Notes under the pieces: generated by a model
The model's input: the letters and a program-made list of their open reading frames with translations, nothing else
Told to the model about the DNA's origin: nothing
The model's database searches: none
Source of the DNA: an uncultured virus (IMG/VR IMGVR_UViG_3300044627_003678)
Lineage: Duplodnaviria; Heunggongvirae; Uroviricota; Caudoviricetes
Reading direction: 5' to 3' (one strand)
Length of the DNA: 64,000 bases
Virus record (IMG/VR): IMGVR_UViG_3300044627_003678
Program-made: the position numbers and the translations under genes
Shown here: positions 1 to 64,000 of the stretch, one piece after another
Position numbering within the stretch: the stretch's first letter is position 1
Layout of the letters: every line of letters starts with the position of its first letter

Positions 1-866
1 TAATTGAGGCTAAAAGATTAAATCTTAAAGTATTGCTGCCACACATTAATGAGTCAGATGTATATTTTTCATTAAAAGAAAAAGCAATTCAATTTGGTTT
101 AGCTGAAGTTAAATTTATCTCAGACAGTATTGCAAATAAAATTATAGAGAGAAGACCATATGCCGATTATTCCGATTTCGTACAAAAAGCCTCTGCGAAA
201 GGCAGCGGGATTAACAGTAGGGCTGTATCTGCTCTTAATGCTATTGGCGGTGCTGCTTTTGAGGACAATCCCAGAGACGGTAAGGAAAAAGAAAGCTACT
301 ACGAATACTTAGGTATTCCTACATTTAATTTAGAATCAATACCTCCAAGAATTAAAGCTCAGGCAAAACCAATTCAAGATTTTGATGATTTAGGATCATT
401 CCCAATGTTCGGAATGGTTAAAAGTATTAAGCGTGGTACTGGGTGGGCAAGAGTAGAATTAGTAGATGAAACTGGATCAATAGGTTTATTCCATAATGAG
501 CAGACCCAAATTGAAACAGGGCAGATGTATTTTATTCTTGTTGGAGATAATCGTATTGCAAGGTATATTAAAGTAAATGACATAGATCCAAATGGGTCAG
601 ATCTTTTTGTAGACTACTTATATAGAAAAGAATATGACTTAGAAGATGATGAACAACTAGTTATTAACTTTAATCCATATAAGACTAAGGCTGGCAAAAC
701 AATGGCGCATATTGTTATGACAGATAAAAATAAACAGCTCACACGAGCAATAGCATTCCCAGCAATGTATGCTAAGGTGTTAGCAAGAATGCGTGAAGGA
801 ATGAAAAGCAAGCCTGTTCTATCAAAACTAGATGATGGAACCCTAATGATAAAGGAAATAAAATGA
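1..866 (+). CDS. dnaE: DNA polymerase III alpha subunit, C-terminal part (5' truncated by window)
   Basis: LPHINES..FS, IQFGLAEVKFI (HhH), ERRPYADYSDF and an OB fold (ELVDETGSI) typical of the DnaE C-terminus. Confidence 0.9.
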   Translation, partial: IEAKRLNLKVLLPHINESDVYFSLKEKAIQFGLAEVKFISDSIANKIIERRPYADYSDFVQKASAKGSGINSRAVSALNAIGGAAFEDNPRDGKEKESYYEYLGIPTFNLESIPPRIKAQAKPIQDFDDLGSFPMFGMVKSIKRGTGWARVELVDETGSIGLFHNEQTQIETGQMYFILVGDNRIARYIKVNDIDPNGSDLFVDYLYRKEYDLEDDEQLVINFNPYKTKAGKTMAHIVMTDKNKQLTRAIAFPAMYAKVLARMREGMKSKPVLSKLDDGTLMIKEIK

Positions 867-1099
867 CACAAGCCCCAGATGAAGTATTTAAATCTATGAA
901 TATCACAAAAATTTTGTTAGCTATTTTAGAAAATCAAAAAATAATTAATGTACCAATTGATATTTTTATTAATGCTGGTGTTGAAGAAAAAGGTTTAAAT
1001 GTTGAATATAATGAAGAAACAAAAGAATTTGTATTCCAATTAAAGGAGAAAATTGAACAACCAACTGCTAATCAGGATGTTGCTACAGAATCAAATTGA
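863..1099 (+). CDS. hypothetical protein
   Basis: ORF overlapping the dnaE stop (ATGA-type coupling), AAGGA SD. Confidence 0.7.
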   Translation: MTQAPDEVFKSMNITKILLAILENQKIINVPIDIFINAGVEEKGLNVEYNEETKEFVFQLKEKIEQPTANQDVATESN

Positions 1100-1183
1100 T
1101 TATCCATTGACTAATATTCAATATAGTAGATCAATTGATTTTTGCTATAAAAAAACAGAGTCTTGTTTTAATGGTATAATCTT

Positions 1184-1513
1184 ATGATGAATCAAGATGA
1201 AATTAAAATAATTTTTGAAAATTTACGAGCAACTACTGCATTTGTAGCAATATTAAAACATCAGGGCAAGATATCGGTTCCAGCGGATACCTTTAAAGAA
1301 CTACTTAAAGAACAGGTGTGGCCTAATGATTTTATAACCAATAATGGAAGTGCAATGTGCGTAACATATAATAAAGATTTAAATGAATTTGGTTTTGAAT
1401 TAATGTACGAAGACGACGGATATAGACCAGATAATGCAATAGGATTTCAATGTACTAGAGGAAATAAAGAAGTAGGTTTTGTAGATTACAACAGCCCATA
1501 CTATAGAAAGTAG
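1184..1513 (+). CDS. hypothetical protein, paralog of 863..1099
   Basis: shares AIL..Q..I.VP...F and Y N....EF.F.L motifs; TGGTATAAT immediately upstream (leaderless). Confidence 0.65.
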   Translation: MMNQDEIKIIFENLRATTAFVAILKHQGKISVPADTFKELLKEQVWPNDFITNNGSAMCVTYNKDLNEFGFELMYEDDGYRPDNAIGFQCTRGNKEVGFVDYNSPYYRK

Positions 1514-1519
1514 TTGTAA

Positions 1520-2524
1520 ATGAATTTAGATATAGAAAATATTTTAAGCAAATTAGATACAAAAACAAGAGCAAGGGTACAGTCAGCTCAAGATATAAAA
1601 GTAGAAAAACAACTTACGCCAAGTATTGGTCTTAATATGGCATTAAAAGGTGGACTTGGCTTTGGAAGACAAGTATTAGTTTGGGGCAATAAGTCTGCTG
1701 GTAAATCTTCGTTTTGTTTGCAAATGATTGCAATGGCACAAAAAGAAGGTAAATCTTGTGCATGGATAGATGCAGAAGCATCATATGATCAATCTTGGGC
1801 CGAACAACTTGGAGTAGATTCATCTAAATTAATATACTCATCTGCAAAAACAGTAAATGATATGGTAGACGTAGCAACAAAATTAATGGAAGCAGAGGTT
1901 GACATTATTGTCGTAGACTCTATATCAGCGTTACTCCCAGCAATTTATTTTGAAAAGGATGGAAATGAATTAAAAGATTTGCAAGATACAAAACAAATAG
2001 GTGCAGAAGCAAAAGATATGACGCATGCAGTTAAGATGTTAAACTATTCCAATAAAAATACATTACTTGTTTTAATTTCTCAACAAAGAAATCAATTTGG
2101 ATCTATGCATGCTTCACATATACCAACGGGAGGAATGGCAGTAAAATTCTTTTCTTCTACCGTTATTAAACTTTGGTCTTCCGAAGCTGAGGCTAACGCT
2201 ATTAAAGACGGAGTTAAAGTTGGAGATAAAATTATTGAACAAAGAGTAGGAAGGCCAGTTAATTGGATTATTGATTATAATAAACTTGGTCCGCCAAATT
2301 TGTCTGGGCAGTATGATTTTTATTATCAAGGAGAAACTTTAGGAGTAGATCAAGTAGGAGAGTCTCTAGATGTTGCAGAAATGTGTGGCATTGTAGAAAA
2401 AGGTGGCGCCTGGTATACAGTTAATGGAGAAAGATTTCAAGGTCGTGCTAAAGCAGTTGCGTATTTAAAAGAAAATCCAAAGGTTGTTGATAAATTAGTT
2501 AAGGATATAAATGCCAAATCTTAA
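1520..2524 (+). CDS. recA: RecA/UvsX recombinase
   Basis: Walker A GNKSAGKS, WIDAEAS, IIVVDSISAL (Walker B), PTGGMAVKF, KGGAWY. Confidence 0.95.
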   Translation: MNLDIENILSKLDTKTRARVQSAQDIKVEKQLTPSIGLNMALKGGLGFGRQVLVWGNKSAGKSSFCLQMIAMAQKEGKSCAWIDAEASYDQSWAEQLGVDSSKLIYSSAKTVNDMVDVATKLMEAEVDIIVVDSISALLPAIYFEKDGNELKDLQDTKQIGAEAKDMTHAVKMLNYSNKNTLLVLISQQRNQFGSMHASHIPTGGMAVKFFSSTVIKLWSSEAEANAIKDGVKVGDKIIEQRVGRPVNWIIDYNKLGPPNLSGQYDFYYQGETLGVDQVGESLDVAEMCGIVEKGGAWYTVNGERFQGRAKAVAYLKENPKVVDKLVKDINAKS

Positions 2525-2702
2525 AGAATTTTTTAATAAACCTGAAATTTTACAAAAAAACGGAGTTGAAGAAATACCTGGAACAAAGCCATGCTCTAAG
2601 TGTAATAAAGATGCAGAGAAAGCATTTTGGGATCCAGCAACATTTACTATTTCTTGGAAATGTCCAGATGGACACAACAATCAATTTAAGGTTAATGGCT
2701 AA
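2511..2702 (+). CDS. small zinc-ribbon protein
   Basis: CSKC...CPDGH; coupled to neighbouring genes. Confidence 0.6.
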   Translation: MPNLKEFFNKPEILQKNGVEEIPGTKPCSKCNKDAEKAFWDPATFTISWKCPDGHNNQFKVNG

Positions 2703-3010
2703 TGTCAGAAAGATCAGAGGCTAAAAGAGATGGCGCAAGACAACAAAAAAATAGTGGACGTGGTGATTATCAAAAGGGTGACGCTCAATGGAAAAATTTC
2801 GTGGTGGATTATAAAGAGTACGAAAAATCAATCTCTATTTCAAAAAGTATTTGGGCTAAGATATGTACAGATACTTTTAAAGTTAGCAGGGATAAGAATC
2901 CAGTACTCAAACTCATCCTTGGCCCATCTAGTAGCAAAATCAGGTTGGCAGTAATTGAATGGGCTTTGTTAGAACAATTAATACAATGCTGGGAGGAAAA
3001 AAATGAATAA
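2702..3010 (+). CDS. PD-(D/E)XK Holliday junction resolvase-like protein
   Basis: SE...NSGRG...KGDA...VVDYKE pattern of phage resolvases. Confidence 0.7.
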   Translation: MSERSEAKRDGARQQKNSGRGDYQKGDAQWKNFVVDYKEYEKSISISKSIWAKICTDTFKVSRDKNPVLKLILGPSSSKIRLAVIEWALLEQLIQCWEEKNE

Positions 3011-3959
3011 AATAAATATCATGCCACAAGTTACTGTATACAGAGATGTGCTTTCTGAAAAAGATATACAGTTATTATTAAAAGAAATACGTGAGTCACA
3101 AGATCAAATTATAGATGCACATAAAACCACACCAGAAGAGTCTGCATACTTAGACCATCATGGACTACAGCCACAAAAAAGAAATGATAATACTTTAATA
3201 TATACTTGGACACCATGGTATACGTTTGGCATAAGAAGTGTGTGGTCTGATTCAAATGACGTTACAAAAAGTAAAAAGGAACACGTAGATGGATTTAGGT
3301 TAATTAAAAATGCTATTAAAAAAGTTCATAATGATTATTTAAATGATTGGAAAGATAATGGTAAATGGACTTATAAAATAAATGATTGGGATATTGATGC
3401 TGAAGAAAAGCCTGACGCAAGTAATATGATATTGTCTACTTTTGAACTACTTCAGCATAAATTAAATTTAGAAGAAGATTATAATATACAGGTACATACT
3501 GATTGGCATAATCATAGAAGTGAAGAGCCTGGTCCAAAACAAATTATTACATATACAATTTATTTAAACGATGACTATGAAGGCGGAGAAGTAGATTTTG
3601 TTGATGAGGAAAATAAAAAAGTTTTTGTGTACAAACCAAAAAGGGGAGACATAACAGTGTTTCCTTCAGGAAGACCATTTTGGCATGGAGCACGATCAGT
3701 AAAATCAGATCCAAATAAAATATTTATAAGAACTTTTTCAATTTTTAGATATCCAGGCAGTCAAGAATGGATGTATGGGGCAAGCTCACATGGAATTGCT
3801 AAATGGATGGATATGGAAAATGAAAGAGTTAAATCTATTATTGACGGTGGAGAAGTTGGCAGACAACTTGTTTATAAAGGAGAAGAAGTAAATTTAAGTA
3901 AAGTAGTTTTACCAATATACGTTGAGTCAGAGGTTTATATAGACGGAAGGGATATTTAA
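3003..3959 (+). CDS. 2OG-Fe(II) oxygenase (prolyl-4-hydroxylase-like)
   Basis: HTD...YLNDDYEGGE...PKRGDITVFPS...HG. Confidence 0.85.
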   Translation: MNKINIMPQVTVYRDVLSEKDIQLLLKEIRESQDQIIDAHKTTPEESAYLDHHGLQPQKRNDNTLIYTWTPWYTFGIRSVWSDSNDVTKSKKEHVDGFRLIKNAIKKVHNDYLNDWKDNGKWTYKINDWDIDAEEKPDASNMILSTFELLQHKLNLEEDYNIQVHTDWHNHRSEEPGPKQIITYTIYLNDDYEGGEVDFVDEENKKVFVYKPKRGDITVFPSGRPFWHGARSVKSDPNKIFIRTFSIFRYPGSQEWMYGASSHGIAKWMDMENERVKSIIDGGEVGRQLVYKGEEVNLSKVVLPIYVESEVYIDGRDI

Positions 3960-3963
3960 TAAA

Positions 3964-4089
3964 ATGGGAAATAATAATAAAATACCTTTTAATAAAACAA
4001 TTATTAAAAATGGTAGAATTATAAGACTTAGAAAAGATGGTACTGTTAAAGCCGATCTTGGTCCATATAAAGTAAAAAAGGATAAATAG
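3964..4089 (+). CDS. small basic protein (41 aa, not in ORF track)
   Basis: MGNNNKIPFNKTIIKNGRIIRLRKDGTVKADLGPYKVKKDK fills the gap and is coupled to the next gene. Confidence 0.6.
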   Translation: MGNNNKIPFNKTIIKNGRIIRLRKDGTVKADLGPYKVKKDK

Positions 4090-4424
4090 TGGAAGATAAA
4101 AATACATTAGAGTTAATTAATTCTATTACTGAGTTTAACGATCTTCATGAGTACATGAATGATGAGCAGTTAGATAAAGCGTTGGCTATTGTAGTAAAGT
4201 TATTAATGAACCCAGATGTTCCATCTGCTAAAGCACCATATTTAATTATAGAGCTTCAAGCCATGTCTACTAAATTTTCTATGATGGCTTCAGTATATTC
4301 CACAATTGCAAAAGACAAGGCTGGAACCGTAAACAATAATAAGAAAAACATTTACTATTCAGCAAAGGAGTCCATAGACAAACTTGTAGATGCACTTAAG
4401 TATGTCGTTAGGTATAGCTCATAA
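4089..4424 (+). CDS. hypothetical phage protein
   Basis: operon-coupled ORF. Confidence 0.7.
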   Translation: MEDKNTLELINSITEFNDLHEYMNDEQLDKALAIVVKLLMNPDVPSAKAPYLIIELQAMSTKFSMMASVYSTIAKDKAGTVNNNKKNIYYSAKESIDKLVDALKYVVRYSS

Positions 4425-5209
4425 TGGGTAGAGATATAGTAAAAAATCTTAAATTTAAAAAACATACGGGAAAGCATTTCGACCCAGAACGATTTGCACA
4501 ATTGCTTGATGAATCATATAGAAATACAAAACGTGCTGATGGAGAAATGACAAAGAAGTCTTTTAGTCCAAGTTCTTTAGGGTATGGTCATGGAACTTGC
4601 CCAAGATATTGGTACATGGCTTTTTCTGGCGCAATGTTTATTGACGACAACGATGCTGTTGCAGTTGCCAACATGGCACAAGGTACGCAAGCCCATGAAA
4701 GACTACAAAATTTAATTAAAACAATGCCAGAATGGAGAGCGGAAGAAGAAGAGATAGTAAATGAATATCCTCCAATCCGTGGCTTTATAGATTTAATTAT
4801 GGAATACGATAATGAAACAGTAATTGGTGAAATTAAAACTGCCAAACAAGAGGTTTGGGATGGAAGACAATCAGAGATGAAGCCGACTGCAAATCATTTG
4901 CTTCAACTGTTAACTTATATGAAATTAAAAAATGCTAAAGAAGGATTCTTTTTGTATGAAAACAAAAACACCCAAGAGCTTATAGTAATACCAGTTTCAA
5001 TGAATGAAAAAAATACTAAAATTATTGAAGATACTTTTTTATGGATGCGTGAGGTTTGGGATAATTTTAAAGACGGAGACCTACCAATGCGCCCAAAGGG
5101 ATCATCTAAATCTAAAATGCCTTGTACCTATTGTCCAATTAAAAAGGAATGCTACTCAGGCCTAATAGGAACAGTACAGATAGATCAATATGAGGTTCCT
5201 AAAATATGA
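4424..5209 (+). CDS. Cas4-like PD-(D/E)XK exonuclease with Fe-S cysteines
   Basis: CPR...GTQAHE...GFID...EIKT...QLLTYM...CTYCPIKKEC. Confidence 0.9.
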   Translation: MGRDIVKNLKFKKHTGKHFDPERFAQLLDESYRNTKRADGEMTKKSFSPSSLGYGHGTCPRYWYMAFSGAMFIDDNDAVAVANMAQGTQAHERLQNLIKTMPEWRAEEEEIVNEYPPIRGFIDLIMEYDNETVIGEIKTAKQEVWDGRQSEMKPTANHLLQLLTYMKLKNAKEGFFLYENKNTQELIVIPVSMNEKNTKIIEDTFLWMREVWDNFKDGDLPMRPKGSSKSKMPCTYCPIKKECYSGLIGTVQIDQYEVPKI

Positions 5210-5484
5210 TCTGTTTAAATAAAGAATGTAATAAAGACTTCAATCCAAAAACACATAATCAAAAATATTGTACTGATGAATGCTGCAGGATTGCAACCAA
5301 CAAAAGAATTATGGAAAAGTATTACGAAAAAAAAGCTATTAAGAATGGCGCAGTTAGATCTTGTAAACATTGTAAAACAAAACTAAGTAGATATAATCAA
5401 AATGATATTTGTGCTACATGTGAAAAAAATATAACATATGAAAGTAAAAAAATGATATGGGGTATATTAGGTGAACTTAGCTAG
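5206..5484 (+). CDS. Cys-rich zinc-finger protein
   Basis: CLNKEC...YCTDECC...CKHC...CATC. Confidence 0.7.
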   Translation: MICLNKECNKDFNPKTHNQKYCTDECCRIATNKRIMEKYYEKKAIKNGAVRSCKHCKTKLSRYNQNDICATCEKNITYESKKMIWGILGELS

Positions 5485-6037
5485 CCTAGTTAAAACAAAA
5501 GCATATCGTGTACTAGGCATAGATGCCTCCACTACTTCAGTTGCGTTTTGTTTAATGGAAAATAATATTCCTTTAAAATGGGGGAAAATTGAATTATCTG
5601 GTGCAGACATATATGAAAAAATACATGATGCAAAGATTAAAGTAGCAGCAATGTTAGATAATTTAAAGTCAGATTATATCGTAGTAGAAGGAGCAATCCT
5701 TGTCAGATCACCTGATGCTGTGATAAAATTATCATATGTATATGGAGTTGTTATTGCTGAGCTTATGTCTACTGGCGCTAAGGTTATTACTATTAGCCCA
5801 TCCTCGTGGCAGGCGTTCATTGGCAACAAAAATCCAACGAAAGATGAAAAGTCTGCAATAAGATTAAAAAATCCTGGTTATGCAGATTCTTGGTATAAAA
5901 ATCAATTACGCAATATGCGTAAACAAAGAACTGTAGATTATTTTAATAATAAATATAAATTATCATTAACAGATTTTGACGTAGCAGATGCATTTGGCAT
6001 CGCACATTATTCAAATGAGGTGTTAACTAAACGATGA
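5471..6037 (+). CDS. ruvC: RuvC-like resolvase/endonuclease
   Basis: VLGIDAS, IVVEG, DVADAFGIA catalytic motifs. Confidence 0.85.
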   Translation: MNLASLVKTKAYRVLGIDASTTSVAFCLMENNIPLKWGKIELSGADIYEKIHDAKIKVAAMLDNLKSDYIVVEGAILVRSPDAVIKLSYVYGVVIAELMSTGAKVITISPSSWQAFIGNKNPTKDEKSAIRLKNPGYADSWYKNQLRNMRKQRTVDYFNNKYKLSLTDFDVADAFGIAHYSNEVLTKR

Positions 6038-6180
6038 AGCTATATCAAAGCAAAGACTGGCTATATCGTAGATATATTGTTCAAAAGAAAACAGTTACTG
6101 AAATTGCTATAGAGTGCAGTGTTTCTGCTATGACAATACAAAGATACTTAGACCAGTTTGGTTTAATTAAAAGGAGATAA
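6034..6180 (+). CDS. small HTH DNA-binding protein (48 aa, not in ORF track)
   Basis: MKLYQSKDWLYRRYIVQKKTVTEIAIECSVSAMTIQRYLDQFGL; ATGA overlap with ruvC. Confidence 0.75.
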   Translation: MKLYQSKDWLYRRYIVQKKTVTEIAIECSVSAMTIQRYLDQFGLIKRR

Positions 6181-6181
6181 T

Positions 6182-6943
6182 ATGAGTATAGAAAAAAAGA
6201 TCTGGCAGACTTACGAAACAATTTTTGATGAATTGCCAATTTACGCTAAAGAAAGCGTAGGGACATGGACTCATCAAAATCCAGGATGGGCTTATGGCTA
6301 CATGAGTGGACAAGACAGGGAAAACTTCTTTAAGGAACACTTCGACTCAAAAACATATGAGACCTATGTAAACCTGCCTTTAGGAGTAATGAAAGCTGGC
6401 TTATGGAGATTTGCTATTCTTTATATTCACGGTGGGGTATATACAGACATGGACACACACTGCAAGACTCCAATAGATACTTGGTTAAGCCCTGAATACG
6501 ATATGATTTTAGATATCGAAAGGGATACCCCATGGCTAGCAACTCAAACAATTGCCGCTAAAGCTGGGCATCCGCTACTAAAAGCAGCTATAGACCTTTG
6601 TGTTGAAAGATGTTCTGAAGGAATTATTCAACATAATCATATGGTTCATTACTATACTGATGTTCAAATGTTTACAGATGCACTATATAAAAAATTAGGC
6701 GTTGAGCCTTATCAAAAACATATCAATGAGTGGGCCACAGAACTTATGGAAATGGATTTTTTAAAAGAAAATAAAGTAAAAATTCTTTGTGGAGAAGAAG
6801 CCAGAAGACTATTAGATAAAGATGTAGTCCATCTTTATTGGGGAGATGACAGAGAAGCAGGATGGATTGCTTGGAAAAAAGATCCTCGTGTAAATGAATC
6901 TTATCCTAATGGATTTAATCCTCATGAATGGGAAAAAGAATGA
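6182..6943 (+). CDS. glycosyltransferase, GT32/OCH1-like DXD family
   Basis: IEKKIWQT, WRFAILYIHGGVYTDMD, AAKAGHPLL. Confidence 0.85.
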   Translation: MSIEKKIWQTYETIFDELPIYAKESVGTWTHQNPGWAYGYMSGQDRENFFKEHFDSKTYETYVNLPLGVMKAGLWRFAILYIHGGVYTDMDTHCKTPIDTWLSPEYDMILDIERDTPWLATQTIAAKAGHPLLKAAIDLCVERCSEGIIQHNHMVHYYTDVQMFTDALYKKLGVEPYQKHINEWATELMEMDFLKENKVKILCGEEARRLLDKDVVHLYWGDDREAGWIAWKKDPRVNESYPNGFNPHEWEKE

Positions 6944-7602
6944 GTGTTATAGGAGTATTGCCAGCATCTGGAAAAGCTTCTAGAATTGGTGGCATTCCTA
7001 AATTTTGTTTACCTATATCAGATGAAAGATCTCTTTTACAATGGCACGTAGAACAAATGCTTGAAGTGTGTGATGAGGTTAGAGTATCTACAAGAGCTGA
7101 GTGGGTTCCAATTATTCAAAATATGGACATGAATATTAAACTAATTGTTCGTGAGCCTTCAACAATGTCAGATGCAGTAAAGTTTATGGTGGGCGAGTAT
7201 AACGATACAGTGCTTATTGGAATGCCAGATACATATATATTAAACGCACCTGGAAATATATACAAGCCTCTATTTAAAGACAATACTGCCGACCTTGTTC
7301 TGGGAATTTGGGAATGCGGAGAAGTATTAAAGGGACGTGTCGGTCAAGTTTTAGTATCCCAAGATAAAGTAATTGGTTCAGAAGACAAGGTAGATAATTG
7401 TGATTACCCAGATATGTGGGGCACTATGCTATTCCGAAAGAATATGATAAGATACATAGATACAACACTAGATCATCCAGGAAAACAATTAAAGGAATGG
7501 ATATCTAGGGGTTCTAATATTAAGGCGGTAAGACCAGGCGGACAGTATATGGATATTGGAACGCTAAGAGGACTTAAACAATTATATAAAGAAATGGAAT
7601 AG
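6940..7602 (+). CDS. sugar-phosphate nucleotidyltransferase (NTP_transferase)
   Basis: GVLPASGKASRIGGIPKFCLPI, GMPD, YMDIGT. Confidence 0.85.
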   Translation: MSVIGVLPASGKASRIGGIPKFCLPISDERSLLQWHVEQMLEVCDEVRVSTRAEWVPIIQNMDMNIKLIVREPSTMSDAVKFMVGEYNDTVLIGMPDTYILNAPGNIYKPLFKDNTADLVLGIWECGEVLKGRVGQVLVSQDKVIGSEDKVDNCDYPDMWGTMLFRKNMIRYIDTTLDHPGKQLKEWISRGSNIKAVRPGGQYMDIGTLRGLKQLYKEME

Positions 7603-7604
7603 TA

Positions 7605-7928
7605 ATGCTAAAACCAGTATATAAAGATGTTAAAAATTTTCATTATGATGATTTATATCTACATGCCGTATCAGCGCCAGCTGGACATAAAATTTTAAAT
7701 GCATGCTTAGAGGTTGCTCAAATGCTTATTGAAAAAAACATATCTTATGGAAATTCAGCATTAGATCCCATTAGAATATTTTCAACGGCGGATTCAACAG
7801 AGCAATTAAAGGTTCGTATTGATGATAAATTAAATAGGGTTAAAAATAATCAAGGATTTGCAGGAGACAATGACATAGATGACCTAATTGGGTATCTATT
7901 GTTGTATAAAATAGCCAAATCTAATTGA
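7605..7928 (+). CDS. nucleotide-modification-associated (DUF1599/Nmad1-like) helical protein
   Basis: KNISYGNS...VRIDDKLNR...DIDDLIGYLLL. Confidence 0.6.
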   Translation: MLKPVYKDVKNFHYDDLYLHAVSAPAGHKILNACLEVAQMLIEKNISYGNSALDPIRIFSTADSTEQLKVRIDDKLNRVKNNQGFAGDNDIDDLIGYLLLYKIAKSN

Positions 7929-7961
7929 CTTTTTAGTCAACTAGAATTATAATACATATAT

Positions 7962-8504
7962 ATGGAAATTGAATTATCAGATCATTTTGATCGAATGAAT
8001 AAAGTTGTTGCCGAACTTTTAAAGGGCAATAATCCGACCCAGATTGCCTCTCTAACGGGCTATAAGCGATCAGACGTAGTAGAACTTATAGACGAGTGGA
8101 AAACCGTCGTATACAACGATACAAGCTCTAAGGAACGGGCTAAGGAAGCCATCTCAGGAGCGGACCAACATTATTCTATGTTAATTAAAGAAGCCTGGAA
8201 AACAGTAGAGGATGCAGATCAGGCAGGCCAATTAAATGTTAAAGCCAATGCCCTTAAATTAATTTCAGATATTGAAACTAAAAGAATTGCCATGCTTAAA
8301 GAAGTTGGTCTATTAGATAATGCCGAAATGGCATCCCAGATTGCAGAAACTGAAAGAAAACAAGAAATACTTGTTAATATATTAAAAGAAGTAACTTCTT
8401 CATGCCCTAAGTGCAAAATGGATGTTGCGAAACGAATTTCACAAATAACTGGTGTAGTGGAATCAGTAGTAATTGATGTAGAAAATAATAAAAATGTTTC
8501 TTGA
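7962..8504 (+). CDS. HTH protein, possible terminase small subunit
   Basis: N-terminal HTH (GNNPTQIASLTG), helical body, position upstream of terL. Confidence 0.55.
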   Translation: MEIELSDHFDRMNKVVAELLKGNNPTQIASLTGYKRSDVVELIDEWKTVVYNDTSSKERAKEAISGADQHYSMLIKEAWKTVEDADQAGQLNVKANALKLISDIETKRIAMLKEVGLLDNAEMASQIAETERKQEILVNILKEVTSSCPKCKMDVAKRISQITGVVESVVIDVENNKNVS

Positions 8505-9009
8505 TTTAGGATTTACTGAATTAGGTAAAGATATATATTTATATAAAAAATTTGTTTCAAATGAGGAATGCAAACAAATTGTTAAAATTGTAGATTCAAT
8601 GAAAAAAGATGAATTTAATTGGCTAGATAGTGAAACATGTGTTACAAAACAAATACCAGAAATTGATAGTATTAAAAAAAGATTTATAAATATTTTAGAT
8701 AATAAATTGAAAATTGGCGATAATTCAAACATTGTAATTATGTCGAAAGGCTCCTCTCTCGGCACACATTCAGACGATCACGACTTTAAGTATTCTTCAG
8801 AAAATATAATTTATGGGATGGTAATATATTTTAATGAATTTGATGGTGGAGAAATATATTATCCTACACAAAATATAGAGTATAAACCACAACCTGGAGA
8901 CTTAATTATTCATAGTGCAAAATCACATTGTTTACATGGAGTTAAAGAAGTAAAAAATAATGCTAGATATTGTCACTCAAATCATATATATGAAATTAAG
9001 GATATATAA
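8494..9009 (+). CDS. 2OG-Fe(II) oxygenase
   Basis: HSD...YFNEFDGGEIYYP...PQPGDLIIH...HGVKEV...RY. Confidence 0.85.
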   Translation: MFLDLGFTELGKDIYLYKKFVSNEECKQIVKIVDSMKKDEFNWLDSETCVTKQIPEIDSIKKRFINILDNKLKIGDNSNIVIMSKGSSLGTHSDDHDFKYSSENIIYGMVIYFNEFDGGEIYYPTQNIEYKPQPGDLIIHSAKSHCLHGVKEVKNNARYCHSNHIYEIKDI

Positions 9010-10808
9010 TGGATTTTAATTTTAATGATCTTATTGATATTTTAGATGGCGAAGAATTTGAAGAAAGACCAGTAGACCTACAAACTTTTGTTACAAGCCC
9101 TAATTACTTAGCTTTACCACCACTTTCAAATTATCAATATACACTAATTGAAAAGTCATCTCAAATATATAAAGAGTCTACATTAATTAAATTATTTGGA
9201 GAAGAAGAAGGCTCTAGAATATTTAAACAAACCGCCAACGAAGTAATTGCTCAACTTGGTAAAGGTTCTGGTAAAGACTACTGCTCAACAATTGCAACAG
9301 CTTATATTGTGTATTTATTGTTATGCTTAAAAGACCCAGCATCATATTACGGTAAGCCACCAGGAGATGCAATTGATATTTTAAATATTGCTATTAACGC
9401 ACAACAGGCAAACAATGTTTTTTTTAAAGGTTTTAAAACACGTATTGAAAAATCACCATGGTTTACTGGAAAATACACAGACAAAGCTTCTGAAATGAAA
9501 TTTGATAAATCTATTACAGTTCATTCTGGTCACTCTGAGCGTGAAGCTTGGGAAGGGTATAACGTTATTGTTGTTATCCTTGATGAGATTTCAGGTTTTG
9601 CTACAGAGAATACAACTGGACATGATCAAGCTAAAACTGCAGATGCTATATACGAAATGTACAGAGCATCAGTAGACTCACGTTTCCCAGATTTTGGCAA
9701 AGTAATATTACTTTCTTTTCCAAGATTTAAAAATGATCCTATACAAAAATTTTATGAATCTGTTATTGCTGAAAAAGAAACTATAGTAAGAAGCCATAAT
9801 TTTAAAATGGATCTCGATCTCCCAGACGGAACTGAAGGTAATGAGTTTGTAGTTGAATGGGAAGAAGACCATATTCTTTCTTATTCTATTCCAAAAGTAT
9901 ATGCATTAAAACGTCCAACCTGGGAAATTAATCCAACTAGAAGCATTGATGATTTTAAAGTAGCATTTTATAAAAACTCTATGGATGCATTAGGAAGGTT
10001 TGCTTGCATGCCGTCAGACGCAGTAGATGCATTTTTTAAATCAAGAGAAAAAATAGAAACAGCATTTAATAACACAGCAGTTGCTATTGATCAATTTGGA
10101 AGATTTGAAAATTGGTTCGCACCAGACCCAGATAAAGAATATTTTATACACGTAGACCTTGCACAAAAGCATGACCATTGTGCAGTTTCTTTAGCACATG
10201 TTCAAAAATGGGTTAATGTAAAAGTAAGTGATACTTATACCCAGCCAGCACCAATAGTAGAAGTAGATGCGGTAAGATTTTGGACTCCAACACCAGATAA
10301 GTCTGTAGACTTTACAGAAGTAAAAGATTACATATTGTCTTTAAGAACAAAAGGATTTAAAATAAGACTATGTACTTTTGACAGATGGAATTCTCACGAT
10401 ATGATGCAACAACTAAAACAATACGGCATCAATACAGAAATTCTATCTGTCGCTAAAAAACACTACGACGATATGGCGATGATAGTTTTAGAAGAAAGAC
10501 TAAAAGGGCCACACATTCCTTTACTTATAGATGAATTATTGCAATTAAAAATTATGAGAGATAAGGTAGACCACCCAAGAAAAGGATCAAAAGACTTGGC
10601 AGATGCTGTCTGTGGATCAATATTTAATGCAATACGTGGAACTAAATTTGATTCAAATGAAGAAATTAACATACATACATACGAATCAATGTCTTATGAT
10701 AATGATTTTAGTAAAGATAACCCAGATGTATCTTCAGTAAATATGATAAGGGCGCCAAGAATGCCAGAAGAACTTAAGGAGGCAATGGATAGGATGATGG
10801 TAATATGA
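9009..10808 (+). CDS. terL: terminase large subunit
   Basis: GKGSGKD Walker A, VILDE Walker B, HVDLA RNase H-like nuclease, DHP..GSKDLADA. Confidence 0.92.
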   Translation: MDFNFNDLIDILDGEEFEERPVDLQTFVTSPNYLALPPLSNYQYTLIEKSSQIYKESTLIKLFGEEEGSRIFKQTANEVIAQLGKGSGKDYCSTIATAYIVYLLLCLKDPASYYGKPPGDAIDILNIAINAQQANNVFFKGFKTRIEKSPWFTGKYTDKASEMKFDKSITVHSGHSEREAWEGYNVIVVILDEISGFATENTTGHDQAKTADAIYEMYRASVDSRFPDFGKVILLSFPRFKNDPIQKFYESVIAEKETIVRSHNFKMDLDLPDGTEGNEFVVEWEEDHILSYSIPKVYALKRPTWEINPTRSIDDFKVAFYKNSMDALGRFACMPSDAVDAFFKSREKIETAFNNTAVAIDQFGRFENWFAPDPDKEYFIHVDLAQKHDHCAVSLAHVQKWVNVKVSDTYTQPAPIVEVDAVRFWTPTPDKSVDFTEVKDYILSLRTKGFKIRLCTFDRWNSHDMMQQLKQYGINTEILSVAKKHYDDMAMIVLEERLKGPHIPLLIDELLQLKIMRDKVDHPRKGSKDLADAVCGSIFNAIRGTKFDSNEEINIHTYESMSYDNDFSKDNPDVSSVNMIRAPRMPEELKEAMDRMMVI

Positions 10809-11044
10809 GTATATATCAAGAAAAAGCTAAAGAGTGTAAGTGTTGTGGAAAGCATGTCCCTCTACCAACAGTTTTAAAAGAGTATAATGGTATTATGGTT
10901 TGTCCAACAACATTTTCAAATATAATAGAATACACAAGAATATGGAATGCAATTGGATCAAGGCCACCTGGAAATGTTAGAAAACATTTTTCAGAATATG
11001 TCCAACAAATTGTGGAGAACGAATTAAATAAAAGAAAAATTTAA
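10805..11044 (+). CDS. zinc-binding hypothetical protein
   Basis: CKCC...CPT; coupled to terL. Confidence 0.6.
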   Translation: MSIYQEKAKECKCCGKHVPLPTVLKEYNGIMVCPTTFSNIIEYTRIWNAIGSRPPGNVRKHFSEYVQQIVENELNKRKI

Positions 11045-11046
11045 AA

Positions 11047-12108
11047 ATGAATTATAACGAAATGTTTTATTCTGGAATAATAGATGAAAAAAGTAATAAA
11101 TCTTTTAATTTTTATCCAGGTATAATAGAATCAATTTATTATAATGATTTTATTAAATACTCTAAAAGAGATCATGCTATATTAGAAAATAGATTTTTGG
11201 CATTTAAAAAAATAGACCCAGAATTAGATTTTAAATTAAATAAAGAAGGATATAGGTCTCCTGAGTTTACAGAAAATGTTGATTTTTTAATAGCTGGGTG
11301 CTCTACTACAATGGGGGATGCGCTAAAAATTAATAAAGTGTGGCATGAGTTATTGTTAAAAGAAACTGAATACAGTTATGCATCATTGGCTTTTTCTGGT
11401 GAAAGCGTAAATAGTCAGGTAGAAAAAATATTTAAGTATATTAAAAAATATAATAATCCAAAAAATATTTTATTTTTAATGCCCAATTTTGAAAGAATAA
11501 AAATATTTAATGTGCCAGATTTATTTGTATCTGAAAGATTTGACTCATATGTAAAATACAATTACGATTCAAGTTATAAGGCATTTTATAAAAATATGGC
11601 TGACGTGCCTTTATTTAAAACAATAGGTAGGACAATCGAAGATCTTTCGGTAATAACAGTATTGCCAAACCAACAAGAAATAACATATTTCAAGAGACCT
11701 TTAAGAGCAGAAGAGGCTATTCCAATAGAAATGGCACACATGTATTCTGCCCAAAGTATTCATATTTTAGATTTATATTGTAAGCAGGCCAACATAAATT
11801 TAATATATGGAACTTGGGACGGCAATACTAATTTACTTTTAAAAAAAATTTCAAACGAAAATAATTTTAAAAATTTTATAGACTTAGAATCAGAAAAATG
11901 GAGTAAATCTAAAAATAATAAATATGATACATATATTTTAGATAAATGTCATACTGAATACGAAAAAGATATTTATTTTAATGCAGCTTTAGATGTCCAC
12001 ATTGAAGACATAGGCAGTGTACATTTTGGATTACATCGACATATTCACATTAGAGATCATTTTGCAAAACAATTAAATGAAAGGTATGGCTATGATTTTA
12101 AAATTTAA
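11047..12108 (+). CDS. SGNH-hydrolase-like protein
   Basis: N..GYRS.EF...LIAGCSTTMG and C-terminal HFG..H; paralog at 33615. Confidence 0.55.
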   Translation: MNYNEMFYSGIIDEKSNKSFNFYPGIIESIYYNDFIKYSKRDHAILENRFLAFKKIDPELDFKLNKEGYRSPEFTENVDFLIAGCSTTMGDALKINKVWHELLLKETEYSYASLAFSGESVNSQVEKIFKYIKKYNNPKNILFLMPNFERIKIFNVPDLFVSERFDSYVKYNYDSSYKAFYKNMADVPLFKTIGRTIEDLSVITVLPNQQEITYFKRPLRAEEAIPIEMAHMYSAQSIHILDLYCKQANINLIYGTWDGNTNLLLKKISNENNFKNFIDLESEKWSKSKNNKYDTYILDKCHTEYEKDIYFNAALDVHIEDIGSVHFGLHRHIHIRDHFAKQLNERYGYDFKI

Positions 12109-12171
12109 ATATTATATTTATAAGTTAAAATTAAAATTTAAAAAAAATAACAATCATGATCGTTTTATATA

Positions 12172-12996
12172 TTAATTATTTTTTATTGCTTTTATTGTAA
12201 AAAGTCCAGGATTAAATATATTTTTTGAAATATCTATTTTTGCTTTAAGCAATAACTCATTTTCAATCTTATTAAAATTAATACTATCATCAATAAATTC
12301 ATAATTATTTAAAGAAGTTTGTAAAATAGTACAGCCCAATTTATTTAATAAATTTTCAATCTCAATAAAAGAATATTGAGATTCAAATGGAGTTAAAACT
12401 TGATCATAAAAAATTGATTTTATAATTTTATTATTTTTATTTTTAAAAATTAAATTTTTAAAACATTTGAATAATTTTTTATTTGAATAATTTTTATTTT
12501 TTAACTTCTGAAAATGTTCTAAAAATGGATATCTTTCATATTTATTATATAGTCCTAAAATTAATATTCCATTTTCATCTAAAAGATTTGTTACTATATC
12601 TTCAAGTACTTCTTCAAAATTTTTAATGTGATGTAAAACTCCAAAAGAAATAATTGTTTTAAATTTTTCATTTTTATATTTTGAAAAACTTGAAATATCA
12701 TTTTCAATAAAAAATGTATTTAATTTTAATTTTTTTGATACTTTGTTTGACACATTAATACCATTTTTATTAAAATCAATTCCAACTCCAAATGCGTTAT
12801 AATAATAAGACAGGCCATTTAATAGCCAGCCAGACCCAGAGCCAAGCTCAAGAATTTTATATTCATAATTTATGTCTTTTAGAATTGGAATATCTTTAAT
12901 TACATTAATATTTTTAATTAAATTTATTTCTTTTTTTAAGCCAAATTGATTAAAATTAATATAATTATAAAAATTTTTTATATTCATATTATGCAT
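12172..12996 (-). CDS. class I SAM-dependent methyltransferase
   Basis: ILELGSGSG, GIDF, SFGVLHH; probable start at 12987 (leaderless after TACAAT). Confidence 0.85.
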   Translation of the reverse strand: MHNMNIKNFYNYINFNQFGLKKEINLIKNINVIKDIPILKDINYEYKILELGSGSGWLLNGLSYYYNAFGVGIDFNKNGINVSNKVSKKLKLNTFFIENDISSFSKYKNEKFKTIISFGVLHHIKNFEEVLEDIVTNLLDENGILILGLYNKYERYPFLEHFQKLKNKNYSNKKLFKCFKNLIFKNKNNKIIKSIFYDQVLTPFESQYSFIEIENLLNKLGCTILQTSLNNYEFIDDSINFNKIENELLLKAKIDISKNIFNPGLFTIKAIKNN

Positions 12997-13023
12997 TGTA
13001 GCATATATGATAGAATGTAGTAT

Positions 13024-14460
13024 ATGATAATTTTAGGTATTAATGAGACATCTCATGATGCATCTGTATCTTTAATTAAAGATGGAGAGATATTATTTGC
13101 TGGGCATGCTGAAAGATACAGCAAAGAAAAAAATGATTGGTATATTAATGATAGCTTAATTAATGATGCCATACAGTACGGATTTCCAGATAAAATAGCT
13201 TATTATGAAAAGCCATTATTAAAAGCATCTAGATTATTATTAAAAGGTGGAGCAGCAGACTGGAAGCCAAAATATAAAATAAAAAATATATTTGGAAAAC
13301 ATTTGCCAACTCATTATTTTAAACATCATTATTCTCACGCTTGTGCTGGATACTATACTAGTAAATTTAATGACGCAGTTATAGTTGTATTAGACTCTAT
13401 TGGAGAATGGAACACCTCAACAATATGGGTAGGAGAAAACGATAAAATAAAATTAAAAGAAAAAATTAACTATCCATTTAGTTTTGGACTATTTTATTCT
13501 GCATTTACTAAATTAGTTGGACTGAAGCCAAATGAAGAAGAGTATATATTTATGGGAATGGCTGGATATGGGGATCCTAAAAAATATTGGTCTAAAGTTA
13601 ACGAATATTTTCCTTCTATTAAAAATCAAAAATATAATTTTCATAAAGGAATTATAGATTGGGGTGAGGTTAACGAGCAAGATAAATTTGATATCGCAGC
13701 GTCAGTTCAAAAAGTATATGAGTTAAGGCTATTTGAATTTATGCAATACGCAAAAAAAATAACAAATAAAGATAATTTAGTATTTATGGGTGGCTGTGCA
13801 TTAAATTGTTCTGCCAATACTATACTTTGGAAAATATTTAAAGACATATGGATTATGCCAAATCCTGGAGACGCTGGCAGCTCTTTGGGTGCAGCATCAG
13901 CATTGTATGGAAAACATTTAAACTGGCAGTCTCCTTATTTAGGATATAATTTAAAAGGAGAATATCCTATAAATGATATTGTAGAAGGCATAAAAAGAAA
14001 CGGTATAGTAGCAGTTGCGTCTGGCAGGGCAGAATATGGACCAAGGGCACTAGGAAACAGAAGCATACTTGCAGACCCAAGAGATCCAGATATTAAAAAT
14101 AAAGTTAATTTAATTAAACAAAGAGAACTATTTAGACCATTCGCCCCAGTAGTTTTAGAAGAGTTTGCTAGTGAATGGTTTGATATGGATTTTGTTTCTC
14201 CATACATGCAATATGCTGTGAAATGTAAATATCCAGAAAAGGTCCCATCAGTAGTTCATATTGACGGCACATCTAGAGTTCAAACCATAAATAAAGAACA
14301 GCATCCTGGATTACATATGGTTTTAAGAAAATTTTATTGGGATACTGGCGTACCCATGCTGCTTAATACAAGTTTAAATATTAAAGGCCAACCGTTATTA
14401 AATGATATAAATGATATAAAAATGTGGCAAACTCAATATAAACAAAAAATTATTTTATAA
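13024..14460 (+). CDS. carbamoyltransferase (NodU/CmcH family)
   Basis: HDAS, HHYSHA, GGCALN, GDAG, EYGPRALGNRSILADPR, RPFAP, LNTSLN. Confidence 0.93.
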   Translation: MIILGINETSHDASVSLIKDGEILFAGHAERYSKEKNDWYINDSLINDAIQYGFPDKIAYYEKPLLKASRLLLKGGAADWKPKYKIKNIFGKHLPTHYFKHHYSHACAGYYTSKFNDAVIVVLDSIGEWNTSTIWVGENDKIKLKEKINYPFSFGLFYSAFTKLVGLKPNEEEYIFMGMAGYGDPKKYWSKVNEYFPSIKNQKYNFHKGIIDWGEVNEQDKFDIAASVQKVYELRLFEFMQYAKKITNKDNLVFMGGCALNCSANTILWKIFKDIWIMPNPGDAGSSLGAASALYGKHLNWQSPYLGYNLKGEYPINDIVEGIKRNGIVAVASGRAEYGPRALGNRSILADPRDPDIKNKVNLIKQRELFRPFAPVVLEEFASEWFDMDFVSPYMQYAVKCKYPEKVPSVVHIDGTSRVQTINKEQHPGLHMVLRKFYWDTGVPMLLNTSLNIKGQPLLNDINDIKMWQTQYKQKIIL

Positions 14461-14520
14461 AAATTTAATAGATAAAATAATAAAAAAATGATATAATGTA
14501 TTGTATGAGGAAGGTATAAA

Positions 14521-15120
14521 ATGGAAAATAAAATTATTTATAACGTATTTTCAAATGAAGAAATAAAAGACATATATCTAGCAGTAGATTTTAAAAAAGA
14601 TGAAATACAAAATCAAACTTTTTTAGGAAGAACAAGACTAGACTATGAAACAAATGATTTTCATTTACTTCCTAAAAGTATAATAAAAAAAGCAAATGAT
14701 TTAATAAACCAGTTTTCAGATAAAGATAATAGAAATTATGAATTTCATTATTTTATGTTTGTAGAATATAATAATAAATTTGGAATCCCTAGCTTGGGTC
14801 CCCACAGAGACACTACACCGTTTACTGGCAGCCTACTGTGTCAGATAGAATCAAATAAATCTTGGGATTTATATGTAGACGGTAATCCTTATACACTAAT
14901 TGATAACAGCGCTCTTTTATTAAATGTAAGAGATCAAGATCATTGGAGAATGCCTGAAGAATTTAAAGATGGAGAATATATTAAAATGTTATTTTTACAT
15001 TATATAGATTTAAATGACATAAAAGAAAACATATCAACACCAGAACAATTGCATGAAATTAATACAAGATGGTCGCATATAACTGGGTACACACCAGATC
15101 AAAGAACATACGATATTTAA
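14521..15120 (+). CDS. 2OG-Fe(II) oxygenase-like protein
   Basis: LGPHRD...WDLYV...HWR...LFLHY. Confidence 0.7.
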   Translation: MENKIIYNVFSNEEIKDIYLAVDFKKDEIQNQTFLGRTRLDYETNDFHLLPKSIIKKANDLINQFSDKDNRNYEFHYFMFVEYNNKFGIPSLGPHRDTTPFTGSLLCQIESNKSWDLYVDGNPYTLIDNSALLLNVRDQDHWRMPEEFKDGEYIKMLFLHYIDLNDIKENISTPEQLHEINTRWSHITGYTPDQRTYDI

Positions 15121-15170
15121 TATATTTTTAAATACTAGAAAAAAAAATATAAAAATGATATACTTAACAA

Positions 15171-15761
15171 ATGAATAATGTTTTGATAATTGGTGGAACT
15201 GCAAGATCTTGCAAAACTATTATTAGCTATTTAGAAAAAGAAAATTTTAATATAGATTTAATAACATATAGGCAAAAAGATAAAATTTATGGTAAATATA
15301 AATGGACCTATTTAGATTTTGAAGACTTTAATTCTGTTAATAATTTTATTAAAAATTTACCAATAAATTATTACGATAAAATAATTTTTTTATCTGGAAA
15401 TTCTATTTCAGAAAATATAGAAAATATTGATTTAAAAGAATTAAAAAAATTTTATGACTCATATTTGTTTAATTATAATCTTTTGTTAACAAATTCAGTT
15501 AAATCATTAAATGAAAACGGTAAAATAATTTTTATATCTTCTATTGCAGCAAATGAAGCAATTTTAGATGTGCATTATTCTGCTGTAAAGGCTGCAAATC
15601 AAGCATTAGTTAAATCTTTATCTTTATACGCAAAAGAAAACCAATCTATGGTATCCATAGCTCCAGGAACAATTACAGATGATATAAGAAAACAAATTGC
15701 TCAATTAATAATTGATATAAATAAAATTGACAATGGAAAAATATTTAAGTTGGGGTATTAA
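15171..15761 (+). CDS. short-chain dehydrogenase/reductase
   Basis: VLIIGG, IIFISSIAA, YSAVK (YxxxK), SIAPG. Confidence 0.8.
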   Translation: MNNVLIIGGTARSCKTIISYLEKENFNIDLITYRQKDKIYGKYKWTYLDFEDFNSVNNFIKNLPINYYDKIIFLSGNSISENIENIDLKELKKFYDSYLFNYNLLLTNSVKSLNENGKIIFISSIAANEAILDVHYSAVKAANQALVKSLSLYAKENQSMVSIAPGTITDDIRKQIAQLIIDINKIDNGKIFKLGY

Positions 15762-15765
15762 TAAA

Positions 15766-16518
15766 ATGTTATTTATTGTTGGAGATAGTCACACACTTAG
15801 ATTAAGAAATTCAGCTGAAGGATTGCAAGATAACAAATATATTCCTTCTCAATATTGTGATTGGACATCTACTGATTATTTAACAGTAAATCAAAATAAA
15901 AATCATCCAGGAGCAGGCACTCAAATTAAGGTTTCATCACAATGTAAAGAATCACATCTTAGCATGTATTCAAATAATAATAAAACAATAGCTTTTTCGG
16001 GTCACCCTGGCGGTACAGGATATAGCTCAACTTATTCTCAAGGAGAGTACCCATGTATAAAAAAAATATTAAATAAAGATTCTATAATAATGCCATTTTT
16101 TGGATACATAGATGTAAAGGCACATTTACCTCACACACATAATACAGAAGAAGCAGTAATTAGATATATTGAAAGAACTGTTAAATTTTTTGACAATGAT
16201 AAAAACATTAAGTTTTTAGAACCAATGCCTCAGTTTGTTAATGCATTAGGAGGAGGATACCCTAACTATGAATTTGATATAAGATTTAAATATTATGAAG
16301 AATATAAGTATTATTTAAGAAAATATATTAAACATTATAAACTTGAAAGCCCTATATCGACGGAGGATATTTTTCAAACAGATAGATTTGATGAGTCTTA
16401 CGAATGCCATGACTGCATAGACTGCTTAAGACCACAATTTATAGACAAAAAATTAGACCATTTAAAACCAGAATTTAATAAAACAATATTAGACCATATA
16501 ATGAAAAATTTCTTATAA
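15766..16518 (+). CDS. SGNH-like hypothetical protein
   Basis: FIVGDSH N-terminal block, DH near C-terminus; paralog at 48977. Confidence 0.55.
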   Translation: MLFIVGDSHTLRLRNSAEGLQDNKYIPSQYCDWTSTDYLTVNQNKNHPGAGTQIKVSSQCKESHLSMYSNNNKTIAFSGHPGGTGYSSTYSQGEYPCIKKILNKDSIIMPFFGYIDVKAHLPHTHNTEEAVIRYIERTVKFFDNDKNIKFLEPMPQFVNALGGGYPNYEFDIRFKYYEEYKYYLRKYIKHYKLESPISTEDIFQTDRFDESYECHDCIDCLRPQFIDKKLDHLKPEFNKTILDHIMKNFL

Positions 16519-16563
16519 GCTATTGACCGTCTCAGATATAATATATATAATATATTATTATGA

Positions 16564-16637
16564 GCAACAGTAGCTTAGTTGGTTAAAGCCCCGAACTCAT
16601 AATTCGGTAATCGTAGGTTCAAGTCCTACCTGTTGCA
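16564..16637 (+). tRNA. tRNA with CAT anticodon (elongator Met or Ile2)
   Basis: GCAACAG/CTGTTGC acceptor, CCGAA-CTCATAA-TTCGG anticodon arm, GTTCAAG T-loop; TTGACC...TATATT promoter upstream. Confidence 0.92.
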
Positions 16638-16652
16638 CAAGGAGATGATGCT

Positions 16653-16946
16653 GTGGAATATCCAGAGGATAATGACCTATTTGATTATTATATGGAGATT
16701 GGTGCTATAGAATTGTCTGGGATTGATGATTCTGGTGAAATAGTTTTTAAAGTTACCGATAAAGCCAAAGAGTTGGCCCCAGAACTGTGGAATGCTCATG
16801 CAGACTATGTAGACCAAACACTACTTGATCTTTATAATAAAGATTTAATATCTGTTGAGTATGATGAAAATCTACAAGCAACAATAAGTCTTACAGAACA
16901 AGCTCAAAAAATTATTGAAGATAAAGGAATTATGCCACTTGATTAA
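16653..16946 (+). CDS. acidic hypothetical protein
   Basis: AAGGAG SD, GTG start. Confidence 0.65.
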   Translation: MEYPEDNDLFDYYMEIGAIELSGIDDSGEIVFKVTDKAKELAPELWNAHADYVDQTLLDLYNKDLISVEYDENLQATISLTEQAQKIIEDKGIMPLD

Positions 16947-16949
16947 AAA

Positions 16950-17015
16950 TGGTATAATATACATAGGTCGCCAAATGGGACCTAATTTAACTTATTCGCT
17001 TGAAGGAGGAATAAA
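16950..17015 (+). promoter_or_regulatory. hsp20 promoter and ROSE-like RNA thermometer 5'UTR
   Basis: TGGTATAAT; hairpin TAGGTC..GACCTA; TTATTCGCT pairs over AGGAGGAATAA with a bulged G. Confidence 0.65.
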
Positions 17016-17441
17016 ATGGTAAGTACATTCTCTATGGATCTTTTTAAAGATCCATTTTTTATTGGTTGGGATTCTTTTTTTAAAGAAATTGAAAGCCTTC
17101 CAAAAAACACATCAAACTATCCACCATATAACTTAATCAAATTTACTGATGATACCTATATGATTGAACTAGCATTAGCTGGATTCTCTAAGGATGACAT
17201 TGAAGTATCTCAAGAAAAAAATAATTTAACTATTAAGGGAAATATTGAAGAAGATGGTCAAGGAGAACATATCCACAAGGGTATTGCAACCAGAAGCTTT
17301 ACAAGAACTTTTTCTCTTGCAGAAAATATTGAGATTAAACATGTTACATGGATGAATGGTATTTTGGCTGTTTCTTTGTTTAGAAACACCCCAGAAGATC
17401 AAAAACCAAAAACATTTAAGATAAAAGATATAAACGACTGA
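17016..17441 (+). CDS. hsp20: small heat shock protein (Hsp20/IbpA-like)
   Basis: YPPYNLIK, IELALAGF, HKGIATRSFTRTF, NGIL. Confidence 0.95.
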   Translation: MVSTFSMDLFKDPFFIGWDSFFKEIESLPKNTSNYPPYNLIKFTDDTYMIELALAGFSKDDIEVSQEKNNLTIKGNIEEDGQGEHIHKGIATRSFTRTFSLAENIEIKHVTWMNGILAVSLFRNTPEDQKPKTFKIKDIND

Positions 17442-17450
17442 TATAATATA

Positions 17451-17550
17451 AGTCTGCACCCCTTCATCGGGGAGTCGCAGATTTGTCGGGGGAGACAGCG
17501 ACGTTAAATACCTGGTATAGTCCTGAGCATGACTTCTTAAAAAACTGCTC
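17451..17550 (+). ncRNA. candidate structured RNA / leader with H-type pseudoknot
   Basis: GC-rich non-coding stretch after TATAAT; hairpin AGTCTGC-ACCCC..GGGG-GCAGATT; pseudoknot AGTC/GACT plus GAGCA/TGCTC. Confidence 0.5.
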
Positions 17551-17571
17551 ATTATAAATGAGAGGCACAAA

Positions 17572-17976
17572 ATGTTTGAATACTATGTAAAAAAAGTAAG
17601 CAAGGTTGTTGACGGAGATACAATTGATGTAGACATTGATCTTGGTTTTGATATTTCATTTAGCTCAAGAGTAAGGTTGGCAGGGATTGACACTCCTGAA
17701 AGCCGTACCACAGACAAAATGGAAAAAGCGTTAGGTCTTGAATCTAAAGAATATTTAAAAAAAGCAATTGATTCCTCTAAAACTGTTGTAATTAAAACAG
17801 AAAAAATGGACTCATCAGAAAAGTATGGACGCATCCTTGGATGGGTATTTTTAGACGGATCAGAAGTTTCAATAAATCAAAAAATGATTAACGAAGGATA
17901 TGCTTGGGGATACATGGGGGAGACTAAAGTAAAAGATTTTGATGCTTTAGCAAAACAAAGAGCAAAGAAGAAGTAA
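17572..17976 (+). CDS. thermonuclease (SNase family)
   Basis: VVDGDTID, RVRLAGIDTPE, KYGRILG, INQKMINEGYA. Confidence 0.92.
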   Translation: MFEYYVKKVSKVVDGDTIDVDIDLGFDISFSSRVRLAGIDTPESRTTDKMEKALGLESKEYLKKAIDSSKTVVIKTEKMDSSEKYGRILGWVFLDGSEVSINQKMINEGYAWGYMGETKVKDFDALAKQRAKKK

Positions 17977-18159
17977 ATGCCAATATATGAATACTCATGT
18001 GTAACATGTGACAAATCATTAGAAGTTACTCGTAAGTTTGATGAAACAGAAGTTGTGCCACCCTGTCCTTCTTGCGGATACGGAATGGCAAGATCATATG
18101 GAACAGTTGGAATACAATTCAAAGGAAATGGTTTTTACAAAACAGATAATCCTAAGTAA
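17977..18159 (+). CDS. FmdB-family zinc ribbon protein
   Basis: MPIYEYSCVTC...CPSCG...FKGNGFYKTD. Confidence 0.9.
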   Translation: MPIYEYSCVTCDKSLEVTRKFDETEVVPPCPSCGYGMARSYGTVGIQFKGNGFYKTDNPK

Positions 18160-18218
18160 CTAAAATTATTTAAATAAACAAACATGATATAATCTCTATG
18201 TAACAAAAATTTTGTTAC

Positions 18219-20837
18219 TTGGAGATCCAATTGCATAGAAAGTTAAAACTATTTTTAGCTAGCCTTTTTGTAACAGGTTGGCTATTTTTTATTGGTCCAA
18301 GTTATGCATGGGCAACAGACAATAGCGGACAAGAACAAGTAGTTGTTAGTCCTGCTCAACAAGCAGTAAACACGGCGCTTGGGGTCGCTACCACGGAAGT
18401 TCAACAGGCTATTGCAGCCACAGACTCATCTACAGCATTAGTATCAGTAGCACAAACAGAATTATCTCAAGCTCAAGCAGCAGTTACACAAGTAACTCAA
18501 AGTATTTCAACGGCTACAACAGCAATTAATTTAGTTGATACTGCAACTGCTACAATAAATAATATTAATATAGTAACAACACCAACAGATCAAAGCTCTC
18601 AAATAGTTCAGGATGCTAAATTAACTGTTACAGCTGCTCAAACATCAATAGACAGCATTACTGTTACCGCAGCACAGACTGAAATATCTCAAGTTACTGC
18701 AGCGAAAACAGCAGCCTCTACAGCACAATCAACTGCACAGACTGAATTGACTCAGGCTAATATTGCAATTGATAATGCTCAAACAGCAGTAAATAATTTA
18801 CAAGCTACTATTGGAACAACTGTTAATGTTTTGGCTGGCGTAGATGATGCTGGCGTTCAAATGAATCTTCCGTTTGGAATGCAAATGGGTGGCACTGTTT
18901 ATAACAATGTTTACGTTGGATCTAATGCAACCGTAACATTTGGTGTCAACGAAGGTCCTAATTATTATTCTACTCCAAATGCACCATCTGTATCTATTGC
19001 TGGATGGGACTGGACAACTTGGAGTACTGGAACTGGAATTACATATTCAACTACTGGAACAAGTTTAGATATTGCTTGGGATTTAAGACCTTATCCACAA
19101 CAAGATGCTTCTACACAAATGGTTCAAATTAGATTTAATGCAGATGTAAATCCAAATGATGGCGCATGGATGGCAAACGTAACTGCAGTTGGACCAATAC
19201 CAGGCGGAGCAAGATTTAATTATAGAGAAACAACTAATGGAGCGGTAACAGAAATTACTGATACTAATACTGGCACTGGATTTGCTGGACAAATTAGTCA
19301 GGGTGCAACATTTACTCCATATGTAGATCCAAATACTTCTACAATACAGGCAGCGGTGGATACAGCAAATGCAACTATTACACAATTAAATCAAAGCCTT
19401 TCTCCAGTTGTTGCACAAAATACAACAAATACTTCCAATATAAATGCAATTAATACAACATCTTTAACTAATACCGTAAACTCAGCGGTATCAACAAAGA
19501 CTTCTTTACAGTCAACATTAAACACTAAAGCAGGACAACTTGTCTCTGCTATTAATAACAACATTCCAACACCTGCCCCAATAATATCTCAAGCAGTAGT
19601 AGATGGATCAACAGTAACTGTTATGCCAGAATTGCCATCTGGATATACACCAAACACATGGTTCTATCAAGTAGTAACTGAAGATGAAAATGCAGAAAAT
19701 CCATATGAAGGACAAACATTAAACACAGACGGGGCGCCAGAATTTATTCAATTAACTGGATTAACAGAAGGTGCTTCATATACAATTAGAATTGCAAACT
19801 GGTCTGGTCCAGTAAGCCAGTATGTTGAAACTATTATTACAATTCCACAAGAAGAAATAATTAGTGTGCCGTCACAGCCATCTTACATAACACCAATAGA
19901 GCCAATCATTGATGAACCTGTTATAGAAGAACCAATCATTGATGAACCTATTATAGAAGAACCTATTATTGATGAACCTGTTATAGAAGAACCAATCATT
20001 GATGAACCTGTTATAGAAGAACCTATTATTGAGGAACCTGTTATAGAAGAACCATCTAACGAAGAAATTTCTGTTAGCGAAGAAGCAGAAATTGTATTTG
20101 AAGAAAGCGAAGCCTTTATTGAAAACATATCCGAAAGCGGTGCAAACCTTTCCGTAGAAGATGTTCAAGAAATTATTACTGATTTAATTAGCGATAGCGG
20201 TTTAGATGCATTTGAAGTTTCTGCAGTGCTAGAAGCAATTGCTGAAGGCGGAGAGGTGTCTGCAGAAATCGCTGCTGAAGTATCTGAATCTTTATCGGAG
20301 GGTGGACTGACAGGAGCAGAAGCAGAATTTATTACAGAAATGCTTTCTGCAGATGGAGAAATAACAACTGCAGAAGTTGTTAATTTATCTGAAGCCTTAT
20401 CTGAAGACGGTAAATTTACTTTAGTGGAAAAAGATTTAGTTGCAGATGTACTAGTAACTTCAGCAGAGGGAGCACCTGTAACTGCTGCCAACATAGAAGC
20501 AGCGGGACTTGAATATCGTGATCTTCCTCCAACAATTCCAGTAGAGGTAAGAGAAGACTCTAATGGTAATCCAGTAGTTATTCAAGCAGAAGTTGCTTCC
20601 GCATTACTTGTTTTAGAAAGCCCAGCAGCAATAGCAAATGCAATTGCCACTTGCTTCAATCCAGAAGAGGCAATTGAAGGTTTAACAGAAGAACAAAAAT
20701 GTGAATTAGGCAAAGCACTACTTAACATGGGTGCCGATATGTCTATTCCAGAACGTGAAAAAGCAGAAGATATCGTAGTAGTAACAATAATAGCTGGCCA
20801 GATAGTTCTTGGCACAGCATATAGAAGGAAGGTATAA
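18219..20837 (+). CDS. large secreted/membrane-anchored protein (coiled coil, beta domain, FN3-like, acidic repeats)
   Basis: signal peptide (AWA), Ala/Thr/Gln coiled coil, LTGLTEGASYTIRI FN3-like, P(I/V)I(D/E)E repeats, C-terminal hydrophobic segment plus RRK. Confidence 0.7.
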   Translation: MEIQLHRKLKLFLASLFVTGWLFFIGPSYAWATDNSGQEQVVVSPAQQAVNTALGVATTEVQQAIAATDSSTALVSVAQTELSQAQAAVTQVTQSISTATTAINLVDTATATINNINIVTTPTDQSSQIVQDAKLTVTAAQTSIDSITVTAAQTEISQVTAAKTAASTAQSTAQTELTQANIAIDNAQTAVNNLQATIGTTVNVLAGVDDAGVQMNLPFGMQMGGTVYNNVYVGSNATVTFGVNEGPNYYSTPNAPSVSIAGWDWTTWSTGTGITYSTTGTSLDIAWDLRPYPQQDASTQMVQIRFNADVNPNDGAWMANVTAVGPIPGGARFNYRETTNGAVTEITDTNTGTGFAGQISQGATFTPYVDPNTSTIQAAVDTANATITQLNQSLSPVVAQNTTNTSNINAINTTSLTNTVNSAVSTKTSLQSTLNTKAGQLVSAINNNIPTPAPIISQAVVDGSTVTVMPELPSGYTPNTWFYQVVTEDENAENPYEGQTLNTDGAPEFIQLTGLTEGASYTIRIANWSGPVSQYVETIITIPQEEIISVPSQPSYITPIEPIIDEPVIEEPIIDEPIIEEPIIDEPVIEEPIIDEPVIEEPIIEEPVIEEPSNEEISVSEEAEIVFEESEAFIENISESGANLSVEDVQEIITDLISDSGLDAFEVSAVLEAIAEGGEVSAEIAAEVSESLSEGGLTGAEAEFITEMLSADGEITTAEVVNLSEALSEDGKFTLVEKDLVADVLVTSAEGAPVTAANIEAAGLEYRDLPPTIPVEVREDSNGNPVVIQAEVASALLVLESPAAIANAIATCFNPEEAIEGLTEEQKCELGKALLNMGADMSIPEREKAEDIVVVTIIAGQIVLGTAYRRKV
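19902..20051 (+). repeat. 10 x 15-bp coding tandem repeat (P-I/V-I-D/E-E)
   Basis: ccaatcattgatgaa / cctgttatagaagaa alternating units. Confidence 0.95.
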
Positions 20838-20844
20838 TAAGAAT

Positions 20845-21030
20845 ATGAAATGGTTAAAAAAATGGAGCCTAGCCGCTCTAAATGAAAACTTTACATTCCT
20901 TGGATTTTTTGTAGCCTGGGTAGTATTAGAGGGTAGCGCAAAAACCGTTGTAGGTTATGTAACCCTAGCCTCAGTAGCCTTATGGTTTATGACTATAGGC
21001 ATTAGAGAAAAAGCAGAAAAAGAAGAGTAA
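20845..21030 (+). CDS. small 2-TM membrane protein
   Basis: hydrophobic segments; TATAAT 7 nt upstream of the ATG. Confidence 0.65.
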   Translation: MKWLKKWSLAALNENFTFLGFFVAWVVLEGSAKTVVGYVTLASVALWFMTIGIREKAEKEE

Positions 21031-21065
21031 TAGCATACTAACCCTACATTTGCTATAATAGACTT

Positions 21066-21263
21066 ATGAAAAAAATAAAGGTGTTTTTAGCATCTAGCCT
21101 TTTAGTATTGTCTATTAGTGGATGTGGCTATGATGGTCATTATAGATATCCATGTCAAGATCCTACTAATTGGCAAAGTGCAGAATGCAAACCACCAATC
21201 TGTACGGCTAATGGAGCATGTCCAGAAGATCTAGCAGAAACAAAGGAAACAGTAAATGGCTAA
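21066..21263 (+). CDS. small Cys-rich lipoprotein
   Basis: lipobox-like LSISGC, then RYPCQDP..C.PPIC...G.C. Confidence 0.7.
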   Translation: MKKIKVFLASSLLVLSISGCGYDGHYRYPCQDPTNWQSAECKPPICTANGACPEDLAETKETVNG

Positions 21264-21663
21264 AGAAAGATTATCCCCTCAAGATTTAGATGCAAGATTA
21301 AAGTTTATTCTAGGAATTACTTTAGGATCAATTTTATTTATAACTTCAACAGGCATTATGTATGCTTTAATATTTGTTACACAACCAATCACTGGACAAT
21401 CCGAAAATGATAAAATGTTCTTTAACGTATTAGGTAGCGTTGCTACATTTATTACTGGAACATTGGCTGGACTTCTTATTGGTTCATCTGGCGCTAAAGA
21501 TGTTATGGCAGCACAAATTGCAAACAAAGAAATTGATGCAAAAAATACACAAGCAGATAAAAAATTAGAAGCTGAAATTGATGATGCAAAGTCACGTAGA
21601 TTGGCTAAACCAGATGGCGCAATGCCAGCAGAGCAACCAGTAGACACTAGCTGGGACAAGTAA
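21256..21663 (+). CDS. 2-TM membrane protein (holin-like)
   Basis: two TM helices, directly upstream of the CHAP enzyme. Confidence 0.55.
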   Translation: MAKERLSPQDLDARLKFILGITLGSILFITSTGIMYALIFVTQPITGQSENDKMFFNVLGSVATFITGTLAGLLIGSSGAKDVMAAQIANKEIDAKNTQADKKLEAEIDDAKSRRLAKPDGAMPAEQPVDTSWDK

Positions 21664-22247
21664 TGTCAGAGCAAGGAACTGCAGCAAAATTAGTTGAAAT
21701 TGCAACAGCAGAAATAGGTACCGTAGAAGGTCCTAAAGACAATGAAACTAAATATGGTAAATTTACCAAAGCAGATTTTCAACCTTGGTGTGGATCATTT
21801 GTTAATTGGTGTGCAAACGAAGCTGGAGTAAAGATTCCAAATACGGTATATACTCCTGGTGGCGCACAAGCATTTAAGAAAGCAAACTCATGGATCGATG
21901 GAGACCTCGCAGATCCAGAGCCAGGAGATATTGCTTATTTTGATTTCCCATCAGACGGTGTTGATAGAATATCACACGTAGGAATAGTTGCAATAGATAA
22001 CGGTGATGGAACTGTTTGGTGCATTGAAGGTAATACTTCTGGAGATCCTAAAGGAAGCCAAAGAAATGGCGGAGAAGTTTGTAAAAAGCTTCGTGCATAT
22101 AAAAAAAATAAAAAGAATATAATGGTTTCAATTGTTGGATTTGGAAGACCTAAATTTGGAGCAAGCATTGCTAAAAAATCTGAGCCTGCTGCAAAAACAA
22201 CTAAAAAGGTAAAGACTTGTTCAGAGTGTGGTCAAGTAGTTAAATAA
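21663..22247 (+). CDS. CHAP-domain peptidoglycan amidase (endolysin)
   Basis: PWCGSFV, PEPGDI, SHVGIV, IEGNT. Confidence 0.9.
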   Translation: MSEQGTAAKLVEIATAEIGTVEGPKDNETKYGKFTKADFQPWCGSFVNWCANEAGVKIPNTVYTPGGAQAFKKANSWIDGDLADPEPGDIAYFDFPSDGVDRISHVGIVAIDNGDGTVWCIEGNTSGDPKGSQRNGGEVCKKLRAYKKNKKNIMVSIVGFGRPKFGASIAKKSEPAAKTTKKVKTCSECGQVVK

Positions 22248-22391
22248 ATGAATATTTATAGAGTAAAATTAGAAGTAGAGGTAGAAGTAGAAGCCTTTGA
22301 CGAAAATGATGCTCTAGACTATGCAAATGATATATTTGGCGTAGATGACGAAATAAAAAACGTTAAAATAATTAACGTTAAGGAGAAATAA
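22248..22391 (+). CDS. small acidic protein (47 aa, not in ORF track)
   Basis: MNIYRVKLEVEVEVEAFDENDALDYAND...; fills gap, coupled to the next gene. Confidence 0.6.
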   Translation: MNIYRVKLEVEVEVEAFDENDALDYANDIFGVDDEIKNVKIINVKEK

Positions 22392-23053
22392 TGGCAAAAG
22401 AAGGATATAAGCCAACGTCAGGAATGCAATCAGCAGCACGTCGTGCTATTAAATTAAAAGAGCAAGGCAAAGCAAAAGGTGCTGGCACAGCAGTAGGTTG
22501 GACTCGTGCAGGACAACTAGCAAGAGGCGAAACTCTAAGTTTATCTACGGTTAAAAGAATGTATTCTTATTTTTCACGCCATGAAGTAGATAAAAAAGGT
22601 AAAGACTGGAATAATGCAGAAAGCCCATCTAATGGAAAAATTATGTGGTTAGCATGGGGTGGGGACGCAGGGTTCTCATGGTCCAGAAAAATAGTTAACA
22701 GGGAGAAAACAATGAAAAAGAATTTAGAATTAAATGAAATCGTAGAAGAAATTAAAGATATACTTGATGATGTAGTAAATCCAATTACTAAGGTAATTGA
22801 GATTGAAGACGATATAGTAAAGTCAATTGATTCTAAGCTAGAAGATCTTACAGATGAAGAGATTTCAAAGTCTTACGAATCAGATAATGAAGATGAAGAT
22901 AAATGGGATAATATGGAAAAAGCTTGCTGGTCTGGATACAAGCAGGTCGGAATGAAAGATAAAGGCGGAAAACGAGTACCTAATTGTGTACCAATTAAAA
23001 AGTCTTTATTTGGCACAGATGGACCTCAAACATTAATACCTAAAAATAAATAA
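22391..23053 (+). CDS. phage protein with head-associated-like N-domain and CW.GY..VPNCVP motif
   Basis: TVKRMYSYFSRHEVDK...LAWGGDAG domain; CWSGYKQVGMK..VPNCVP; AAGGAG SD. Confidence 0.6.
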   Translation: MAKEGYKPTSGMQSAARRAIKLKEQGKAKGAGTAVGWTRAGQLARGETLSLSTVKRMYSYFSRHEVDKKGKDWNNAESPSNGKIMWLAWGGDAGFSWSRKIVNREKTMKKNLELNEIVEEIKDILDDVVNPITKVIEIEDDIVKSIDSKLEDLTDEEISKSYESDNEDEDKWDNMEKACWSGYKQVGMKDKGGKRVPNCVPIKKSLFGTDGPQTLIPKNK

Positions 23054-23062
23054 TAAAATCAG

Positions 23063-23106
23063 TTGACAAGGACTAAAAGATCCCTGTATAATAGTATACA
23101 GGGATT
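23063..23106 (+). promoter_or_regulatory. sigma-70-type promoter with palindrome over -10/+1 (upstream of the whiB operon)
   Basis: TTGACA-N18-TATAAT; ATCCCTGTATA-ATAG-TATACAGGGAT inverted repeat. Confidence 0.7.
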
Positions 23107-23128
23107 CGCCTTTTATATTTAAGGAAAA

Positions 23129-23359
23129 ATGTTACATTTAAATGAACGTGGTGTAGAAGTATTTATAAATAAATATAAATCAATTACCAATGATGCATAT
23201 TGGAACAATTATGATTTAATTATTTGGAAAAAAAATAATAATGCATTTTTTAATATAAAAGGAATATTTAATAAAGCTTGGGGAATGGCAGATAGAGTAT
23301 CTGTAGATAATAAAGGAATGTGGGTTCTACCTAAACAATATGTCAAATATTTTAAATAA
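23129..23359 (+). CDS. hypothetical protein
   Basis: AAGGA SD, ORF. Confidence 0.65.
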   Translation: MLHLNERGVEVFINKYKSITNDAYWNNYDLIIWKKNNNAFFNIKGIFNKAWGMADRVSVDNKGMWVLPKQYVKYFK

Positions 23360-23651
23360 TTTAGGGGTAGACAAAGACGATTTAGACTGGTGGCACCTTG
23401 CAGTTTGTAGAGGCATGGACACTAACTTATTTTATGATAAATATGAAAATGATCCTAAAATTGCAAAAAATGTTGACGAAGCATGTCTAGCTTGCCCAGT
23501 TATAGCAATGTGTTATAAATCTGGATCTGATGGCGATGAGTATGGCGTATGGGGCGGAGTTTATTTAAACTCTGGATCGATTGATAAAACTAGAAATTTA
23601 CATAAGACAACTGATACATGGAAAAGATTGAAAAAGAAAAATGTTTATTGA
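23340..23651 (+). CDS. whiB: WhiB-family Fe-S transcription factor
   Basis: W..LAVC...C..C.V...C...EYGVWGG. Confidence 0.93.
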   Translation: MSNILNNLGVDKDDLDWWHLAVCRGMDTNLFYDKYENDPKIAKNVDEACLACPVIAMCYKSGSDGDEYGVWGGVYLNSGSIDKTRNLHKTTDTWKRLKKKNVY

Positions 23652-23961
23652 TAAAGATAAAAATCATTTTAAACATGGGATTAATCAATGGACTGGGGAA
23701 CCCAACAAGCCAGTATTTTATACACCAGAAATGTCAAAAGCAATAAGAGGAATTACCAAACCAGCAAACAACTTACAAATGGATATAGTAAAGTATCCAG
23801 AATTTTTAGCAATAAGATTATATGAAGACAACTTTGTACAATTTGAAGGCGTTAAAAAAGAAATGGTCATAGATTATGTAGCAAAAGTAAAAAAGCTACT
23901 TGAGTCATATGGAGTAAGATGTGAGCTGGAAGGAGTGCCTAGTGAAAGAATACTACGATAG
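23641..23961 (+). CDS. hypothetical protein
   Basis: coupled ORF. Confidence 0.65.
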   Translation: MFIDKDKNHFKHGINQWTGEPNKPVFYTPEMSKAIRGITKPANNLQMDIVKYPEFLAIRLYEDNFVQFEGVKKEMVIDYVAKVKKLLESYGVRCELEGVPSERILR

Positions 23962-24145
23962 AGTATTAATTGTATTTATTCATGATCTAGGAGTTTATGG
24001 AACTACAGAAAAACTAGGAGCATTTGCCTCTATAGTAAAATATAAGAAAGATGAAATGGAGTACGAAGAAATGATAGATAATTCAGAATTTTCAATTATG
24101 GATGAAATTGTATTTTCACATGTAGAAGAGGAATATAATGGATAA
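23921..24145 (+). CDS. hypothetical protein
   Basis: coupled ORF (start uncertain). Confidence 0.55.
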   Translation: MSWKECLVKEYYDRVLIVFIHDLGVYGTTEKLGAFASIVKYKKDEMEYEEMIDNSEFSIMDEIVFSHVEEEYNG

Positions 24146-24374
24146 GGTTCTTTGCTATTCTTGTAATAAAACTAAAAATAAGTTAAATCTTAAAAAGTCT
24201 ACATTGCTTCCAATAAATTTATTTATGTGTGATGGATGTATAGAATCAAAATTTGAACCAAGATGGCTAGTAATCATTACTGGTAGACAAAACGGGCCAG
24301 AAAGCGTTAGAGAATTTGTTTTAAAAAAGAAATATGTTGGAGATGAAATTTCTGCTTCTGAGTTATTAATTTAG
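24138..24374 (+). CDS. zinc-finger hypothetical protein
   Basis: CYSC...CDGC. Confidence 0.65.
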   Translation: MDKVLCYSCNKTKNKLNLKKSTLLPINLFMCDGCIESKFEPRWLVIITGRQNGPESVREFVLKKKYVGDEISASELLI

Positions 24375-24404
24375 TATACATTCTACGGTATAATATGATA
24401 TATA

Positions 24405-24716
24405 ATGAATCTGGATCTGAACTCTATAATTATTGCAATATCTGCTGCGATATTGTCTGGCATGGGGACGGCAATTATTGCTGGTCTGAACGAAAATAAA
24501 AGAGAAAAAAATAGAAAACAAGAGCGTGAGCAGGACCATTTAAAATTAGAAGTAAAAGACCTAAAAATTGAATTGTATCAAATAGAAAAAGAATTAACTG
24601 AATGGAAAGATAAATATTATAATGCTATTCAGGAATTAATTTTAATTAAATCTGAGCTAGAAGATGCCCTGAGAAACCTTTCAGAAATGGATTCAAACGA
24701 GGTTTTGGACAGATAA
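24405..24716 (+). CDS. TM plus coiled-coil protein
   Basis: N-terminal TM helix followed by heptads. Confidence 0.65.
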   Translation: MNLDLNSIIIAISAAILSGMGTAIIAGLNENKREKNRKQEREQDHLKLEVKDLKIELYQIEKELTEWKDKYYNAIQELILIKSELEDALRNLSEMDSNEVLDR

Positions 24717-24741
24717 TTTTTAATTTAGTATACTAGTCTGT

Positions 24742-25311
24742 ATGACAGCAGTGGTAGCCCTTATTCATGAAAATAAAGTCCTTCTAGGAGGAGATTCTGC
24801 TGCATCCGATGATAAAACAGGATTAATTTTTTCACGCACAGATCCAAAAGTTTTTAGAGTAGGTCAGTTTGGAATTGCATTTGTTGATAGCTTTAGAATG
24901 GGACAAATTCTTCAATATAACTGGACGCCACCAATTTACAAACCAACAGCAGGATTTAAAAATTTAGAAAAATTTATGCGTACCAAGTTTGTTGAATCAA
25001 TTAAAGAAACATTTAAAGAACAAGGATATGGCAATCAAACTGCAGGCTCTACAGAAGATGGCGATGAAGGCGGAGTTTTCTTAATAGCAGTTCAGGGTGC
25101 AGGTAGAATATTTACTATGGATAGCGATTTTCATATAGGAGAAGCAGACATTCAATACATGGCAGAAGGCGCTGGGCAAGAGTTGTCTTTAGGATCACTA
25201 TACTCAACATCATCTATTAAAACACCCCGTAAACGGGTCAGGATGGCTCTAGAAGCGGCTGCAAAATTTAACATGGCAGTTAGAGCACCATTTACAATAA
25301 TTGAAATTTAG
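24742..25311 (+). CDS. Ntn-hydrolase threonine protease (HslV/proteasome-beta-like)
   Basis: Thr at position 2, GGDS, PKVF, AEGAG, ALEAA. Confidence 0.75.
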   Translation: MTAVVALIHENKVLLGGDSAASDDKTGLIFSRTDPKVFRVGQFGIAFVDSFRMGQILQYNWTPPIYKPTAGFKNLEKFMRTKFVESIKETFKEQGYGNQTAGSTEDGDEGGVFLIAVQGAGRIFTMDSDFHIGEADIQYMAEGAGQELSLGSLYSTSSIKTPRKRVRMALEAAAKFNMAVRAPFTIIEI

Positions 25312-25326
25312 AGTATAATTAAATAT

Positions 25327-25530
25327 ATGGACATTAATAATCTTAAGCCAGAAAATTATAACATGGCTATGGATTTAAGAGGAACACCAACTCATGTTTG
25401 TCCTTGTGGATGTTTTATATGGAATCTAAAAGTAATCTTTGAAGATTTTGATATTGCAACATATTTTTTAGATATGGAATGTGCAAACTGTGGTAGTTTA
25501 GCAACGGCTCCCACCCCAACAGACAGGTAA
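25327..25530 (+). CDS. zinc-ribbon protein
   Basis: DLRG.PTHVCPCG...CANCG...APTP. Confidence 0.7.
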   Translation: MDINNLKPENYNMAMDLRGTPTHVCPCGCFIWNLKVIFEDFDIATYFLDMECANCGSLATAPTPTDR

Positions 25531-25533
25531 AAA

Positions 25534-25704
25534 ATGAGAAAATCAGAAAGATTACGATTGTTAGAAATGCAAATAATCAAACTAGAGTTTGAGATAGATT
25601 TATTAAACAACATGCTTGCTGCATTATTAGAGGCAAACAATTTACCACAACCTCAATTAGACGCTGGTAAGTGGTACCAGAGACGGATAGATAGAAACTC
25701 TTGA
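25534..25704 (+). CDS. small coiled-coil protein (not in ORF track)
   Basis: MRKSERLRLLEMQIIKLEFEIDLL...KWYQRRIDRNS. Confidence 0.6.
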   Translation: MRKSERLRLLEMQIIKLEFEIDLLNNMLAALLEANNLPQPQLDAGKWYQRRIDRNS

Positions 25705-25736
25705 CAGATTTAGGTATGTTTTAGTAAAATGTACCT

Positions 25737-26870
25737 ATGAATAAAAAACTAATAACTGCAATATCAATACTATCACTAACACTATCTACTACATTTATTG
25801 CTGTAGAGGCGAAAGCTAATCAAGTACCCTCAACAATAGCAATTCTAGACACTGCATTAGACACTTCCCTACCAATTTTTAAAGATAAAATTGCATATGA
25901 AGTTTGTGTTTTAGAATTGGCCTCATGTCCAAATGGACAAAAGTTCATGGAAGGCCCAGGATCTACTGTACTTCCATTTGATATTATTTCTAAAAATGGT
26001 TTCGATCACGGAACACAAATGGCATCAGTTGCAGTAGCAACCAATCCAAATATTAAAATTGTTTTTGTAAGAATTATTGGAAACAATCCATCTGGTTCAA
26101 GACAAGCAACTGGAGAAACTGGTGTTTCTTTAGCATTAAAATGGGTATTAGATAATAAGTCTCGTTTTAATATACAGAGTGTTGCAATGTCTCAATCAAA
26201 TCATGCAATACTAACAACATTAACAGACTATTGCCCTACAACACCAATGTTGCGTGGAGTAGTATCTTCATTAGTTTCTTCAGGCACACCAGTGTTTTTT
26301 CCAGCAGGAAACAACAGAGACCTTTCAAGGTTATCTTGGCCAGCATGTATTAACGATTCAATATCAGTTGGAATGGCAGACCAGTATGAGCAAATAGATA
26401 ACTTTTCTAACTTTGATAAAGATAGATTAGACTTTTATGCTCTTGGAAATATGAAAGTTGCGGTTCCAGGAGGTTCTGTAAAAAATGCAGCAGGGTCATC
26501 AATTTCTACGCAAGTTGCTGCTGCTACATGGGCTGGAATTAAAATTTCAAATCCTTCTTTAACTTATCAACAAGTTTTAGATATGCTAAATAATGCTTCA
26601 AAGCCAATCCGTGGTGCTAGGGGGCAATATGGTAAACTTATCTCTAGTGCCCCTATTGAAATTGCACCAAGTGCTCCAATAGTAACAAAACCAGTCGCTC
26701 CAGTAACTAAAACTGCAGAGCAATTGGCTGCCGAAGCAAAGGCTGCTCTTACAATTGAGGCTAACAAAGCAATTTCAGAGGCGGAAGCAAGATATCAAGC
26801 TGAAGTTAAACTGGCTGCAGATAAACTGGCTGCAATTAAATTGGAGTGGGCTAAAAAAATAAATGGCTAA
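25737..26870 (+). CDS. secreted subtilisin-like S8 peptidase
   Basis: signal peptide; AILDT, HGTQMA, PAGN, GSS; helical C-terminal tail. Confidence 0.85.
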   Translation: MNKKLITAISILSLTLSTTFIAVEAKANQVPSTIAILDTALDTSLPIFKDKIAYEVCVLELASCPNGQKFMEGPGSTVLPFDIISKNGFDHGTQMASVAVATNPNIKIVFVRIIGNNPSGSRQATGETGVSLALKWVLDNKSRFNIQSVAMSQSNHAILTTLTDYCPTTPMLRGVVSSLVSSGTPVFFPAGNNRDLSRLSWPACINDSISVGMADQYEQIDNFSNFDKDRLDFYALGNMKVAVPGGSVKNAAGSSISTQVAAATWAGIKISNPSLTYQQVLDMLNNASKPIRGARGQYGKLISSAPIEIAPSAPIVTKPVAPVTKTAEQLAAEAKAALTIEANKAISEAEARYQAEVKLAADKLAAIKLEWAKKING

Positions 26871-27069
26871 CATGACAGTGCTAGAAGAAATAATTAAAGA
26901 AATCGGTGAGGAGTTGTACCAGAAATGGTACAACGCCCTTGCAATAGAAGACAGAACAGAAGAATCTTCTAAGGCTATGTCTATAAATGCTGGAGAAACA
27001 ACATTTTGGGTAGTTCAAACATTTATGAATAAATTTAATGCAGCAGCAGAGGAACTAAAAGACAAATAA
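26863..27069 (+). CDS. hypothetical protein
   Basis: coupled ORF. Confidence 0.6.
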   Translation: MANMTVLEEIIKEIGEELYQKWYNALAIEDRTEESSKAMSINAGETTFWVVQTFMNKFNAAAEELKDK

Positions 27070-27374
27070 TGCTAGAGATCAATGACCAAAATTTTGATAA
27101 AACATTAACTCTTCACAATGTTTTAGTTGTTGATTTTTGGGCAACATGGTGCAGGCCATGTAAAATGTTTTCTCCTATTTTAGAAGAAATTTCTAAAGAA
27201 AATAATATTTGGATTGCCAAAATAGATGTAGATCAAAATCCAATACAGGCTTCAAAATACAACATAACCTCAGTTCCAACAACAATTATATTTGAAAATG
27301 GTAAAGAGGTTAAAAAAATACTTGGCGCAAAACCTAAACATCAAATGATTGAGGAGTTAAGTAAATGGCTATAG
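27069..27374 (+). CDS. trxA: thioredoxin
   Basis: VVDFWATWCRPC, VPT, GAKPK. Confidence 0.93.
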   Translation: MLEINDQNFDKTLTLHNVLVVDFWATWCRPCKMFSPILEEISKENNIWIAKIDVDQNPIQASKYNITSVPTTIIFENGKEVKKILGAKPKHQMIEELSKWL

Positions 27375-27541
27375 ATTTTTTAGATGTTCAATCTTGGTAT
27401 GAGTATGGTCGTGAAAAAAATTGGGTATCAGAGGTATTTTGCGACACACATGAAGGACCACCACTTTCTGATGAAGAAATGGAAGAATGGGAAGAGGGCG
27501 GAGATCCTTGTAGCTTTCATGTAAAACTTTGGGATCAATAA
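27365..27541 (+). CDS. small acidic protein (not in ORF track)
   Basis: MAIDFLDVQSWYEYG...FCDTHEGPPLSDEE...GGDPC. Confidence 0.6.
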   Translation: MAIDFLDVQSWYEYGREKNWVSEVFCDTHEGPPLSDEEMEEWEEGGDPCSFHVKLWDQ

Positions 27542-27641
27542 AGACAACAAATTGCTTGGTTAAACGTTTATATATATGGGTGTACACCCAAAATAGAATT
27601 CCATTTTGTAAAAAAATGGATAAAAAGGAGAAATAAAAAAT

Positions 27642-28655
27642 ATGAAGTCATTAAAAAAGATTGCCGTTGCTTCGGCTGCAGCCCTAGCATTACTAGGCAT
27701 TCAATCAATTAATGCATCAGCGGCACCGTTAGCAGTAACAGTTGCTGGTTCAGCAAATACTACAACATCTACAGCGCCTGCGACTGCGAACGTTCCAGCC
27801 GACAACACAGTAGATTCAGCAGATGCCATTGCTCTAGCAGCAACAGCAGATACTGGAACTGTAGTTACATTTACAGCAACAGGTGGCGTTAAGCTAGTCA
27901 CAGCTTTAAGCGCAACAAATGCAGTAGTTAGTTCTTCTGCAGGTTCAACGTCGTATTCAGTAACTTCTGCAGGATCTGCAGTAACTGTTTATGCATTCAC
28001 AACATCAACAGCAACAGGTTCAGTTACAATTGTAAATGGATCTTACTCTACAGTTGTTTTTGTTAAAGGAATTGCAGGTTCTGTATCAAACGTCGGAGTT
28101 TCAGTACCAACTTCAGTGGCAGTAGGAACCATTCCAGCAATTACAGTAAGCACAACAGACGTGTTTGGAAACGCAGTTTCTGATACCGTAACAGCAACAT
28201 TAATTGGTGGAACTTGGGCAGATGGCTCAATTTCTAAACAAATTGTAACATCTACTGCAGCTCAGGTTGCAGCGGATTCTACATTAATTTTAGGATCTAA
28301 AAAAGAGAATACTTCAGTTGCAACAATTGGTAATGTAACAATTGCAGTAACTGGTGCGACAACAGCAACAGCAGTCACTGGACTAAAAGTTCCAGTAAAA
28401 GCCGTAGTTGCGTCATACACAGTTACTGATTTGAATGGCACAATTGCACAACTTCAATCTCAAATTAGCTCATTGTCAGCAGATTTAAATTCAGCAAAAG
28501 CTGATGCTGCTTCAAAACAATTAGTTATTGATTCCGCAACAGCAGCAAAAATTATTGCTGATGCAGCAGTAATTAAGGAAAAGGCTGATTATAATAAATT
28601 AGCTACAGCCTGGAATAAGGCATTTCCTAAAAAGAAGGTTGCTTTAAAGAAGTAA
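27642..28655 (+). CDS. secreted Ala/Thr-rich surface (S-layer/Ig-like) protein
   Basis: MKSLKKIA signal peptide, beta-rich body, C-terminal coiled coil ending YNKLATAWNKAFPKKKV. Confidence 0.65.
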   Translation: MKSLKKIAVASAAALALLGIQSINASAAPLAVTVAGSANTTTSTAPATANVPADNTVDSADAIALAATADTGTVVTFTATGGVKLVTALSATNAVVSSSAGSTSYSVTSAGSAVTVYAFTTSTATGSVTIVNGSYSTVVFVKGIAGSVSNVGVSVPTSVAVGTIPAITVSTTDVFGNAVSDTVTATLIGGTWADGSISKQIVTSTAAQVAADSTLILGSKKENTSVATIGNVTIAVTGATTATAVTGLKVPVKAVVASYTVTDLNGTIAQLQSQISSLSADLNSAKADAASKQLVIDSATAAKIIADAAVIKEKADYNKLATAWNKAFPKKKVALKK

Positions 28656-28666
28656 GTTATAAAATT

Positions 28667-28696
28667 AAGGGCAAGGGAAACCTTGCCCTTTTTTTA
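28667..28696 (+). terminator. intrinsic terminator
   Basis: AAGGGCAAGG-GAAA-CCTTGCCCTT plus T tract. Confidence 0.9.
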
Positions 28697-28841
28697 TTTA
28701 AATGGTAGAATATATATGTGGAGTACATTGAAGATCAAATAAGAGAAAAAATATTAAACGAAATTAAATATTTAGAATTACCATATGAATGGAAACCTAA
28801 CGAAGTAATTAATTATGTATATAATAAATTAAGTAGAGGGA

Positions 28842-29063
28842 ATGATGGAATCAAATAAAAGAAGTTTATTAAAAACCCTTAGCTGGGAAATAGTTCATCT
28901 TGTAGGAGTAGCAGGAATTATTTCTACAATTACCTGGATTTTAACTGGACATATTGAATATGAGTACGCAACTTTTGGAGCTCTTGCCTATATTGCTTTT
29001 GAATCTGCTGGGTACTATATACATGAAAGAATTTGGGCTAAATTTGGAAAAAAGGTTAAGTGA
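28842..29063 (+). CDS. DUF2061-like membrane protein
   Basis: RSLLKTLSW...YYIHERIW. Confidence 0.75.
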   Translation: MMESNKRSLLKTLSWEIVHLVGVAGIISTITWILTGHIEYEYATFGALAYIAFESAGYYIHERIWAKFGKKVK

Positions 29064-29288
29064 CAAATATATCTAAAAAAGAATTAGATTCTCCATATGT
29101 AGAGAGTTTATGTGAAAATGGGGAATGTCAAAATAAGGCTACTAGAATAGTTAAGCATTTTAATGCATATTCTTGGGTCTGTGAGTCCTGCTACAGCCAA
29201 TACAAGATTTAATTTAAAAAATGCTATAATGGGTAGATAGATGGATTTCTAGACCCATCTAAATACAACAACCTATAGGAGAAATAAA

Positions 29289-29447
29289 ATGTCAGACGGA
29301 AAAGACTTAAAAGGATTTAACGAAACAAAGCCAGCGGGATCATCACCATGGCCAACAGAATCATACACAGAGGCACCAAAAGCTGCATTCCCATCAACTG
29401 ATAAGTCATCACAAGATGGCGCAGGCGTAAACAACGGCGGTAAGTAA
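29289..29447 (+). CDS. 52-aa disordered peptide (not in ORF track)
   Basis: AGGAG SD; MSDGKDLKGFNETKPAGSSPWPTESY...NNGGK. Confidence 0.7.
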   Translation: MSDGKDLKGFNETKPAGSSPWPTESYTEAPKAAFPSTDKSSQDGAGVNNGGK

Positions 29448-29449
29448 TA

Positions 29450-29599
29450 ATGTGTTTTGAATGCGGATGTGAATCAGTAGGAAGTTCAACTGGTATTATT
29501 CCAGTTACAATTACTGACGTTTCAAGAGATGGTGAAGCAGGTTTAAACTTTAGCATGACCTCAACACCAGAGCAGACAAGACAATTCATTAATGAGTGA
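29450..29599 (+). CDS. 49-aa peptide with MCxxCGC metal-binding start (not in ORF track)
   Basis: MCFECGCESVG...; coupled on both sides. Confidence 0.65.
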   Translation: MCFECGCESVGSSTGIIPVTITDVSRDGEAGLNFSMTSTPEQTRQFINE

Positions 29600-29810
29600 A
29601 AATGGCACAGGTATGGCGACACCGCCAAACAATGAACCAGCAGGCGCAGTAACTTCTCAAGAAGCTACTCGTAAAAATCCAAATCAAGGTAAATTTAGAT
29701 CTGGAATTGCAAGTAAAAAACCATTAACAAGAATTGATCGCAATAAACATGGAATCCGTAGAGAAGTAAATATGGGTCCTAAAAAAACAGGTAGACCAAA
29801 GAAGGTTTAA
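29592..29810 (+). CDS. basic disordered protein with GRPKK (AT-hook-like) tail
   Basis: KKTGRPKKV C-terminus. Confidence 0.6.
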   Translation: MSENGTGMATPPNNEPAGAVTSQEATRKNPNQGKFRSGIASKKPLTRIDRNKHGIRREVNMGPKKTGRPKKV

Positions 29811-29931
29811 AAATGTGTAAACAATCAATATGCAATTCTTCTGAGTTGCATATTGATATTTTAAGAACAATTGATGATCATATAGATAAATTTGAAGAAT
29901 CTTCGTTGCTTTAATTAGAGAAAGAATTTTT

Positions 29932-30576
29932 TTGAGTAGAAAACCTTATATAAGAGTTGCAGACATTTTATTTGAAAGATCCGTAAAAGACTCTGCAGAT
30001 TATGCTGAAAAAAATATGAAAGATGCTTTGCTGTTTTTTGACGAAAGCAAAGAGTCAATGTGGAAATATTGTTTAAAACAAATAAAGTTTAATGGAATTA
30101 TGGCAGAGTTTGGTGTATTTAATGGAAAATCAATAAACTATATAAGTTCTTTATTGCCACAATATAAATTTTATGGATTTGATTCATTTACTGGATTAAA
30201 AGAAGATTGGAAAGGTTGGGAATGGTCTAAGGGAGACCTTTCAACTGGAGGGATTCTGCCTAAAGTAAATTCAAATGTAGAATTAATTTCTGGATATTTT
30301 GATCAGTCGTTGCCAAAATGGTTGTTAGAAAATAATAAACCATTTTCATTTATAAATATTGATTGCGATACGTATGAATCTACATCTACTGTTTTAAATT
30401 TACTTGGAACAAGCAAAATAGTGTCGGGAACCGTAATAATCTTTGATGAATATTTTGGCTATAACAATTGGAAATCTCACGAATTTAAAGCGTGGCAAGA
30501 ATTTGTGTCTAAAAATAACCTTAAATACACTTATATTGCCATTAATCATCTACAAGTAGGTATATTAGTAAATTGA
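29932..30576 (+). CDS. TylF/MycF-like class I methyltransferase
   Basis: AEFGVFNGKS, YGFDSFTGL, NIDCDTYEST, IFDE. Confidence 0.85.
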   Translation: MSRKPYIRVADILFERSVKDSADYAEKNMKDALLFFDESKESMWKYCLKQIKFNGIMAEFGVFNGKSINYISSLLPQYKFYGFDSFTGLKEDWKGWEWSKGDLSTGGILPKVNSNVELISGYFDQSLPKWLLENNKPFSFINIDCDTYESTSTVLNLLGTSKIVSGTVIIFDEYFGYNNWKSHEFKAWQEFVSKNNLKYTYIAINHLQVGILVN

Positions 30577-30594
30577 TAAATTTTATGATAAAAT

Positions 30595-31329
30595 ATGAGT
30601 ATAATGTTCTATAACCGCCCAGACTGTATTAAAATTGCTGAGGGAATATATGTTTTTAAAAACTATATTCCAGAAGAAATGTGTAATAGGTTTTCTGCAA
30701 TATTAGATAAATTTGAAGAAGATAGATTTAAAGAAGACAAAAACTATATTCCTTGGTATGATGACAAAATGAGTCCATCCGTACCAGAAGCTTTAGATTT
30801 ATGGGAACATGTTTCAGAGTTGATTTATCCAGAATATGTTATAAATCCACAATCTCAATTTATATGTTCAAAACCAGGACAAGAAGGAATGTTTGTTCAT
30901 TGTGATAGTCCTGGCAAAGAACATGCTCATGAATTAACTCAAGAAGATAGCTACTCAACTTGTAGCATAATTGATTTTGGAGTTGTTGGATATATTTCAA
31001 ATTTTGAAGGAGGGGAAATATTCTACCCAGCCTTTTCAAAAAATGGAAACCTAAAATCAGAAAATAATTTAAATGACTCAGATGAATTAGTTTATAAACC
31101 TGGACTTGGGGATATAGTAATCCATAAGTCAGAAGCTCCGTACTATCATGGCACAAAACCAGTAACTTCTGGAATTAGGTATGCATTTTCTTGTTTTGCT
31201 ACAAATGTAGCACAAGCCCCAGGAACTTTTTATTCTTATAAAAGTTCAGAATATTTAGAAAAAATTAAAGATAGATCAAAAGAGTCTTTGGAAAATTGGT
31301 TAAATCCAATTCCAGTAAGTGGGATGTAA
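30595..31329 (+). CDS. 2OG-Fe(II) oxygenase
   Basis: HCD...FEGGEIFYP...PGLGDIVIH...HGTKPVTSGIRY. Confidence 0.85.
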   Translation: MSIMFYNRPDCIKIAEGIYVFKNYIPEEMCNRFSAILDKFEEDRFKEDKNYIPWYDDKMSPSVPEALDLWEHVSELIYPEYVINPQSQFICSKPGQEGMFVHCDSPGKEHAHELTQEDSYSTCSIIDFGVVGYISNFEGGEIFYPAFSKNGNLKSENNLNDSDELVYKPGLGDIVIHKSEAPYYHGTKPVTSGIRYAFSCFATNVAQAPGTFYSYKSSEYLEKIKDRSKESLENWLNPIPVSGM

Positions 31330-31330
31330 A

Positions 31331-32152
31331 ATGTTTATAGATAATCAAAATGTAAAGCAAGTTGCAGAAGAAATATGGATATACAAAAATTTTATTTCTG
31401 AGGAAGAAAATAATAAAATTACTTCTTTAATGAAAGATTATGAAAATCAATTTAAAGATAAAAAAGAAGCTTTTATTTATGAAAATCAACATATTGATTG
31501 GTATAAAGATAAAACTGGACCTTTACTTATTGATTTAAAACCAATATGGGACAACATATCGTTTTTATTATATCCAGAACACTACATACATCCGCAACTT
31601 TTTGTTAATGTTATGAGACCTGGTGATGAAGGAATGTTCATACATGCAGATAGTCCAGGAATGAATATGGAGCATAAACTTACGCAACTAGACAGATGGA
31701 GCACTTGTTGTAGATTAAGTCATGGCATAGTTACATATTTTGGAGACTATGAAGGTGGAAATATATATTATCCAAATATTGAAAAAGATGGGTCTATTAA
31801 GCAAAGACCTCAAGACGATCAGGATTGTTTAGAAGTTGAAGTAAATCCAAGAGATTTAGTAATTCATGGAGCATGTCATCCTTGGGAACATGGTGTTAGA
31901 AAAATTACAAACGGTACCAGGTACGCATATTCAAATTTTGCTATGGAAAAAGATCATGCCCCAGGAACCTTTGAGCTATTTAATCCAGAAAAACATCCAT
32001 TAATGAAAAAAGAAGAAGAAATTATTGAGTGGGTAAATAATGTGCACCCAGAAACAACCTTTTGTAAAAAGAAATGCATTTGTGGTCAATCAAAAGATTT
32101 CCCATATTGTGATAATACCCATAAAATAATTAATAAAAAATTAATTGACTAA
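31331..32152 (+). CDS. 2OG-Fe(II) oxygenase fused to C-terminal CDGSH-type iron-sulfur motif
   Basis: HAD...YEGG...HGVRKITNGTRY; CICGQSKDFPYCDNTH. Confidence 0.85.
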   Translation: MFIDNQNVKQVAEEIWIYKNFISEEENNKITSLMKDYENQFKDKKEAFIYENQHIDWYKDKTGPLLIDLKPIWDNISFLLYPEHYIHPQLFVNVMRPGDEGMFIHADSPGMNMEHKLTQLDRWSTCCRLSHGIVTYFGDYEGGNIYYPNIEKDGSIKQRPQDDQDCLEVEVNPRDLVIHGACHPWEHGVRKITNGTRYAYSNFAMEKDHAPGTFELFNPEKHPLMKKEEEIIEWVNNVHPETTFCKKKCICGQSKDFPYCDNTHKIINKKLID

Positions 32153-32179
32153 TTCATTATAATATTATAAAATAAAGTA

Positions 32180-32491
32180 ATGTTAAATATAATAAAATGT
32201 AAATTATTTGGACATGCTTTGTTTAGGTATACATCTTGTCCATTTACCATGACAAATTATTTTATTTGTGATTTATGCGGACATATTAAAAATATAAATC
32301 AAAGAAAACTTTTAAATGGAGAAATAGTAGAATCATACGAAAAAGCTATAGATTTAACAATCCATACAAAATCTCCAGCAAAATGGAAATTAGTTGACAT
32401 GGAAACTGGTCAGGAATATGTAGGTTCTGCTAAGCCAAACAAATATGGCAAATGGATTAGAATTAAAGATAGAGAAATATCTATTGACTAA
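32180..32491 (+). CDS. hypothetical protein (CKLFGH zinc motif plus second domain)
   Basis: CKLFGH..CPF..CDLC; TTGACT promoter, leaderless start. Confidence 0.6.
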   Translation: MLNIIKCKLFGHALFRYTSCPFTMTNYFICDLCGHIKNINQRKLLNGEIVESYEKAIDLTIHTKSPAKWKLVDMETGQEYVGSAKPNKYGKWIRIKDREISID

Positions 32492-32541
32492 ATCAATATA
32501 AATATTGTATAATAAACACCTACTAGTAGAATAGGGAATTA

Positions 32542-33078
32542 ATGAAAACCGTAGGCGATAAATTAAGTAATTTTAATGTAATGGGAGTAAAACCTGGAGC
32601 CCTTGCTCCCGATGATTCTTCATTTGAAGTAATTAATCAAGACTCATTTCCTGGAAAATGGAAAATTATTGCATTTTACCCAAAAGATTTTACATTTGTT
32701 TGTCCAACAGAAATTGTTGCGTATGATAAATTAGTTAATGATTTTAATGATAGAGATACAGTTTTAATGACTGGATCCACAGACAATGAATTTTGTAAAC
32801 TTGCATGGCGTAATGCACATGATGATCTTAAAAAAACTAATTCTTGGTCTTTTGCTGATACTAATCGTGAATTATCTGGTGATCTTGGAATTATTACTCC
32901 ACAGGGTGTTGCTCTTCGTGCCACATTTATTGTAGACCCAGAAAATACAATACAACACGTTACAGTAAATAATCTTGATGTAGGACGAAATCCAGAAGAG
33001 GCTTTGCGTGTTTTAGATGCTCTTCAAACAGGAGAACTTTGTGCATGTAATCGTCCACTAGGTGGAGAAACACTATAA
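32542..33078 (+). CDS. ahpC: peroxiredoxin AhpC
   Basis: FYPKDFTFVCPTE, RATFIVDP, GRN, GELCAC. Confidence 0.95.
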   Translation: MKTVGDKLSNFNVMGVKPGALAPDDSSFEVINQDSFPGKWKIIAFYPKDFTFVCPTEIVAYDKLVNDFNDRDTVLMTGSTDNEFCKLAWRNAHDDLKKTNSWSFADTNRELSGDLGIITPQGVALRATFIVDPENTIQHVTVNNLDVGRNPEEALRVLDALQTGELCACNRPLGGETL

Positions 33079-33590
33079 TGTCTTGGGTTGATAGCTTAAA
33101 AGATACGATTCCAGATTATGCCAAAGACACCAAATTAAATTTAGATGCAGTAATTAATAGATCAACTATTGATGTAGAACAGGCATCTTATTTAGCTTTG
33201 GCAGCAGCATTCGCTACTGGCAATAGTAAACTTGTAGTTTATATTTCATCTAATTTAACTGATGAGATTGAAAAAAATGCAGCCTTAACTGCTGCTTCAA
33301 TTATGGCTCAAAATAATATTTGGTATCCATATCTTGAAATGGCAGATGATCAAAGTCTTAAAGGATTGCCAGCACAACTTAGAATGAATGCAATAGCATC
33401 ACATGGTGGAACAACTAAGGGTAAGTTTGAGGCCTACTCTTTAGTGGCGTCTATTATAGGTAAATGTCATTTTTGTGTAAAGGCTCATTATGAGACATTA
33501 AAGCAAGAAGGATACACAGTAGAACAACTAAGAGATATTGGAAGAATTGCAGCAGTAATAAATTCAGTGTCTAAAGTATTGTCGGCATAA
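33078..33590 (+). CDS. ahpD: alkyl hydroperoxidase AhpD
   Basis: IPDYAKD.KLNL, MAQNN.WY, LRMN, GKCHFCVKAH. Confidence 0.93.
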   Translation: MSWVDSLKDTIPDYAKDTKLNLDAVINRSTIDVEQASYLALAAAFATGNSKLVVYISSNLTDEIEKNAALTAASIMAQNNIWYPYLEMADDQSLKGLPAQLRMNAIASHGGTTKGKFEAYSLVASIIGKCHFCVKAHYETLKQEGYTVEQLRDIGRIAAVINSVSKVLSA

Positions 33591-33614
33591 AGTAAAAATT
33601 AAATAAAAATTATT

Positions 33615-34499
33615 ATGAATAATGACTATATAGATAATGCATACTTACCATTTATAAGTAATGAATTAGATAGTCATGTTTTTGATGTCTCTGATGATAC
33701 TTACAATCAAAGCGGTGTTGAATATAAAATTAATAATTTTGGATATAGGGGAGAAAATTTTACAAAAAATGTAGATTTATTATCTTTGGGTTGTTCCCAA
33801 ACCTTTGGATTTGGAATTCCTCACGAATATACTTGGACACAATTATTAAAATCTGATAAAATAAAAACAATAAACTCTATAGCTTCCCCAGGAGATAGTG
33901 CTCAGGGACAAGTTATAAAATTTTTCCAATATGTAAAACAATTTGGAAATCCTAAAAATGTAGTTGGAGTCTTTCCATGTTATAGAGTAGAATTTCCTTT
34001 AGATAAAGGTAAATGGGAAATTTCTAACGAAGAAAAAAAATTTAGTGTAGTGCATAATAATAAAGCATCCATTACATTAAAAAACTATGGAGATCAAGGA
34101 TTTCAAAAATACTATAAAGCCCCATACGATCCAAATCATTTATTGACTGAACAAGTTACTAGATACTATACTCATACTTTTATAAATATTTTAGAAATTT
34201 ATTGTAAAAATTTAAATATTAATTTTAAATATACTATTTATGAACATAATTATAATGGAAAGAATAATCCTTTAAAAGAATATATGTTAAATTATAGTAA
34301 TAATTATTTTGAAGTTGATTATCCTATTCCTCGTTTATATATGCAGGAAGAAGAATTAAATTTTAAATGTCATTCTGAATATAGTGATAATAAATATTTT
34401 TATAGAGCAAATGATTATATACCCAATAAAAAATCTGGGCATTGGGGATTACATAAAAATTTACACATTTCAGAAACTGTTAGCAAATTATTAGTTTAA
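33615..34499 (+). CDS. SGNH-like protein, paralog of 11047
   Basis: NNFGYRG.NF...LSLGCSQTFG...HWG. Confidence 0.55.
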   Translation: MNNDYIDNAYLPFISNELDSHVFDVSDDTYNQSGVEYKINNFGYRGENFTKNVDLLSLGCSQTFGFGIPHEYTWTQLLKSDKIKTINSIASPGDSAQGQVIKFFQYVKQFGNPKNVVGVFPCYRVEFPLDKGKWEISNEEKKFSVVHNNKASITLKNYGDQGFQKYYKAPYDPNHLLTEQVTRYYTHTFINILEIYCKNLNINFKYTIYEHNYNGKNNPLKEYMLNYSNNYFEVDYPIPRLYMQEEELNFKCHSEYSDNKYFYRANDYIPNKKSGHWGLHKNLHISETVSKLLV

Positions 34500-34565
34500 A
34501 TATAGTTGACTAAAATTTATATATAATATATAATATATAAACAATAATTAATAAAAAGGAAAACG

Positions 34566-34769
34566 ATGTATTCAATACCAGAACTTAGAAATGAAACTCT
34601 TAACCTAATAGATGATTTTATATTAGATCATATAGATGATTTTACAAATGAGGAGCTATACTGGATTATAAATGAATTAGAGTCCCTGTCTAATACATTT
34701 TATAAAAAATTTAAGCCACTAATCGATGAGGATATAGAGGCCTTAATTGAAGATATTGAGGAAGAATGA
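34566..34769 (+). CDS. acidic hypothetical protein
   Basis: TTGACT/TATAAT promoter, AAAGGA SD. Confidence 0.6.
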   Translation: MYSIPELRNETLNLIDDFILDHIDDFTNEELYWIINELESLSNTFYKKFKPLIDEDIEALIEDIEEE

Positions 34770-35014
34770 TTAAATACTTAAAATTTAAAATTGCAATTAA
34801 TAAAATGATTAAAGAAAATAGTGAATTAATGAAAATGCTTTCACAATCTGAAAAAGAAATTGCTACAAATCTTACTTGGGATGAGGATCAGGTTTGGAAG
34901 GGCTGGAGCTATAATCCAGATAAAAATAGATATTACTTTGATGATGTAGGTAATGAGTCTATTATGGGATTATGGGAAGACCAGTGGCTCAAAGAGGCTA
35001 ATGAAGGAATTTAA
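34766..35014 (+). CDS. hypothetical protein
   Basis: coupled ORF. Confidence 0.6.
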   Translation: MIKYLKFKIAINKMIKENSELMKMLSQSEKEIATNLTWDEDQVWKGWSYNPDKNRYYFDDVGNESIMGLWEDQWLKEANEGI

Positions 35015-35150
35015 AGCTTATTGTAGATATTGTGAACAGGTAGTTGAAGGAAAAACTACTGCAGTAACCGTACTAGAATCTGGCAATTATCTATATATTG
35101 GTGAATGTAATGTTTGTCTATATGAGATAAGAAGAATCTCTAGGCAATGA
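35001..35150 (+). CDS. small zinc-ribbon protein
   Basis: MKEFKAYCRYC...GECNVC. Confidence 0.6.
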   Translation: MKEFKAYCRYCEQVVEGKTTAVTVLESGNYLYIGECNVCLYEIRRISRQ

Positions 35151-35298
35151 ACAAATTAACCTGCCATGGGTGCCAGAAGTCTGCTAAGTTATTTTTACAT
35201 GTTATGGATGATAGTTTTATATACGCCCTATGTAGAAAATGTGTAATAGTTCAATTAGACATAGAACATTATATGAGAAAGAATAATGAATTGTAGGT

Positions 35299-35757
35299 AT
35301 GTCTAAAAGACATAGAAATAGACCAGAGTGCGGTACAAGATCTGGATACGATTGGCATAGAAGAGATGCTAAAGAACTTGCTTGCTTAGAGTGTCGCAAT
35401 GCTGAGGCATTGTATTGGCGGGAACAAAGGATAATCAGGGGCGATGTAATAAGACAAAATAACCAAAGAAGACGTTCCAGATACTTTAGAGCTATAGGCA
35501 AGAATACCAAGATATCTGTATTTACAGAAAAAGAAATATTAGATTTATATGGGACTAATTGCCACATATGCCACAGACCAATAGATTTAAATGCCCCCAG
35601 AGGGGTAGGTAAGCCTGGATGGGAAAATGGACTACATTTAGACCATGTAATACCATTATCTAAAGGTGGAGATAATACTATTGAAAATGTAAAACCATCT
35701 CATGGATATTGTAATATAACTAAGAATGCTACAATTATCAGTAAACATAATACATAG
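35299..35757 (+). CDS. HNH endonuclease
   Basis: CHIC...HLDHVIPLSKGG.NT.EN..PSH..CN..K; N-terminal CGT..GY..H zinc motif. Confidence 0.9.
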   Translation: MSKRHRNRPECGTRSGYDWHRRDAKELACLECRNAEALYWREQRIIRGDVIRQNNQRRRSRYFRAIGKNTKISVFTEKEILDLYGTNCHICHRPIDLNAPRGVGKPGWENGLHLDHVIPLSKGGDNTIENVKPSHGYCNITKNATIISKHNT

Positions 35758-37056
35758 TATATTGATCTAAATTAGTACAAAAAAAGTGCGGCGAAAAGTA
35801 GAACCCCCAAGCCAGTACCTGGCCTGACAATATAGTATAATGGATATATGACCTGTAAATGTAATGATGAGCAAAAAACAGGATACGGGTATGATGAACT
35901 AAAAGACTTTGATATGGGATATAGAGATCCTAGACAAAGCAGAATAACCCCATTTAGGGGACCAATTAGATAAGGATGAGCATGGGATTTTTAGACAATT
36001 TAGAGACGTGGCTGGACTTTGAAGAAGAGGTAGATCTGGAGTCAGAATCTTCATGATTAAATTTAGAAGCCCTATATACTGGGAGTATAAGTTCAATGCA
36101 ACACTGAGTATATTATGCCAAAATTGTGGTGTAAGATTTAATACAACATTTAAGAAGTATGAGAGAAATAAAAGCTGTCCTAGATGCATGTATAAAGCAG
36201 TTGACTAGAATTATATGTGTATAGTATAATAACTATATGAACTCATTGCTTTGGTTTTTCTTTGGATTAGGTTTGGGATTGGCATTAGACTTTATTTTAG
36301 TATTACATATGCTTAAACCTTTAAAAAATCGTATTGATAAACTTGAGGCGGGAAGCAATGACTGATGATTGTTACACAGGTAACCTATGTTGGGAACCAT
36401 ATAATCATTTAACTAGATCTATACTTATTCTATCAATCGTCATAGGCATATTCATCGTATTTAAGATATATAGACGATATAGGAAGTAATACAGAGCCTT
36501 GGTGCCATAGGCACATATAGCTTTATTTTGATCCATATCCTAGCTTCCCCCCTCTCATATACATCTCTTAAAACACCCTTTAAAGCCTTTTTAGAGCTAT
36601 ATCTACATCATATCAGTCAAAGTAAATACTATTAATTATAACGTAAATGTTATCGATATATACTAAGATATATATACATGTATTTGAGCGATCCCCACTA
36701 CTCCCCATAATCCTCCACATGTAGGGCACATGGCATATATTACCCATATTGTCAAGAGCTTTGGCCTATATGTTATATATATGTTATATAAATGTGTTCC
36801 AGGATATATAAACATGTCTCGTAAAGCCATATATTTGCCCACAAATTCTGCCATATTTTATATACATTTTGTTATATTCTATATATGTTTAATAAAATAA
36901 TTATACATTTATATTAAATTATCCTAGATTTTCAGGGATTTTTTATAGCTCTTCGTAAAGCGAACATTCTGCCCTTACGGATATATAACAAATGGGACAT
37001 ATATATCCAAGATGTACATATAGTACAAATCGGACATACTGTCCCAATATGTTTTG

Positions 37057-37248
37057 TTATTTAGTTATACGTGTTACGGTTACTGGACCACATAGGGTAT
37101 TGTATCTATCTGTCTCCGCCGTCTTTCTTGCCTTCTCTATCTTCTTCCATTTACGGAAAGCAGTTAGGGCATGATTCTTATCTCTACCCCGCTTTGTGTC
37201 CTCCCATTTCTTCGGCTTACGTTGAGAGGACCCCGTAGCTTTGCTCAT
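37057..37248 (-). CDS. small basic protein
   Basis: ORF coupled to the upstream gene. Confidence 0.55.
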   Translation of the reverse strand: MSKATGSSQRKPKKWEDTKRGRDKNHALTAFRKWKKIEKARKTAETDRYNTLCGPVTVTRITK

Positions 37249-37514
37249 GCGGTAGGCTCATGCAATTCTATAACCTCAGCAAGGTGGCTCGATAACATCA
37301 GAGCCTCAGAGGTAATACCCTCAGCCCAATAAGGTTCGAAGTTGCCAGCCTGATATCTAATAATTTCCTTCATCAACTCCATAAGTCTATCTTGGGTATA
37401 TAGAGGAAAGTTATTTACAATTATGTTAGCGCATATCATTGGATTAAACCAATGGTTGTCTAACACTTTTGCTAATTGTTCTGCGATTTTTTCTTCATCT
37501 GTTTTTTTAGCCAT
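37245..37514 (-). CDS. hypothetical protein
   Basis: TTGACC-N17-TATAAT promoter, AAAGGCGG RBS. Confidence 0.7.
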   Translation of the reverse strand: MAKKTDEEKIAEQLAKVLDNHWFNPMICANIIVNNFPLYTQDRLMELMKEIIRYQAGNFEPYWAEGITSEALMLSSHLAEVIELHEPTA

Positions 37515-37600
37515 GTCCGCCTTTCATAAAGATTATACCAAAAAGGTTGGAGAAGGTCAACGATTTCGGGGGCTCGTCAACCCTCTCCAATATTTATTGT

Positions 37601-37744
37601 TTACTTAGTTAGTTTAACTTCTGCAGTAAACTTTACGCCGTTCTTCTCTGCCTCTGACAGAGCTTGCTTAGCAGCACCTGAGAAGCGACCACGCTTGCCC
37701 ACTGTAATGCCCTTGGTCTTTAGATATTCACGCTTTGTTGTCAT
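37601..37744 (-). CDS. Lsr2 DNA-binding-domain-like protein (47 aa, not in ORF track)
   Basis: REYLKTKGITVGKRGRFS resembles the Lsr2 C-terminal RE.AR..G..V..RGR AT-hook. Confidence 0.6.
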   Translation of the reverse strand: MTTKREYLKTKGITVGKRGRFSGAAKQALSEAEKNGVKFTAEVKLTK

Positions 37745-38178
37745 TGTGTTGACCCTTCTAATACTACAGGCTCCGCCTTGAAGCCTGCTTCTTGCGTTCC
37801 ATATTCAGTTGTGTTATCTGACTGCACGTCGTCAGAATCCTCGTCATCTAGCCAGTTGTCTTCCTCCAGGGCCGCAAGATAATCATTGTCGATCATCCAG
37901 TCTTGGATTGCCTCATCAACATACTCTGCCCCATATTCAAGGGTAAATTCAGTTGGCGGGTTATCCCAAAGTTTCTCCCAGATATTATCCAGAGTAATAC
38001 CTTCAGTAACAACATAATCATTATATTCATTAGGTTCTTTATAAGTATCATATTTATCTGATACTACATCCCATACCCACAGCCATACCAGTGGAGCACC
38101 AATTGGCATACCCTTTAGAGTATTTATAATTTGGTCTAATTGCATTTTAGTTTGTGGACCTAGATCTTTATTAACCAC
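37741..38178 (-). CDS. acidic hypothetical protein
   Basis: coupled ORF. Confidence 0.65.
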   Translation of the reverse strand: MVNKDLGPQTKMQLDQIINTLKGMPIGAPLVWLWVWDVVSDKYDTYKEPNEYNDYVVTEGITLDNIWEKLWDNPPTEFTLEYGAEYVDEAIQDWMIDNDYLAALEEDNWLDDEDSDDVQSDNTTEYGTQEAGFKAEPVVLEGSTQ

Positions 38179-38431
38179 GTTGTTTAGCCCTTTCGTTGAT
38201 AGCGAATGATAAATTATACGTCATAATGTATATTTCTGTCAATGCGTCTAGTCGACCTGAAAGATATTTATATTCAGGCATATCCTGTAATTCAGATATG
38301 TCTAACAGTTTAGTTTCACATTCATACATTAGATTCTTCATATGTCCATGCATGATGTCTGTACCTGTCTCACCCATATCTACAAGCTTTTGAAGATGTG
38401 GTTCTAATTTATCAGACATTATCATTTGCAA
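38171..38431 (-). CDS. hypothetical protein
   Basis: ORF with GRLDAL motif. Confidence 0.6.
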   Translation of the reverse strand: MQMIMSDKLEPHLQKLVDMGETGTDIMHGHMKNLMYECETKLLDISELQDMPEYKYLSGRLDALTEIYIMTYNLSFAINERAKQRG

Positions 38432-38875
38432 ACCCTTTTCTTTACATACTGATATTTTGTATAAGCCTGGTCTGAGTAATTTTTTATTTGTCTAGATTTC
38501 CATGTGCAAACCTTAGCATTTGCTGGGACGGCAGTAATAGGTAATAACCCTAATACTAAACTACATATAATTATCTTACGATTCATTTGCTACCTCCAGT
38601 AGATGTTCTATAGCCATAATTTGTCCTTGGATATTGATCTTAGATTCAACATTTAAATTTTTATCCATATCCTGGTTAAGACTAATTAAATGAATATTCA
38701 TATATTCTATTAACTTATCCGTAGTAAGTGTTCTCATCTATGTACCCTTCTGCTAGCAGTCCCTCAAAGAAATCCCATATGGTTAATAGACCTTGCTTAA
38801 CATCAGGGTCGGAAGCGGAATCAATAGCAACAGTTAAACTATTACCAAAGTTCTGTATATCCTTATATGTATATC

Positions 38876-39115
38876 CTAACATTCTATGTAGTATTCCTCT
38901 CCAGGTTCTACCTGCCAGTATTCATTAAATTGTTTCTTGACGGATTCATCAGAACACATATTTGCCATTTCATAGTCAGCAATAAACATACCTTCATCTA
39001 TATGACCAGTTATCCAAGAATCAAATAACTGTTCTTGAATATCTTGTAATACAGCGTCTGATATATGCTTAGGCATATCATCAAACATACTAGGTTTATC
39101 ATTTTGATATCCCAT
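38876..39115 (-). CDS. acidic hypothetical protein
   Basis: CGAAAGGA RBS, PafBC-type promoter upstream. Confidence 0.7.
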   Translation of the reverse strand: MGYQNDKPSMFDDMPKHISDAVLQDIQEQLFDSWITGHIDEGMFIADYEMANMCSDESVKKQFNEYWQVEPGEEYYIEC

Positions 39116-39269
39116 ATATTCCTTTCGCTAGGACCTTAATTATATAACAGACCACTGACATTGTATATAGAATATAGGTGTGTTTCACACCACATGTCCA
39201 AGCTTTGAGATTTCAGGGAAATATATTTGACTTCCGTAAACAACATATGCTACCCTCACCCGTGAGCGC

Positions 39270-39404
39270 AAAAGAGAAGCCCCCGTGTATGGGATCACGG
39301 GGACTAAGATAAATGGCTGCTAGGACCTCAACGAAAGGAAAAACCTGCCTTACTTAGCATCTAGAGGAGATGCACCATTTATATAAATAGGCACAAGGCC
39401 TATT
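39270..39404 (-). ncRNA. candidate trans-acting antisense sRNA (~130 nt) complementary to the early-gene RBS
   Basis: TGA-TATAAT promoter at 39408-39416, multi-stem fold, terminator 39270-39304, loop UUUUUCCUUUCGUUGAGGU. Confidence 0.7.
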
Positions 39405-39418
39405 CAAATTATATCACA

Positions 39419-39823
39419 CTAAACGAGTAATCTTTCCAGCGCATACTTCTCACAGAACGCCGATAGGTCCATGGTAAAGATTGCTTCATTCTTCATACCA
39501 CGCACCTTATTGTCAAGGTTGCGGTGATCGTCCCAATCATGCAATGAGAATGTTTGTTGCTGCCAATTAATAACAGCAATCTTATGCTCGTTATCTCCAA
39601 TTGAATTTACTTGAAGACCCCAGCCTGTTTCCATATTCCATTGATCTCCAATTAATTGACTGATCGCAATCCGTGTAGCATATGATTCATCTGTCCAACG
39701 GGGACGGGCAGCAATGACAGCATCCGCCAATTTACCCAACATGTTATATCCAGCCCAGTGTCCGTATAGACATATGGTGTCGCCTGCTCCGTCTACGAAT
39801 ACGTAGTTTGCTCTATCTCCCAT
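39419..39823 (-). CDS. hypothetical phage protein
   Basis: MGDRAN...LYGHWAG...PRW.D.SYA.RI; AAGGCGG RBS. Confidence 0.75.
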   Translation of the reverse strand: MGDRANYVFVDGAGDTICLYGHWAGYNMLGKLADAVIAARPRWTDESYATRIAISQLIGDQWNMETGWGLQVNSIGDNEHKIAVINWQQQTFSLHDWDDHRNLDNKVRGMKNEAIFTMDLSAFCEKYALERLLV

Positions 39824-39824
39824 T

Positions 39825-40049
39825 TTAAACCGCCTTTTCTAGTTGAGGGACTTTTTCTGTTTTATTTAATTCTACTATTTCTAGTGTTACTTTGTCAAGA
39901 GCCTGTTTATTCTTGTTTAAATGGTGGCTACAGAAGCTGAGCTCATTTGATGTAAGCCCTCCCACTGTATCTACATCTGACTTATTAACAAATCTGATTA
40001 TCCATTTAGCCTGAGCTGGACAAGAATCGCATTTAATCCATTCGCTCAT
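39825..40049 (-). CDS. zinc-binding protein
   Basis: CDSC...FCSHH. Confidence 0.65.
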   Translation of the reverse strand: MSEWIKCDSCPAQAKWIIRFVNKSDVDTVGGLTSNELSFCSHHLNKNKQALDKVTLEIVELNKTEKVPQLEKAV

Positions 40050-40184
40050 AGTTTATTACTTTCGATCATGTCTGATAGTCTATCTAATAACCATGAATCA
40101 ATGTCAGCGATATCAATCTCCCGTAACTTCTCAATCATTTCTTCACGGGCAAACTTATAGCCTTCTTGGAATCCATCTTTATAA

Positions 40185-40424
40185 TCAGACATTTAACATC
40201 CTATCATATCTATATGCCAATTCGTTATCAGCATATTTACTTTCGACTAAAACCTTAAGTTGGTGCTTAGATATTAATCTAGTTACCTTCTCAATGTTAC
40301 CAGTTCCTATTTCGAAAGTCAATGTTTCTTTGTTATATGAATCAGGATCTAATCCTCCAACCTCAGCGTCCCATATAGAAAAATGGAACGCCCTGGATGA
40401 ATCTGCTTTTAATTTATAAAACAT
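40185..40424 (-). CDS. hypothetical protein
   Basis: coupled ORF (start MFYKL). Confidence 0.55.
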   Translation of the reverse strand: MFYKLKADSSRAFHFSIWDAEVGGLDPDSYNKETLTFEIGTGNIEKVTRLISKHQLKVLVESKYADNELAYRYDRMLNV

Positions 40425-40894
40425 TAGTCCCAATCCACATCTGTGTCTTGTAAAGACCAATCATTAATATCTACATTTGAATTATAAGATGTTAATGAAA
40501 GATCATCTGCTAACAGATAATGTGCGTCAAAGTCTTCAACCTCGTCAAGAGGAATATCGACTATGGCTTCAAACTGAATTGTACCAGTTACCCTAACTTG
40601 CTTGGTTGGATTAATTCCAAAGTATTCGCAGAGTTCACGAATAACTTCTTCTTTACTATAGTTAGGATTTGTCCATTCAACTACCTTGTCATTAAGACCG
40701 TCAACCAAACTTCTTAGTTTGATATACTCAGACTTTGCATTACGTGCTTGGTCCAGGGCCCATTCAATGTCTACAACTTTCTCGGTTGAGTAAGTAGTTT
40801 CATCATTGAAAATCTTCTTGTATGTAACAAGTTGATTAGGGTTATAGCGCTCTGCCTCTGATAAAGGTAGATTAGTTTCTGTCATTCCATTCAT
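40424..40894 (-). CDS. hypothetical protein
   Basis: likely start at 40894 after the ACGAAAGGA RBS; the frame is open upstream to 41074. Confidence 0.65.
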   Translation of the reverse strand: MNGMTETNLPLSEAERYNPNQLVTYKKIFNDETTYSTEKVVDIEWALDQARNAKSEYIKLRSLVDGLNDKVVEWTNPNYSKEEVIRELCEYFGINPTKQVRVTGTIQFEAIVDIPLDEVEDFDAHYLLADDLSLTSYNSNVDINDWSLQDTDVDWD

Positions 40895-41070
40895 TTCATT
40901 TCCTTTCGTTGTTGTTGGGAGTATTGTAGCACCTTCCACTGACAATAGTACATATGGGCTATTATTAAGTGGGGTGAGAAGTAGCTTCTCCTCAGTTCCC
41001 TCTAAATGAGTAACCTCAATTAAACAGTCAGTATCTGTATTTAAATAACTATACTTATTCCATTTATTAT

Positions 41071-41805
41071 TCATACTTTAACCTTATGAACACTGCATTC
41101 TGCCATGGCCTGTTCATCTTGCCAAGACCCTTGATTACATTCTGAACAGAACTCTCCGCATCCCTCTTCGCAGTATTCTATTGTGTCATAAGATTGGCAG
41201 GCATAGCACATATTGGTATATTCTAGGTTTTCTTTAACTTCACCACGAACAATCTCATATTCCCCACCCCAACCTGTCTCTTCCTCAAACTCTAATGTGA
41301 GAAGAGAATTAGGAACAAGATTACTTAGTTTAGTTAAGATAGTTACAGCAGGTGACCAAGCAGTGTTATATTTATATACTAGCCAGTTATCATCACCATT
41401 TGATTCATGTTCAAGTAATTCAGTATCAGGATACTCGTCACCGTCTGATACGGCTACATCCCATTTAGTTCCCCAGTTAGTTGTATTCCATGAATACCAA
41501 TCTTTCTGAGTCATAGCATGCGCTACCTCTTTAGCAAACCAATCAGGTGCACTCGTGTCTGTTCCTAGTCGTGTAGGCTGTTGAACATATTCTTGCATTG
41601 TAATACCGTCTTGTAGTGGAGAATGTATATTCCAAAATGCAAAGACAGGATTAGAGTAAGTTGATTCTGTTATTTCCATTTTCATAGTTTCAGAATTCCA
41701 ACTATCATGCCATACCATAAATGGCTCGTTAAGTTTATCTTTGATAAAATCTACCTCAGACTTTGGTCCTTGGATTGTTAATGTGTTATACACCCAGTTA
41801 GGCAT
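41071..41805 (-). CDS. DUF1281/YubB ferredoxin-like domain protein
   Basis: MPNWVYNTL, DWYSWNTTNWGTKWD, YNTAWSP. Confidence 0.8.
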   Translation of the reverse strand: MPNWVYNTLTIQGPKSEVDFIKDKLNEPFMVWHDSWNSETMKMEITESTYSNPVFAFWNIHSPLQDGITMQEYVQQPTRLGTDTSAPDWFAKEVAHAMTQKDWYSWNTTNWGTKWDVAVSDGDEYPDTELLEHESNGDDNWLVYKYNTAWSPAVTILTKLSNLVPNSLLTLEFEEETGWGGEYEIVRGEVKENLEYTNMCYACQSYDTIEYCEEGCGEFCSECNQGSWQDEQAMAECSVHKVKV

Positions 41806-41924
41806 ATTATTCCTTTCGTTGAATGTGGTAATTGTAGCAGAGTCAACTGACATTATCAAGGATTTCAGGGCTTTTTATATACATGCCGTAAGAAAGAAAA
41901 ATGGCCTTTACGTCTGGGGGCTTG

Positions 41925-41998
41925 CGATCCATAACGGACTTGAACCGTCGACCTCTACCGTGACAGGGTAGCGCTCTAACCAACTGAGCTAATGGACC
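41925..41998 (-). tRNA. tRNA-Asp(GTC)
   Basis: GGTCCAT/ATGGATC acceptor, CTACC-CTGTCAC-GGTAG anticodon arm, GTTCAAG. Confidence 0.95.
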
Positions 41999-42004
41999 TA
42001 GATG

Positions 42005-42024
42005 TGGGGCCCTTTCGGGCCCCA
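42005..42024 (-). other. GC-rich GNRA hairpin between the DUF932 gene and tRNA-Asp
   Basis: TGGGGCCC-GAAA-GGGCCCCA, no U tract. Confidence 0.7.
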
Positions 42025-42029
42025 GTTGA

Positions 42030-43037
42030 TTAGGCTAACGCCTTGACCGCTTTGAGAATTTTATTCTTCTCTGCGGTAATGATTGGGTCAAATCCACTTG
42101 CACCAGCATTTAGCGATTCGGTGTTACCAGTACGGGCGGTACGGTAATAATCTAAACGCTCAGTCAATGCATTAAACGCACCCCAAGCAGTGCCTTTAAT
42201 TGTGTTATTAGTTGGTGAGTTATGATAAAGGTCATCAATTAAAACAACCTTATTCTCCCACTTCTTTAATGCGCCTTTAACATCTGCTTCAGGCTTTGGG
42301 TATAGATTGCGAATCAAATCCGAGAATTGCTTATCGGTAATTGATTGCTTGAATAATTCGTCCGCTTCCTTTTGGAATGCATCTGCGTATGCAAATGTTA
42401 ATCCCAATGCTTGACGGGCTTGCACAATCCTACCTTCGGCAGTTTGTGTATGACGAATCTTGAATGATTGCTTAGCGCCCTTCATTGCAAGATTAAGAGT
42501 GTTTTGGCATACAACACGAACGGGTGTAATTGCTGCTTGAACCGCAACTGAACCATCGTGAGATGTCCATACAATTAAATATAACTTAGTTTTATCGTTA
42601 ATACCTTGTGGGTCTAATACGATCTCTCTAGGTATATCTAATGAGCCAAATACAACTTTGCCCTTTTTAATTGAGCCAGCAGATTCCCATTTAGCAGAAT
42701 CGTTATCTAATACATTATCAGCAAATGCGAATAACTCTTCATTCTGAACAGTTTTGTATCGCTTGCCAACTACTGATAAAACATCAGTGCCTTGGTCAAA
42801 TGGATTATCACGAATGACAAAGAAATTGTCTGATGTATTTCTCCATGTGTTTGGGATATGATCTGCAACATCTGACAAGCGGACATTCCAGTTATTCAAC
42901 TTTGCTTCTTCAAGCATTGTTGCGGTAGTTACATTTTCATCTTGAGCGAAAATGCGATTTGCAAGATTATGCCAAGCAGGTGCACCACGCAATGCAAATG
43001 CTACTTGACCATCTTGCTCTTCGAGATTATGAGCCAT
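42030..43037 (-). CDS. DUF932 family phage/plasmid protein
   Basis: MAHNLE, PAWH.L, Y..VQN.E.F, SHDGS, TPVRVVCQNTL, IRHT, GTAWGAFNALTE..D. Confidence 0.9.
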   Translation of the reverse strand: MAHNLEEQDGQVAFALRGAPAWHNLANRIFAQDENVTTATMLEEAKLNNWNVRLSDVADHIPNTWRNTSDNFFVIRDNPFDQGTDVLSVVGKRYKTVQNEELFAFADNVLDNDSAKWESAGSIKKGKVVFGSLDIPREIVLDPQGINDKTKLYLIVWTSHDGSVAVQAAITPVRVVCQNTLNLAMKGAKQSFKIRHTQTAEGRIVQARQALGLTFAYADAFQKEADELFKQSITDKQFSDLIRNLYPKPEADVKGALKKWENKVVLIDDLYHNSPTNNTIKGTAWGAFNALTERLDYYRTARTGNTESLNAGASGFDPIITAEKNKILKAVKALA

Positions 43038-43209
43038 TTTATCCTTTCGTTTGGTTGAATGCTTATTCTAACATACACGACTGACATTGTCTATCTTATT
43101 TGACATGAATTTGCGGGGGTTTTCCACAGGGTGCCGTAAGGCTGTGGATAAGTCCCCAGCTATTGAGGGCAGGGGAAATGGGCCAGGGGACTAGGCTGGC
43201 CCAAGTTTA

Positions 43210-43422
43210 TTAGATTAAGTTATGAATCTCTTCTGGAAAGAATGCTGCGAATACTTTTTTGTTTTCTTGTGTATCAACAACATATGCTTTAACATTGCCT
43301 TGAAATTTTTTTAAATTACGTTTAACTAACTTAGTTAATGCATCACGATTATAACTATTTGCAGACCATAACGTTAGATCATGAGCTTTATTAGCATCAT
43401 AGATTTCTACACGATACCGCAT
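43210..43422 (-). CDS. hypothetical protein
   Basis: ACAAAGGA RBS. Confidence 0.65.
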   Translation of the reverse strand: MRYRVEIYDANKAHDLTLWSANSYNRDALTKLVKRNLKKFQGNVKAYVVDTQENKKVFAAFFPEEIHNLI

Positions 43423-43460
43423 TGTGTTCCTTTGTTAGTAGGGATAGAAATTTTAACATA

Positions 43461-43485
43461 GGGGGCTAGATTTTGTCTAGCCCCC
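43461..43485 (-). terminator. hairpin / likely terminator
   Basis: GGGGGCTAGA-TTTTG-TCTAGCCCCC after the 43492 gene. Confidence 0.65.
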
Positions 43486-43491
43486 AGTTTA

Positions 43492-43914
43492 TTACAAGTA
43501 TCTTGCGATAGCGTTGTAGGTGCTTGTGCTTACTGTATCCTCATCGGTCATTTTGAGAATACGGATAGCGTTTTCCATTTCCTCTTTCATCTCATTGTAA
43601 GAGTGGCGGTGGATTTCCTCGTAGTTCTTTTCAGGTTCAGCAGGGAAGTCTTTGCTATCGCAAATTAAATCAAAATCTACATTTAGAGTTTTGTTCCAAG
43701 CACGATAGTTGGTGCGTAGGTTTTCTGCTTTAGCAATTTTGCTAACTGCCCATGCCCCAATTTCTTTTTGCCATTTTTCCTGAGCCTTACGATACTTTGC
43801 TTCGTTTTCGTCTTGCTTCTTAAAGTCAGCCTCTAATTTGGCTAACCTAGTTTCTAAGGCTTTAATAACCTTAGTTGTAGCGATTTTTACGCTGATGGGT
43901 TTGCTTCTTGCCAT
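43492..43914 (-). CDS. coiled-coil hypothetical protein
   Basis: ACGAAAGG RBS. Confidence 0.75.
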   Translation of the reverse strand: MARSKPISVKIATTKVIKALETRLAKLEADFKKQDENEAKYRKAQEKWQKEIGAWAVSKIAKAENLRTNYRAWNKTLNVDFDLICDSKDFPAEPEKNYEEIHRHSYNEMKEEMENAIRILKMTDEDTVSTSTYNAIARYL

Positions 43915-43946
43915 TTGTATTGCCTTTCGTTAGGTGGGTTGGTTTG

Positions 43947-44087
43947 TTATGCTTTAACGCTTGTCCAGCGGTCTGTTCCATTTACATCAAGCAGAATACG
44001 ATTAACTCCGCTTGGGTGGTTATCTATTGCTTTGATAACTCCAGTAATGCCACTTTGGGTGGTTGTGTAGGTTGTTCCGATTTCCAT
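43947..44087 (-). CDS. 46-aa SH3-like small protein (not in ORF track)
   Basis: MEIGTTYTTTQSGITGVIKAI...RILLDVNGTDRWTSVKA; has its own promoter and RBS. Confidence 0.7.
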   Translation of the reverse strand: MEIGTTYTTTQSGITGVIKAIDNHPSGVNRILLDVNGTDRWTSVKA

Positions 44088-44133
44088 TTGTTTCCTTTCG
44101 TTGAGGTTGTATTATAGCACCAGCCACCGACAA

Positions 44134-44403
44134 TTAGTAGTCGGTTTCAGGTAGCCACGCTTGTAGGTGATGAGCCTCTATAATCGCATAGGCAGGGGCT
44201 TCAGGTTTGCCTTTCCAATATACGCCTTCAGGCAGTTTGATTAACTGATTAAGTTCATCAGCATAATAAGCATCAATAGCATCAATACATGGTGCTACCA
44301 TAGATGATGGAACGGGTGGATAATGATTACTTTGTAAGTGGATTAGTATTGCTTGGTCTAAGTCAAAACTCTCCGCTAAGTCCGTTGCTGTGTTATATCC
44401 CAT
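44134..44403 (-). CDS. hypothetical phage protein
   Basis: HLQSNHYPPVP...IIEAHHL.AW; promoter and RBS upstream. Confidence 0.75.
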   Translation of the reverse strand: MGYNTATDLAESFDLDQAILIHLQSNHYPPVPSSMVAPCIDAIDAYYADELNQLIKLPEGVYWKGKPEAPAYAIIEAHHLQAWLPETDY

Positions 44404-44669
44404 TTGTTTCCTTTCGTTAGATTGGAATTATAGCAGACTTAACTGACATTTTTTAAGACACGCCCATATTTTTCAGGGTGATTTATACCACACCCTTAAC
44501 GACACGCCCGACCCCGCAGCTATGTGGGCGCCTTTTATCCGCTAAGCCCGTCTTGATCTGTATCAGGTTTAGAATATAGCAAAACAAAAAGAAAAATAAT
44601 AAATGGAGCAATTATTGCAATTGATAAAATTGCTCCAATTATTTCACCTAACAAAGAATCCATGGGCCC

Positions 44670-45419
44670 TTATTTCTTAGTAGCAGAAAATCTTATATCT
44701 GCTTTACCATAAACACATAAGCCGCATGACACGCATGCGCTGCCGCTAGTAGAAATTAGCGGAATGCTTTTATTATTTTCAGGGCATTTAGCGCCAGGTT
44801 TACCAATTAATTCTTTCATAGTACTTTCTGTAACGCCGAAAGTTTTACCTAAGTATGCTAATCTAATTTTATTACCAGTCTTACGTAGATCATGAGCAAT
44901 ATCTTTATTCTCATCATCCGTTGAATAATAAAGAGATAAGTTTTCAATACCGTCTAGGATGAGCGCTGCAGACTTAACTCGTGTATACACCCAAAATTGA
45001 ATATCGGTATTAGTTAAAATAACGTATTGCCATGCACGTGCATAAGTATCATTAAAGAAATCGCCATCCCAGTGGATACGGAATAATAACTTAGCATTTT
45101 TCTTTTCACAATCTTTTCTAAAATCATTAATCATATTTTCTAATAAATCCACCATAGTAGGCTCGTCGGCGTCCTTAAGTAAATTCCAATTGTGAATGAG
45201 CACGTCTCTAACGCCCTTATATACTTTTTCTAACTTACCCGCATAACATACGCTTTCGCATATGCTAGTGGCGCCAGGGCATGAGAATGCTTTTCCCGCA
45301 GGCAGGCCGAAAGTATTAGCAATGGCAGAAGTCTTGCCATTTTTAGATACAAGGTTAGTAACCTTGCGATCATTAGATCTTTTTAACATGGGAGCAATTA
45401 TAGCAGCGGGAACCGACAT
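44670..45419 (-). CDS. Gp88-like Cys-rich (radical-SAM-related) protein
   Basis: FGLPAG...CPGAT..C...CYA, FRIHWDGDF, FWVYTR, C..C..C. Confidence 0.75.
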   Translation of the reverse strand: MSVPAAIIAPMLKRSNDRKVTNLVSKNGKTSAIANTFGLPAGKAFSCPGATSICESVCYAGKLEKVYKGVRDVLIHNWNLLKDADEPTMVDLLENMINDFRKDCEKKNAKLLFRIHWDGDFFNDTYARAWQYVILTNTDIQFWVYTRVKSAALILDGIENLSLYYSTDDENKDIAHDLRKTGNKIRLAYLGKTFGVTESTMKELIGKPGAKCPENNKSIPLISTSGSACVSCGLCVYGKADIRFSATKK

Positions 45420-45805
45420 TACAAATCCCCCATTTCTGCATCGGCCATTCTTGACATAGCCCAATCTTGAGCTAAATCCCGATCATAGACAACGCTACAA
45501 TCTAAATCAAAATCAAATTCGTCCATTAGTTTACCTTTCGTTGGGTGAATTGATATTATACCTAACACGGCTGACATTTATTTGAAAACACCCAGTTTTT
45601 CAGGGTGTTTTTAGTCACACTCTTAACGACACGCCCGACCCCGCAGCCCTGGGGGCGCCGACACGCCCGACTGCGTTGTAAGCTGCGACACGCCCGAGAT
45701 TATATTAAATCAGATTTTTTATATTTAATTTTGCGTGTGTATTTTTTTTTATTGCGAATAGGTTGCGCCGCATTACTACGGCGCAACTCTTGTATTCGTT
45801 TTACT

Positions 45806-45997
45806 TTATCTAGAATTAAATTGGGGAACATGATAACCGCTTGCTTCATAAAATTTGTTTGCGTCAAATTTAGGATTATCTTTAGCAAACATTAAAGCAA
45901 AATCCACAATTACTTTAGAAAATAAAGCAGGGTGAGTTTTATCTGAAATATATTTCATAATTTCAGCAGTAGCAATATAATCTTTTCTAGTCATCAT
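45806..45997 (-). CDS. hypothetical phage protein
   Basis: MTRKDY..TA...FAKDNPKFD...F. Confidence 0.7.
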   Translation of the reverse strand: MMTRKDYIATAEIMKYISDKTHPALFSKVIVDFALMFAKDNPKFDANKFYEASGYHVPQFNSR

Positions 45998-45998
45998 A

Positions 45999-46198
45999 TT
46001 ATTTGCCCCCAATAAATCCAGCACGATTAAAGTTTTTAGTATACATTTTACCATTAGGTAAAGATAAATTATATGTTGCTAATTCATCAGCAAAGCCGAC
46101 ATCATAACATTTCGCAAACGCTTCAAACGCTTGTAATGCGTCAGCAAATTGGTATGTGTATTCTAATTTGCCGTCATAGTAAGTATCTAGTCTATACA
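45999..46198 (-). CDS. hypothetical protein
   Basis: coupled ORF. Confidence 0.6.
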
Positions 46199-46524
46199 TT
46201 AGATACCCCACACATCTTTAACACAATCGCAACTTTCCACATCATAGTTTTTTTCATCGCCCCAAAATATGAAGCCAGCACCGCCACACTCATCGCAAGC
46301 GACCCCGATTATTTCTGCTAGATTTCCCATTTATAGTTTTCCTTTCGTTGTTGTTAATGTAATTATAGCCTAAGCCACCGACAAAGTGGGAAGGACACGC
46401 CCTAAAGCGCACCCTCATTAAATAACCCGATTTCTAAATCTAGTAATTCATCAGGGGTGGCTTCGGATAAATCTACCCAGCCAGCACCCTCATCATCTAA
46501 GCGAAATATTTCTATGTATCCCAT

Positions 46525-46716
46525 TTACTCACCTACCTTAACCGCTATATTTCGGTAAGTATATTTACCAGTATCAGATTTAACCTGAACCAAATATCCT
46601 TCAGCATTTTCATAAAAAATATCTGATTTATCTGCTGAGATAATTTCTCCACGCAGAGTTTTTGAGTTATAGATTTTACCAATTAGTAAATCTTGTATTG
46701 TGTATAAGTTAGCCAT
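46525..46716 (-). CDS. hypothetical protein
   Basis: promoter plus ACGAAAGGA RBS. Confidence 0.7.
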   Translation of the reverse strand: MANLYTIQDLLIGKIYNSKTLRGEIISADKSDIFYENAEGYLVQVKSDTGKYTYRNIAVKVGE

Positions 46717-46988
46717 TGTTAGCCACTTCCTTTCGTTTTGTTATATGCCGATATTATACTCTAACCCACCGACAATTTGCATATTACTTGTGAGTAATCC
46801 CATATTTTGAGACGCTCAACTCATGTGTTCTTAATCACATTTAGCCTGTGGACGACACGCCCGACACGCCACGACACGCCCGAAAGTTATCCACAGATTT
46901 CAGGGCTTTTTTTTAATGTGTCTTAAATCACATTTTGCCCCCACAGCTTTTGTGGGCGCTTCCGCCTTTTGTCAAGGCGACACGCCGT

Positions 46989-47186
46989 TTAGTCTATGTG
47001 ACCTTCCTCACGCATATATTCCTCATGCTCAATTAAACCAATAGAGAACGCAATCGGATCGCAACACTCTAAGATTTCGCTGGCGGTAAATGTTGATACT
47101 CCGATTTTATAAGTAGGATAAATCTCATCTAACATTTGGCAGAAGCTTTCCTTTAATTCTAAATCCTTTTCGAATTGTGATTTCAT
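46989..47186 (-). CDS. hypothetical protein
   Basis: AGGAG SD. Confidence 0.65.
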   Translation of the reverse strand: MKSQFEKDLELKESFCQMLDEIYPTYKIGVSTFTASEILECCDPIAFSIGLIEHEEYMREEGHID

Positions 47187-47950
47187 TTATCTCTCCTAAG
47201 TAATACGATAGAATAAACAAAAGCAATAGAGCCAACTAGTAGCCATGTTGGAATATCTATACCGACACCATTAGGCCATAGCCCGTTAATATATAGCGAA
47301 AAGTATTCGCTATCTATAAATAATTCTAAGTTCATTATTCGTATTCCTCCCAATCTAGTGTTAAGCCTTTTTCGATTACCTCGTCCATGCTAATCATGTC
47401 CTCATCAAATAGACTTTCCTCGTTATGTTTGTCTAACTTTTCGGCCTCATCTAAGTAGGCATAAGCGTCTGCTATGTCCGCTTGAATAGTGTCCCATTTA
47501 GTCATCATTAGTTATTCACCTGCTCTATCTTATGTATTAGGTATTCGAATTTTAGCGGAGGGTTTGCCTCGTTTAATTCATTAACTAGAGCGATAATTTC
47601 TTTAATGCTCTTAGCGGTTAGTGTGCCTTTTTGTAAAGAGCCTTGCCAAATTGAGTAGGTTAGTTTCATTAGTTATTACCTCCACTAACAATAGCACCGA
47701 CAATAGCAATTAGAGTTATCGTGCCTAACACGATAGGCAAAACAATATGAGGATAATCCTCTACCCAATCAAAAAATAACATTAGTTAGCCTCGCTCTCA
47801 TCTATGTCGAACATTTCAGCAAACACTCTGTTTGCTTGTTGTAAGGCCTCTAGTGCCTCGTTTAGTTTATCCATTTTCTGTCCTTCTTTCGTTAGGTTGT
47901 TCATTAAGGTAAGACTATCATTACTGACCGACAATATCAACACGACACGC

Positions 47951-48133
47951 TTAGAGCGTGGCGTGAGATACCTCACACTCCTCAGAGCAGCGTGGCGTTT
48001 CCGCCATGATTAAGGTCATCAGACCCACACGCTCAGACTTAGTAAGTCTAAGACGGCTAACGGTATCGGACTTGATACCGCCATGATTATATTCGAACAA
48101 AAGTTCGGTATAAATATCATTTAGTTTATTCAT
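47951..48133 (-). CDS. hypothetical protein, first gene of the minus-strand island
   Basis: GAAAGGA RBS. Confidence 0.55.
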   Translation of the reverse strand: MNKLNDIYTELLFEYNHGGIKSDTVSRLRLTKSERVGLMTLIMAETPRCSEECEVSHATL

Positions 48134-48165
48134 TTTAAGTTATCCTTTCTAAGATACTTTCGTGG

Positions 48166-48221
48166 AGAGCGGTTATTTGCTAGGCTCACCCTTTCGGGAT
48201 TATTTGCTAGGCTCACGCTCT
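48166..48221 (-). ncRNA. two-fold symmetric leader RNA
   Basis: AGAGCG-[TGAGCCTAGCAAATAA]-TCCC-GAAA-GGG-[TGAGCCTAGCAAATAA]-CCGCTCT. Confidence 0.6.
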
Positions 48222-48712
48222 AATTCTTTATTTAATTTGTATAATATAATCCTAACAGGGGGGACTGACATTTTGCCTATCACAAATCGGACATGTCGGA
48301 CATTTCAAAATAAATCTTAGAATAATCGTGTGAGATAAACCACATATGGTCGCTCTATCTGGACAAATCGGACATTTTAAAACCCTGGATCATACAAATA
48401 AAATCTATATTAACATTTTGGTAGATATGAATATTATAGTCGACTAGGATTATATATGATATAAAAAGGCGGGGGATGTAGATGTATCATCTATTGCGTA
48501 TATATCCCAGATATAGATATACATTATGGATCTCTTCAGCTACTACGGTATATCTTCAGCAATTTATGTTATATTCCAGTATATAGCATTATATGGGGTA
48601 TATGGGTTGTATTGATTAGTATGGGTATATAGGGTCTTTCATTTCCGCCGACGCACTTTTTTTCCGCAATTCACTTTTAATTTCCTTGTGAATTTAGTAT
48701 ACTGAATACCAT

Positions 48713-48785
48713 TGGTCCATAGCTCAGCTGGCAGAGCGCAGAGCTGTTAACTCTGATGTCCCAGGTTCGAGCCTTGGTGGACCAG
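48713..48785 (+). tRNA. tRNA-Asn(GTT)
   Basis: TGGTCCA/TGGACCA acceptor, CAGAG-CTGTTAA-CTCTG anticodon arm, GTTCGAG. Confidence 0.95.
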
Positions 48786-48807
48786 CATAAATTACAAGGA
48801 GGTAATT

Positions 48808-48900
48808 ATGAAACAAAATAAATTGACACCAGAGGGCGCAATGGCAATTGGCGCACTTGTGGCAGCAATGATTATTCTTTCTATTGTTATAGCATCTTAA
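48808..48900 (+). CDS. 30-aa single-TM peptide between tRNAs
   Basis: AAGGAGGT SD; MKQNKLTPEGAMAIGALVAAMIILSIVIAS. Confidence 0.65.
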   Translation: MKQNKLTPEGAMAIGALVAAMIILSIVIAS

Positions 48901-48904
48901 TTTT

Positions 48905-48976
48905 GGCTTCATCGTCTATCGGATAGGACATCGCCCTTTCACGGCGGAAAGACGGGTTCGATTCCCGTTGGAGCTA
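48905..48976 (+). tRNA. tRNA-Glu(TTC)
   Basis: GGCTTCA/TGGAGCT acceptor, TCGCC-CTTTCAC-GGCGG anticodon arm, GTTCGAT. Confidence 0.93.
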
Positions 48977-49777
48977 CTAAAATAAAGTGTTTACAGTTTT
49001 TATAATTTCTTTAGAAATGTTTCTATAAACAGATTCTGTATATTTTGGCAACAAGCCGTCCATTTTAGTTCCTTTATAGATTTCTAAATCGCCAGTTCTG
49101 GCATGGTCTATGTTTAAGGTGTTAGAACCTACGGACTCGTATACTACGGATTGACTTACTGGGGGAAGCAGTCCTTTTTCTTTAGAGAATTCATGCAAAG
49201 CTTTATTAAAATCATTGTTTGCTTGCATCCTTACATCATAAGGATAACTTGGGTAATTATATGTATTTAATTCTTCAAACTGTGGGAAAGCTTCAATAAA
49301 TCTAATTTTTTTAGAAGGAAAAGTATTAACAAAACAGTCTACATAGTCTTGAACAATTAGTTCGGCATTACTGTATTTAGGTATCCAGGTTCTGCAATCT
49401 ATGTATCCCAACCAAGGCATAATTAAATCTGCTTCTAAAATTTTCGAAACCCCAAATTGTAGTTCTACGCTATCATGTTCACGTTTAAATGTATCTTCGG
49501 CTAATGAAGAAATAGTGTTTTGATTAATGTTTTCAGAAAAATCAAGCCCAAAACATTTAAATCCAGCATACCCCCAAAAATCAACTTGTATATTAGTATC
49601 AGCAATAAATTTTGAATCGTCTAAAGTAATTGCATATCTATTTATTGTATATTTGCTTACCCTATCTTGTTCCGCCACCGATTCATGATTAAATCCTGCA
49701 TTTGCATTTATGTGCTGACCACACACTCTAGCTGTATGACAATCTCCAACAACAAATACTTTTATTTTATTGTCCAT
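48977..49777 (-). CDS. SGNH-like hypothetical protein, paralog of 15766
   Basis: VVGDCHT.R, IMPWLGYID, FIEAFPQF. Confidence 0.6.
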   Translation of the reverse strand: MDNKIKVFVVGDCHTARVCGQHINANAGFNHESVAEQDRVSKYTINRYAITLDDSKFIADTNIQVDFWGYAGFKCFGLDFSENINQNTISSLAEDTFKREHDSVELQFGVSKILEADLIMPWLGYIDCRTWIPKYSNAELIVQDYVDCFVNTFPSKKIRFIEAFPQFEELNTYNYPSYPYDVRMQANNDFNKALHEFSKEKGLLPPVSQSVVYESVGSNTLNIDHARTGDLEIYKGTKMDGLLPKYTESVYRNISKEIIKTVNTLF

Positions 49778-49843
49778 ATATACATTATACTATATTAAAT
49801 ATTTGATTTGACGAAGTTTATTTACCCATGTTATACTTCTAGC

Positions 49844-50045
49844 CTTGGACAGTTTTCGGAGATAATATCAAGGGGTTAAACTCCAAGTGCGACAATGACG
49901 GAAGTGTTATTAGTCTGATGATCTAATCCATAGATTATTCAACCGATGAATTGCAGGCTTACAACCTTAAAAGACAATTTCGGGGTCCTTTTACAAAAAA
50001 AGGGGTGTAGGGGTTGTATGCTCCAAATCTGGAAGTATCCAATTA
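49844..50045 (+). ncRNA. candidate ~200-nt multi-stem non-coding RNA
   Basis: TTGACG-N18-TATACT promoter; no plausible + strand ORF; six or more stems. Confidence 0.55.
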
Positions 50046-50461
50046 AAAGAACATAATAATATAAATATATGCTTAAAGTATAAGAAAGATAAAAATGAGA
50101 ATTTGGGACTTTGATCTTAGACCAATACCAGTAGATCATGAGACTGATTGGGAATACATTAATAGATGCCATAAGGTCCATACATACGTAGTTGGTCCTA
50201 ATCCTCCAGCTATATGGTGGAGTATATAATCTACATATATATTCTAGTTGACTAAGATATATATTAGATATATAATAAATATATGAACTCTATTCATCAG
50301 AAATTAGTAGCAAGTTGTTTAATAATTATGATGGCATATATAGCGTTTGCTTACATCTTAGCCTAAATTTAAAATAGCCTTTAAAAGCCCTCTAAGGCCT
50401 ATATCCCGATTTTCTGGGCATATAGCTAGGGGTAAGTATGGGTTCTCTACTTTCGACGCAC

Positions 50462-51436
50462 TTACATTAAAGACGATATATCTTTATTATTCTTAATAAC
50501 ACAAGGAGTAATTCTTTTATATGGGTCACTAGCTCTATCTATTGCAATAGAATCTAATGAATTAAATATTTCTGGCGTTACTCTATTATTTTTTACATTT
50601 TCAGTATATTCATTTAAATATTCATCAAAACTTTTTTCTGGATTTTTTAAAGAGTTGTATTCTTCAAGCTTATTCATTTTTACTTGTCCATCCACATATG
50701 ATAAAAATTGTCTTATATAATATTTAGAGTTTTCACCTTTTAATTTTTTAACTCCATGATAAATATCTACTGGAAATATTAATCCATCCCCTGCCTGCAT
50801 TTTATACTCAAAATAATTTTCTATTAACCAGGCCTCTCCAGTTTCTCCAGATACCGAGTCTACATATGGTGCTTTTTCTATATTTTCATGATCAAAAAAT
50901 ATTATATCTCCACCCTCATAATCATCATTTACATAGATGTTAAAATTAAATGAATGATTTTGATCTGTTGCTATTCCTTTTATAACATCTTGATGAATAT
51001 CCATCTGCCAACCTGCAGAGGCATTTTTATTAGTTTCAAAAATTACAAAATCAGCCATCATAACTCTATGAGGAGAGACATCTTCATCTAAATCTTTTAA
51101 AGATGTAGGTATACTTTTAGGTATATTATTTTTTTCAAAATATTCTAAATCATAAAAATCATTTTTATAAATTTTTAAAATTTCAAAAAATATATCTAGG
51201 CATTCTTTCTGAAGCTCAGCTCCTTGACTATTATTGCTTAAATAAGAACGGTCATCCATTGGATAGGCTTTTGCATAATTACCCCAGGGGTGCCAATCAC
51301 GCCATACCTCTTTACCAAAATAAGGATCATTGCTATTTTTAGAATTTTTTATAAATTCATAAGTGGCAGATGGGTCCTTTAATACATTTTTAAATAATAA
51401 AATTCCATTTCCTAAATTAATTGGTTTTAGTGTCAT
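50462..51436 (-). CDS. 2OG-Fe(II) oxygenase
   Basis: HQD...YVNDDYEGGDI...AGDGLIFP...HGVK. Confidence 0.85.
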   Translation of the reverse strand: MTLKPINLGNGILLFKNVLKDPSATYEFIKNSKNSNDPYFGKEVWRDWHPWGNYAKAYPMDDRSYLSNNSQGAELQKECLDIFFEILKIYKNDFYDLEYFEKNNIPKSIPTSLKDLDEDVSPHRVMMADFVIFETNKNASAGWQMDIHQDVIKGIATDQNHSFNFNIYVNDDYEGGDIIFFDHENIEKAPYVDSVSGETGEAWLIENYFEYKMQAGDGLIFPVDIYHGVKKLKGENSKYYIRQFLSYVDGQVKMNKLEEYNSLKNPEKSFDEYLNEYTENVKNNRVTPEIFNSLDSIAIDRASDPYKRITPCVIKNNKDISSLM

Positions 51437-51581
51437 TTTTATACTTTCTAGGTTTAAATACTTTTTTAAAAAAATTTTCAATTTTATTTTGCATTTTTAT
51501 TTCAGGACTTTCATTTTTATAATGTTCTGATTGAAAATACGGATTAAACATTTGATCAGAAAAATATCTTCTTGGAGTCAT
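51417..51581 (-). CDS. small hypothetical protein
   Basis: MTPRRYFSDQMFNPYF; leaderless after TATAAT. Confidence 0.55.
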   Translation of the reverse strand: MTPRRYFSDQMFNPYFQSEHYKNESPEIKMQNKIENFFKKVFKPRKYKNDTKTN

Positions 51582-51604
51582 AGTATAATTATACAGCAAT
51601 ATAG

Positions 51605-51684
51605 TATAAAACCCAACCAGAGGCGGATCCGATTGGGTTTTGCTACTTATTGTAGCTACGTAAGGAGCCTAAGCTCGACCTACA
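51605..51684 (-). ncRNA. candidate ~80-nt three-hairpin small RNA
   Basis: TTGACT-N17-TACAAT promoter (51718-51690); three hairpins, the last followed by U residues. Confidence 0.6.
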
Positions 51685-51714
51685 AAATAATTGTATAATT
51701 AATATTTTTTAAAG

Positions 51715-52362
51715 TCAACTATTATTAATTTTTTTAAAATATTTTTTTCTATAATCTGATTTCCATAAAAACATAATTAAATTAATTCGCTCACCAGACT
51801 CTACTTTATTTACTAAATGTGGAAAATTCATATCTCCACGAAAAAATATAAGCGTTCCAGGATTTGGTTTTAATTTTAATTTTTGTAATGGAAATTCAAT
51901 TTCCCCACCCATGTAATTATTATTTAAATATAGTATTGCAGAATAGTCTGGCTCTAATCCTAGTTCATTTGCAGCAAATGGATCTGTTCCATATGGCAAA
52001 TAAAATGATCCGTCGGGCTCGTAATTATCGTAGTGCTCTTTAATCTCAGACCCAGAAGTCATTTTACTATAAAAAATTGTTCTTAAATCTATTTCTACAT
52101 TATATTTTTTTGATAAAATTTGTTTTATAGAAATAATAGAACTTGTTAACAAATCTATAGATATATTTTTATTAATATTTTCAGAATATTCGGAAAATTT
52201 CTTATTACTACCTATTTGCCAAGCAGACTCTATTCCATGACTTGGACCACCATAAATACCCAAATTTTCTGTTTCTGAAAAAGAGTCATTAAATGAATTT
52301 ATTATAAAATTACAAGAATCCTCAGATAAAAAATTTTCTAAAATTTCTATATTATTTTCCAT
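51715..52362 (-). CDS. 2OG-Fe(II) oxygenase
   Basis: HYD...YLNNNYMGGEIEFP...PGTLIFF...HLVNKVESGER. Confidence 0.88.
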   Translation of the reverse strand: MENNIEILENFLSEDSCNFIINSFNDSFSETENLGIYGGPSHGIESAWQIGSNKKFSEYSENINKNISIDLLTSSIISIKQILSKKYNVEIDLRTIFYSKMTSGSEIKEHYDNYEPDGSFYLPYGTDPFAANELGLEPDYSAILYLNNNYMGGEIEFPLQKLKLKPNPGTLIFFRGDMNFPHLVNKVESGERINLIMFLWKSDYRKKYFKKINNS

Positions 52363-52394
52363 TTATATAGTATACTATATAAAAAGGATATATT

Positions 52395-52838
52395 ATAAAA
52401 ACTTGTGGATCTTGTACGAAATGCTGTGACGGCACCCTGGCCAACACAGTAAGAGGTCATGAAATGTTTCCAGGTCAATCTTGTTTCTTTTTAGAAATAG
52501 GAGGAGTTTGTAAGGATTATGAAAATAGACCAGATGATCCATGTAAACAATATAAATGTCTTTGGTTGCAACAAGAGGATGTTCCAGATTTTATTAAGCC
52601 AGAAAATGCAAATGCAATAATAGATATTGCAATATTTCAAAATAAAAAATATTTAAGATTAGTTAAATCATATGAAAGTTATAGCCCCGATATTTTAACT
52701 TATGCTATAGAATATGCTAGATTTAATAAACTACCATTAATTTGGAATGATAGCTCAGGAAATTTTCATCATCTAGGAGATAATATTTTTTGTGAAAATG
52801 TAATAAAATTCATGCAAAGGAAAAAACATGGGTCATAG
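52395..52838 (+). CDS. YkgJ-like CxxCxxCC zinc/iron-chelating protein (non-ATG start)
   Basis: in-frame upstream extension IKTCGSCTKCCDG, then C..L...C..YENRP..PC..YKC. Confidence 0.7.
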   Translation: MKTCGSCTKCCDGTLANTVRGHEMFPGQSCFFLEIGGVCKDYENRPDDPCKQYKCLWLQQEDVPDFIKPENANAIIDIAIFQNKKYLRLVKSYESYSPDILTYAIEYARFNKLPLIWNDSSGNFHHLGDNIFCENVIKFMQRKKHGS

Positions 52839-53370
52839 AATAAAAGTTATAGAAAATTTATTAACCGAAAAAGAATGTAGCGATATTATTAATTTAATTA
52901 ATAATGGAAAAGTATCTGTTTTTAAAGATAGCAAAAGCGCAAGAATTTTAGAAGAGTCAGAAGAGGTGAATTTAATATTAAAAAAATATTCTGATATTTT
53001 AACAAAACTGCATAAAGACGAATACGGCTTTTATCCAGAGCTTTACACAACTCAAGCATATTTAACTGCATGGGTTCAAGGAGGGTACGCTGGGCCGCAC
53101 ATTGATAATCCTAGACATGGAGAAGGATTTATTCAATTTAGTAGCATTATTTATTTAAATGAAAATTTTGAAGGTGGAGAAATTGAATTTCCAAATCAAA
53201 AATTTAAATATAAAGCAAAATCTGGATCTGCCGTTATATTTCCAAGCGCAGGTACTGAATATTTACATAAAGTAAATGAAGTTAAAAATGGAATTAGGTA
53301 TACAATTGCAATGTGGCATTCAAGTAGAAAAGATCGTGCCAATAAATCTTTGTACCCAGACTTAAATTAA
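52828..53370 (+). CDS. 2OG-Fe(II) oxygenase
   Basis: HID...YLNENFEGGEIEFP...HKVNEVKNGIRY. Confidence 0.9.
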   Translation: MGHRIKVIENLLTEKECSDIINLINNGKVSVFKDSKSARILEESEEVNLILKKYSDILTKLHKDEYGFYPELYTTQAYLTAWVQGGYAGPHIDNPRHGEGFIQFSSIIYLNENFEGGEIEFPNQKFKYKAKSGSAVIFPSAGTEYLHKVNEVKNGIRYTIAMWHSSRKDRANKSLYPDLN

Positions 53371-53371
53371 T

Positions 53372-53578
53372 TTATTCAATATTTTTTAATAAATCTTTAG
53401 ACTGTAAGGCATCTAAAATTTCAGAACAAACTTGTCTATAGTATGGTTGAGCTGCAAGTATTTGTTTTTCAAGTTCTATTAAACTATTTCCAGATTCAAC
53501 AGCAATAATTCTATTTCTGGTATTAATTTTTTCTACCATTAATTCTATTGCTTGCATTTTATTCATTTGAGTCTCCAC
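53372..53578 (-). CDS. hypothetical protein
   Basis: coupled ORF. Confidence 0.6.
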   Translation of the reverse strand: METQMNKMQAIELMVEKINTRNRIIAVESGNSLIELEKQILAAQPYYRQVCSEILDALQSKDLLKNIE

Positions 53579-53780
53579 CTTCTGTTGTAAATGCAGGGGC
53601 TGGGCCTAATAAAAATCCCTTTTCATGATACTCTATTAGTTTAGCCACTTCATCCCCATCATCCTTTGATGAGTATTTTGCTAATAACGTTAAAACATCG
53701 TATATTCTATGTAGCATTATATAGTTTACCATAGGCAAATTATCTTCAAGATTTTTGGCTTGCTTGTTATCGTCAGACAT
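53559..53780 (-). CDS. hypothetical protein
   Basis: NLEDNLPMVNYIMLHRIYD. Confidence 0.65.
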   Translation of the reverse strand: MSDDNKQAKNLEDNLPMVNYIMLHRIYDVLTLLAKYSSKDDGDEVAKLIEYHEKGFLLGPAPAFTTEGGDSNE

Positions 53781-53985
53781 TTTTATCAACTCTTTCTTTT
53801 ATGTCGCTATACAATTTTTCTCCAATAAATTTTTTATAGGAGCATGATAAACAATATAAGTATATATTGTCTTCCAAATCTAAATTAGATTGAAGAAGGC
53901 CTTGGTCCATTGGGCACTCAAGCCTAGGCACAAGACCATCTTCTGATAAAGCTATATATTGAGATACATATTGTATCTGTCGCAA
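53773..53985 (-). CDS. zinc-ribbon protein
   Basis: CPMD...CLSC; TTG start after AAGGAG. Confidence 0.65.
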   Translation of the reverse strand: MRQIQYVSQYIALSEDGLVPRLECPMDQGLLQSNLDLEDNIYLYCLSCSYKKFIGEKLYSDIKERVDKNV

Positions 53986-53994
53986 AATTGCTCC

Positions 53995-54561
53995 TTAAGC
54001 TTTAGGGAATTGATTAATCAACTCCTTGGCCTTTCCTATTGAGTTAGGCCATGACGACCAATCTTTACCGCCCTTGGTCATATAGTACGTTATCTCTGCG
54101 TTTGTTACTGGATCAAATAATTCCTTATTTGACACTAAATTGAATTTTTCTAATCTATCTACACCAAGTTCCCCTAGCATATTAATTTGAAAAATCCCGT
54201 AAGATTTATCACCAGTTGATTTGTTGTCGTTTAGAGCAAGCGGTCTTCCGTTAGACTCTACCCTAGCAACAGCCCAAGCTGTTTTTAAAGCAATTCCTTC
54301 AAATCCCACAGCCCATAATAAATCTTTTAAATCTTCGGCTGCAAGCATTTCAGAATGCTTATAAGTTTCATTGCTGAACTTATTTATTATTTCTCTCTTT
54401 AGTTGTTTTTCGGTTTTTTGTACCTTTTCAGGCGCAGTTGTTAAAGCTTGACTCATTGTAGGTCCAGGCTGGACTGTAAATAAAAATAATGTTATCATTA
54501 TAATAACAGTCCAATTATGAACTACATCGCTCAAACTTTGTTTGATTCTCTCCATTGGCAT
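53995..54561 (-). CDS. lytic transglycosylase / lysozyme-like protein with N-terminal TM
   Basis: AVARVESNG...SYGIFQIN...NA...W..W. Confidence 0.85.
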   Translation of the reverse strand: MPMERIKQSLSDVVHNWTVIIMITLFLFTVQPGPTMSQALTTAPEKVQKTEKQLKREIINKFSNETYKHSEMLAAEDLKDLLWAVGFEGIALKTAWAVARVESNGRPLALNDNKSTGDKSYGIFQINMLGELGVDRLEKFNLVSNKELFDPVTNAEITYYMTKGGKDWSSWPNSIGKAKELINQFPKA

Positions 54562-54639
54562 TCCTCCTTTAGAGATAACGAACTATAATAGTAGCATTGA
54601 TTACTTAAGCGTGTCAACCCAGTTGACCAGAAAGAATTT

Positions 54640-55629
54640 ATGAATATTTCATTTTCTACGCCTATAGTTAACCTAAGAACTAATAATGGATATGGATATG
54701 CAAGTAAAAATATAATAAAATCTTTAAATAACTTAGGACACTTTACTCCATTTCAAGATCCAAAATCTAAATTACAATTAAATTTTTCACAACCATCACA
54801 TTTTAAATTACATAAAAATCAATATCAAATTAGTTATACACCATGGGAATCTACTGTAATTCCAGAAGATTGGAAATATTATATGGATGCATGCGACGAA
54901 GTTTGGGTAACTTCAGATTGGTGTGCAAATGTATTTGAAGATAATGGTTTTAAGGTTTCTAATGTATACCCACACGGCATTGATCCTATGTGGATGCCAA
55001 ATAGAAGAAAAGAAGACGGTGTGATTAAATTTTTACATATAGGAGAACCAGCACCAAGAAAAGCTGGACAAATGGTACTAGATGCATTTGGTAGTTTGTT
55101 TGGAAATAAAGAAGGATATTTGTTAACCATTAAAGCAGATCAAATAAATACAACTAGAGTATATAACAATTATCTAGATAAAAATATTTTAGGTGTTCCA
55201 GATAAATATTACAACAATGTGTCTGTGATTACAGATGTTTTAAATGACGAAGAGCTTGTAAGCCTGTATCAGTCTCATGATGTTTTAGTATATCCAAGCT
55301 ATGGAGAAGGATTTGGATTTATTCCACTTCAAGCACTAGCAACTGGCATGCCAACAATTTGTACAAGCGGCTGGGCACATTATGAAAAATATTTAGGTCC
55401 ATTAAAATTAAAATCAGAACTAATAGATTCACCTTGGCCATTCCCACACGAAGGAAAAGTTTTTGAACCAAACTATCAACATCTACTTGAACTTATGAGA
55501 GATGTTTCAATAAACTTTAATGCATATTCAGGATATTATTTCTCTCAGTCAACTAAAATACATAAAGATTATAATTGGGAGCAGTTGACTAAGAATTCAT
55601 TTGATAAAATTTTAAAAAAACTTAATTAA
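54640..55629 (+). CDS. glycosyltransferase family 4
   Basis: GYG, PHG, RK, YPSYGEGFGFIPLQALATGMP. Confidence 0.9.
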   Translation: MNISFSTPIVNLRTNNGYGYASKNIIKSLNNLGHFTPFQDPKSKLQLNFSQPSHFKLHKNQYQISYTPWESTVIPEDWKYYMDACDEVWVTSDWCANVFEDNGFKVSNVYPHGIDPMWMPNRRKEDGVIKFLHIGEPAPRKAGQMVLDAFGSLFGNKEGYLLTIKADQINTTRVYNNYLDKNILGVPDKYYNNVSVITDVLNDEELVSLYQSHDVLVYPSYGEGFGFIPLQALATGMPTICTSGWAHYEKYLGPLKLKSELIDSPWPFPHEGKVFEPNYQHLLELMRDVSINFNAYSGYYFSQSTKIHKDYNWEQLTKNSFDKILKKLN

Positions 55630-55715
55630 AACCTAGACCAATAAAATAAAGTTTGGTACACTTAGACTTCAATCAAATTTTAAAACTGCGTTGGCGGAGA
55701 AAAGGTCGTATATAA

Positions 55716-57650
55716 ATGTCATTTACAATTGAAAACCCATATGAAAATTTTATTGCATTATCTAGATATGCAAAGTGGGTTCCAGAAGAAAACCGCAGAG
55801 AAAATTGGCAAGAAACTGTAGATAGATATTTTTCTTTTATGCTAGATCATTTATTTAAAGAATACTCATACGAACCTTCAGCAAAATTAATATCAGAATT
55901 AAAACAAGCAGTTTTAGACAGAAACGTTATGCCATCAATGAGAGCAGTAATGACTTCTGGCCCAGCATTAGAAAGAGATCATGTTGCTGGATACAATTGT
56001 TCATTTGTTCCAGTTGATTCACCACGTTCATTTGATGAAACAATGTATATCCTTATGTGTGGCACTGGCGTAGGGTTTTCTGTTGAGTATAAGTATATTA
56101 ATAAACTTCCTGCTGTCCCAGAATCTTTAGAAAAATCAACTACAGTAATTACAGTAGAAGATTCAAAACAAGGTTGGGCAAAAGCATATCGTGAACTATT
56201 AGCATTGCTTTGGTCTGGACAGATTCCAGCAGTTGATGTAACTAAACTTAGACCCGCAGGCGCAAGACTTAAAACTATGGGCGGAAGATCTTCTGGACCA
56301 CAACCATTAGTAAATCTTTTTGATTTTACAATTAAAATATTTAAAAATGCAGTTGGAAGAAATTTAAAGCCAATTGAATGTCACGACCTTATGTGTAAAA
56401 TTGGAGAAGTTGTTGTAGTTGGTGGCGTTCGTAGATCTGCAATGATATCTCTTTCTAATATTAATGATATTGAAATGGCAGCAGCTAAGTCAGGTAATTG
56501 GTGGGAGAACAATCCACAAAGAGCATTGTCAAATAACTCAGTTGCTTATTCTAGAAAACCAGAAATGGCACAATTTATAGCAGAATGGAAAAATCTTTAT
56601 GACTCAAAATCTGGAGAACGTGGAATTTATAATGTTGCCGCTGCACAAGCACAGGCAGCTAGATATGGAAGGCGGGATCCTGAAATACACTATGGGACAA
56701 ACCCTTGCTCAGAAATTATTTTGCGTCCTTATCAGTTTTGTAACCTTTCAGAAGTCGTATTACGTGAAAAGGATACAGTTGATGATGTTAAGAATAAAGT
56801 AAGACTTGCCACTATTTTAGGAACGTGGCAATCTACATTAACAGACTTTAAATATTTGCGTAAAATTTGGAAAGATAATACAGAAGAAGAAAGACTGCTT
56901 GGCGTATCTTTAACAGGACAATTTGGACATAAATTCTTTTCTGGACAAGAAGGTTTAGACAAACTAGAGCAAACTCTTGTATCTCTTCGTGAATCAGCAA
57001 GAAAGGTAAATGCTGAAGAGGCTAAAAAAATTGGAATTCAAGAGTCAGCAGCAATTACTTGCGTTAAGCCGTCAGGTACAGTCTCGCAGCTAGTCGGAGT
57101 TTCTTCTGGAATGCATCCGTGGCACTCTAAATATTATATTAGAACAGTTCGTGGATCAAAGACAGACCCAATCTCTGTTTTCTTAAAAGAAGTGGGCATA
57201 CCAGTCGAAGATGATGTCATGAAACCAACAGAAACATATGTATTTTCTTTTCCAATAAAATCTCCAGACGATGCAATTGTTAGAAATGATTTAACCGCTA
57301 TAGATCATTTAAACACATGGCTTGTTTATCAAAGAGCATGGTGTGAGCATAAGCCTTCAATTACTGTGTCAGTAAAAGAAGACGAATGGATGGAAGTTGG
57401 CGCCTGGGTATACAAAAACTTTGATGAAGTTTCTGGAATCTCATTCTTGCCTTCTTCTGATCATTCATACAAGCAAGCACCATATCAGGAAATAACAAAA
57501 AAAGAATACGAAGACTTGTTGTCTAAGATGCCAAAGTCTATTCGTTGGGAAGATTTATCTTTTTATGAAACAGAAGATGGAACTTCTACAAACGCCACAC
57601 TTGCATGTACGTCTGACGGAAATTGTGAACTTGTAGATATCTCTGCATAG
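55716..57650 (+). CDS. nrdJ: class II (adenosylcobalamin-dependent) ribonucleotide reductase
   Basis: MPSMR, YNC, GTGVGF, TNPCSE, CNL, KPSGTVSQL, C-terminal C....C. Confidence 0.93.
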   Translation: MSFTIENPYENFIALSRYAKWVPEENRRENWQETVDRYFSFMLDHLFKEYSYEPSAKLISELKQAVLDRNVMPSMRAVMTSGPALERDHVAGYNCSFVPVDSPRSFDETMYILMCGTGVGFSVEYKYINKLPAVPESLEKSTTVITVEDSKQGWAKAYRELLALLWSGQIPAVDVTKLRPAGARLKTMGGRSSGPQPLVNLFDFTIKIFKNAVGRNLKPIECHDLMCKIGEVVVVGGVRRSAMISLSNINDIEMAAAKSGNWWENNPQRALSNNSVAYSRKPEMAQFIAEWKNLYDSKSGERGIYNVAAAQAQAARYGRRDPEIHYGTNPCSEIILRPYQFCNLSEVVLREKDTVDDVKNKVRLATILGTWQSTLTDFKYLRKIWKDNTEEERLLGVSLTGQFGHKFFSGQEGLDKLEQTLVSLRESARKVNAEEAKKIGIQESAAITCVKPSGTVSQLVGVSSGMHPWHSKYYIRTVRGSKTDPISVFLKEVGIPVEDDVMKPTETYVFSFPIKSPDDAIVRNDLTAIDHLNTWLVYQRAWCEHKPSITVSVKEDEWMEVGAWVYKNFDEVSGISFLPSSDHSYKQAPYQEITKKEYEDLLSKMPKSIRWEDLSFYETEDGTSTNATLACTSDGNCELVDISA

Positions 57651-57719
57651 TGGTATTATATTAGTATTGGGTAACCCCCAAAATTCCTGGGCACAAGGCT
57701 CAGAAATAGGAGGATCTTA

Positions 57720-57947
57720 ATGAAAAAAGATCTAAATAACGATGGAGTAATAACAATGACAGAACAAATCCTAGCAGCGGTTGGAACGTATGCTCGTGCA
57801 TTCCTTTCAGCAGCAATAGCTTTGTATATGACTGGTAATACAAATCCAAAGGACCTTTTGATGGGTGGAATTGCAGCAGTAGCCCCAGTAATTTTAAAGG
57901 CTCTTTCACCAAGCAATCAAGAGTTTGGTTTCAAGTCAGCTAAGTAA
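57720..57947 (+). CDS. holin-like small membrane protein
   Basis: two TM segments, YARAFL...LKAL.P....FG; AGGAGG SD. Confidence 0.6.
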   Translation: MKKDLNNDGVITMTEQILAAVGTYARAFLSAAIALYMTGNTNPKDLLMGGIAAVAPVILKALSPSNQEFGFKSAK

Positions 57948-57966
57948 TTTAGTAAACTGAATTAAG

Positions 57967-58000
57967 AAAGCTCCTGTGCTAAAATAAGCATAGGAGTTTT
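57967..58000 (+). terminator. hairpin terminator overlapping the next promoter -10
   Basis: AGCTCCTGTGCT-AAAATA-AGCATAGGAGTT followed by TT. Confidence 0.7.
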
Positions 58001-58022
58001 CCTATTTTAGGAGATTTTGAAA

Positions 58023-58373
58023 ATGGCAGTACAAAAGAATTTTGAAGTAGATCAAAATGCTACATTCACCTTTGAGGTTCAATACACCTTAGAAGATGAA
58101 GTCACACCAATAAGTTTAGTAAATGCAACTGCAAAGATGCAAGTACGTGATACTAAAGGTGGATCCAAACTAGCATTTACACTAACATCACCCTCTGGTG
58201 GTATAACAATTAATGGCGCAACTGGAACACTAACCGTTAAAATGACACCTACCCAGACAAATAAACTCTTTTATCCAAAATCTTCTTATGACATTATGGT
58301 TGTCGATTCTAACGGGAATAAAATAAAACTCCTTGAAGGGTTTTTAACTCTCAGTAGATCGGTAACTATATAA
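58023..58373 (+). CDS. virion structural protein (BppU/LtfC-like Ig fold)
   Basis: DQNATF, AKMQVR, YD...KLLEG. Confidence 0.65.
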   Translation: MAVQKNFEVDQNATFTFEVQYTLEDEVTPISLVNATAKMQVRDTKGGSKLAFTLTSPSGGITINGATGTLTVKMTPTQTNKLFYPKSSYDIMVVDSNGNKIKLLEGFLTLSRSVTI

Positions 58374-58828
58374 TGTCAGCAGAAAAAGTAATAGTAACAG
58401 AAGTAAAAAATAAAGTAATTATAAAATCACCAGGACCACAAGGCCCTGCTGGAAAAACTATATTAAATGGAAACTCTGCCCCATCAAACAATCTTGGGGT
58501 CACAGGAGATTTTTATGTTAATAATACTACACATCAATTCTATGGACCAAAACTTACAGACACATCTTGGACTGACGCAAACATAATTCAATTGGCTGCA
58601 GAAGGTGCAGATTTTGCATTTTCTCAATCATGGGAAATAGCTCAAGTGACTGGACCGTTACTTGGAATATATTCAGTATCGATAACACATAATTTAGGAT
58701 TTTTTCCAAACGTAACAACAAAAGATAGTTCAGGTGAAACAGTTGAAACTGGACTAGAATATGTTAATACAAACACAATTAAACTGACAATGGCTCAACC
58801 ATTTTCAGGGACAGCGTACCTGTCATAA
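58373..58828 (+). CDS. tail-associated protein with short collagen motif
   Basis: GPQGPAG, G..GDFY, ITHNLG. Confidence 0.65.
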   Translation: MSAEKVIVTEVKNKVIIKSPGPQGPAGKTILNGNSAPSNNLGVTGDFYVNNTTHQFYGPKLTDTSWTDANIIQLAAEGADFAFSQSWEIAQVTGPLLGIYSVSITHNLGFFPNVTTKDSSGETVETGLEYVNTNTIKLTMAQPFSGTAYLS

Positions 58829-58840
58829 AGGAGAAGTAAA

Positions 58841-60418
58841 ATGGCAAGAAAATTTTTAGTTAGCTTAGACCTTAACAAAAATGAATTACAAAATGCTCGA
58901 ATTCAAAACCTCAGCTCTGCGCCTTCAAGCCCAGTAGACGGTCAAATATATTTTAATACAGTAGATAAAATTGTATACTTTTATGACGGAACAAACTGGA
59001 TCTCTACATCTGGCTCACTAGAAGTAATTCAAGATGCTATTGGAGCATACGTTTCTGGTGGCACTGGCTTAACAGCAACATATAGTGACTCAACAGGCAC
59101 TACAACAATTGATTTAGACAACACAGCGGTAACAGCTGGATCATACGGATCTGCAACAGCAATTCCTACATTTACAGTAGATGCACAAGGTCGTTTGACT
59201 GCAGCAGGAACAGTAGACGTAGCTACAGAGCTAGATATTACTGGCGATACTGGCACAACTTCAATCTCTTTGCTTACAGAAGGTTTAACTGTAGCTGGAG
59301 GAGAAGGTATTAATGTTGATGTAACAGAAAACACAATTACAATATCCTCAGAAGATGCTTCTACAACCAACAAGGGTGCCGCATCATTTAATACAGATGA
59401 CTTTAATGTAACAGCAGGACACGCAGAACTAAAAGATACAGTTGTTAAAGCAATTACAACTGATTCTGGAGCACTTACCCCATCAGCACATGGAATATCA
59501 ATTCTTGGTGGAGAAGGCGTTGATGTAACACATACAGGAACATCAATTACTGTATCAGCAGAAGATGCAACCTCATCAAACAAAGGTGTTGCCAGCTTTG
59601 ATTCAACAGATTTTACAGTAACATCTGGAGCAGTAACATTAAACGCTGAGCGTGTACAAGATATTGTATCCTCACAAATTGTTGCAGGCGAAGGCATTGA
59701 TGTAACATACGATGACAACGCAGGAACTCTAACAGTAGATGCAGAAATTGCAACAACTACAAATCGTGGTGTTGCTTCCTTTGCTACAGCAGACTTTACT
59801 GTAACAGATGGCGCAGTAAGTATCAAAAATGTTGATCTTGCAACACAGACAACTGGTAACTATATTGCAACAATTGCTGGAACAGCTAATGAAATTGAAG
59901 TTTCTGGCTCTGGATCTGAAAATTCAGCAGTAACAATTGGACTTCCAGATAGCGTAACAATTACCAACGATTTAACAGTTGGTGGAAATTTAACAGTTAA
60001 TGGAACATTAACTTCTTTAAATACTGAACAAGTAACAATTGAAGATAACGTAGTTGTTTTAAATAGCAACGTTACAGGCTCTCCATTAGCAAACGCTGGA
60101 ATTGAAGTAGAGCGTGGAGACTCTACAAATACATCAATTATTTGGAATGAAACAGATGACAAGTGGACACTTACAAATAACGGAACCAATTATCATGCTA
60201 TTACTAGAAAGTATGTAGAAACTCTTTCAACCTCTGCAACATCCTACACAGTAACTCATAATTTAGGATCCGCCGATGTGTTAGTTCAAGTTTCAGAAGT
60301 AGCGTCTCCATATTCTAAGGTCGAGACAGATGTAGAACTTACATCAGACTCAGCGGTAACAATTAAATTTGCAACCGCACCATCATCTGGAGCATATAAA
60401 GTAGTAGTTATAGGATAA
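58841..60418 (+). CDS. tail fibre-like structural protein
   Basis: repeated AT.TNKG.ASF...DF.V..G.V units, AGIEVERG, VTHNLG. Confidence 0.75.
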   Translation: MARKFLVSLDLNKNELQNARIQNLSSAPSSPVDGQIYFNTVDKIVYFYDGTNWISTSGSLEVIQDAIGAYVSGGTGLTATYSDSTGTTTIDLDNTAVTAGSYGSATAIPTFTVDAQGRLTAAGTVDVATELDITGDTGTTSISLLTEGLTVAGGEGINVDVTENTITISSEDASTTNKGAASFNTDDFNVTAGHAELKDTVVKAITTDSGALTPSAHGISILGGEGVDVTHTGTSITVSAEDATSSNKGVASFDSTDFTVTSGAVTLNAERVQDIVSSQIVAGEGIDVTYDDNAGTLTVDAEIATTTNRGVASFATADFTVTDGAVSIKNVDLATQTTGNYIATIAGTANEIEVSGSGSENSAVTIGLPDSVTITNDLTVGGNLTVNGTLTSLNTEQVTIEDNVVVLNSNVTGSPLANAGIEVERGDSTNTSIIWNETDDKWTLTNNGTNYHAITRKYVETLSTSATSYTVTHNLGSADVLVQVSEVASPYSKVETDVELTSDSAVTIKFATAPSSGAYKVVVIG

Positions 60419-60422
60419 CAAA

Positions 60423-60779
60423 TTGAAACTAAAGTCTTTATTAAATTTAGCAACATTAGCATCCGACCCTGCGGGGTCGGAAGGCGATGTCTTTTTTAAT
60501 ACAACAGAAAAGGCTTTAAAAATTCACAACGGAGCAATATGGGTAACAATAGCAACTAATACAGACCCAGCACCATTTTATTTACACACTCATACATACG
60601 ATGGAGCAATACATACAATTGATATTGAAAACCCTATAACGTTTAGAGACATAAACACAACAGCAAGCGTTTCAGAAACTCTTCCTAAGATAACAGGGTT
60701 TGATGGAGGCCAGCCTTCAGATGTTGTTGAAGATCCTAGCTTCTTAGAACTATCATTGTTAGATGGCGGAAAAGCTTAA
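60423..60779 (+). CDS. structural protein
   Basis: GDVFFNT, DGG C-terminal motifs; TTG start. Confidence 0.6.
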   Translation: MKLKSLLNLATLASDPAGSEGDVFFNTTEKALKIHNGAIWVTIATNTDPAPFYLHTHTYDGAIHTIDIENPITFRDINTTASVSETLPKITGFDGGQPSDVVEDPSFLELSLLDGGKA

Positions 60780-60842
60780 TGTTTCAGGCAATTATAAACA
60801 TCAGATGATATAATTATCTTAAGTCATAATTAAGAGGTAAAC

Positions 60843-61400
60843 ATGGCAACAAACTTTCCAAACTCATTAGATACATTGGTAAATCCTAATTCAACGGATC
60901 CATTATCTAGTCCGTCGCACTCTGAACAGCATATAAATCTTAATGATGCTGTTGAAGCAATAGAAACAAAAATTGGAGCAAATGGCTCTAATGATTCAAA
61001 TTCTATTCAATACAAGATTGCAGCAATACAAACAACTTTAACTGACATAGAAAACAGCACCTCAGTAGCAGAACTTTTGTTAGGTCTTGAAGGAAATAAT
61101 GATTTAACAATAAGTGGAATAGAGAACAAAACAACAGTAGACAGTTTTGCTAAATCTCTATATTCAACAGTAAGATATACACTACAAATCAAAAAAGACA
61201 ACTTGTTTGTTTCTGATCAACTAGATATAGTCAATGATGGAACAGACTTACATATGAATAGATATGAAATATCATCAAATACAAATAATTCTCTTTATAC
61301 TGTGCAATTAGAAGAAAATGCAGGTATAATTAGTTTGAAAGTAACACCGACAAGTGGATCTATAACCGCTAGATATTATAGAACCGCCTTAAAGTTTTAA
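60843..61400 (+). CDS. structural protein
   Basis: MATNFP.SLD...H.NLNDAVEAIE.KIG. Confidence 0.65.
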   Translation: MATNFPNSLDTLVNPNSTDPLSSPSHSEQHINLNDAVEAIETKIGANGSNDSNSIQYKIAAIQTTLTDIENSTSVAELLLGLEGNNDLTISGIENKTTVDSFAKSLYSTVRYTLQIKKDNLFVSDQLDIVNDGTDLHMNRYEISSNTNNSLYTVQLEENAGIISLKVTPTSGSITARYYRTALKF

Positions 61401-61421
61401 GGCGTAAGGGGAAACAAAAAA

Positions 61422-63029
61422 ATGGCAACAGTAGATAAAAACTTTAGAATTAAGAATGGTTTAGTTGTTGAGGGATCAACAGCTACAGTAAATGGATCTA
61501 ATATCCTTACTGAAAACTCACTAGAATTTATTCAAGATACCGTAGCGGCACAACTTGTAGACGGAACACATACAAACATTTCAGTAAGTTATAATGACAC
61601 TACTGGAACAATTAGTTTAACTGGCGCAGTAACATACACAGACGAGCAAGCACAAGATGCCGTTGGTAACGCAGTCGGAACTGGACTTTCATACAACGAT
61701 ACAACAGGTGCAATATCTGTTGACACAGCCACAATTCAGGCTCGTGTCGCAGATGTATCTGACACTGAAATTGGATACCTTAATGGCGTAACATCTTCAA
61801 TTCAGACACAATTAGACGATAAGTCAACTGCAAGCAAAACCGAAACATTAACAAATAAGACTTTAACATCACCAAACATAAATGAAAACGTAGCCCTTAC
61901 AGCAACCGCTACAGAACTTAACATTCTTGATGGTGCAACACTTTCTACAACAGAACTTAACTATGTAGATGGCGTAACCTCTTCAATTCAAACACAATTA
62001 AACAATAAATTTGATTCAGCAAATGCTTCAACAACAAATATTTCAGAAGGCACAAACCTCTACTTTACAGACGAAAGAGCACAAGATGCTGTAGGAAACT
62101 CTGTAGGCAATGGTCTTGATTATGATGATGCAACAGGAGCAATTTCTGTAGACCCTTCAGAGTTTACATTAAACTCTATCGGCGCACCATCTGCAGCAGT
62201 AGATTTAAACAGTCAAAAGATTACTGGCCTTGCAACACCAACAGATGCAACAGACGCATCAACTAAAGGCTATGTTGACGGAGTAATTACAACAGAGGTA
62301 TCAAATCGTAATGCTGCAATTTCAACAGCAGTTAGCAATTTAGTAGACGGCGCACCAGACCTTCTTAATACTCTTAATGAATTAGCAGCAGCAATTAATG
62401 ATGATGCTAACTACACAACAACTATTACAACAGCTCTAGGAACAAAAGCTCCTTTAGCATCACCAGCATTAACTGGAGTACCTACTGCTCCAACAGCAGC
62501 AGCAGACACAAATACTACTCAAATAGCTACAACAGCTTTTGCTAAAGCAGAAGCAGACGCAGCACAGTCAGCAGCAGAAGCCACAGCATCAGCAGATGCA
62601 ACATCAAAGGCTAACGCCGCTCAAGCAGCAGCAGAAGCCACAGCATCATCTGCTCTTTCTGGAGTAACTGCAGGAACCACAGCGTTTACAGCAGTAAATG
62701 TTAACTCAGTAGCTAAGCAAATTGCTGCAACCACAGGTAATATTGCTACCGCAGCCGCAACCACAGCTTATGCATGGGCAAAGGCTTCATACCGAAGCGG
62801 AGAATTCCTTGTTAAGTCAAAAAGTGGAAATCACACAGAAGTTGCAAAAATTATGGTAACTCTAGACTCTTCAGATAACGTCTATATCACAGAATATGGA
62901 ATGTCATCAACAAGTGGAGTTGCACTTCAAACAGTTTCAGCAGATGTAAGCGGAACAGATGTAAGAATTCGTGTAACACCTGCAAATAACAATACCGAAG
63001 TATTAATCACTGGTACACTTTTAGTATAA
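61422..63029 (+). CDS. tail fibre-like structural protein
   Basis: ELNYVDGVTSSIQTQL, APDLLNTLNELAAA, APLASPALTGVPTAPT. Confidence 0.8.
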   Translation: MATVDKNFRIKNGLVVEGSTATVNGSNILTENSLEFIQDTVAAQLVDGTHTNISVSYNDTTGTISLTGAVTYTDEQAQDAVGNAVGTGLSYNDTTGAISVDTATIQARVADVSDTEIGYLNGVTSSIQTQLDDKSTASKTETLTNKTLTSPNINENVALTATATELNILDGATLSTTELNYVDGVTSSIQTQLNNKFDSANASTTNISEGTNLYFTDERAQDAVGNSVGNGLDYDDATGAISVDPSEFTLNSIGAPSAAVDLNSQKITGLATPTDATDASTKGYVDGVITTEVSNRNAAISTAVSNLVDGAPDLLNTLNELAAAINDDANYTTTITTALGTKAPLASPALTGVPTAPTAAADTNTTQIATTAFAKAEADAAQSAAEATASADATSKANAAQAAAEATASSALSGVTAGTTAFTAVNVNSVAKQIAATTGNIATAAATTAYAWAKASYRSGEFLVKSKSGNHTEVAKIMVTLDSSDNVYITEYGMSSTSGVALQTVSADVSGTDVRIRVTPANNNTEVLITGTLLV

Positions 63030-63097
63030 TTAAATAAAAGGCCAGGGGAGAGCCTGAATCTCCCCACAAAAAACAATTAGGGGATATGTGAACTTAA

Positions 63098-63454
63098 ATG
63101 GCAACAACAGATAAAAACTTTAAAGTTAAGAATGGAATAAATGTCGCAGGAGATGCCACATTTGATTCTAACGTCGTACTAGGTTCAACCCCCCTTAGAT
63201 TTGACACAACAACAAACAAACTACAGATCCAATTAAATGGAACCTGGAGTCCAATTGCATTTGTGGCAGATATTCCAGATATGGCAACAGAAATAGGCTT
63301 TATGGATGTTGGTCTGGCTATTGATTACAATGGTCTTCCAATCTATACAGTTCAGGCAAACGGAGTAAATACAACAGCAACTAAATTCGCAGACGGTGGA
63401 GACCCATCAACTTCAACATATGGGTTAACATTTGATTCTGGAGTTATAGTCTAA
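63098..63454 (+). CDS. structural protein
   Basis: MATTDKNFKVKNG N-terminus shared with 61422. Confidence 0.65.
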   Translation: MATTDKNFKVKNGINVAGDATFDSNVVLGSTPLRFDTTTNKLQIQLNGTWSPIAFVADIPDMATEIGFMDVGLAIDYNGLPIYTVQANGVNTTATKFADGGDPSTSTYGLTFDSGVIV

Positions 63455-63496
63455 TAAAAAATAAATGCTATAATTAGCAAATAAGGGGTAATAAAT

Positions 63497-64000
63497 ATGT
63501 CAACAGTAAGAATTCAAGTAAGACGAGGAACAGCATCAGAATGGACCTCAGCAAATCCTACATTAGCCGCAGGTGAAATGGGTGTTGAAACAGACACCAG
63601 AAAAATTAAAGTTGGAACTGGCAACACAGCATGGACTAGCCTTGCATACATTGCATCAGATGCACCAGGAATTACAGAAATTGCACAAGATGCAATCGAC
63701 TCAGCACTTTCAATGGGAGCAGGTCTTACAAAATCTTACAATGATGGCACAAATACAATTTCTCTTAATATTGACTCATCAGTTGTTGCACTTAAATCTT
63801 ATGTCGATGATCAAATAACTGGATTAGACAACGCAGCAGCAGCAGATTATGTATTACTAGCAGATGTTGGTAACGCAGGCGGACCAGCAAAGTTAGATGT
63901 CGATGGAAACTTATTGGTTCCAAAATCAAGCATTATTTTAGAGGGATCATCTGCAGACGCATATGAAACAACCCTTACAGTAACAAATCCTACAGAAGAT
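63497..64000 (+). CDS. tail fibre protein with Mtd/hyaluronidase-like N-terminal domain (3' truncated)
   Basis: MSTVRIQVRRGTASEWTSANPTLAAGEMGVETDT.KIKVG.G...W..L.Y. Confidence 0.85.
   Translation, partial: MSTVRIQVRRGTASEWTSANPTLAAGEMGVETDTRKIKVGTGNTAWTSLAYIASDAPGITEIAQDAIDSALSMGAGLTKSYNDGTNTISLNIDSSVVALKSYVDDQITGLDNAAAADYVLLADVGNAGGPAKLDVDGNLLVPKSSIILEGSSADAYETTLTVTNPTED

Follow-up and report, generated by a model that had tools for sequence, protein, structure and literature searches.

The 64,000-nt stretch of phage DNA analysed here (the window) carries 12 predicted promoters that head a block of small genes and, by their sequence, are built like the PafBC-activated promoters of actinobacterial hosts. 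Because the promoters are built in this way, the phage probably borrows the single-stranded DNA (ssDNA) alarm of host PafBC. With moderate confidence, we favor a model in which host PafBC reads the 12 hybrid promoters by sigma adaptation, coupling the gene block to this alarm.

Architecture of the promoter array

A motif scan for TGTCRG-N10-TANNNT finds 12 matches in the window. They are all minus-strand sites between 39139 and 48270, a span of 9.1 kb (Table 1). The mean in 100 shuffled windows is 0.89 (sd 0.86, maximum 4). There are no matches on either strand in the rest of the window. The first-pass annotation had listed 11 of these promoters, with an invariant spacing and with none outside the island. 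All 11 are present, and promoter 6 is added here. The GTC of the box is invariant, and the gap between the box and the sigmaA-type -10 element (TAnnnT) is fixed at 10 nt, in 12 of 12 sites. Relaxing box positions 5 and 6 gives 24 matches (11.7 expected), the 12 extra ones being scattered over both strands. As only chance-level matches are added by this search, all 12 island boxes read TGTC(A/G)G.

In agreement with the ribosome site and gene described earlier behind each listed promoter, 11 of the 12 sites have, within the next 8-20 nt, an (A)CGAAAGGA-type Shine-Dalgarno sequence and then an ATG. For promoter 6, the in-frame ATG of the GP88 gene (45389) is located 7 nt past the -10 element TATAAT, and on this basis it is assigned as the leaderless promoter of that gene. 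GP88 homologues align from residue ~11-12 of the longer ORF. Promoter 1 has a long leader of ~115 nt, with two copies of GTGAGCCTAGCAAATAA. The extended -10 TGn is present in eight sites, and the four sites without it still keep the box.

The TTGAC(A/T) and extended -10 promoters that had been noted elsewhere in the phage are also seen. The consensus-type promoter TTGACA-18-TATAAT precedes 23129, TTGACT-17/18-TATAAT precedes 32542 and 34566, and several TGnTATAAT elements are found. A generic sigma-70 promoter scan of the 35-54 kb region shows no enrichment (90 found, compared to 84.9 in shuffles).

Table 1. Predicted promoters, genes and other elements in and around the island (window positions).
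Feature	Position	Strand	Sequence and remarks
Promoter 1	48249..48270	-	TGTCAGTCCCCCCTGTTAGGAT; heads gene 47951-48133 (60 aa)
Promoter 2	47912..47933	-	TGTCGGTCAGTAATGATAGTCT; heads six small genes in a row, from 47874 to 46989
Promoter 3	46753..46774	-	TGTCGGTGGGTTAGAGTATAAT; genes 46525-46716 and 46402-46524
Promoter 4	46362..46383	-	TGTCGGTGGCTTAGGCTATAAT; genes 46199-46330 and onward to ~45806
Promoter 5	45555..45576	-	TGTCAGCCGTGTTAGGTATAAT; small gene, start 45526
Promoter 6	45397..45418	-	TGTCGGTTCCCGCTGCTATAAT; heads GP88 gene; absent from first-pass list
Promoter 7	44427..44448	-	TGTCAGTTAAGTCTGCTATAAT; gene 44134-44403 (89 aa)
Promoter 8	44111..44132	-	TGTCGGTGGCTGGTGCTATAAT; genes 43947-44087 and 43492-43914
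Promoter 9	43065..43086	-	TGTCAGTCGTGTATGTTAGAAT; DUF932 gene 42030-43037 and tRNA-Asp 41924-41998
Promoter 10	41831..41852	-	TGTCAGTTGACTCTGCTACAAT; gene 41071-41805 (244 aa)
Promoter 11	40923..40944	-	TGTCAGTGGAAGGTGCTACAAT; genes 40424-40894, 40046-40192, DUF7455 39825-40049, 39419-39823
Promoter 12	39139..39160	-	TGTCAGTGGTCTGTTATATAAT; gene 38876-39115 and small genes beyond
GP88-family gene (PF17338, phrog_1392)	44670..45389	-	read from leaderless ATG
DUF932 gene (PF06067, phrog_1221)	42030..43037	-	family match
GGCGTGTC repeats, 10 copies (mostly GGGCGTGTCG)	44457..46986	- (all gene strand)	upstream gaps of promoters 3, 4, 5, 7
CCCTGAAA boxes	39211, 41863, 44471, 45598, 46898 (range 39211..46905)	-	12-125 nt upstream of promoters 12, 10, 7, 5, 3
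CCCTGAAA extra box	44777	-	within GP88 gene
GC-rich 11-bp hairpin	43461..43485	-	follows gene 43492-43914; terminator-like, readable from either strand
Terminator-like hairpin	39278..39305	-	follows gene 39419-39823
Phage WhiB gene	23340..23651	+	in operon behind perfect TTGACA-18-TATAAT promoter

The GGCGTGTC repeats are found 10 times in the window, compared to 0.18 expected, and 352 of the 353 gene-strand copies in relatives are located within the island. Most of the island proteins belong to no known family (Pfam at E<=0.001, 106 ORFs of the window). By gene content the phage is an actinophage, with the Pfam markers WhiB, GP88, DUF932 and DUF7455, and the predicted WhiB gene marks an actinobacterial host. 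The tblastn matches are mostly or wholly in phages of Mycobacterium, Streptomyces, Microbacterium, Arthrobacter and Gordonia. The GC content of the phage DNA is 24-40%, which departs from the Mycobacterium/Corynebacterium-type host that had been assumed.

Conservation of the array in related phages

Relatives were collected with the DUF932 gene, giving 80 loci in which DUF932 is 66-100% identical. The 80 loci contain 1036 matches to TGTCRG-N10-TANNNT on the gene strand, compared to 4 on the opposite strand and 9 for the reversed control. In each of five complete relatives (104-120 kb), a single island of ~9-13.5 kb contains 14-18 sites, and the rest of the genome 0-3.

A sequence logo of 770 unique family contexts has no TTGACA-like -35 signal 16-18 nt upstream of the -10 element. 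An extended -10 is visible in these contexts, as 81% have G at -14 and 66% have T at -15. Box position 5 is A in 84% of the family sites. In 63 of 781 unique family promoters, the start codon of a long ORF is located exactly 6-7 nt after TANNNT. Most of the others have an ORF start at 22-36 nt, with almost none in between. The close ORF starts would fit, indirectly, both the start site predicted from the -10 element and the leaderless mRNAs of actinobacteria; contigs from RNA libraries supply no 5' ends.

Among cultured phages, the nearest in DUF932 and GP88 (~53-54% identity) are the Streptomyces phages Jay2Jay, Naboo and BillNye of the Stanwilliamsviridae. They are similar in size (~120-134 kb) and in having an arm of many small genes with DUF932, Lsr2-like and GP88 homologues. 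Unlike the phage family studied here, however, they have high-GC hosts and lack the promoter cluster. The cluster is also absent from cultured ArcherNM, with 0-2 matches in each of the four; the three Streptomyces phages do not exceed the reversed control, while ArcherNM has 2 matches compared to 0. The hosts of all four presumably possess PafBC, and these clusterless sequences would therefore count against the PafBC reading.

PafBC and recA in low-GC actinobacterial genomes

In PMC8635444, the consensus published for PafBC is tGTCgg(N10)tA(N3)T. It is located at -23 to -28 with no -35 element, and its GTC is read by PafB arginines. The phage motif equals this consensus in sequence and spacing, and its earlier assignment as the RecA-NDp/PafBC motif stands on that comparison. 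PafBC is activated by ssDNA (PMC11804915).

The host-side sample consists of 26 small or low-GC genomes of the phylum of one Actinomycetota-titled MAG, with the abundant freshwater acI lineage not knowingly included. TGTC-N12-TANNNT is found before recA in all 10 genomes with a pafBC-like pair (two adjacent WYL ORFs), and in none of the 16 others. A WYL gene is absent from 13 of the 26 genomes; a WhiB homologue was searched for in 10 of these 13, and 9 of the 10 are without one.

In one genome (G007, ~40% GC, 1.6 Mb), the WYL pair is located within prcB-prcA-pafA-DUF3866-pafB-pafC...tatA-tatC. The chains that it matches best are those of PafB and PafC in 7p5x/9fnd, with the arginines of the aligned helix segment retained. 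Judged by this context and alignment, the pair is a genuine pafA-linked PafB/PafC locus, the one verified among the 10 pair-bearing genomes. The recA gene of this genome and the phage genes have the same ACGAAAGGAA ribosome site. TGTCRG-N10-TANNNT is not enriched genome-wide there (18, compared to 15 in the reversed control).

There are differences between the recA sites and the phage sites. The recA boxes read TGTCGT, TGTCAC and TGTCGC, and the phage boxes are more uniform. The recA sites are also without the extended -10 G that 81% of the family sites carry, and for this reason the phage promoters might fire without any activator.

Proposed mechanism and alternatives

In the PafBC reading, the promoters would belong to a hybrid class of actinobacteria, in which exactly 10 nt separate the -26 element TGTC(A/G)G from the -10 TAnnnT and a -35 is missing. 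The housekeeping RNA polymerase of the host would use them only with the ssDNA-loaded PafBC heterodimer, inserted between the box and region 4 of sigma ('sigma adaptation'). Since the phage encodes no such factor itself, ~12 short transcription units (small genes of unknown function together with DUF932, GP88 and the tRNA) would be tied to the host ssDNA alarm. Infection could raise the alarm through phage DNA, as it is injected or replicates, or through nuclease attack, and so could UV or other host damage. We infer that PafBC is present in the host and reads the phage boxes, that the timing is 'early', and that incoming phage DNA is a trigger. The ssDNA needed by PafBC may be scarce at the onset of infection, which argues against this reading.

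It is doubtful that PafBC is target as well as switch, with the boxes also draining a limited PafBC pool from repair and defence genes. The 12-18 strong boxes per genome would be multiplied by replication and boosted by the extended -10, and would fire once the ends of phage DNA, or replication forks, set off the alarm. The host damage response would thus become the early or middle programme of the phage, and the accessory GGCGTGTCG repeats, also with a TGTCG core, would be extra PafBC landing sites.

An adaptor encoded by the phage, made first from ordinary promoters, might instead bridge sigma region 4 and the TGTCRG box, in the way of MotA/AsiA on T4 middle promoters, with the likeness to PafBC sites due to convergence or site mimicry. 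The conserved WhiB would be a candidate, as would any of the numerous small proteins without a known function. WhiB binds sigma region 4 in known cases; no WhiB protein is known to recognise a specific hexamer. WhiB is conserved in all five complete relatives, the WhiB operon stands behind a perfect consensus promoter, and in the relative G006 a second WhiB is located directly behind one TGTCRG box. The tightness of the phage boxes relative to the recA boxes, and the many island proteins without a known family, are also in its favor. However, none of the five complete relatives encodes a WYL domain, a PafB or PafC homologue at E<=1, or a Sigma70_r2 domain, which argues against a recognisable phage mimic, the alternative named in the first-pass annotation. 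The 106 ORFs of the window likewise contain no MotA- or AsiA-named family and no sigma-factor family (Pfam, E<=0.001), and a recognisable T4-type pair of phage-encoded activator and sigma-remodelling protein was rejected on both results; an unrecognisable small protein could still play the part. Moreover, box, 10-nt gap and lack of a -35 all agree exactly with the host class, and an unrelated reader would call for no such agreement. An adaptor is in our view unlikely.

Extended -10 promoters are able to work without a -35 element. RNAP-sigmaA might fire from TGnTAnnnT with no activator, with TGTCRG serving as a signal of another kind, such as the operator of a repressor that later shuts off the block. 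The G and T preferences at -14 and -15 in the family, the eight TGn-bearing sites of the window, and the TGnTATAAT elements of other phage operons are consistent with such promoters. This explanation is nevertheless quite improbable, as the box is kept in the four sites without TGn, its position is invariant to the base, as for a partner of RNAP and not a separate operator, and the same box is found at the same distance before recA only in pafBC-bearing genomes. A damage-inducible switch of a temperate phage, acting in prophage induction instead of LexA-/CI-type control, would agree with a DNA-damage promoter motif but is very improbable. Tyrosine integrase (PF00589) and serine recombinase (PF00239) are absent from all five complete relatives, and the phage is apparently lytic. 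The LexA box CGAAC-N4-GTTCG is found once in the window, within a gene (48094-48107) and equalled in 23 of 100 shuffles, and any copy is found in only 11 of the 80 related loci. None is at a promoter in either set, and LexA/SOS control was rejected on this result.

Comparison with known systems and implications

To our knowledge, PafBC promoters have so far been described only in the DNA-damage regulon of hosts, and no published account of PafBC-type promoter arrays in phages was found in the literature searched. The PafBC (RecA-NDp) promoters of Mycobacterium and other Actinobacteria (PMC8635444, PMC11804915) share TGTC(A/G)G, the 10-nt gap and the absence of a -35 with the phage promoters, and the same layout precedes recA in the 10 pair-bearing genomes. 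In comparison, the phage sites are tightly arrayed (12 here, 14-18 in relatives) and head small genes of unknown function, not repair genes.

The T4 middle promoters have a MotA box at ~-30 and a -10 element, and are used through sigma appropriation by AsiA and MotA. The box in the -30 region replaces the -35 there as well, with a factor bridging to sigma region 4, a comparison made in PMC8635444. T4 encodes its own factors, whereas none is recognisable here and the box belongs to a host activator. As with SOS (LexA)-controlled phage and prophage genes, transcription would be tied to the DNA-damage state of the host. LexA is, however, a repressor removed through RecA, while PafBC is an ssDNA-bound activator, and the phages here have no LexA boxes at promoters and no integrases. 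The WYL regulators CapW and BrxR of anti-phage systems sense phage attack through the ssDNA or DNA damage that comes with it; they control host defence genes, whereas here the phage would benefit from the signal.

The idea is directly testable, because a defined in vitro system of M. smegmatis RNAP-sigmaA, PafBC and ssDNA is already published (PMC11804915). If true, a widespread family of lake phages would be the first phages seen to borrow sigma adaptation, and would form an activator-based counterpart of SOS-coupled phages and of the self-encoded sigma appropriation of T4. The ssDNA alarm would then be exploitable by an invader, and metagenomes could be searched with the motif, as a sequence signature, for phages that infect PafBC-bearing actinobacteria and for the early genes of these phages.

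Promoter array of the minus-strand island

The motif TGTCRG-N10-TANNNT has 12 matches in the 64-kb window, which was searched over its whole length. All of them fall between 39139 and 48270 on the minus strand, in a block of small genes (the island). The mean number of matches in 100 dinucleotide-preserving shuffles is 0.89, and the maximum is 4. The eleven promoter sites described in the first-pass annotation are all found, and a twelfth is added (45397–45418); the restriction of the motif to the island, also claimed there, holds for the entire window. With positions 5 and 6 of the TGTCRG box freed (TGTC-N12-TANNNT), there are 24 matches versus 11.7 expected. The 12 additional matches are spread over both strands and the entire window. 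The relaxed motif therefore adds scattered matches alone, and every island site reads TGTC(A/G)G.

A ribosome binding site and a gene had been proposed behind each site. A Shine-Dalgarno sequence of the type (A)CGAAAGGA is located 8–20 nt behind the site, and is followed by an ATG, in 11 of the 12 cases. The twelfth site has a leaderless layout (see below). The sequence ACGAAAGGA is found in 8 copies (0.28 expected), 7 of them in the island on the minus strand.

The phage sites have the same sequence as the published PafBC consensus, and the same spacing to the base. As given in passages of PMC8635444, the in vivo consensus for this host DNA-damage activator is the 22-nt tGTCgg(N10)tA(N3)T, with the SigA −10 as its 3′ part and the '-26 element', at −23 to −28, as its 5′ part. 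The same passages describe contacts of two PafB arginines with the guanines of the GTC triplet, no −35 element, and insertion of PafBC between sigma domain 4 and the DNA, a 'sigma adaptation' likened to T4 MotA/AsiA. PafBC becomes active when ssDNA binds at its WYL domains, according to a passage of PMC11804915. The motif bears the name RecA-NDp (PMC6789036). By its sequence, the array is one of PafBC-type hybrid promoters carried by a phage. The titles, abstracts and passages of the literature that were covered contain no phage promoters of the PafBC/RecA-NDp class.

Conservation of the array in related phages

The array is real, strongly non-random, and kept throughout the phage family. With the island DUF932 protein (42030–43037) as the query, 161 relatives were collected, and the best 80 of these IMG/VR loci (66–100% identity) were compared. 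Their 1,276,131 nt contain 1036 matches to the motif on the gene strand and 4 on the opposite strand, versus 9 for the reversed (uncomplemented) control motif. The five 100%-complete records (104–120 kb, with terminal repeats in three) have 14, 14, 14, 18 and 14 sites, located in a single island of about 9–13.5 kb each, with 0–3 sites elsewhere. Within the island of one complete relative, a second WhiB gene (72-aa frame; G006:C1:88547-88784) lies directly behind a TGTCAG promoter.

The logo of 770 unique contexts reads aaa-TGTCAG-t[g/c][c/g]c...tG-c-TAtAAT; box position 5 is an A in 84% of them, −14 is a G in 81% and −15 is a T in 66%. No TTGACA-like signal was found at the −35 position of this logo, and a generic sigma-70 scan of the 35–54 kb region shows no enrichment (90 found, 84.9 in shuffles). 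With no −35 signal, a reading of the box as part of the spacer in ordinary −35/−10 promoters is rejected for this window. The exact subclass TGTCAGTGG-N7-TAYAAT is present in at least 192 stretches of the viral collection. The 80 loci listed, from contigs taken irrespective of phage family, contain 92 such sites, often several per contig, and nearly all of them are in DNA of about 40% GC.

Leaderless layout of the twelfth site and predicted start of transcription

At site 45397, the TATAAT −10 is followed by 7 nt and then by an ATG in frame with the GP88-family gene. The alignment to GP88 homologues of cultured phages begins at about residue 11–12 of the longer ORF, which corresponds to this ATG. 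A leaderless layout of this kind, with the start codon at the predicted +1, is common in Actinobacteria.

Among 781 unique promoters of the related loci, the gap between the end of TANNNT and the first long-ORF start codon has two sharply separate peaks. The start codon is exactly 6–7 nt past TANNNT in 63 of them and 22–36 nt past it in most of the others, with hardly any at intermediate gaps; 31 have no long-ORF start codon within 60 nt. This sequence evidence suggests that TANNNT is the true −10, with transcription starting about 7 nt downstream.

Between 6 and 19% of the sampled words of the island are present in 24 lake or freshwater metatranscriptome runs. Contigs from 4 of the runs give low-depth coverage of parts of the island, lack 5′ ends and strand, and may be DNA carry-over; they speak neither for nor against the promoters.

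Other elements of the island and the window

Copies of GGGCGTGTCG form tandem triplets ahead of some promoters and have a TGTCG core in common with the box (see the table for coordinates). In the relatives, 352 of the 353 gene-strand copies of GGCGTGTC are within the island, and 98 copies are on the opposite strand. This element is found within 150 nt upstream of 143 of 771 unique promoters in the relatives, with a peak 10–19 nt before the box. The second element, CCCTGAAA, has 8 copies in the window (2.2 expected), all on the minus strand, and is often located just behind a short inverted repeat, such as GGGTG...CACCC. Its copies in the relatives are on the gene strand in 260 cases and on the opposite strand in 7. 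GC-rich hairpins are found at the end of several island units. The position of the tRNA-Asp gene makes its co-transcription from the 43065–43086 promoter probable. There are three other tRNAs in the window (Met, Asn and Glu).

Features of the window other than the TGTCRG promoters
Feature	Position	Strand	Remarks
GGCGTGTC (mostly GGGCGTGTCG)	44457-46986	- (gene strand)	10 copies, 0.18 expected
CCCTGAAA box	39211, 41863, 44471, 45598, 46898	-	12-125 nt upstream of five promoters
Long leader of first island unit	48135-48248	-	About 115 nt; carries GTGAGCCTAGCAAATAA twice, as direct copies
Perfect LexA-type palindrome CGAACAAAAGTTCG	48094-48107		Inside first island gene, 164 nt past first promoter
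tRNA-Asp	41924-41998	-	Between DUF932 gene and next promoter
47-aa ORF	37601-37744	-	Matches Lsr2-like DNA-bridging proteins in their N-terminal part (phrog_6269, E 1.3e-7)
Consensus promoter TTGACA-18-TATAAT	23040-23130	+	Heads operon containing phage WhiB
TTGACT-17/18-TATAAT sites	Before AhpC gene (32542) and gene at 34566

The phage and its cultured relatives

The window has a GC content of 24–40%, far from that of Mycobacterium or Corynebacterium. It encodes WhiB (23340–23651), GP88, DUF932 and DUF7455 proteins, as well as RecA, RuvC, a Cas4-like nuclease, terminase, a class II ribonucleotide reductase, thioredoxin, AhpC/AhpD-like proteins and tail fibres. The AhpC/AhpD-like pair (32542–33590, plus strand), the thioredoxin, an Hsp20 and five genes for 2OG-Fe(II) oxygenases resemble auxiliary genes for oxidative stress. 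WhiB is kept in all five complete relatives; whiB-carrying freshwater actinophages as such are already known from passages of PMC10914622.

Searches with tblastn against 50,697 phage records find DUF932 in 619 and GP88 in 392. Most, but not all, of these are phages of Mycobacterium, Streptomyces, Microbacterium, Arthrobacter and Gordonia, and all identities are below 60% except for one GP88 match in the 60–80% band. The nearest relatives in culture are Stanwilliamsviridae phages infecting Streptomyces. In one of them, Jay2Jay, the arm that corresponds to the location of the 47-aa ORF includes a full Lsr2-like gene. A megablast search of the island against the phage collection gave no match. 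The promoter cluster was not found in three Stanwilliamsviridae phages (Jay2Jay, Naboo and BillNye) and the mycobacteriophage ArcherNM, with 0–2 motif matches per genome; the numbers for the three Streptomyces phages do not exceed the reversed control, and ArcherNM has 2 versus 0 in the control. Having the promoter set is therefore characteristic of the uncultured low-GC family and not of actinophages generally.

The host side: WYL pairs and recA promoters

On long contigs, the phage AhpC has cellular homologues with about 76% identity. The bacterial matches listed for it are mostly proteobacterial (62–68%), together with one record titled 'MAG: Actinomycetota bacterium' (G007). In the order, family and class samples of this MAG, the AhpC type is found in G007 and G037 only. 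Host assignment through AhpC was rejected, as Burkholderiales proteins are just as similar. In a phylum-wide blastn search, 18.5 kb of phage DNA matched only at tRNA-Met, the thioredoxin active site and AhpC, and no WhiB in 21 genomes exceeds 40% identity to that of the phage; neither search assigned a host.

The host-side sample is a non-random set of 26 genomes of the phylum of G007, with the freshwater acI lineage not knowingly included. It comprises the entire G007 family (7), three 1.1-Mb genomes, the 11 small genomes with the most words in common with the phage DNA, and five more small genomes from the same list. Two adjacent WYL ORFs are present in 10 of the 26, a single WYL ORF in 3, and none in 13. 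The pair is found in the seven members of the G007 family (loci of 36–48% GC), G435 (38%), G420 (54%) and G419 (67%). Among the 11 AT-rich small genomes, GGAGG-type ribosome sites are present in 9 recA upstream regions, none has a WhiB homologue, and 9 have no WYL gene. They are therefore unlikely hosts of a WhiB-carrying phage.

In G007 (1.6 Mb, loci of about 36–43% GC), the neighbours of the WYL pair on one side are pafA (Pup ligase), DUF3866 and prcA/prcB; its other side has a signal peptidase gene, tatA and tatC. Pfam HTH_PafC plus WYL is found in one ORF of the pair. Among the chains of the M. smegmatis complex, the best matches of the two ORFs are PafB (9fnd_X and 7p5x_AY, E about 1e-12) and PafC (7p5x_AX, 6e-17). 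In the aligned helix, SRMFERDK of M. smegmatis corresponds to RRAFERDK of G007, with both arginines retained; by their position, these would be the GTC-reading residues.

TGTC-N12-TANNNT is found upstream of recA in all ten genomes with the WYL pair, which represent four lineages at most and therefore not ten independent events, and in 0 of the 16 genomes without the pair. A chance match in a recA upstream region has a probability of about 3%, as estimated from the seven fixed bases. The match is directly 3′ of a LexA-type or near-LexA box in 8 of the ten, and the recA box reads TGTCGTACCCCC in 6 of the 7 members of the G007 family. At recA loci L200, L201 and L204–L208, a LexA-type or near-LexA box is followed directly by TGTCGTACCCCC-N4-TAnnnT. 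This is the same two-promoter layout as that described for recA of mycobacteria. ACGAAAGGAA is located ahead of the recA ATG in this family, as at the phage genes. In the three 1.1-Mb genomes, the TGTC box is, by eye, two bases farther from TAATAT or TAATAG. Across the G007 genome, TGTCRG-N10-TANNNT shows no enrichment (18 matches, 15 for the control).

Possible modes of promoter recognition

In the best-supported reading, which we consider somewhat better than an even prospect, the island promoters are read by host RNAP-sigmaA through ssDNA-loaded host PafBC. Several observations go against it. Half of the sampled genomes (13 of 26) have no WYL gene; the cluster is missing from the cultured relatives; the box varies less in the phage than at recA; and the extended −10, present in 81% of the phage sites, is absent at the recA sites. 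The activator may therefore be unneeded, and the sites could be extended −10 promoters that work independently of an activator, the box being an operator, a possibility that we find doubtful. A phage-encoded adaptor, for which the conserved WhiB is the first candidate, appears unlikely, though a little less so; the operon with WhiB stands behind a perfect consensus promoter.

The PafBC mimic suggested in the first-pass annotation has no recognisable copy: in the five complete relatives, no WYL domain, no homologue of bona fide PafB or PafC (E ≤ 1) and no sigma-70 region 2 were found. A temperate induction switch is very improbable. The LexA-type palindrome is retained in the nearest relatives only, and 23 of 100 shuffles do as well, so that it is not significant alone. 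Moreover, the five complete relatives have no detected tyrosine integrase or serine recombinase, and the family therefore looks lytic.

Returning to host PafBC, its link to the phage promoters is well motivated, though unproven. A study on PafBC and mycobacteriophage resistance (Rafique 2025) is cited in a passage of PMC12848934. The island may be an early block, judging from its make-up: uncharacterised small genes that lie on the opposite strand and have their homologues in the small-gene arm of Streptomyces phages. Host RNAP-sigmaA with ssDNA-loaded PafBC would transcribe from the phage promoters, and about a dozen short units of small genes would be coupled to an ssDNA alarm.

Follow-up and report, generated by a model that had tools for sequence, protein, structure and literature searches.

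A 64,000-nt stretch of DNA from an uncultured tailed phage (IMG/VR record IMGVR_UViG_3300044627_003678; herein the window, taken at its full length) carries the gene for a small structured RNA with a loop complementary to a sequence tag at the ribosome-binding sites of most of its early genes, and among related phages the RNA and the tag occur together. We consider it rather likely that this RNA is a trans-acting anti-leader repressor of early translation, which would read the Shine-Dalgarno core plus the three bases upstream of it; it probably turns down the tagged early gene set as a group.

The window has a G+C content of 34%, and its genes point to a large lytic-type actinophage, a lake phage of actinobacteria. 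Its proteins include a DNA polymerase, a UvsX-like recombinase, ribonucleotide reductase, terminase, WhiB, endolysin, and tail fibre. A scan of 59 proteins turned up neither an integrase nor a repressor. A run of minus-strand genes covers ~36-48 kb, with products that are small or uncharacterised (DUF932, GP88, DUF7455). The early promoters fit the PafBC motif tGTCgg(N10)tA(N3)T, as published (PMC8635444), with 12 minus-strand matches between 39159 and 48269. Ten of these 12 promoters are followed by the tag, 7-17 nt past the -10 element; one of the two untagged promoters appears leaderless. Outside the leftward 38-48 kb block the tag is avoided, and genes there have AGGAG- or AAGGA-type sites or no leader. 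A preliminary description of this DNA had the RNA silencing the whole PafBC-driven regulon, which is too strong for a tag present at 10/12 promoters of the block and at ~60% across relatives. The immunity role that it had also raised appears less likely than timing or dosage control because the gene set is of the lytic type, with no integrase or repressor among the 59 proteins.

The RNA element lies on the minus strand of the intergenic gap 39116-39418, between a 134-aa gene and a 79-aa gene, and the whole unit occupies 39416-39268 (Table 1). It has its own extended -10 promoter and an intrinsic terminator, both outside coding sequence. No GTC[AG]G box or PafBC-type -26 box was found upstream of the TGATATAAT promoter, which thus differs in kind from the promoters of the early genes, as had been claimed. 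Judged from the -10 element, transcription would start near 39401 and yield a predicted discrete transcript of ~130 nt. The terminator consists of a 10-pair stem (7 G-C pairs), an 8-nt loop, and the U-rich tail UCUCUUUUGC. Promoter, 5′ hairpin, closing stem, and terminator were each found where the preliminary description had placed them; the P2 hairpin is also present, but an additional base pair shortens its loop to CCUCU from the UCCUCUA given there. At the position of the 5′ hairpin, the alignment of relatives has hairpins with other stems (AGGCC, AGGUCC, CUGGC, AGGGCC). The gene downstream of the RNA has its own PafBC-type promoter at least 110 nt past the terminator, and terminator sequences vary freely among relatives. 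Both observations bear on a possible cis-acting riboswitch or attenuator leader, which would need an aptamer and then an expression platform acting on the next gene of its own transcript. As a single sequence the RNA folds modestly better than shuffled versions (z = -2.47; 4/200 shuffles fold equally well), and the case for it therefore depends on the relatives.

Table 1. Features of the RNA gene and leaders complementary to its P3 loop (window coordinates; lengths for leaders are contiguous Watson-Crick runs unless a G.U pair is stated)
Feature	Position	Strand	Basis or remark
Extended -10 promoter TGATATAAT	39408..39416 (39416-39408)	-	Read in sequence
5′ hairpin UAGGC-CUUGU-GCCUA, at predicted 5′ end	39388..39402	-	Computed fold
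Three-way-junction core	39309..39382	-	Covariance-model match and covariation counts
P1 closing stem, AUAAAUGG with CCAUUUAU	39382-39375 with 39316-39309	-	Fold
P2 hairpin GCAUCU-CCUCU-AGAUGC	39373-39357	-	Fold
J2/3 strand UAAGUAAG	39356-39349	-	Fold
P3 helix, GCAGG + CCUAGC, one bulged A	39348-39344 with 39324-39319	-	Fold
P3 apical loop UUUUUCCUUUCGUUGAGGU	39325..39343 (39343-39325)	-	Fold, closed by P3
P3 loop invariant core CUUUCGUU	39337-39330	-	Alignment of 49 sequences
Intrinsic terminator	Stem-loop 39305-39278; tail included, 39268..39305	-	Predicted fold
Leader, 17/17 nt	44091..44107	-	Start codon 44087, PafBC-type promoter 44131
Tagged leader, 14 nt	46337..46350	-	
Tagged leader, 13 nt	41810..41822	-	
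Tagged leader, 13 nt	40899..40911	-	
Tagged leader, 12 nt	44407..44418	-	
Tagged leader, 11 nt	46727..46737	-	
Tagged leader, 11 nt	38189..38199	-	Canonical TTGACA-18-TATAAT promoter in front
Tagged leader, 10 nt	45534..45543	-	
Tagged leader of DUF932 gene, 10 nt	43042..43051	-	
Tagged ribosome-binding site within operon, 9 nt	43923..43931	-	No nearby promoter
Tagged leader, 8-nt core only	47886..47893	-	
Leader AGCGAAAGG, gene just downstream of RNA, 12 nt incl. one G.U	39119..39129	-	

IMG/VR contains 67 relatives of the upstream 134-aa gene (42-98% identity), and a three-way-junction scaffold with CTTTCGTT lies downstream on the same strand at 64 of 66 loci (L091-L156). One of the two exceptions (L152, which shares its contig with L063) has instead a plain hairpin, GGGGAGG/CCUCCCC, that bears the same motif at the same locus in the loop UUUCCUUUCGUUCUC; the sequence of the other (L153) is cut off. 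Across 49 distinct aligned sequences GGUG, UAA-UA, CUUUCGUU, and GCAGCC are invariant, the invariant junction letters being reported as GGUG, UAARUAA, and GCAGCC. A covariance model built on this alignment matches the window at 39305-39386 on the minus strand (79.3 bits, E 1.5e-15) and gives 67 strong matches in 72 sources, one per locus and always on the early-gene strand. A second set was collected with a search pattern that leaves out the neighbouring gene; it found at least 119 further IMG/VR stretches, and 74 of 80 loci fetched from them match the model, the invariance of the core being by construction here because the pattern demanded AACGAAAG. A third set, reached through the DUF932 gene, matches at 59 of 79 loci. 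Complete or near-complete genomes that bear the RNA have exactly one strong copy each (5/5).

Covariation supports the fold in both sets for which it was counted. In the first, 92.0% of cells pair, compared with 73.0 ± 0.9% in shuffles and 29-48% with slid partners, and 15 of 22 pairs show changes on both sides; none of 500 shuffles attains the observed values, which come from a model-fitted alignment and are biased toward the structure of the model. The second set gives 90.1% pairing versus 72.5% in shuffles, with 14 of 22 pairs changed on both sides. The conservation that the preliminary description required is thus borne out, together with structural covariation. Many G.U pairs fit the minus strand alone, as do promoter and terminator. 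After the core, relatives have a hairpin and T-run with a median energy of -14.7 kcal/mol, and a TGnTAnnnT element lies 12-50 nt upstream of it in 65 of 89 distinct contexts. In the other 24 no own promoter is recognisable and the RNA directly follows the upstream stop codon; there it would be produced as a 3′ untranslated region. On these comparisons it is close to certain that the RNA gene and its fold are real.

The promoter-less contexts also bear on whether the element has any function as a separate RNA, since it might instead be the structured 3′ UTR and terminator that belong to the upstream gene, or its inverted motif might be recognised as DNA by a protein with sites in the leaders too. 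Contigs that join the upstream gene to the element come from RNA libraries of a lake metatranscriptome, in which 39320-39857 is represented in three of four runs by contigs that resolve neither strand nor ends nor a discrete transcript. We hold this explanation to be highly improbable: three-helix covariation with G.U pairs reflects selection on an RNA fold, the TGnTAnnnT promoter is present in most contexts, the upstream gene is not the same in all relatives, and the spacing of the tag is fixed to the start codon rather than to the promoter. Contigs of three runs, in which DNA carry-over is possible, stop inside the RNA, at 39320-39326, where the stop may be an assembly break at a point of strain divergence; none in the four runs covers 39270-39319, and run X1 has none over the RNA.

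Within the window the loop core CUUUCGUU is the mirror of AACGAAAG, which occurs 13 times against 1.46 expected. The longer ACGAAAGGA occurs eight times against 0.28 expected, seven times on the minus strand and once on the plus strand, the plus-strand copy lying inside the RNA element. Chance is excluded as the source of the match between loop and leaders because these counts far exceed expectation and none of 100 shuffles attains eight copies of ACGAAAGGA. All 11 minus-strand copies of AACGAAAG, spread over 38190-47893, precede the start codon of an open frame by 6-13 nt; of the two on the plus strand, one is the RNA element and the other, at 5836, is within a plus-strand gene. The earlier statement that the motif has a single copy in the opposite orientation therefore applies to ACGAAAGGA and not to the shorter AACGAAAG. 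Recomputing the complementarity reproduced the 17/17-nt match to the leader at 44091-44107, and the runs to the other leaders, put previously at about 9-14 nt, span 8-14 nt (Table 1). Duplex energy is a poor guide to these sites: the scores of most leaders against a 23-nt probe, -20 to -23 kcal/mol, are equalled by the best random sites of the window, and energy was rejected as a target predictor since, on both strands, only the leader at 44100 clearly exceeds random sites. The signal lies in seed enrichment rather than in duplex energy.

The plus strand of the element was also reported to lack a start codon after the motif. This is so for ATG, GTG, and TTG, but a CTG 5 nt on opens a 13-codon frame when read by eye; the letters of this CTG are also the complement of the P3 stem. 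A small plus-strand protein starting from an ATG at 39313 (14 codons) was rejected, as the ATG needs a variable P1 base pair that is missing in most relatives.

A loop sequestered in the true fold had been named as a result that would count against antisense pairing. The core is predicted to be open, with a mean unpaired probability of 0.68 versus 0.42 for the rest of the RNA, and in 45 of 49 sequences this probability is above 0.5. In the minimum-energy fold of the window RNA, one part of the core, CCUU, is paired with GAGG. The other half of the comparison comes from 638 unique PafBC-type promoter segments of 66 relatives, chosen regardless of the tag, of which 500 contain GAAAG. Anchored on GAAAG, these 500 leaders have A at -3 in 467, A at -2 in 425, C at -1 in 414, and G at +1 in 447, and are mixed at -4. 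Leader conservation (AAC-GAAAG-G) thus ends exactly where the invariance of the loop ends, leaving the footprint of (C)CUUUCGUU. The AAC precedes GAAAGG at 266 of 377 sites behind a PafBC-type promoter compared with 39 of 100 other sites. The tag at most block promoters and the pattern of leader conservation support the proposed specificity of the loop for the leaders of this promoter class. The 3′ end of actinobacterial 16S rRNA is CCUCCUUUCU. Ribosome binding does not explain the AAC because the ideal partner of this tail has A before GAAAGG and the tail cannot reach AA.

The rest of the RNA is less readily accounted for by pairing. Across the junction UAA, a strict co-change from C-G to U-A (54 and 29 of 90 sequences, never mixed) suggests a defined tertiary fold. 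The invariant junction is needless for simple antisense action, which leaves it unexplained. It is conceivable, and we regard it as unlikely, that the main job of the RNA is not antisense at all, the junction binding a protein or ligand or the RNA serving as a decoy of the 16S 3′ tail, with the fit to the leaders a by-product of its likeness to an anti-Shine-Dalgarno sequence. The invariant GGUG, UAARUAA, and GCAGCC and the junction co-change would fit such a role, as would the presence of the tag in an RNA-less phage (DSL-LC01, below). Arguing for pairing instead are the conserved UU that follows CUUUCG in the loop and pairs with the AAC of the leaders, beyond the reach of the 16S tail, the coincidence of the loop and leader boundaries, and plain hairpins that bear the same type of loop with no junction. 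The other invariant segments were rejected as extra seeds, the complements of the invariant junction segments being unenriched in the window (23 versus 21 and 9 versus 6.3 expected). Two further candidates were also dropped: pairing of the junction UAAGUAA with UUACUUA of the loop appears in some minimum-energy folds, yet sequences with UAAAUAA keep UUACU; and the conserved block past the terminator gave no second structured RNA (RNAalifold, 0 pairs in 38 sequences).

The third set allows phages with and without the RNA to be compared. Eighty relatives of the DUF932 gene were fetched and 79 searched with the covariance model; most of the 20 in which the RNA was not found end too soon after the DUF932 gene. 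Six contigs lack it despite having room (L297, L298, L299, L301, L302, and L354), five of them fragments; the contig of L299, 104 kb long and with terminal repeats, is a complete genome and gives no match at E up to 1. The same tool gave the one strong match in each of the five RNA-bearing genomes. Unique PafBC-type promoter segments are tagged in 345 of 577 cases (60%) at the 59 loci with the RNA and in 9 of 64 (14%) at the six without it, and the median tagged fraction per locus is 0.63 and 0.14, respectively. With the RNA, GAAAG is preceded by C in 387 of 465 cases; without it, by A in 25 of 43 and by C in 13. Because two changes of RNA presence suffice on the DUF932 tree, this co-occurrence amounts to two to three independent contrasts. 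The coincidence of the boundaries of leader conservation and loop invariance, together with this difference in tag frequency, is new.

Leaders of the RNA-less relatives are of the AGAAAGG type. Three of the RNA-less lineages have hairpins of 9-13 bp on the early strand with CCUUUCU-type loops that mirror their own AAGAAAGG leaders: L297/L298 (13-bp stem, loop CCCUUUCU), L299 (12-bp stem, loop UUACCUUUCUUU), and L301 (9-bp stem, loop CUCUAACUCCUUUCUUUA). CCUUUCU also equals the tail of the ribosome itself. An equivalent scan of the 59 RNA-bearing loci (994 kb) gave one loosely similar loop, CUCUUUCUUUU. Across lineages, loop G with leader C thus appears to change to loop U with leader A, an intermolecular covariation read from the compared loci. 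The covariation between loop and ribosome-binding site that had been proposed as a check is therefore found between lineages and little within the family, where core and tag are both fixed and so leave no classical compensatory evidence. Coadaptation of the flanks is weak, a phage's own leaders being the best partner for four of six loop classes, by margins no larger than about 1 kcal/mol. Among the 35 loci that share its upstream gene, the L299-type hairpin is present at only 2 (two contigs), with identical loops, and so allows no covariation test.

The tag also occurs apart from the RNA. DSL-LC01, an isolated phage of Actinomycetia with 58% G+C, has a homolog of the 134-aa gene (45% identity) and 22 copies of ACGAAAGG, of which 21 fall within a single 20-kb block. 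All 22 point the same way; a reverse copy of ACGAAAGG is absent, and the covariance model has no match in this phage. A DSL-LC01 hairpin with the loop CACUUUCGCUAUCUU was set aside as a lead only, since merely 6 nt fit its leaders. The complete RNA-less genome (G003) has five tags in its early block versus 8-13 in four RNA-bearing genomes, and in two high-GC contigs unrelated to the window its 18-mer serves as an ordinary leader. By this distribution the tag is older and more widespread than the RNA, so that the RNA more likely evolved to read a pre-existing leader class than the reverse.

Database searches place the RNA outside known families. At gathering thresholds Rfam matched only four tRNAs over the window, and at E up to 10 it gave no match on 39100-39480, including C4 (RF01695) and 6C (RF01066); the family is absent from Rfam and uncatalogued. 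blastn against 50,697 deposited phage records returned no match to the region or to two variants of the RNA, and no paper on it was found among open-access full texts. The nearest record (G001) ends before the RNA. In 185,579 species genomes the pattern matched only three contigs of ~3 kb in metagenome bins; these are most simply stray phage contigs, given their size, the unrelated taxa, and the fact that all match the covariance model.

Taken together, we propose the following mechanism. The minus strand from 39401 to about 39270 would encode the ~130-nt RNA behind an activator-independent extended -10 promoter; in relatives with no promoter of their own, and possibly in the window too, transcription of the upstream gene would also run on into it. 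The three-way junction would lie between a 5′ hairpin and the intrinsic terminator, and its P3 arm is predicted to present CUUUCGUU in an open loop. This loop would pair in trans, and by prediction in vivo, with AACGAAAGG in the leader of the promoter-proximal gene at most PafBC-type early promoters, a word that lies 6-13 nt ahead of the start codon and overlaps the Shine-Dalgarno sequence. A duplex of 8-17 bp would cover the GAAAGG needed by the 16S rRNA 3′ end and be longer than the 16S contact; 30S loading would therefore be blocked, and the leader perhaps exposed to RNases. One RNA could in this way damp or shut off translation of the whole promoter-proximal early gene class. Because its promoter needs no activator, the RNA could set a threshold for early expression or a shutoff upon accumulation, a timing that is predicted along with the rest.

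The same complementarity would be expected if the RNA paired with the tagged leaders and helped them, as a shield against 5′ exonuclease or a guide for processing that stabilizes or matures the mRNAs. The tag does lie 7-17 nt past the -10 element, near the predicted mRNA 5′ end. Yet in loop classes with C before the core the duplex covers the ribosome-binding GAAAGG, so translation should fall, and the leaders, which are short and rich in A and C, include no structured one found that pairing would open. We accordingly rate such help as improbable and predict repression rather than activation.

Pairing might also be aimed chiefly at the host. Sites of the GAAAGGAGG type are standard actinobacterial ribosome-binding sites, seen also in primer strings in part of the Corynebacterium literature, and the phage genes outside the 38-48 kb block avoid the tag, as they might if host mRNAs with GAAAGG-type sites were the main targets, host translation were shut off, and the phage early genes were affected as a side effect or deliberately when late genes take over. 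This has little probability in our estimation: pairing with generic sites falls to 5-6 nt when the AAC is missing, and the presence of the RNA follows the tag usage of the phage itself.

A more elaborate, and quite unlikely, version of anti-leader pairing would make the RNA and the AAC-GAAAGG tag a private counterpart, within the phage, of the Shine-Dalgarno/anti-Shine-Dalgarno pair, with the junction sensing or docking a protein or metabolite and so gating the loop. One base would give the specificity, loop G with leader C in place of the U/A of RNA-less relatives and the ribosome. The phage would then address only its PafBC-driven early messages, through a trans-acting, signal-dependent switch for a promoter class.

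Of known systems, the c4 RNA of phages P1 and P7 is close in mechanism; it is a phage sRNA acting in trans, with loops that pair around the ribosome-binding site and block translation (PMC12197685). The loop of the window RNA is likewise complementary to the ribosome-binding sites of its targets, and its action in trans would be similar; the likeness to P1 C4 drawn previously thus extends to mechanism but not to family membership, there being no Rfam match at E up to 10 and the scaffold being a three-way junction. C4 RNA is released from a longer transcript by RNase P. It controls one operon (ant) in the immunity of temperate phages, whereas the window RNA faces at least 11 separately promoted leaders in a phage in which no lysogeny genes were seen. 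P22 sar and lambda OOP are short cis-antisense RNAs, encoded opposite a single target to which they are fully complementary, and lower expression near the start. The window RNA resembles them as a short phage RNA pairing near mRNA starts; unlike them it is encoded apart from its targets and shares a common word of merely 8-17 nt with them.

The C- or U-rich loops of actinobacterial 6C/B11 and staphylococcal RsaE imitate the anti-Shine-Dalgarno sequence and pair with the ribosome-binding sites of many mRNAs, and the hairpin loop described here has the same form and would act likewise. It differs from 6C and RsaE in reading AAC upstream of the Shine-Dalgarno core, which would restrict it to the tagged class, and in being phage encoded; cellular genomes lack it except for the three ~3-kb metagenome-bin contigs. 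T4 RegA is a protein repressor that occupies the ribosome-binding regions of many early mRNAs. Here too one phage product would act on many early mRNAs, but what we propose as effector is an RNA recognising a shared leader word. Cluster A mycobacteriophages make abundant early non-coding RNAs, to which no function or target has been assigned (PMC5712189). These are also small RNAs of actinophages; they should be represented among the 50,697 phage records in which blastn found no match to the window RNA.

The RNA family is worth cataloguing whatever its function because it is large (at least 119 IMG/VR stretches) and absent from Rfam. Freshwater-actinobacteria phages appear to borrow the PafBC DNA-damage promoters of their hosts. 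If our reading is true, one phage RNA would control at least 10 separately promoted early genes posttranscriptionally via a common leader word, which would be phage RNA control on the scale of a regulon, versus the single-operon action of classic antisense RNAs. The single-base specificity (loop G/leader C) makes this function testable by compensatory mutation, and the RNA would be the first functional entry point to gene timing in these freshwater phages, which are abundant and for the most part uncultured.

Two variable bases in the junction motif of the small RNA change together: among the 90 distinct sequences of alignments A2 and A3, C..G occurs in 54, U..A in 29, C..C in 3 and U..C in 2, and the combinations C..A and U..G are never seen. 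Such co-change suggests a pair or tertiary contact spanning just three bases. The small RNA is also carried on three contigs of ~3 kb (L277, L278, and L279) with the metagenome-bin labels Bacteroidia, Polynucleobacter, and "bacterium"; these are probably phage fragments that were binned wrongly.

Relatives that lack the three-way-junction RNA have plain hairpins of 9 to 13 bp, and the loops in L297, L299, and L301 (CCCUUUCU, UUACCUUUCUUU, and CUCUAACUCCUUUCUUUA) mirror the leaders AAGAAAGG of the same relatives. Actinomycetia phage DSL-LC01 (OQ999401.1), an isolated lake actinophage of 58% G+C, has 22 leaders ACGAAAGG in a single orientation between 24 and 43 kb (consensus ccaACGACGAAAGGACAAac); no member of the three-way-junction RNA family was found in this genome. 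One 9-bp hairpin lies near its position 39823, with the loop CACUUUCGCUAUCUU.

Coordinates of features in the window and its relatives
Feature	Position	Strand	Sequence or basis
Junction motif (A2 and A3)	39357-39353	minus	G-[C/U]-UAA-[G/A]-UAA
Conserved block after terminator	39195-39265		
Promoter-like element	39229-39258	plus	TTGACT, 18 nt, TACCCT
Perfect inverted repeat	39177-39191		GGTGTGAAACACACC
PafBC-type promoter, example (consensus match)	46383 and 44132	minus	TGTCGGTG-N8-TATAAT
Promoter form preceding ACAGAAAAGGCGGAAG leaders	relatives		GTCAGacccacatggTATTAT
Gene starts close behind TATAAT-like element	1184, 7962, 21066, 24405; 45417 (minus strand)		
Four tRNA genes	16564-16637, 41925-41998, 48713-48785, 48905-48976		
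Plain hairpins	L297:13751-13784; L299:9800-9835; L301:12238-12273		

Directly after the small RNA terminator lies a conserved block of ~70 nt, also present in the related loci L091 through L156, with the consensus GCCCGCA..GAGGGTA.CATAT..TTACG..GTCAAATA..CC.GAAAT; its TTACG is unchanged in all 38 sequences. A search of this block for a consensus RNA fold gave none. In the plus-strand orientation the block resembles a promoter (39229-39258) that would drive transcription antisense to the small RNA. The nearby inverted repeat is likely an operator; it is conserved in relatives, where it precedes the next PafBC-type promoter by ~15 nt.

In several window genes, a TATAAT-like element stands a few nucleotides ahead of the start codon (e.g., TGGTATAATCTT-ATG), and their mRNAs are probably leaderless; leaderless mRNAs are common in actinobacteria. 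One tRNA gene belongs to the early leftward block, where it is flanked by the DUF932 gene and the promoter that comes next.

At least 10 early promoters on the minus strand (39159-47932) match the mycobacterial PafBC consensus tGTCgg(N10)tA(N3)T; TGTCRGTGG occurs in 5 copies versus 0.31 expected. In relatives, a subclass of PafBC-type promoters is followed by a second conserved leader type, ACAGAAAAGGCGGAAG, without the AAC-GAAAGG tag. The phage seems to use the DNA-damage activator of its host for its early genes.
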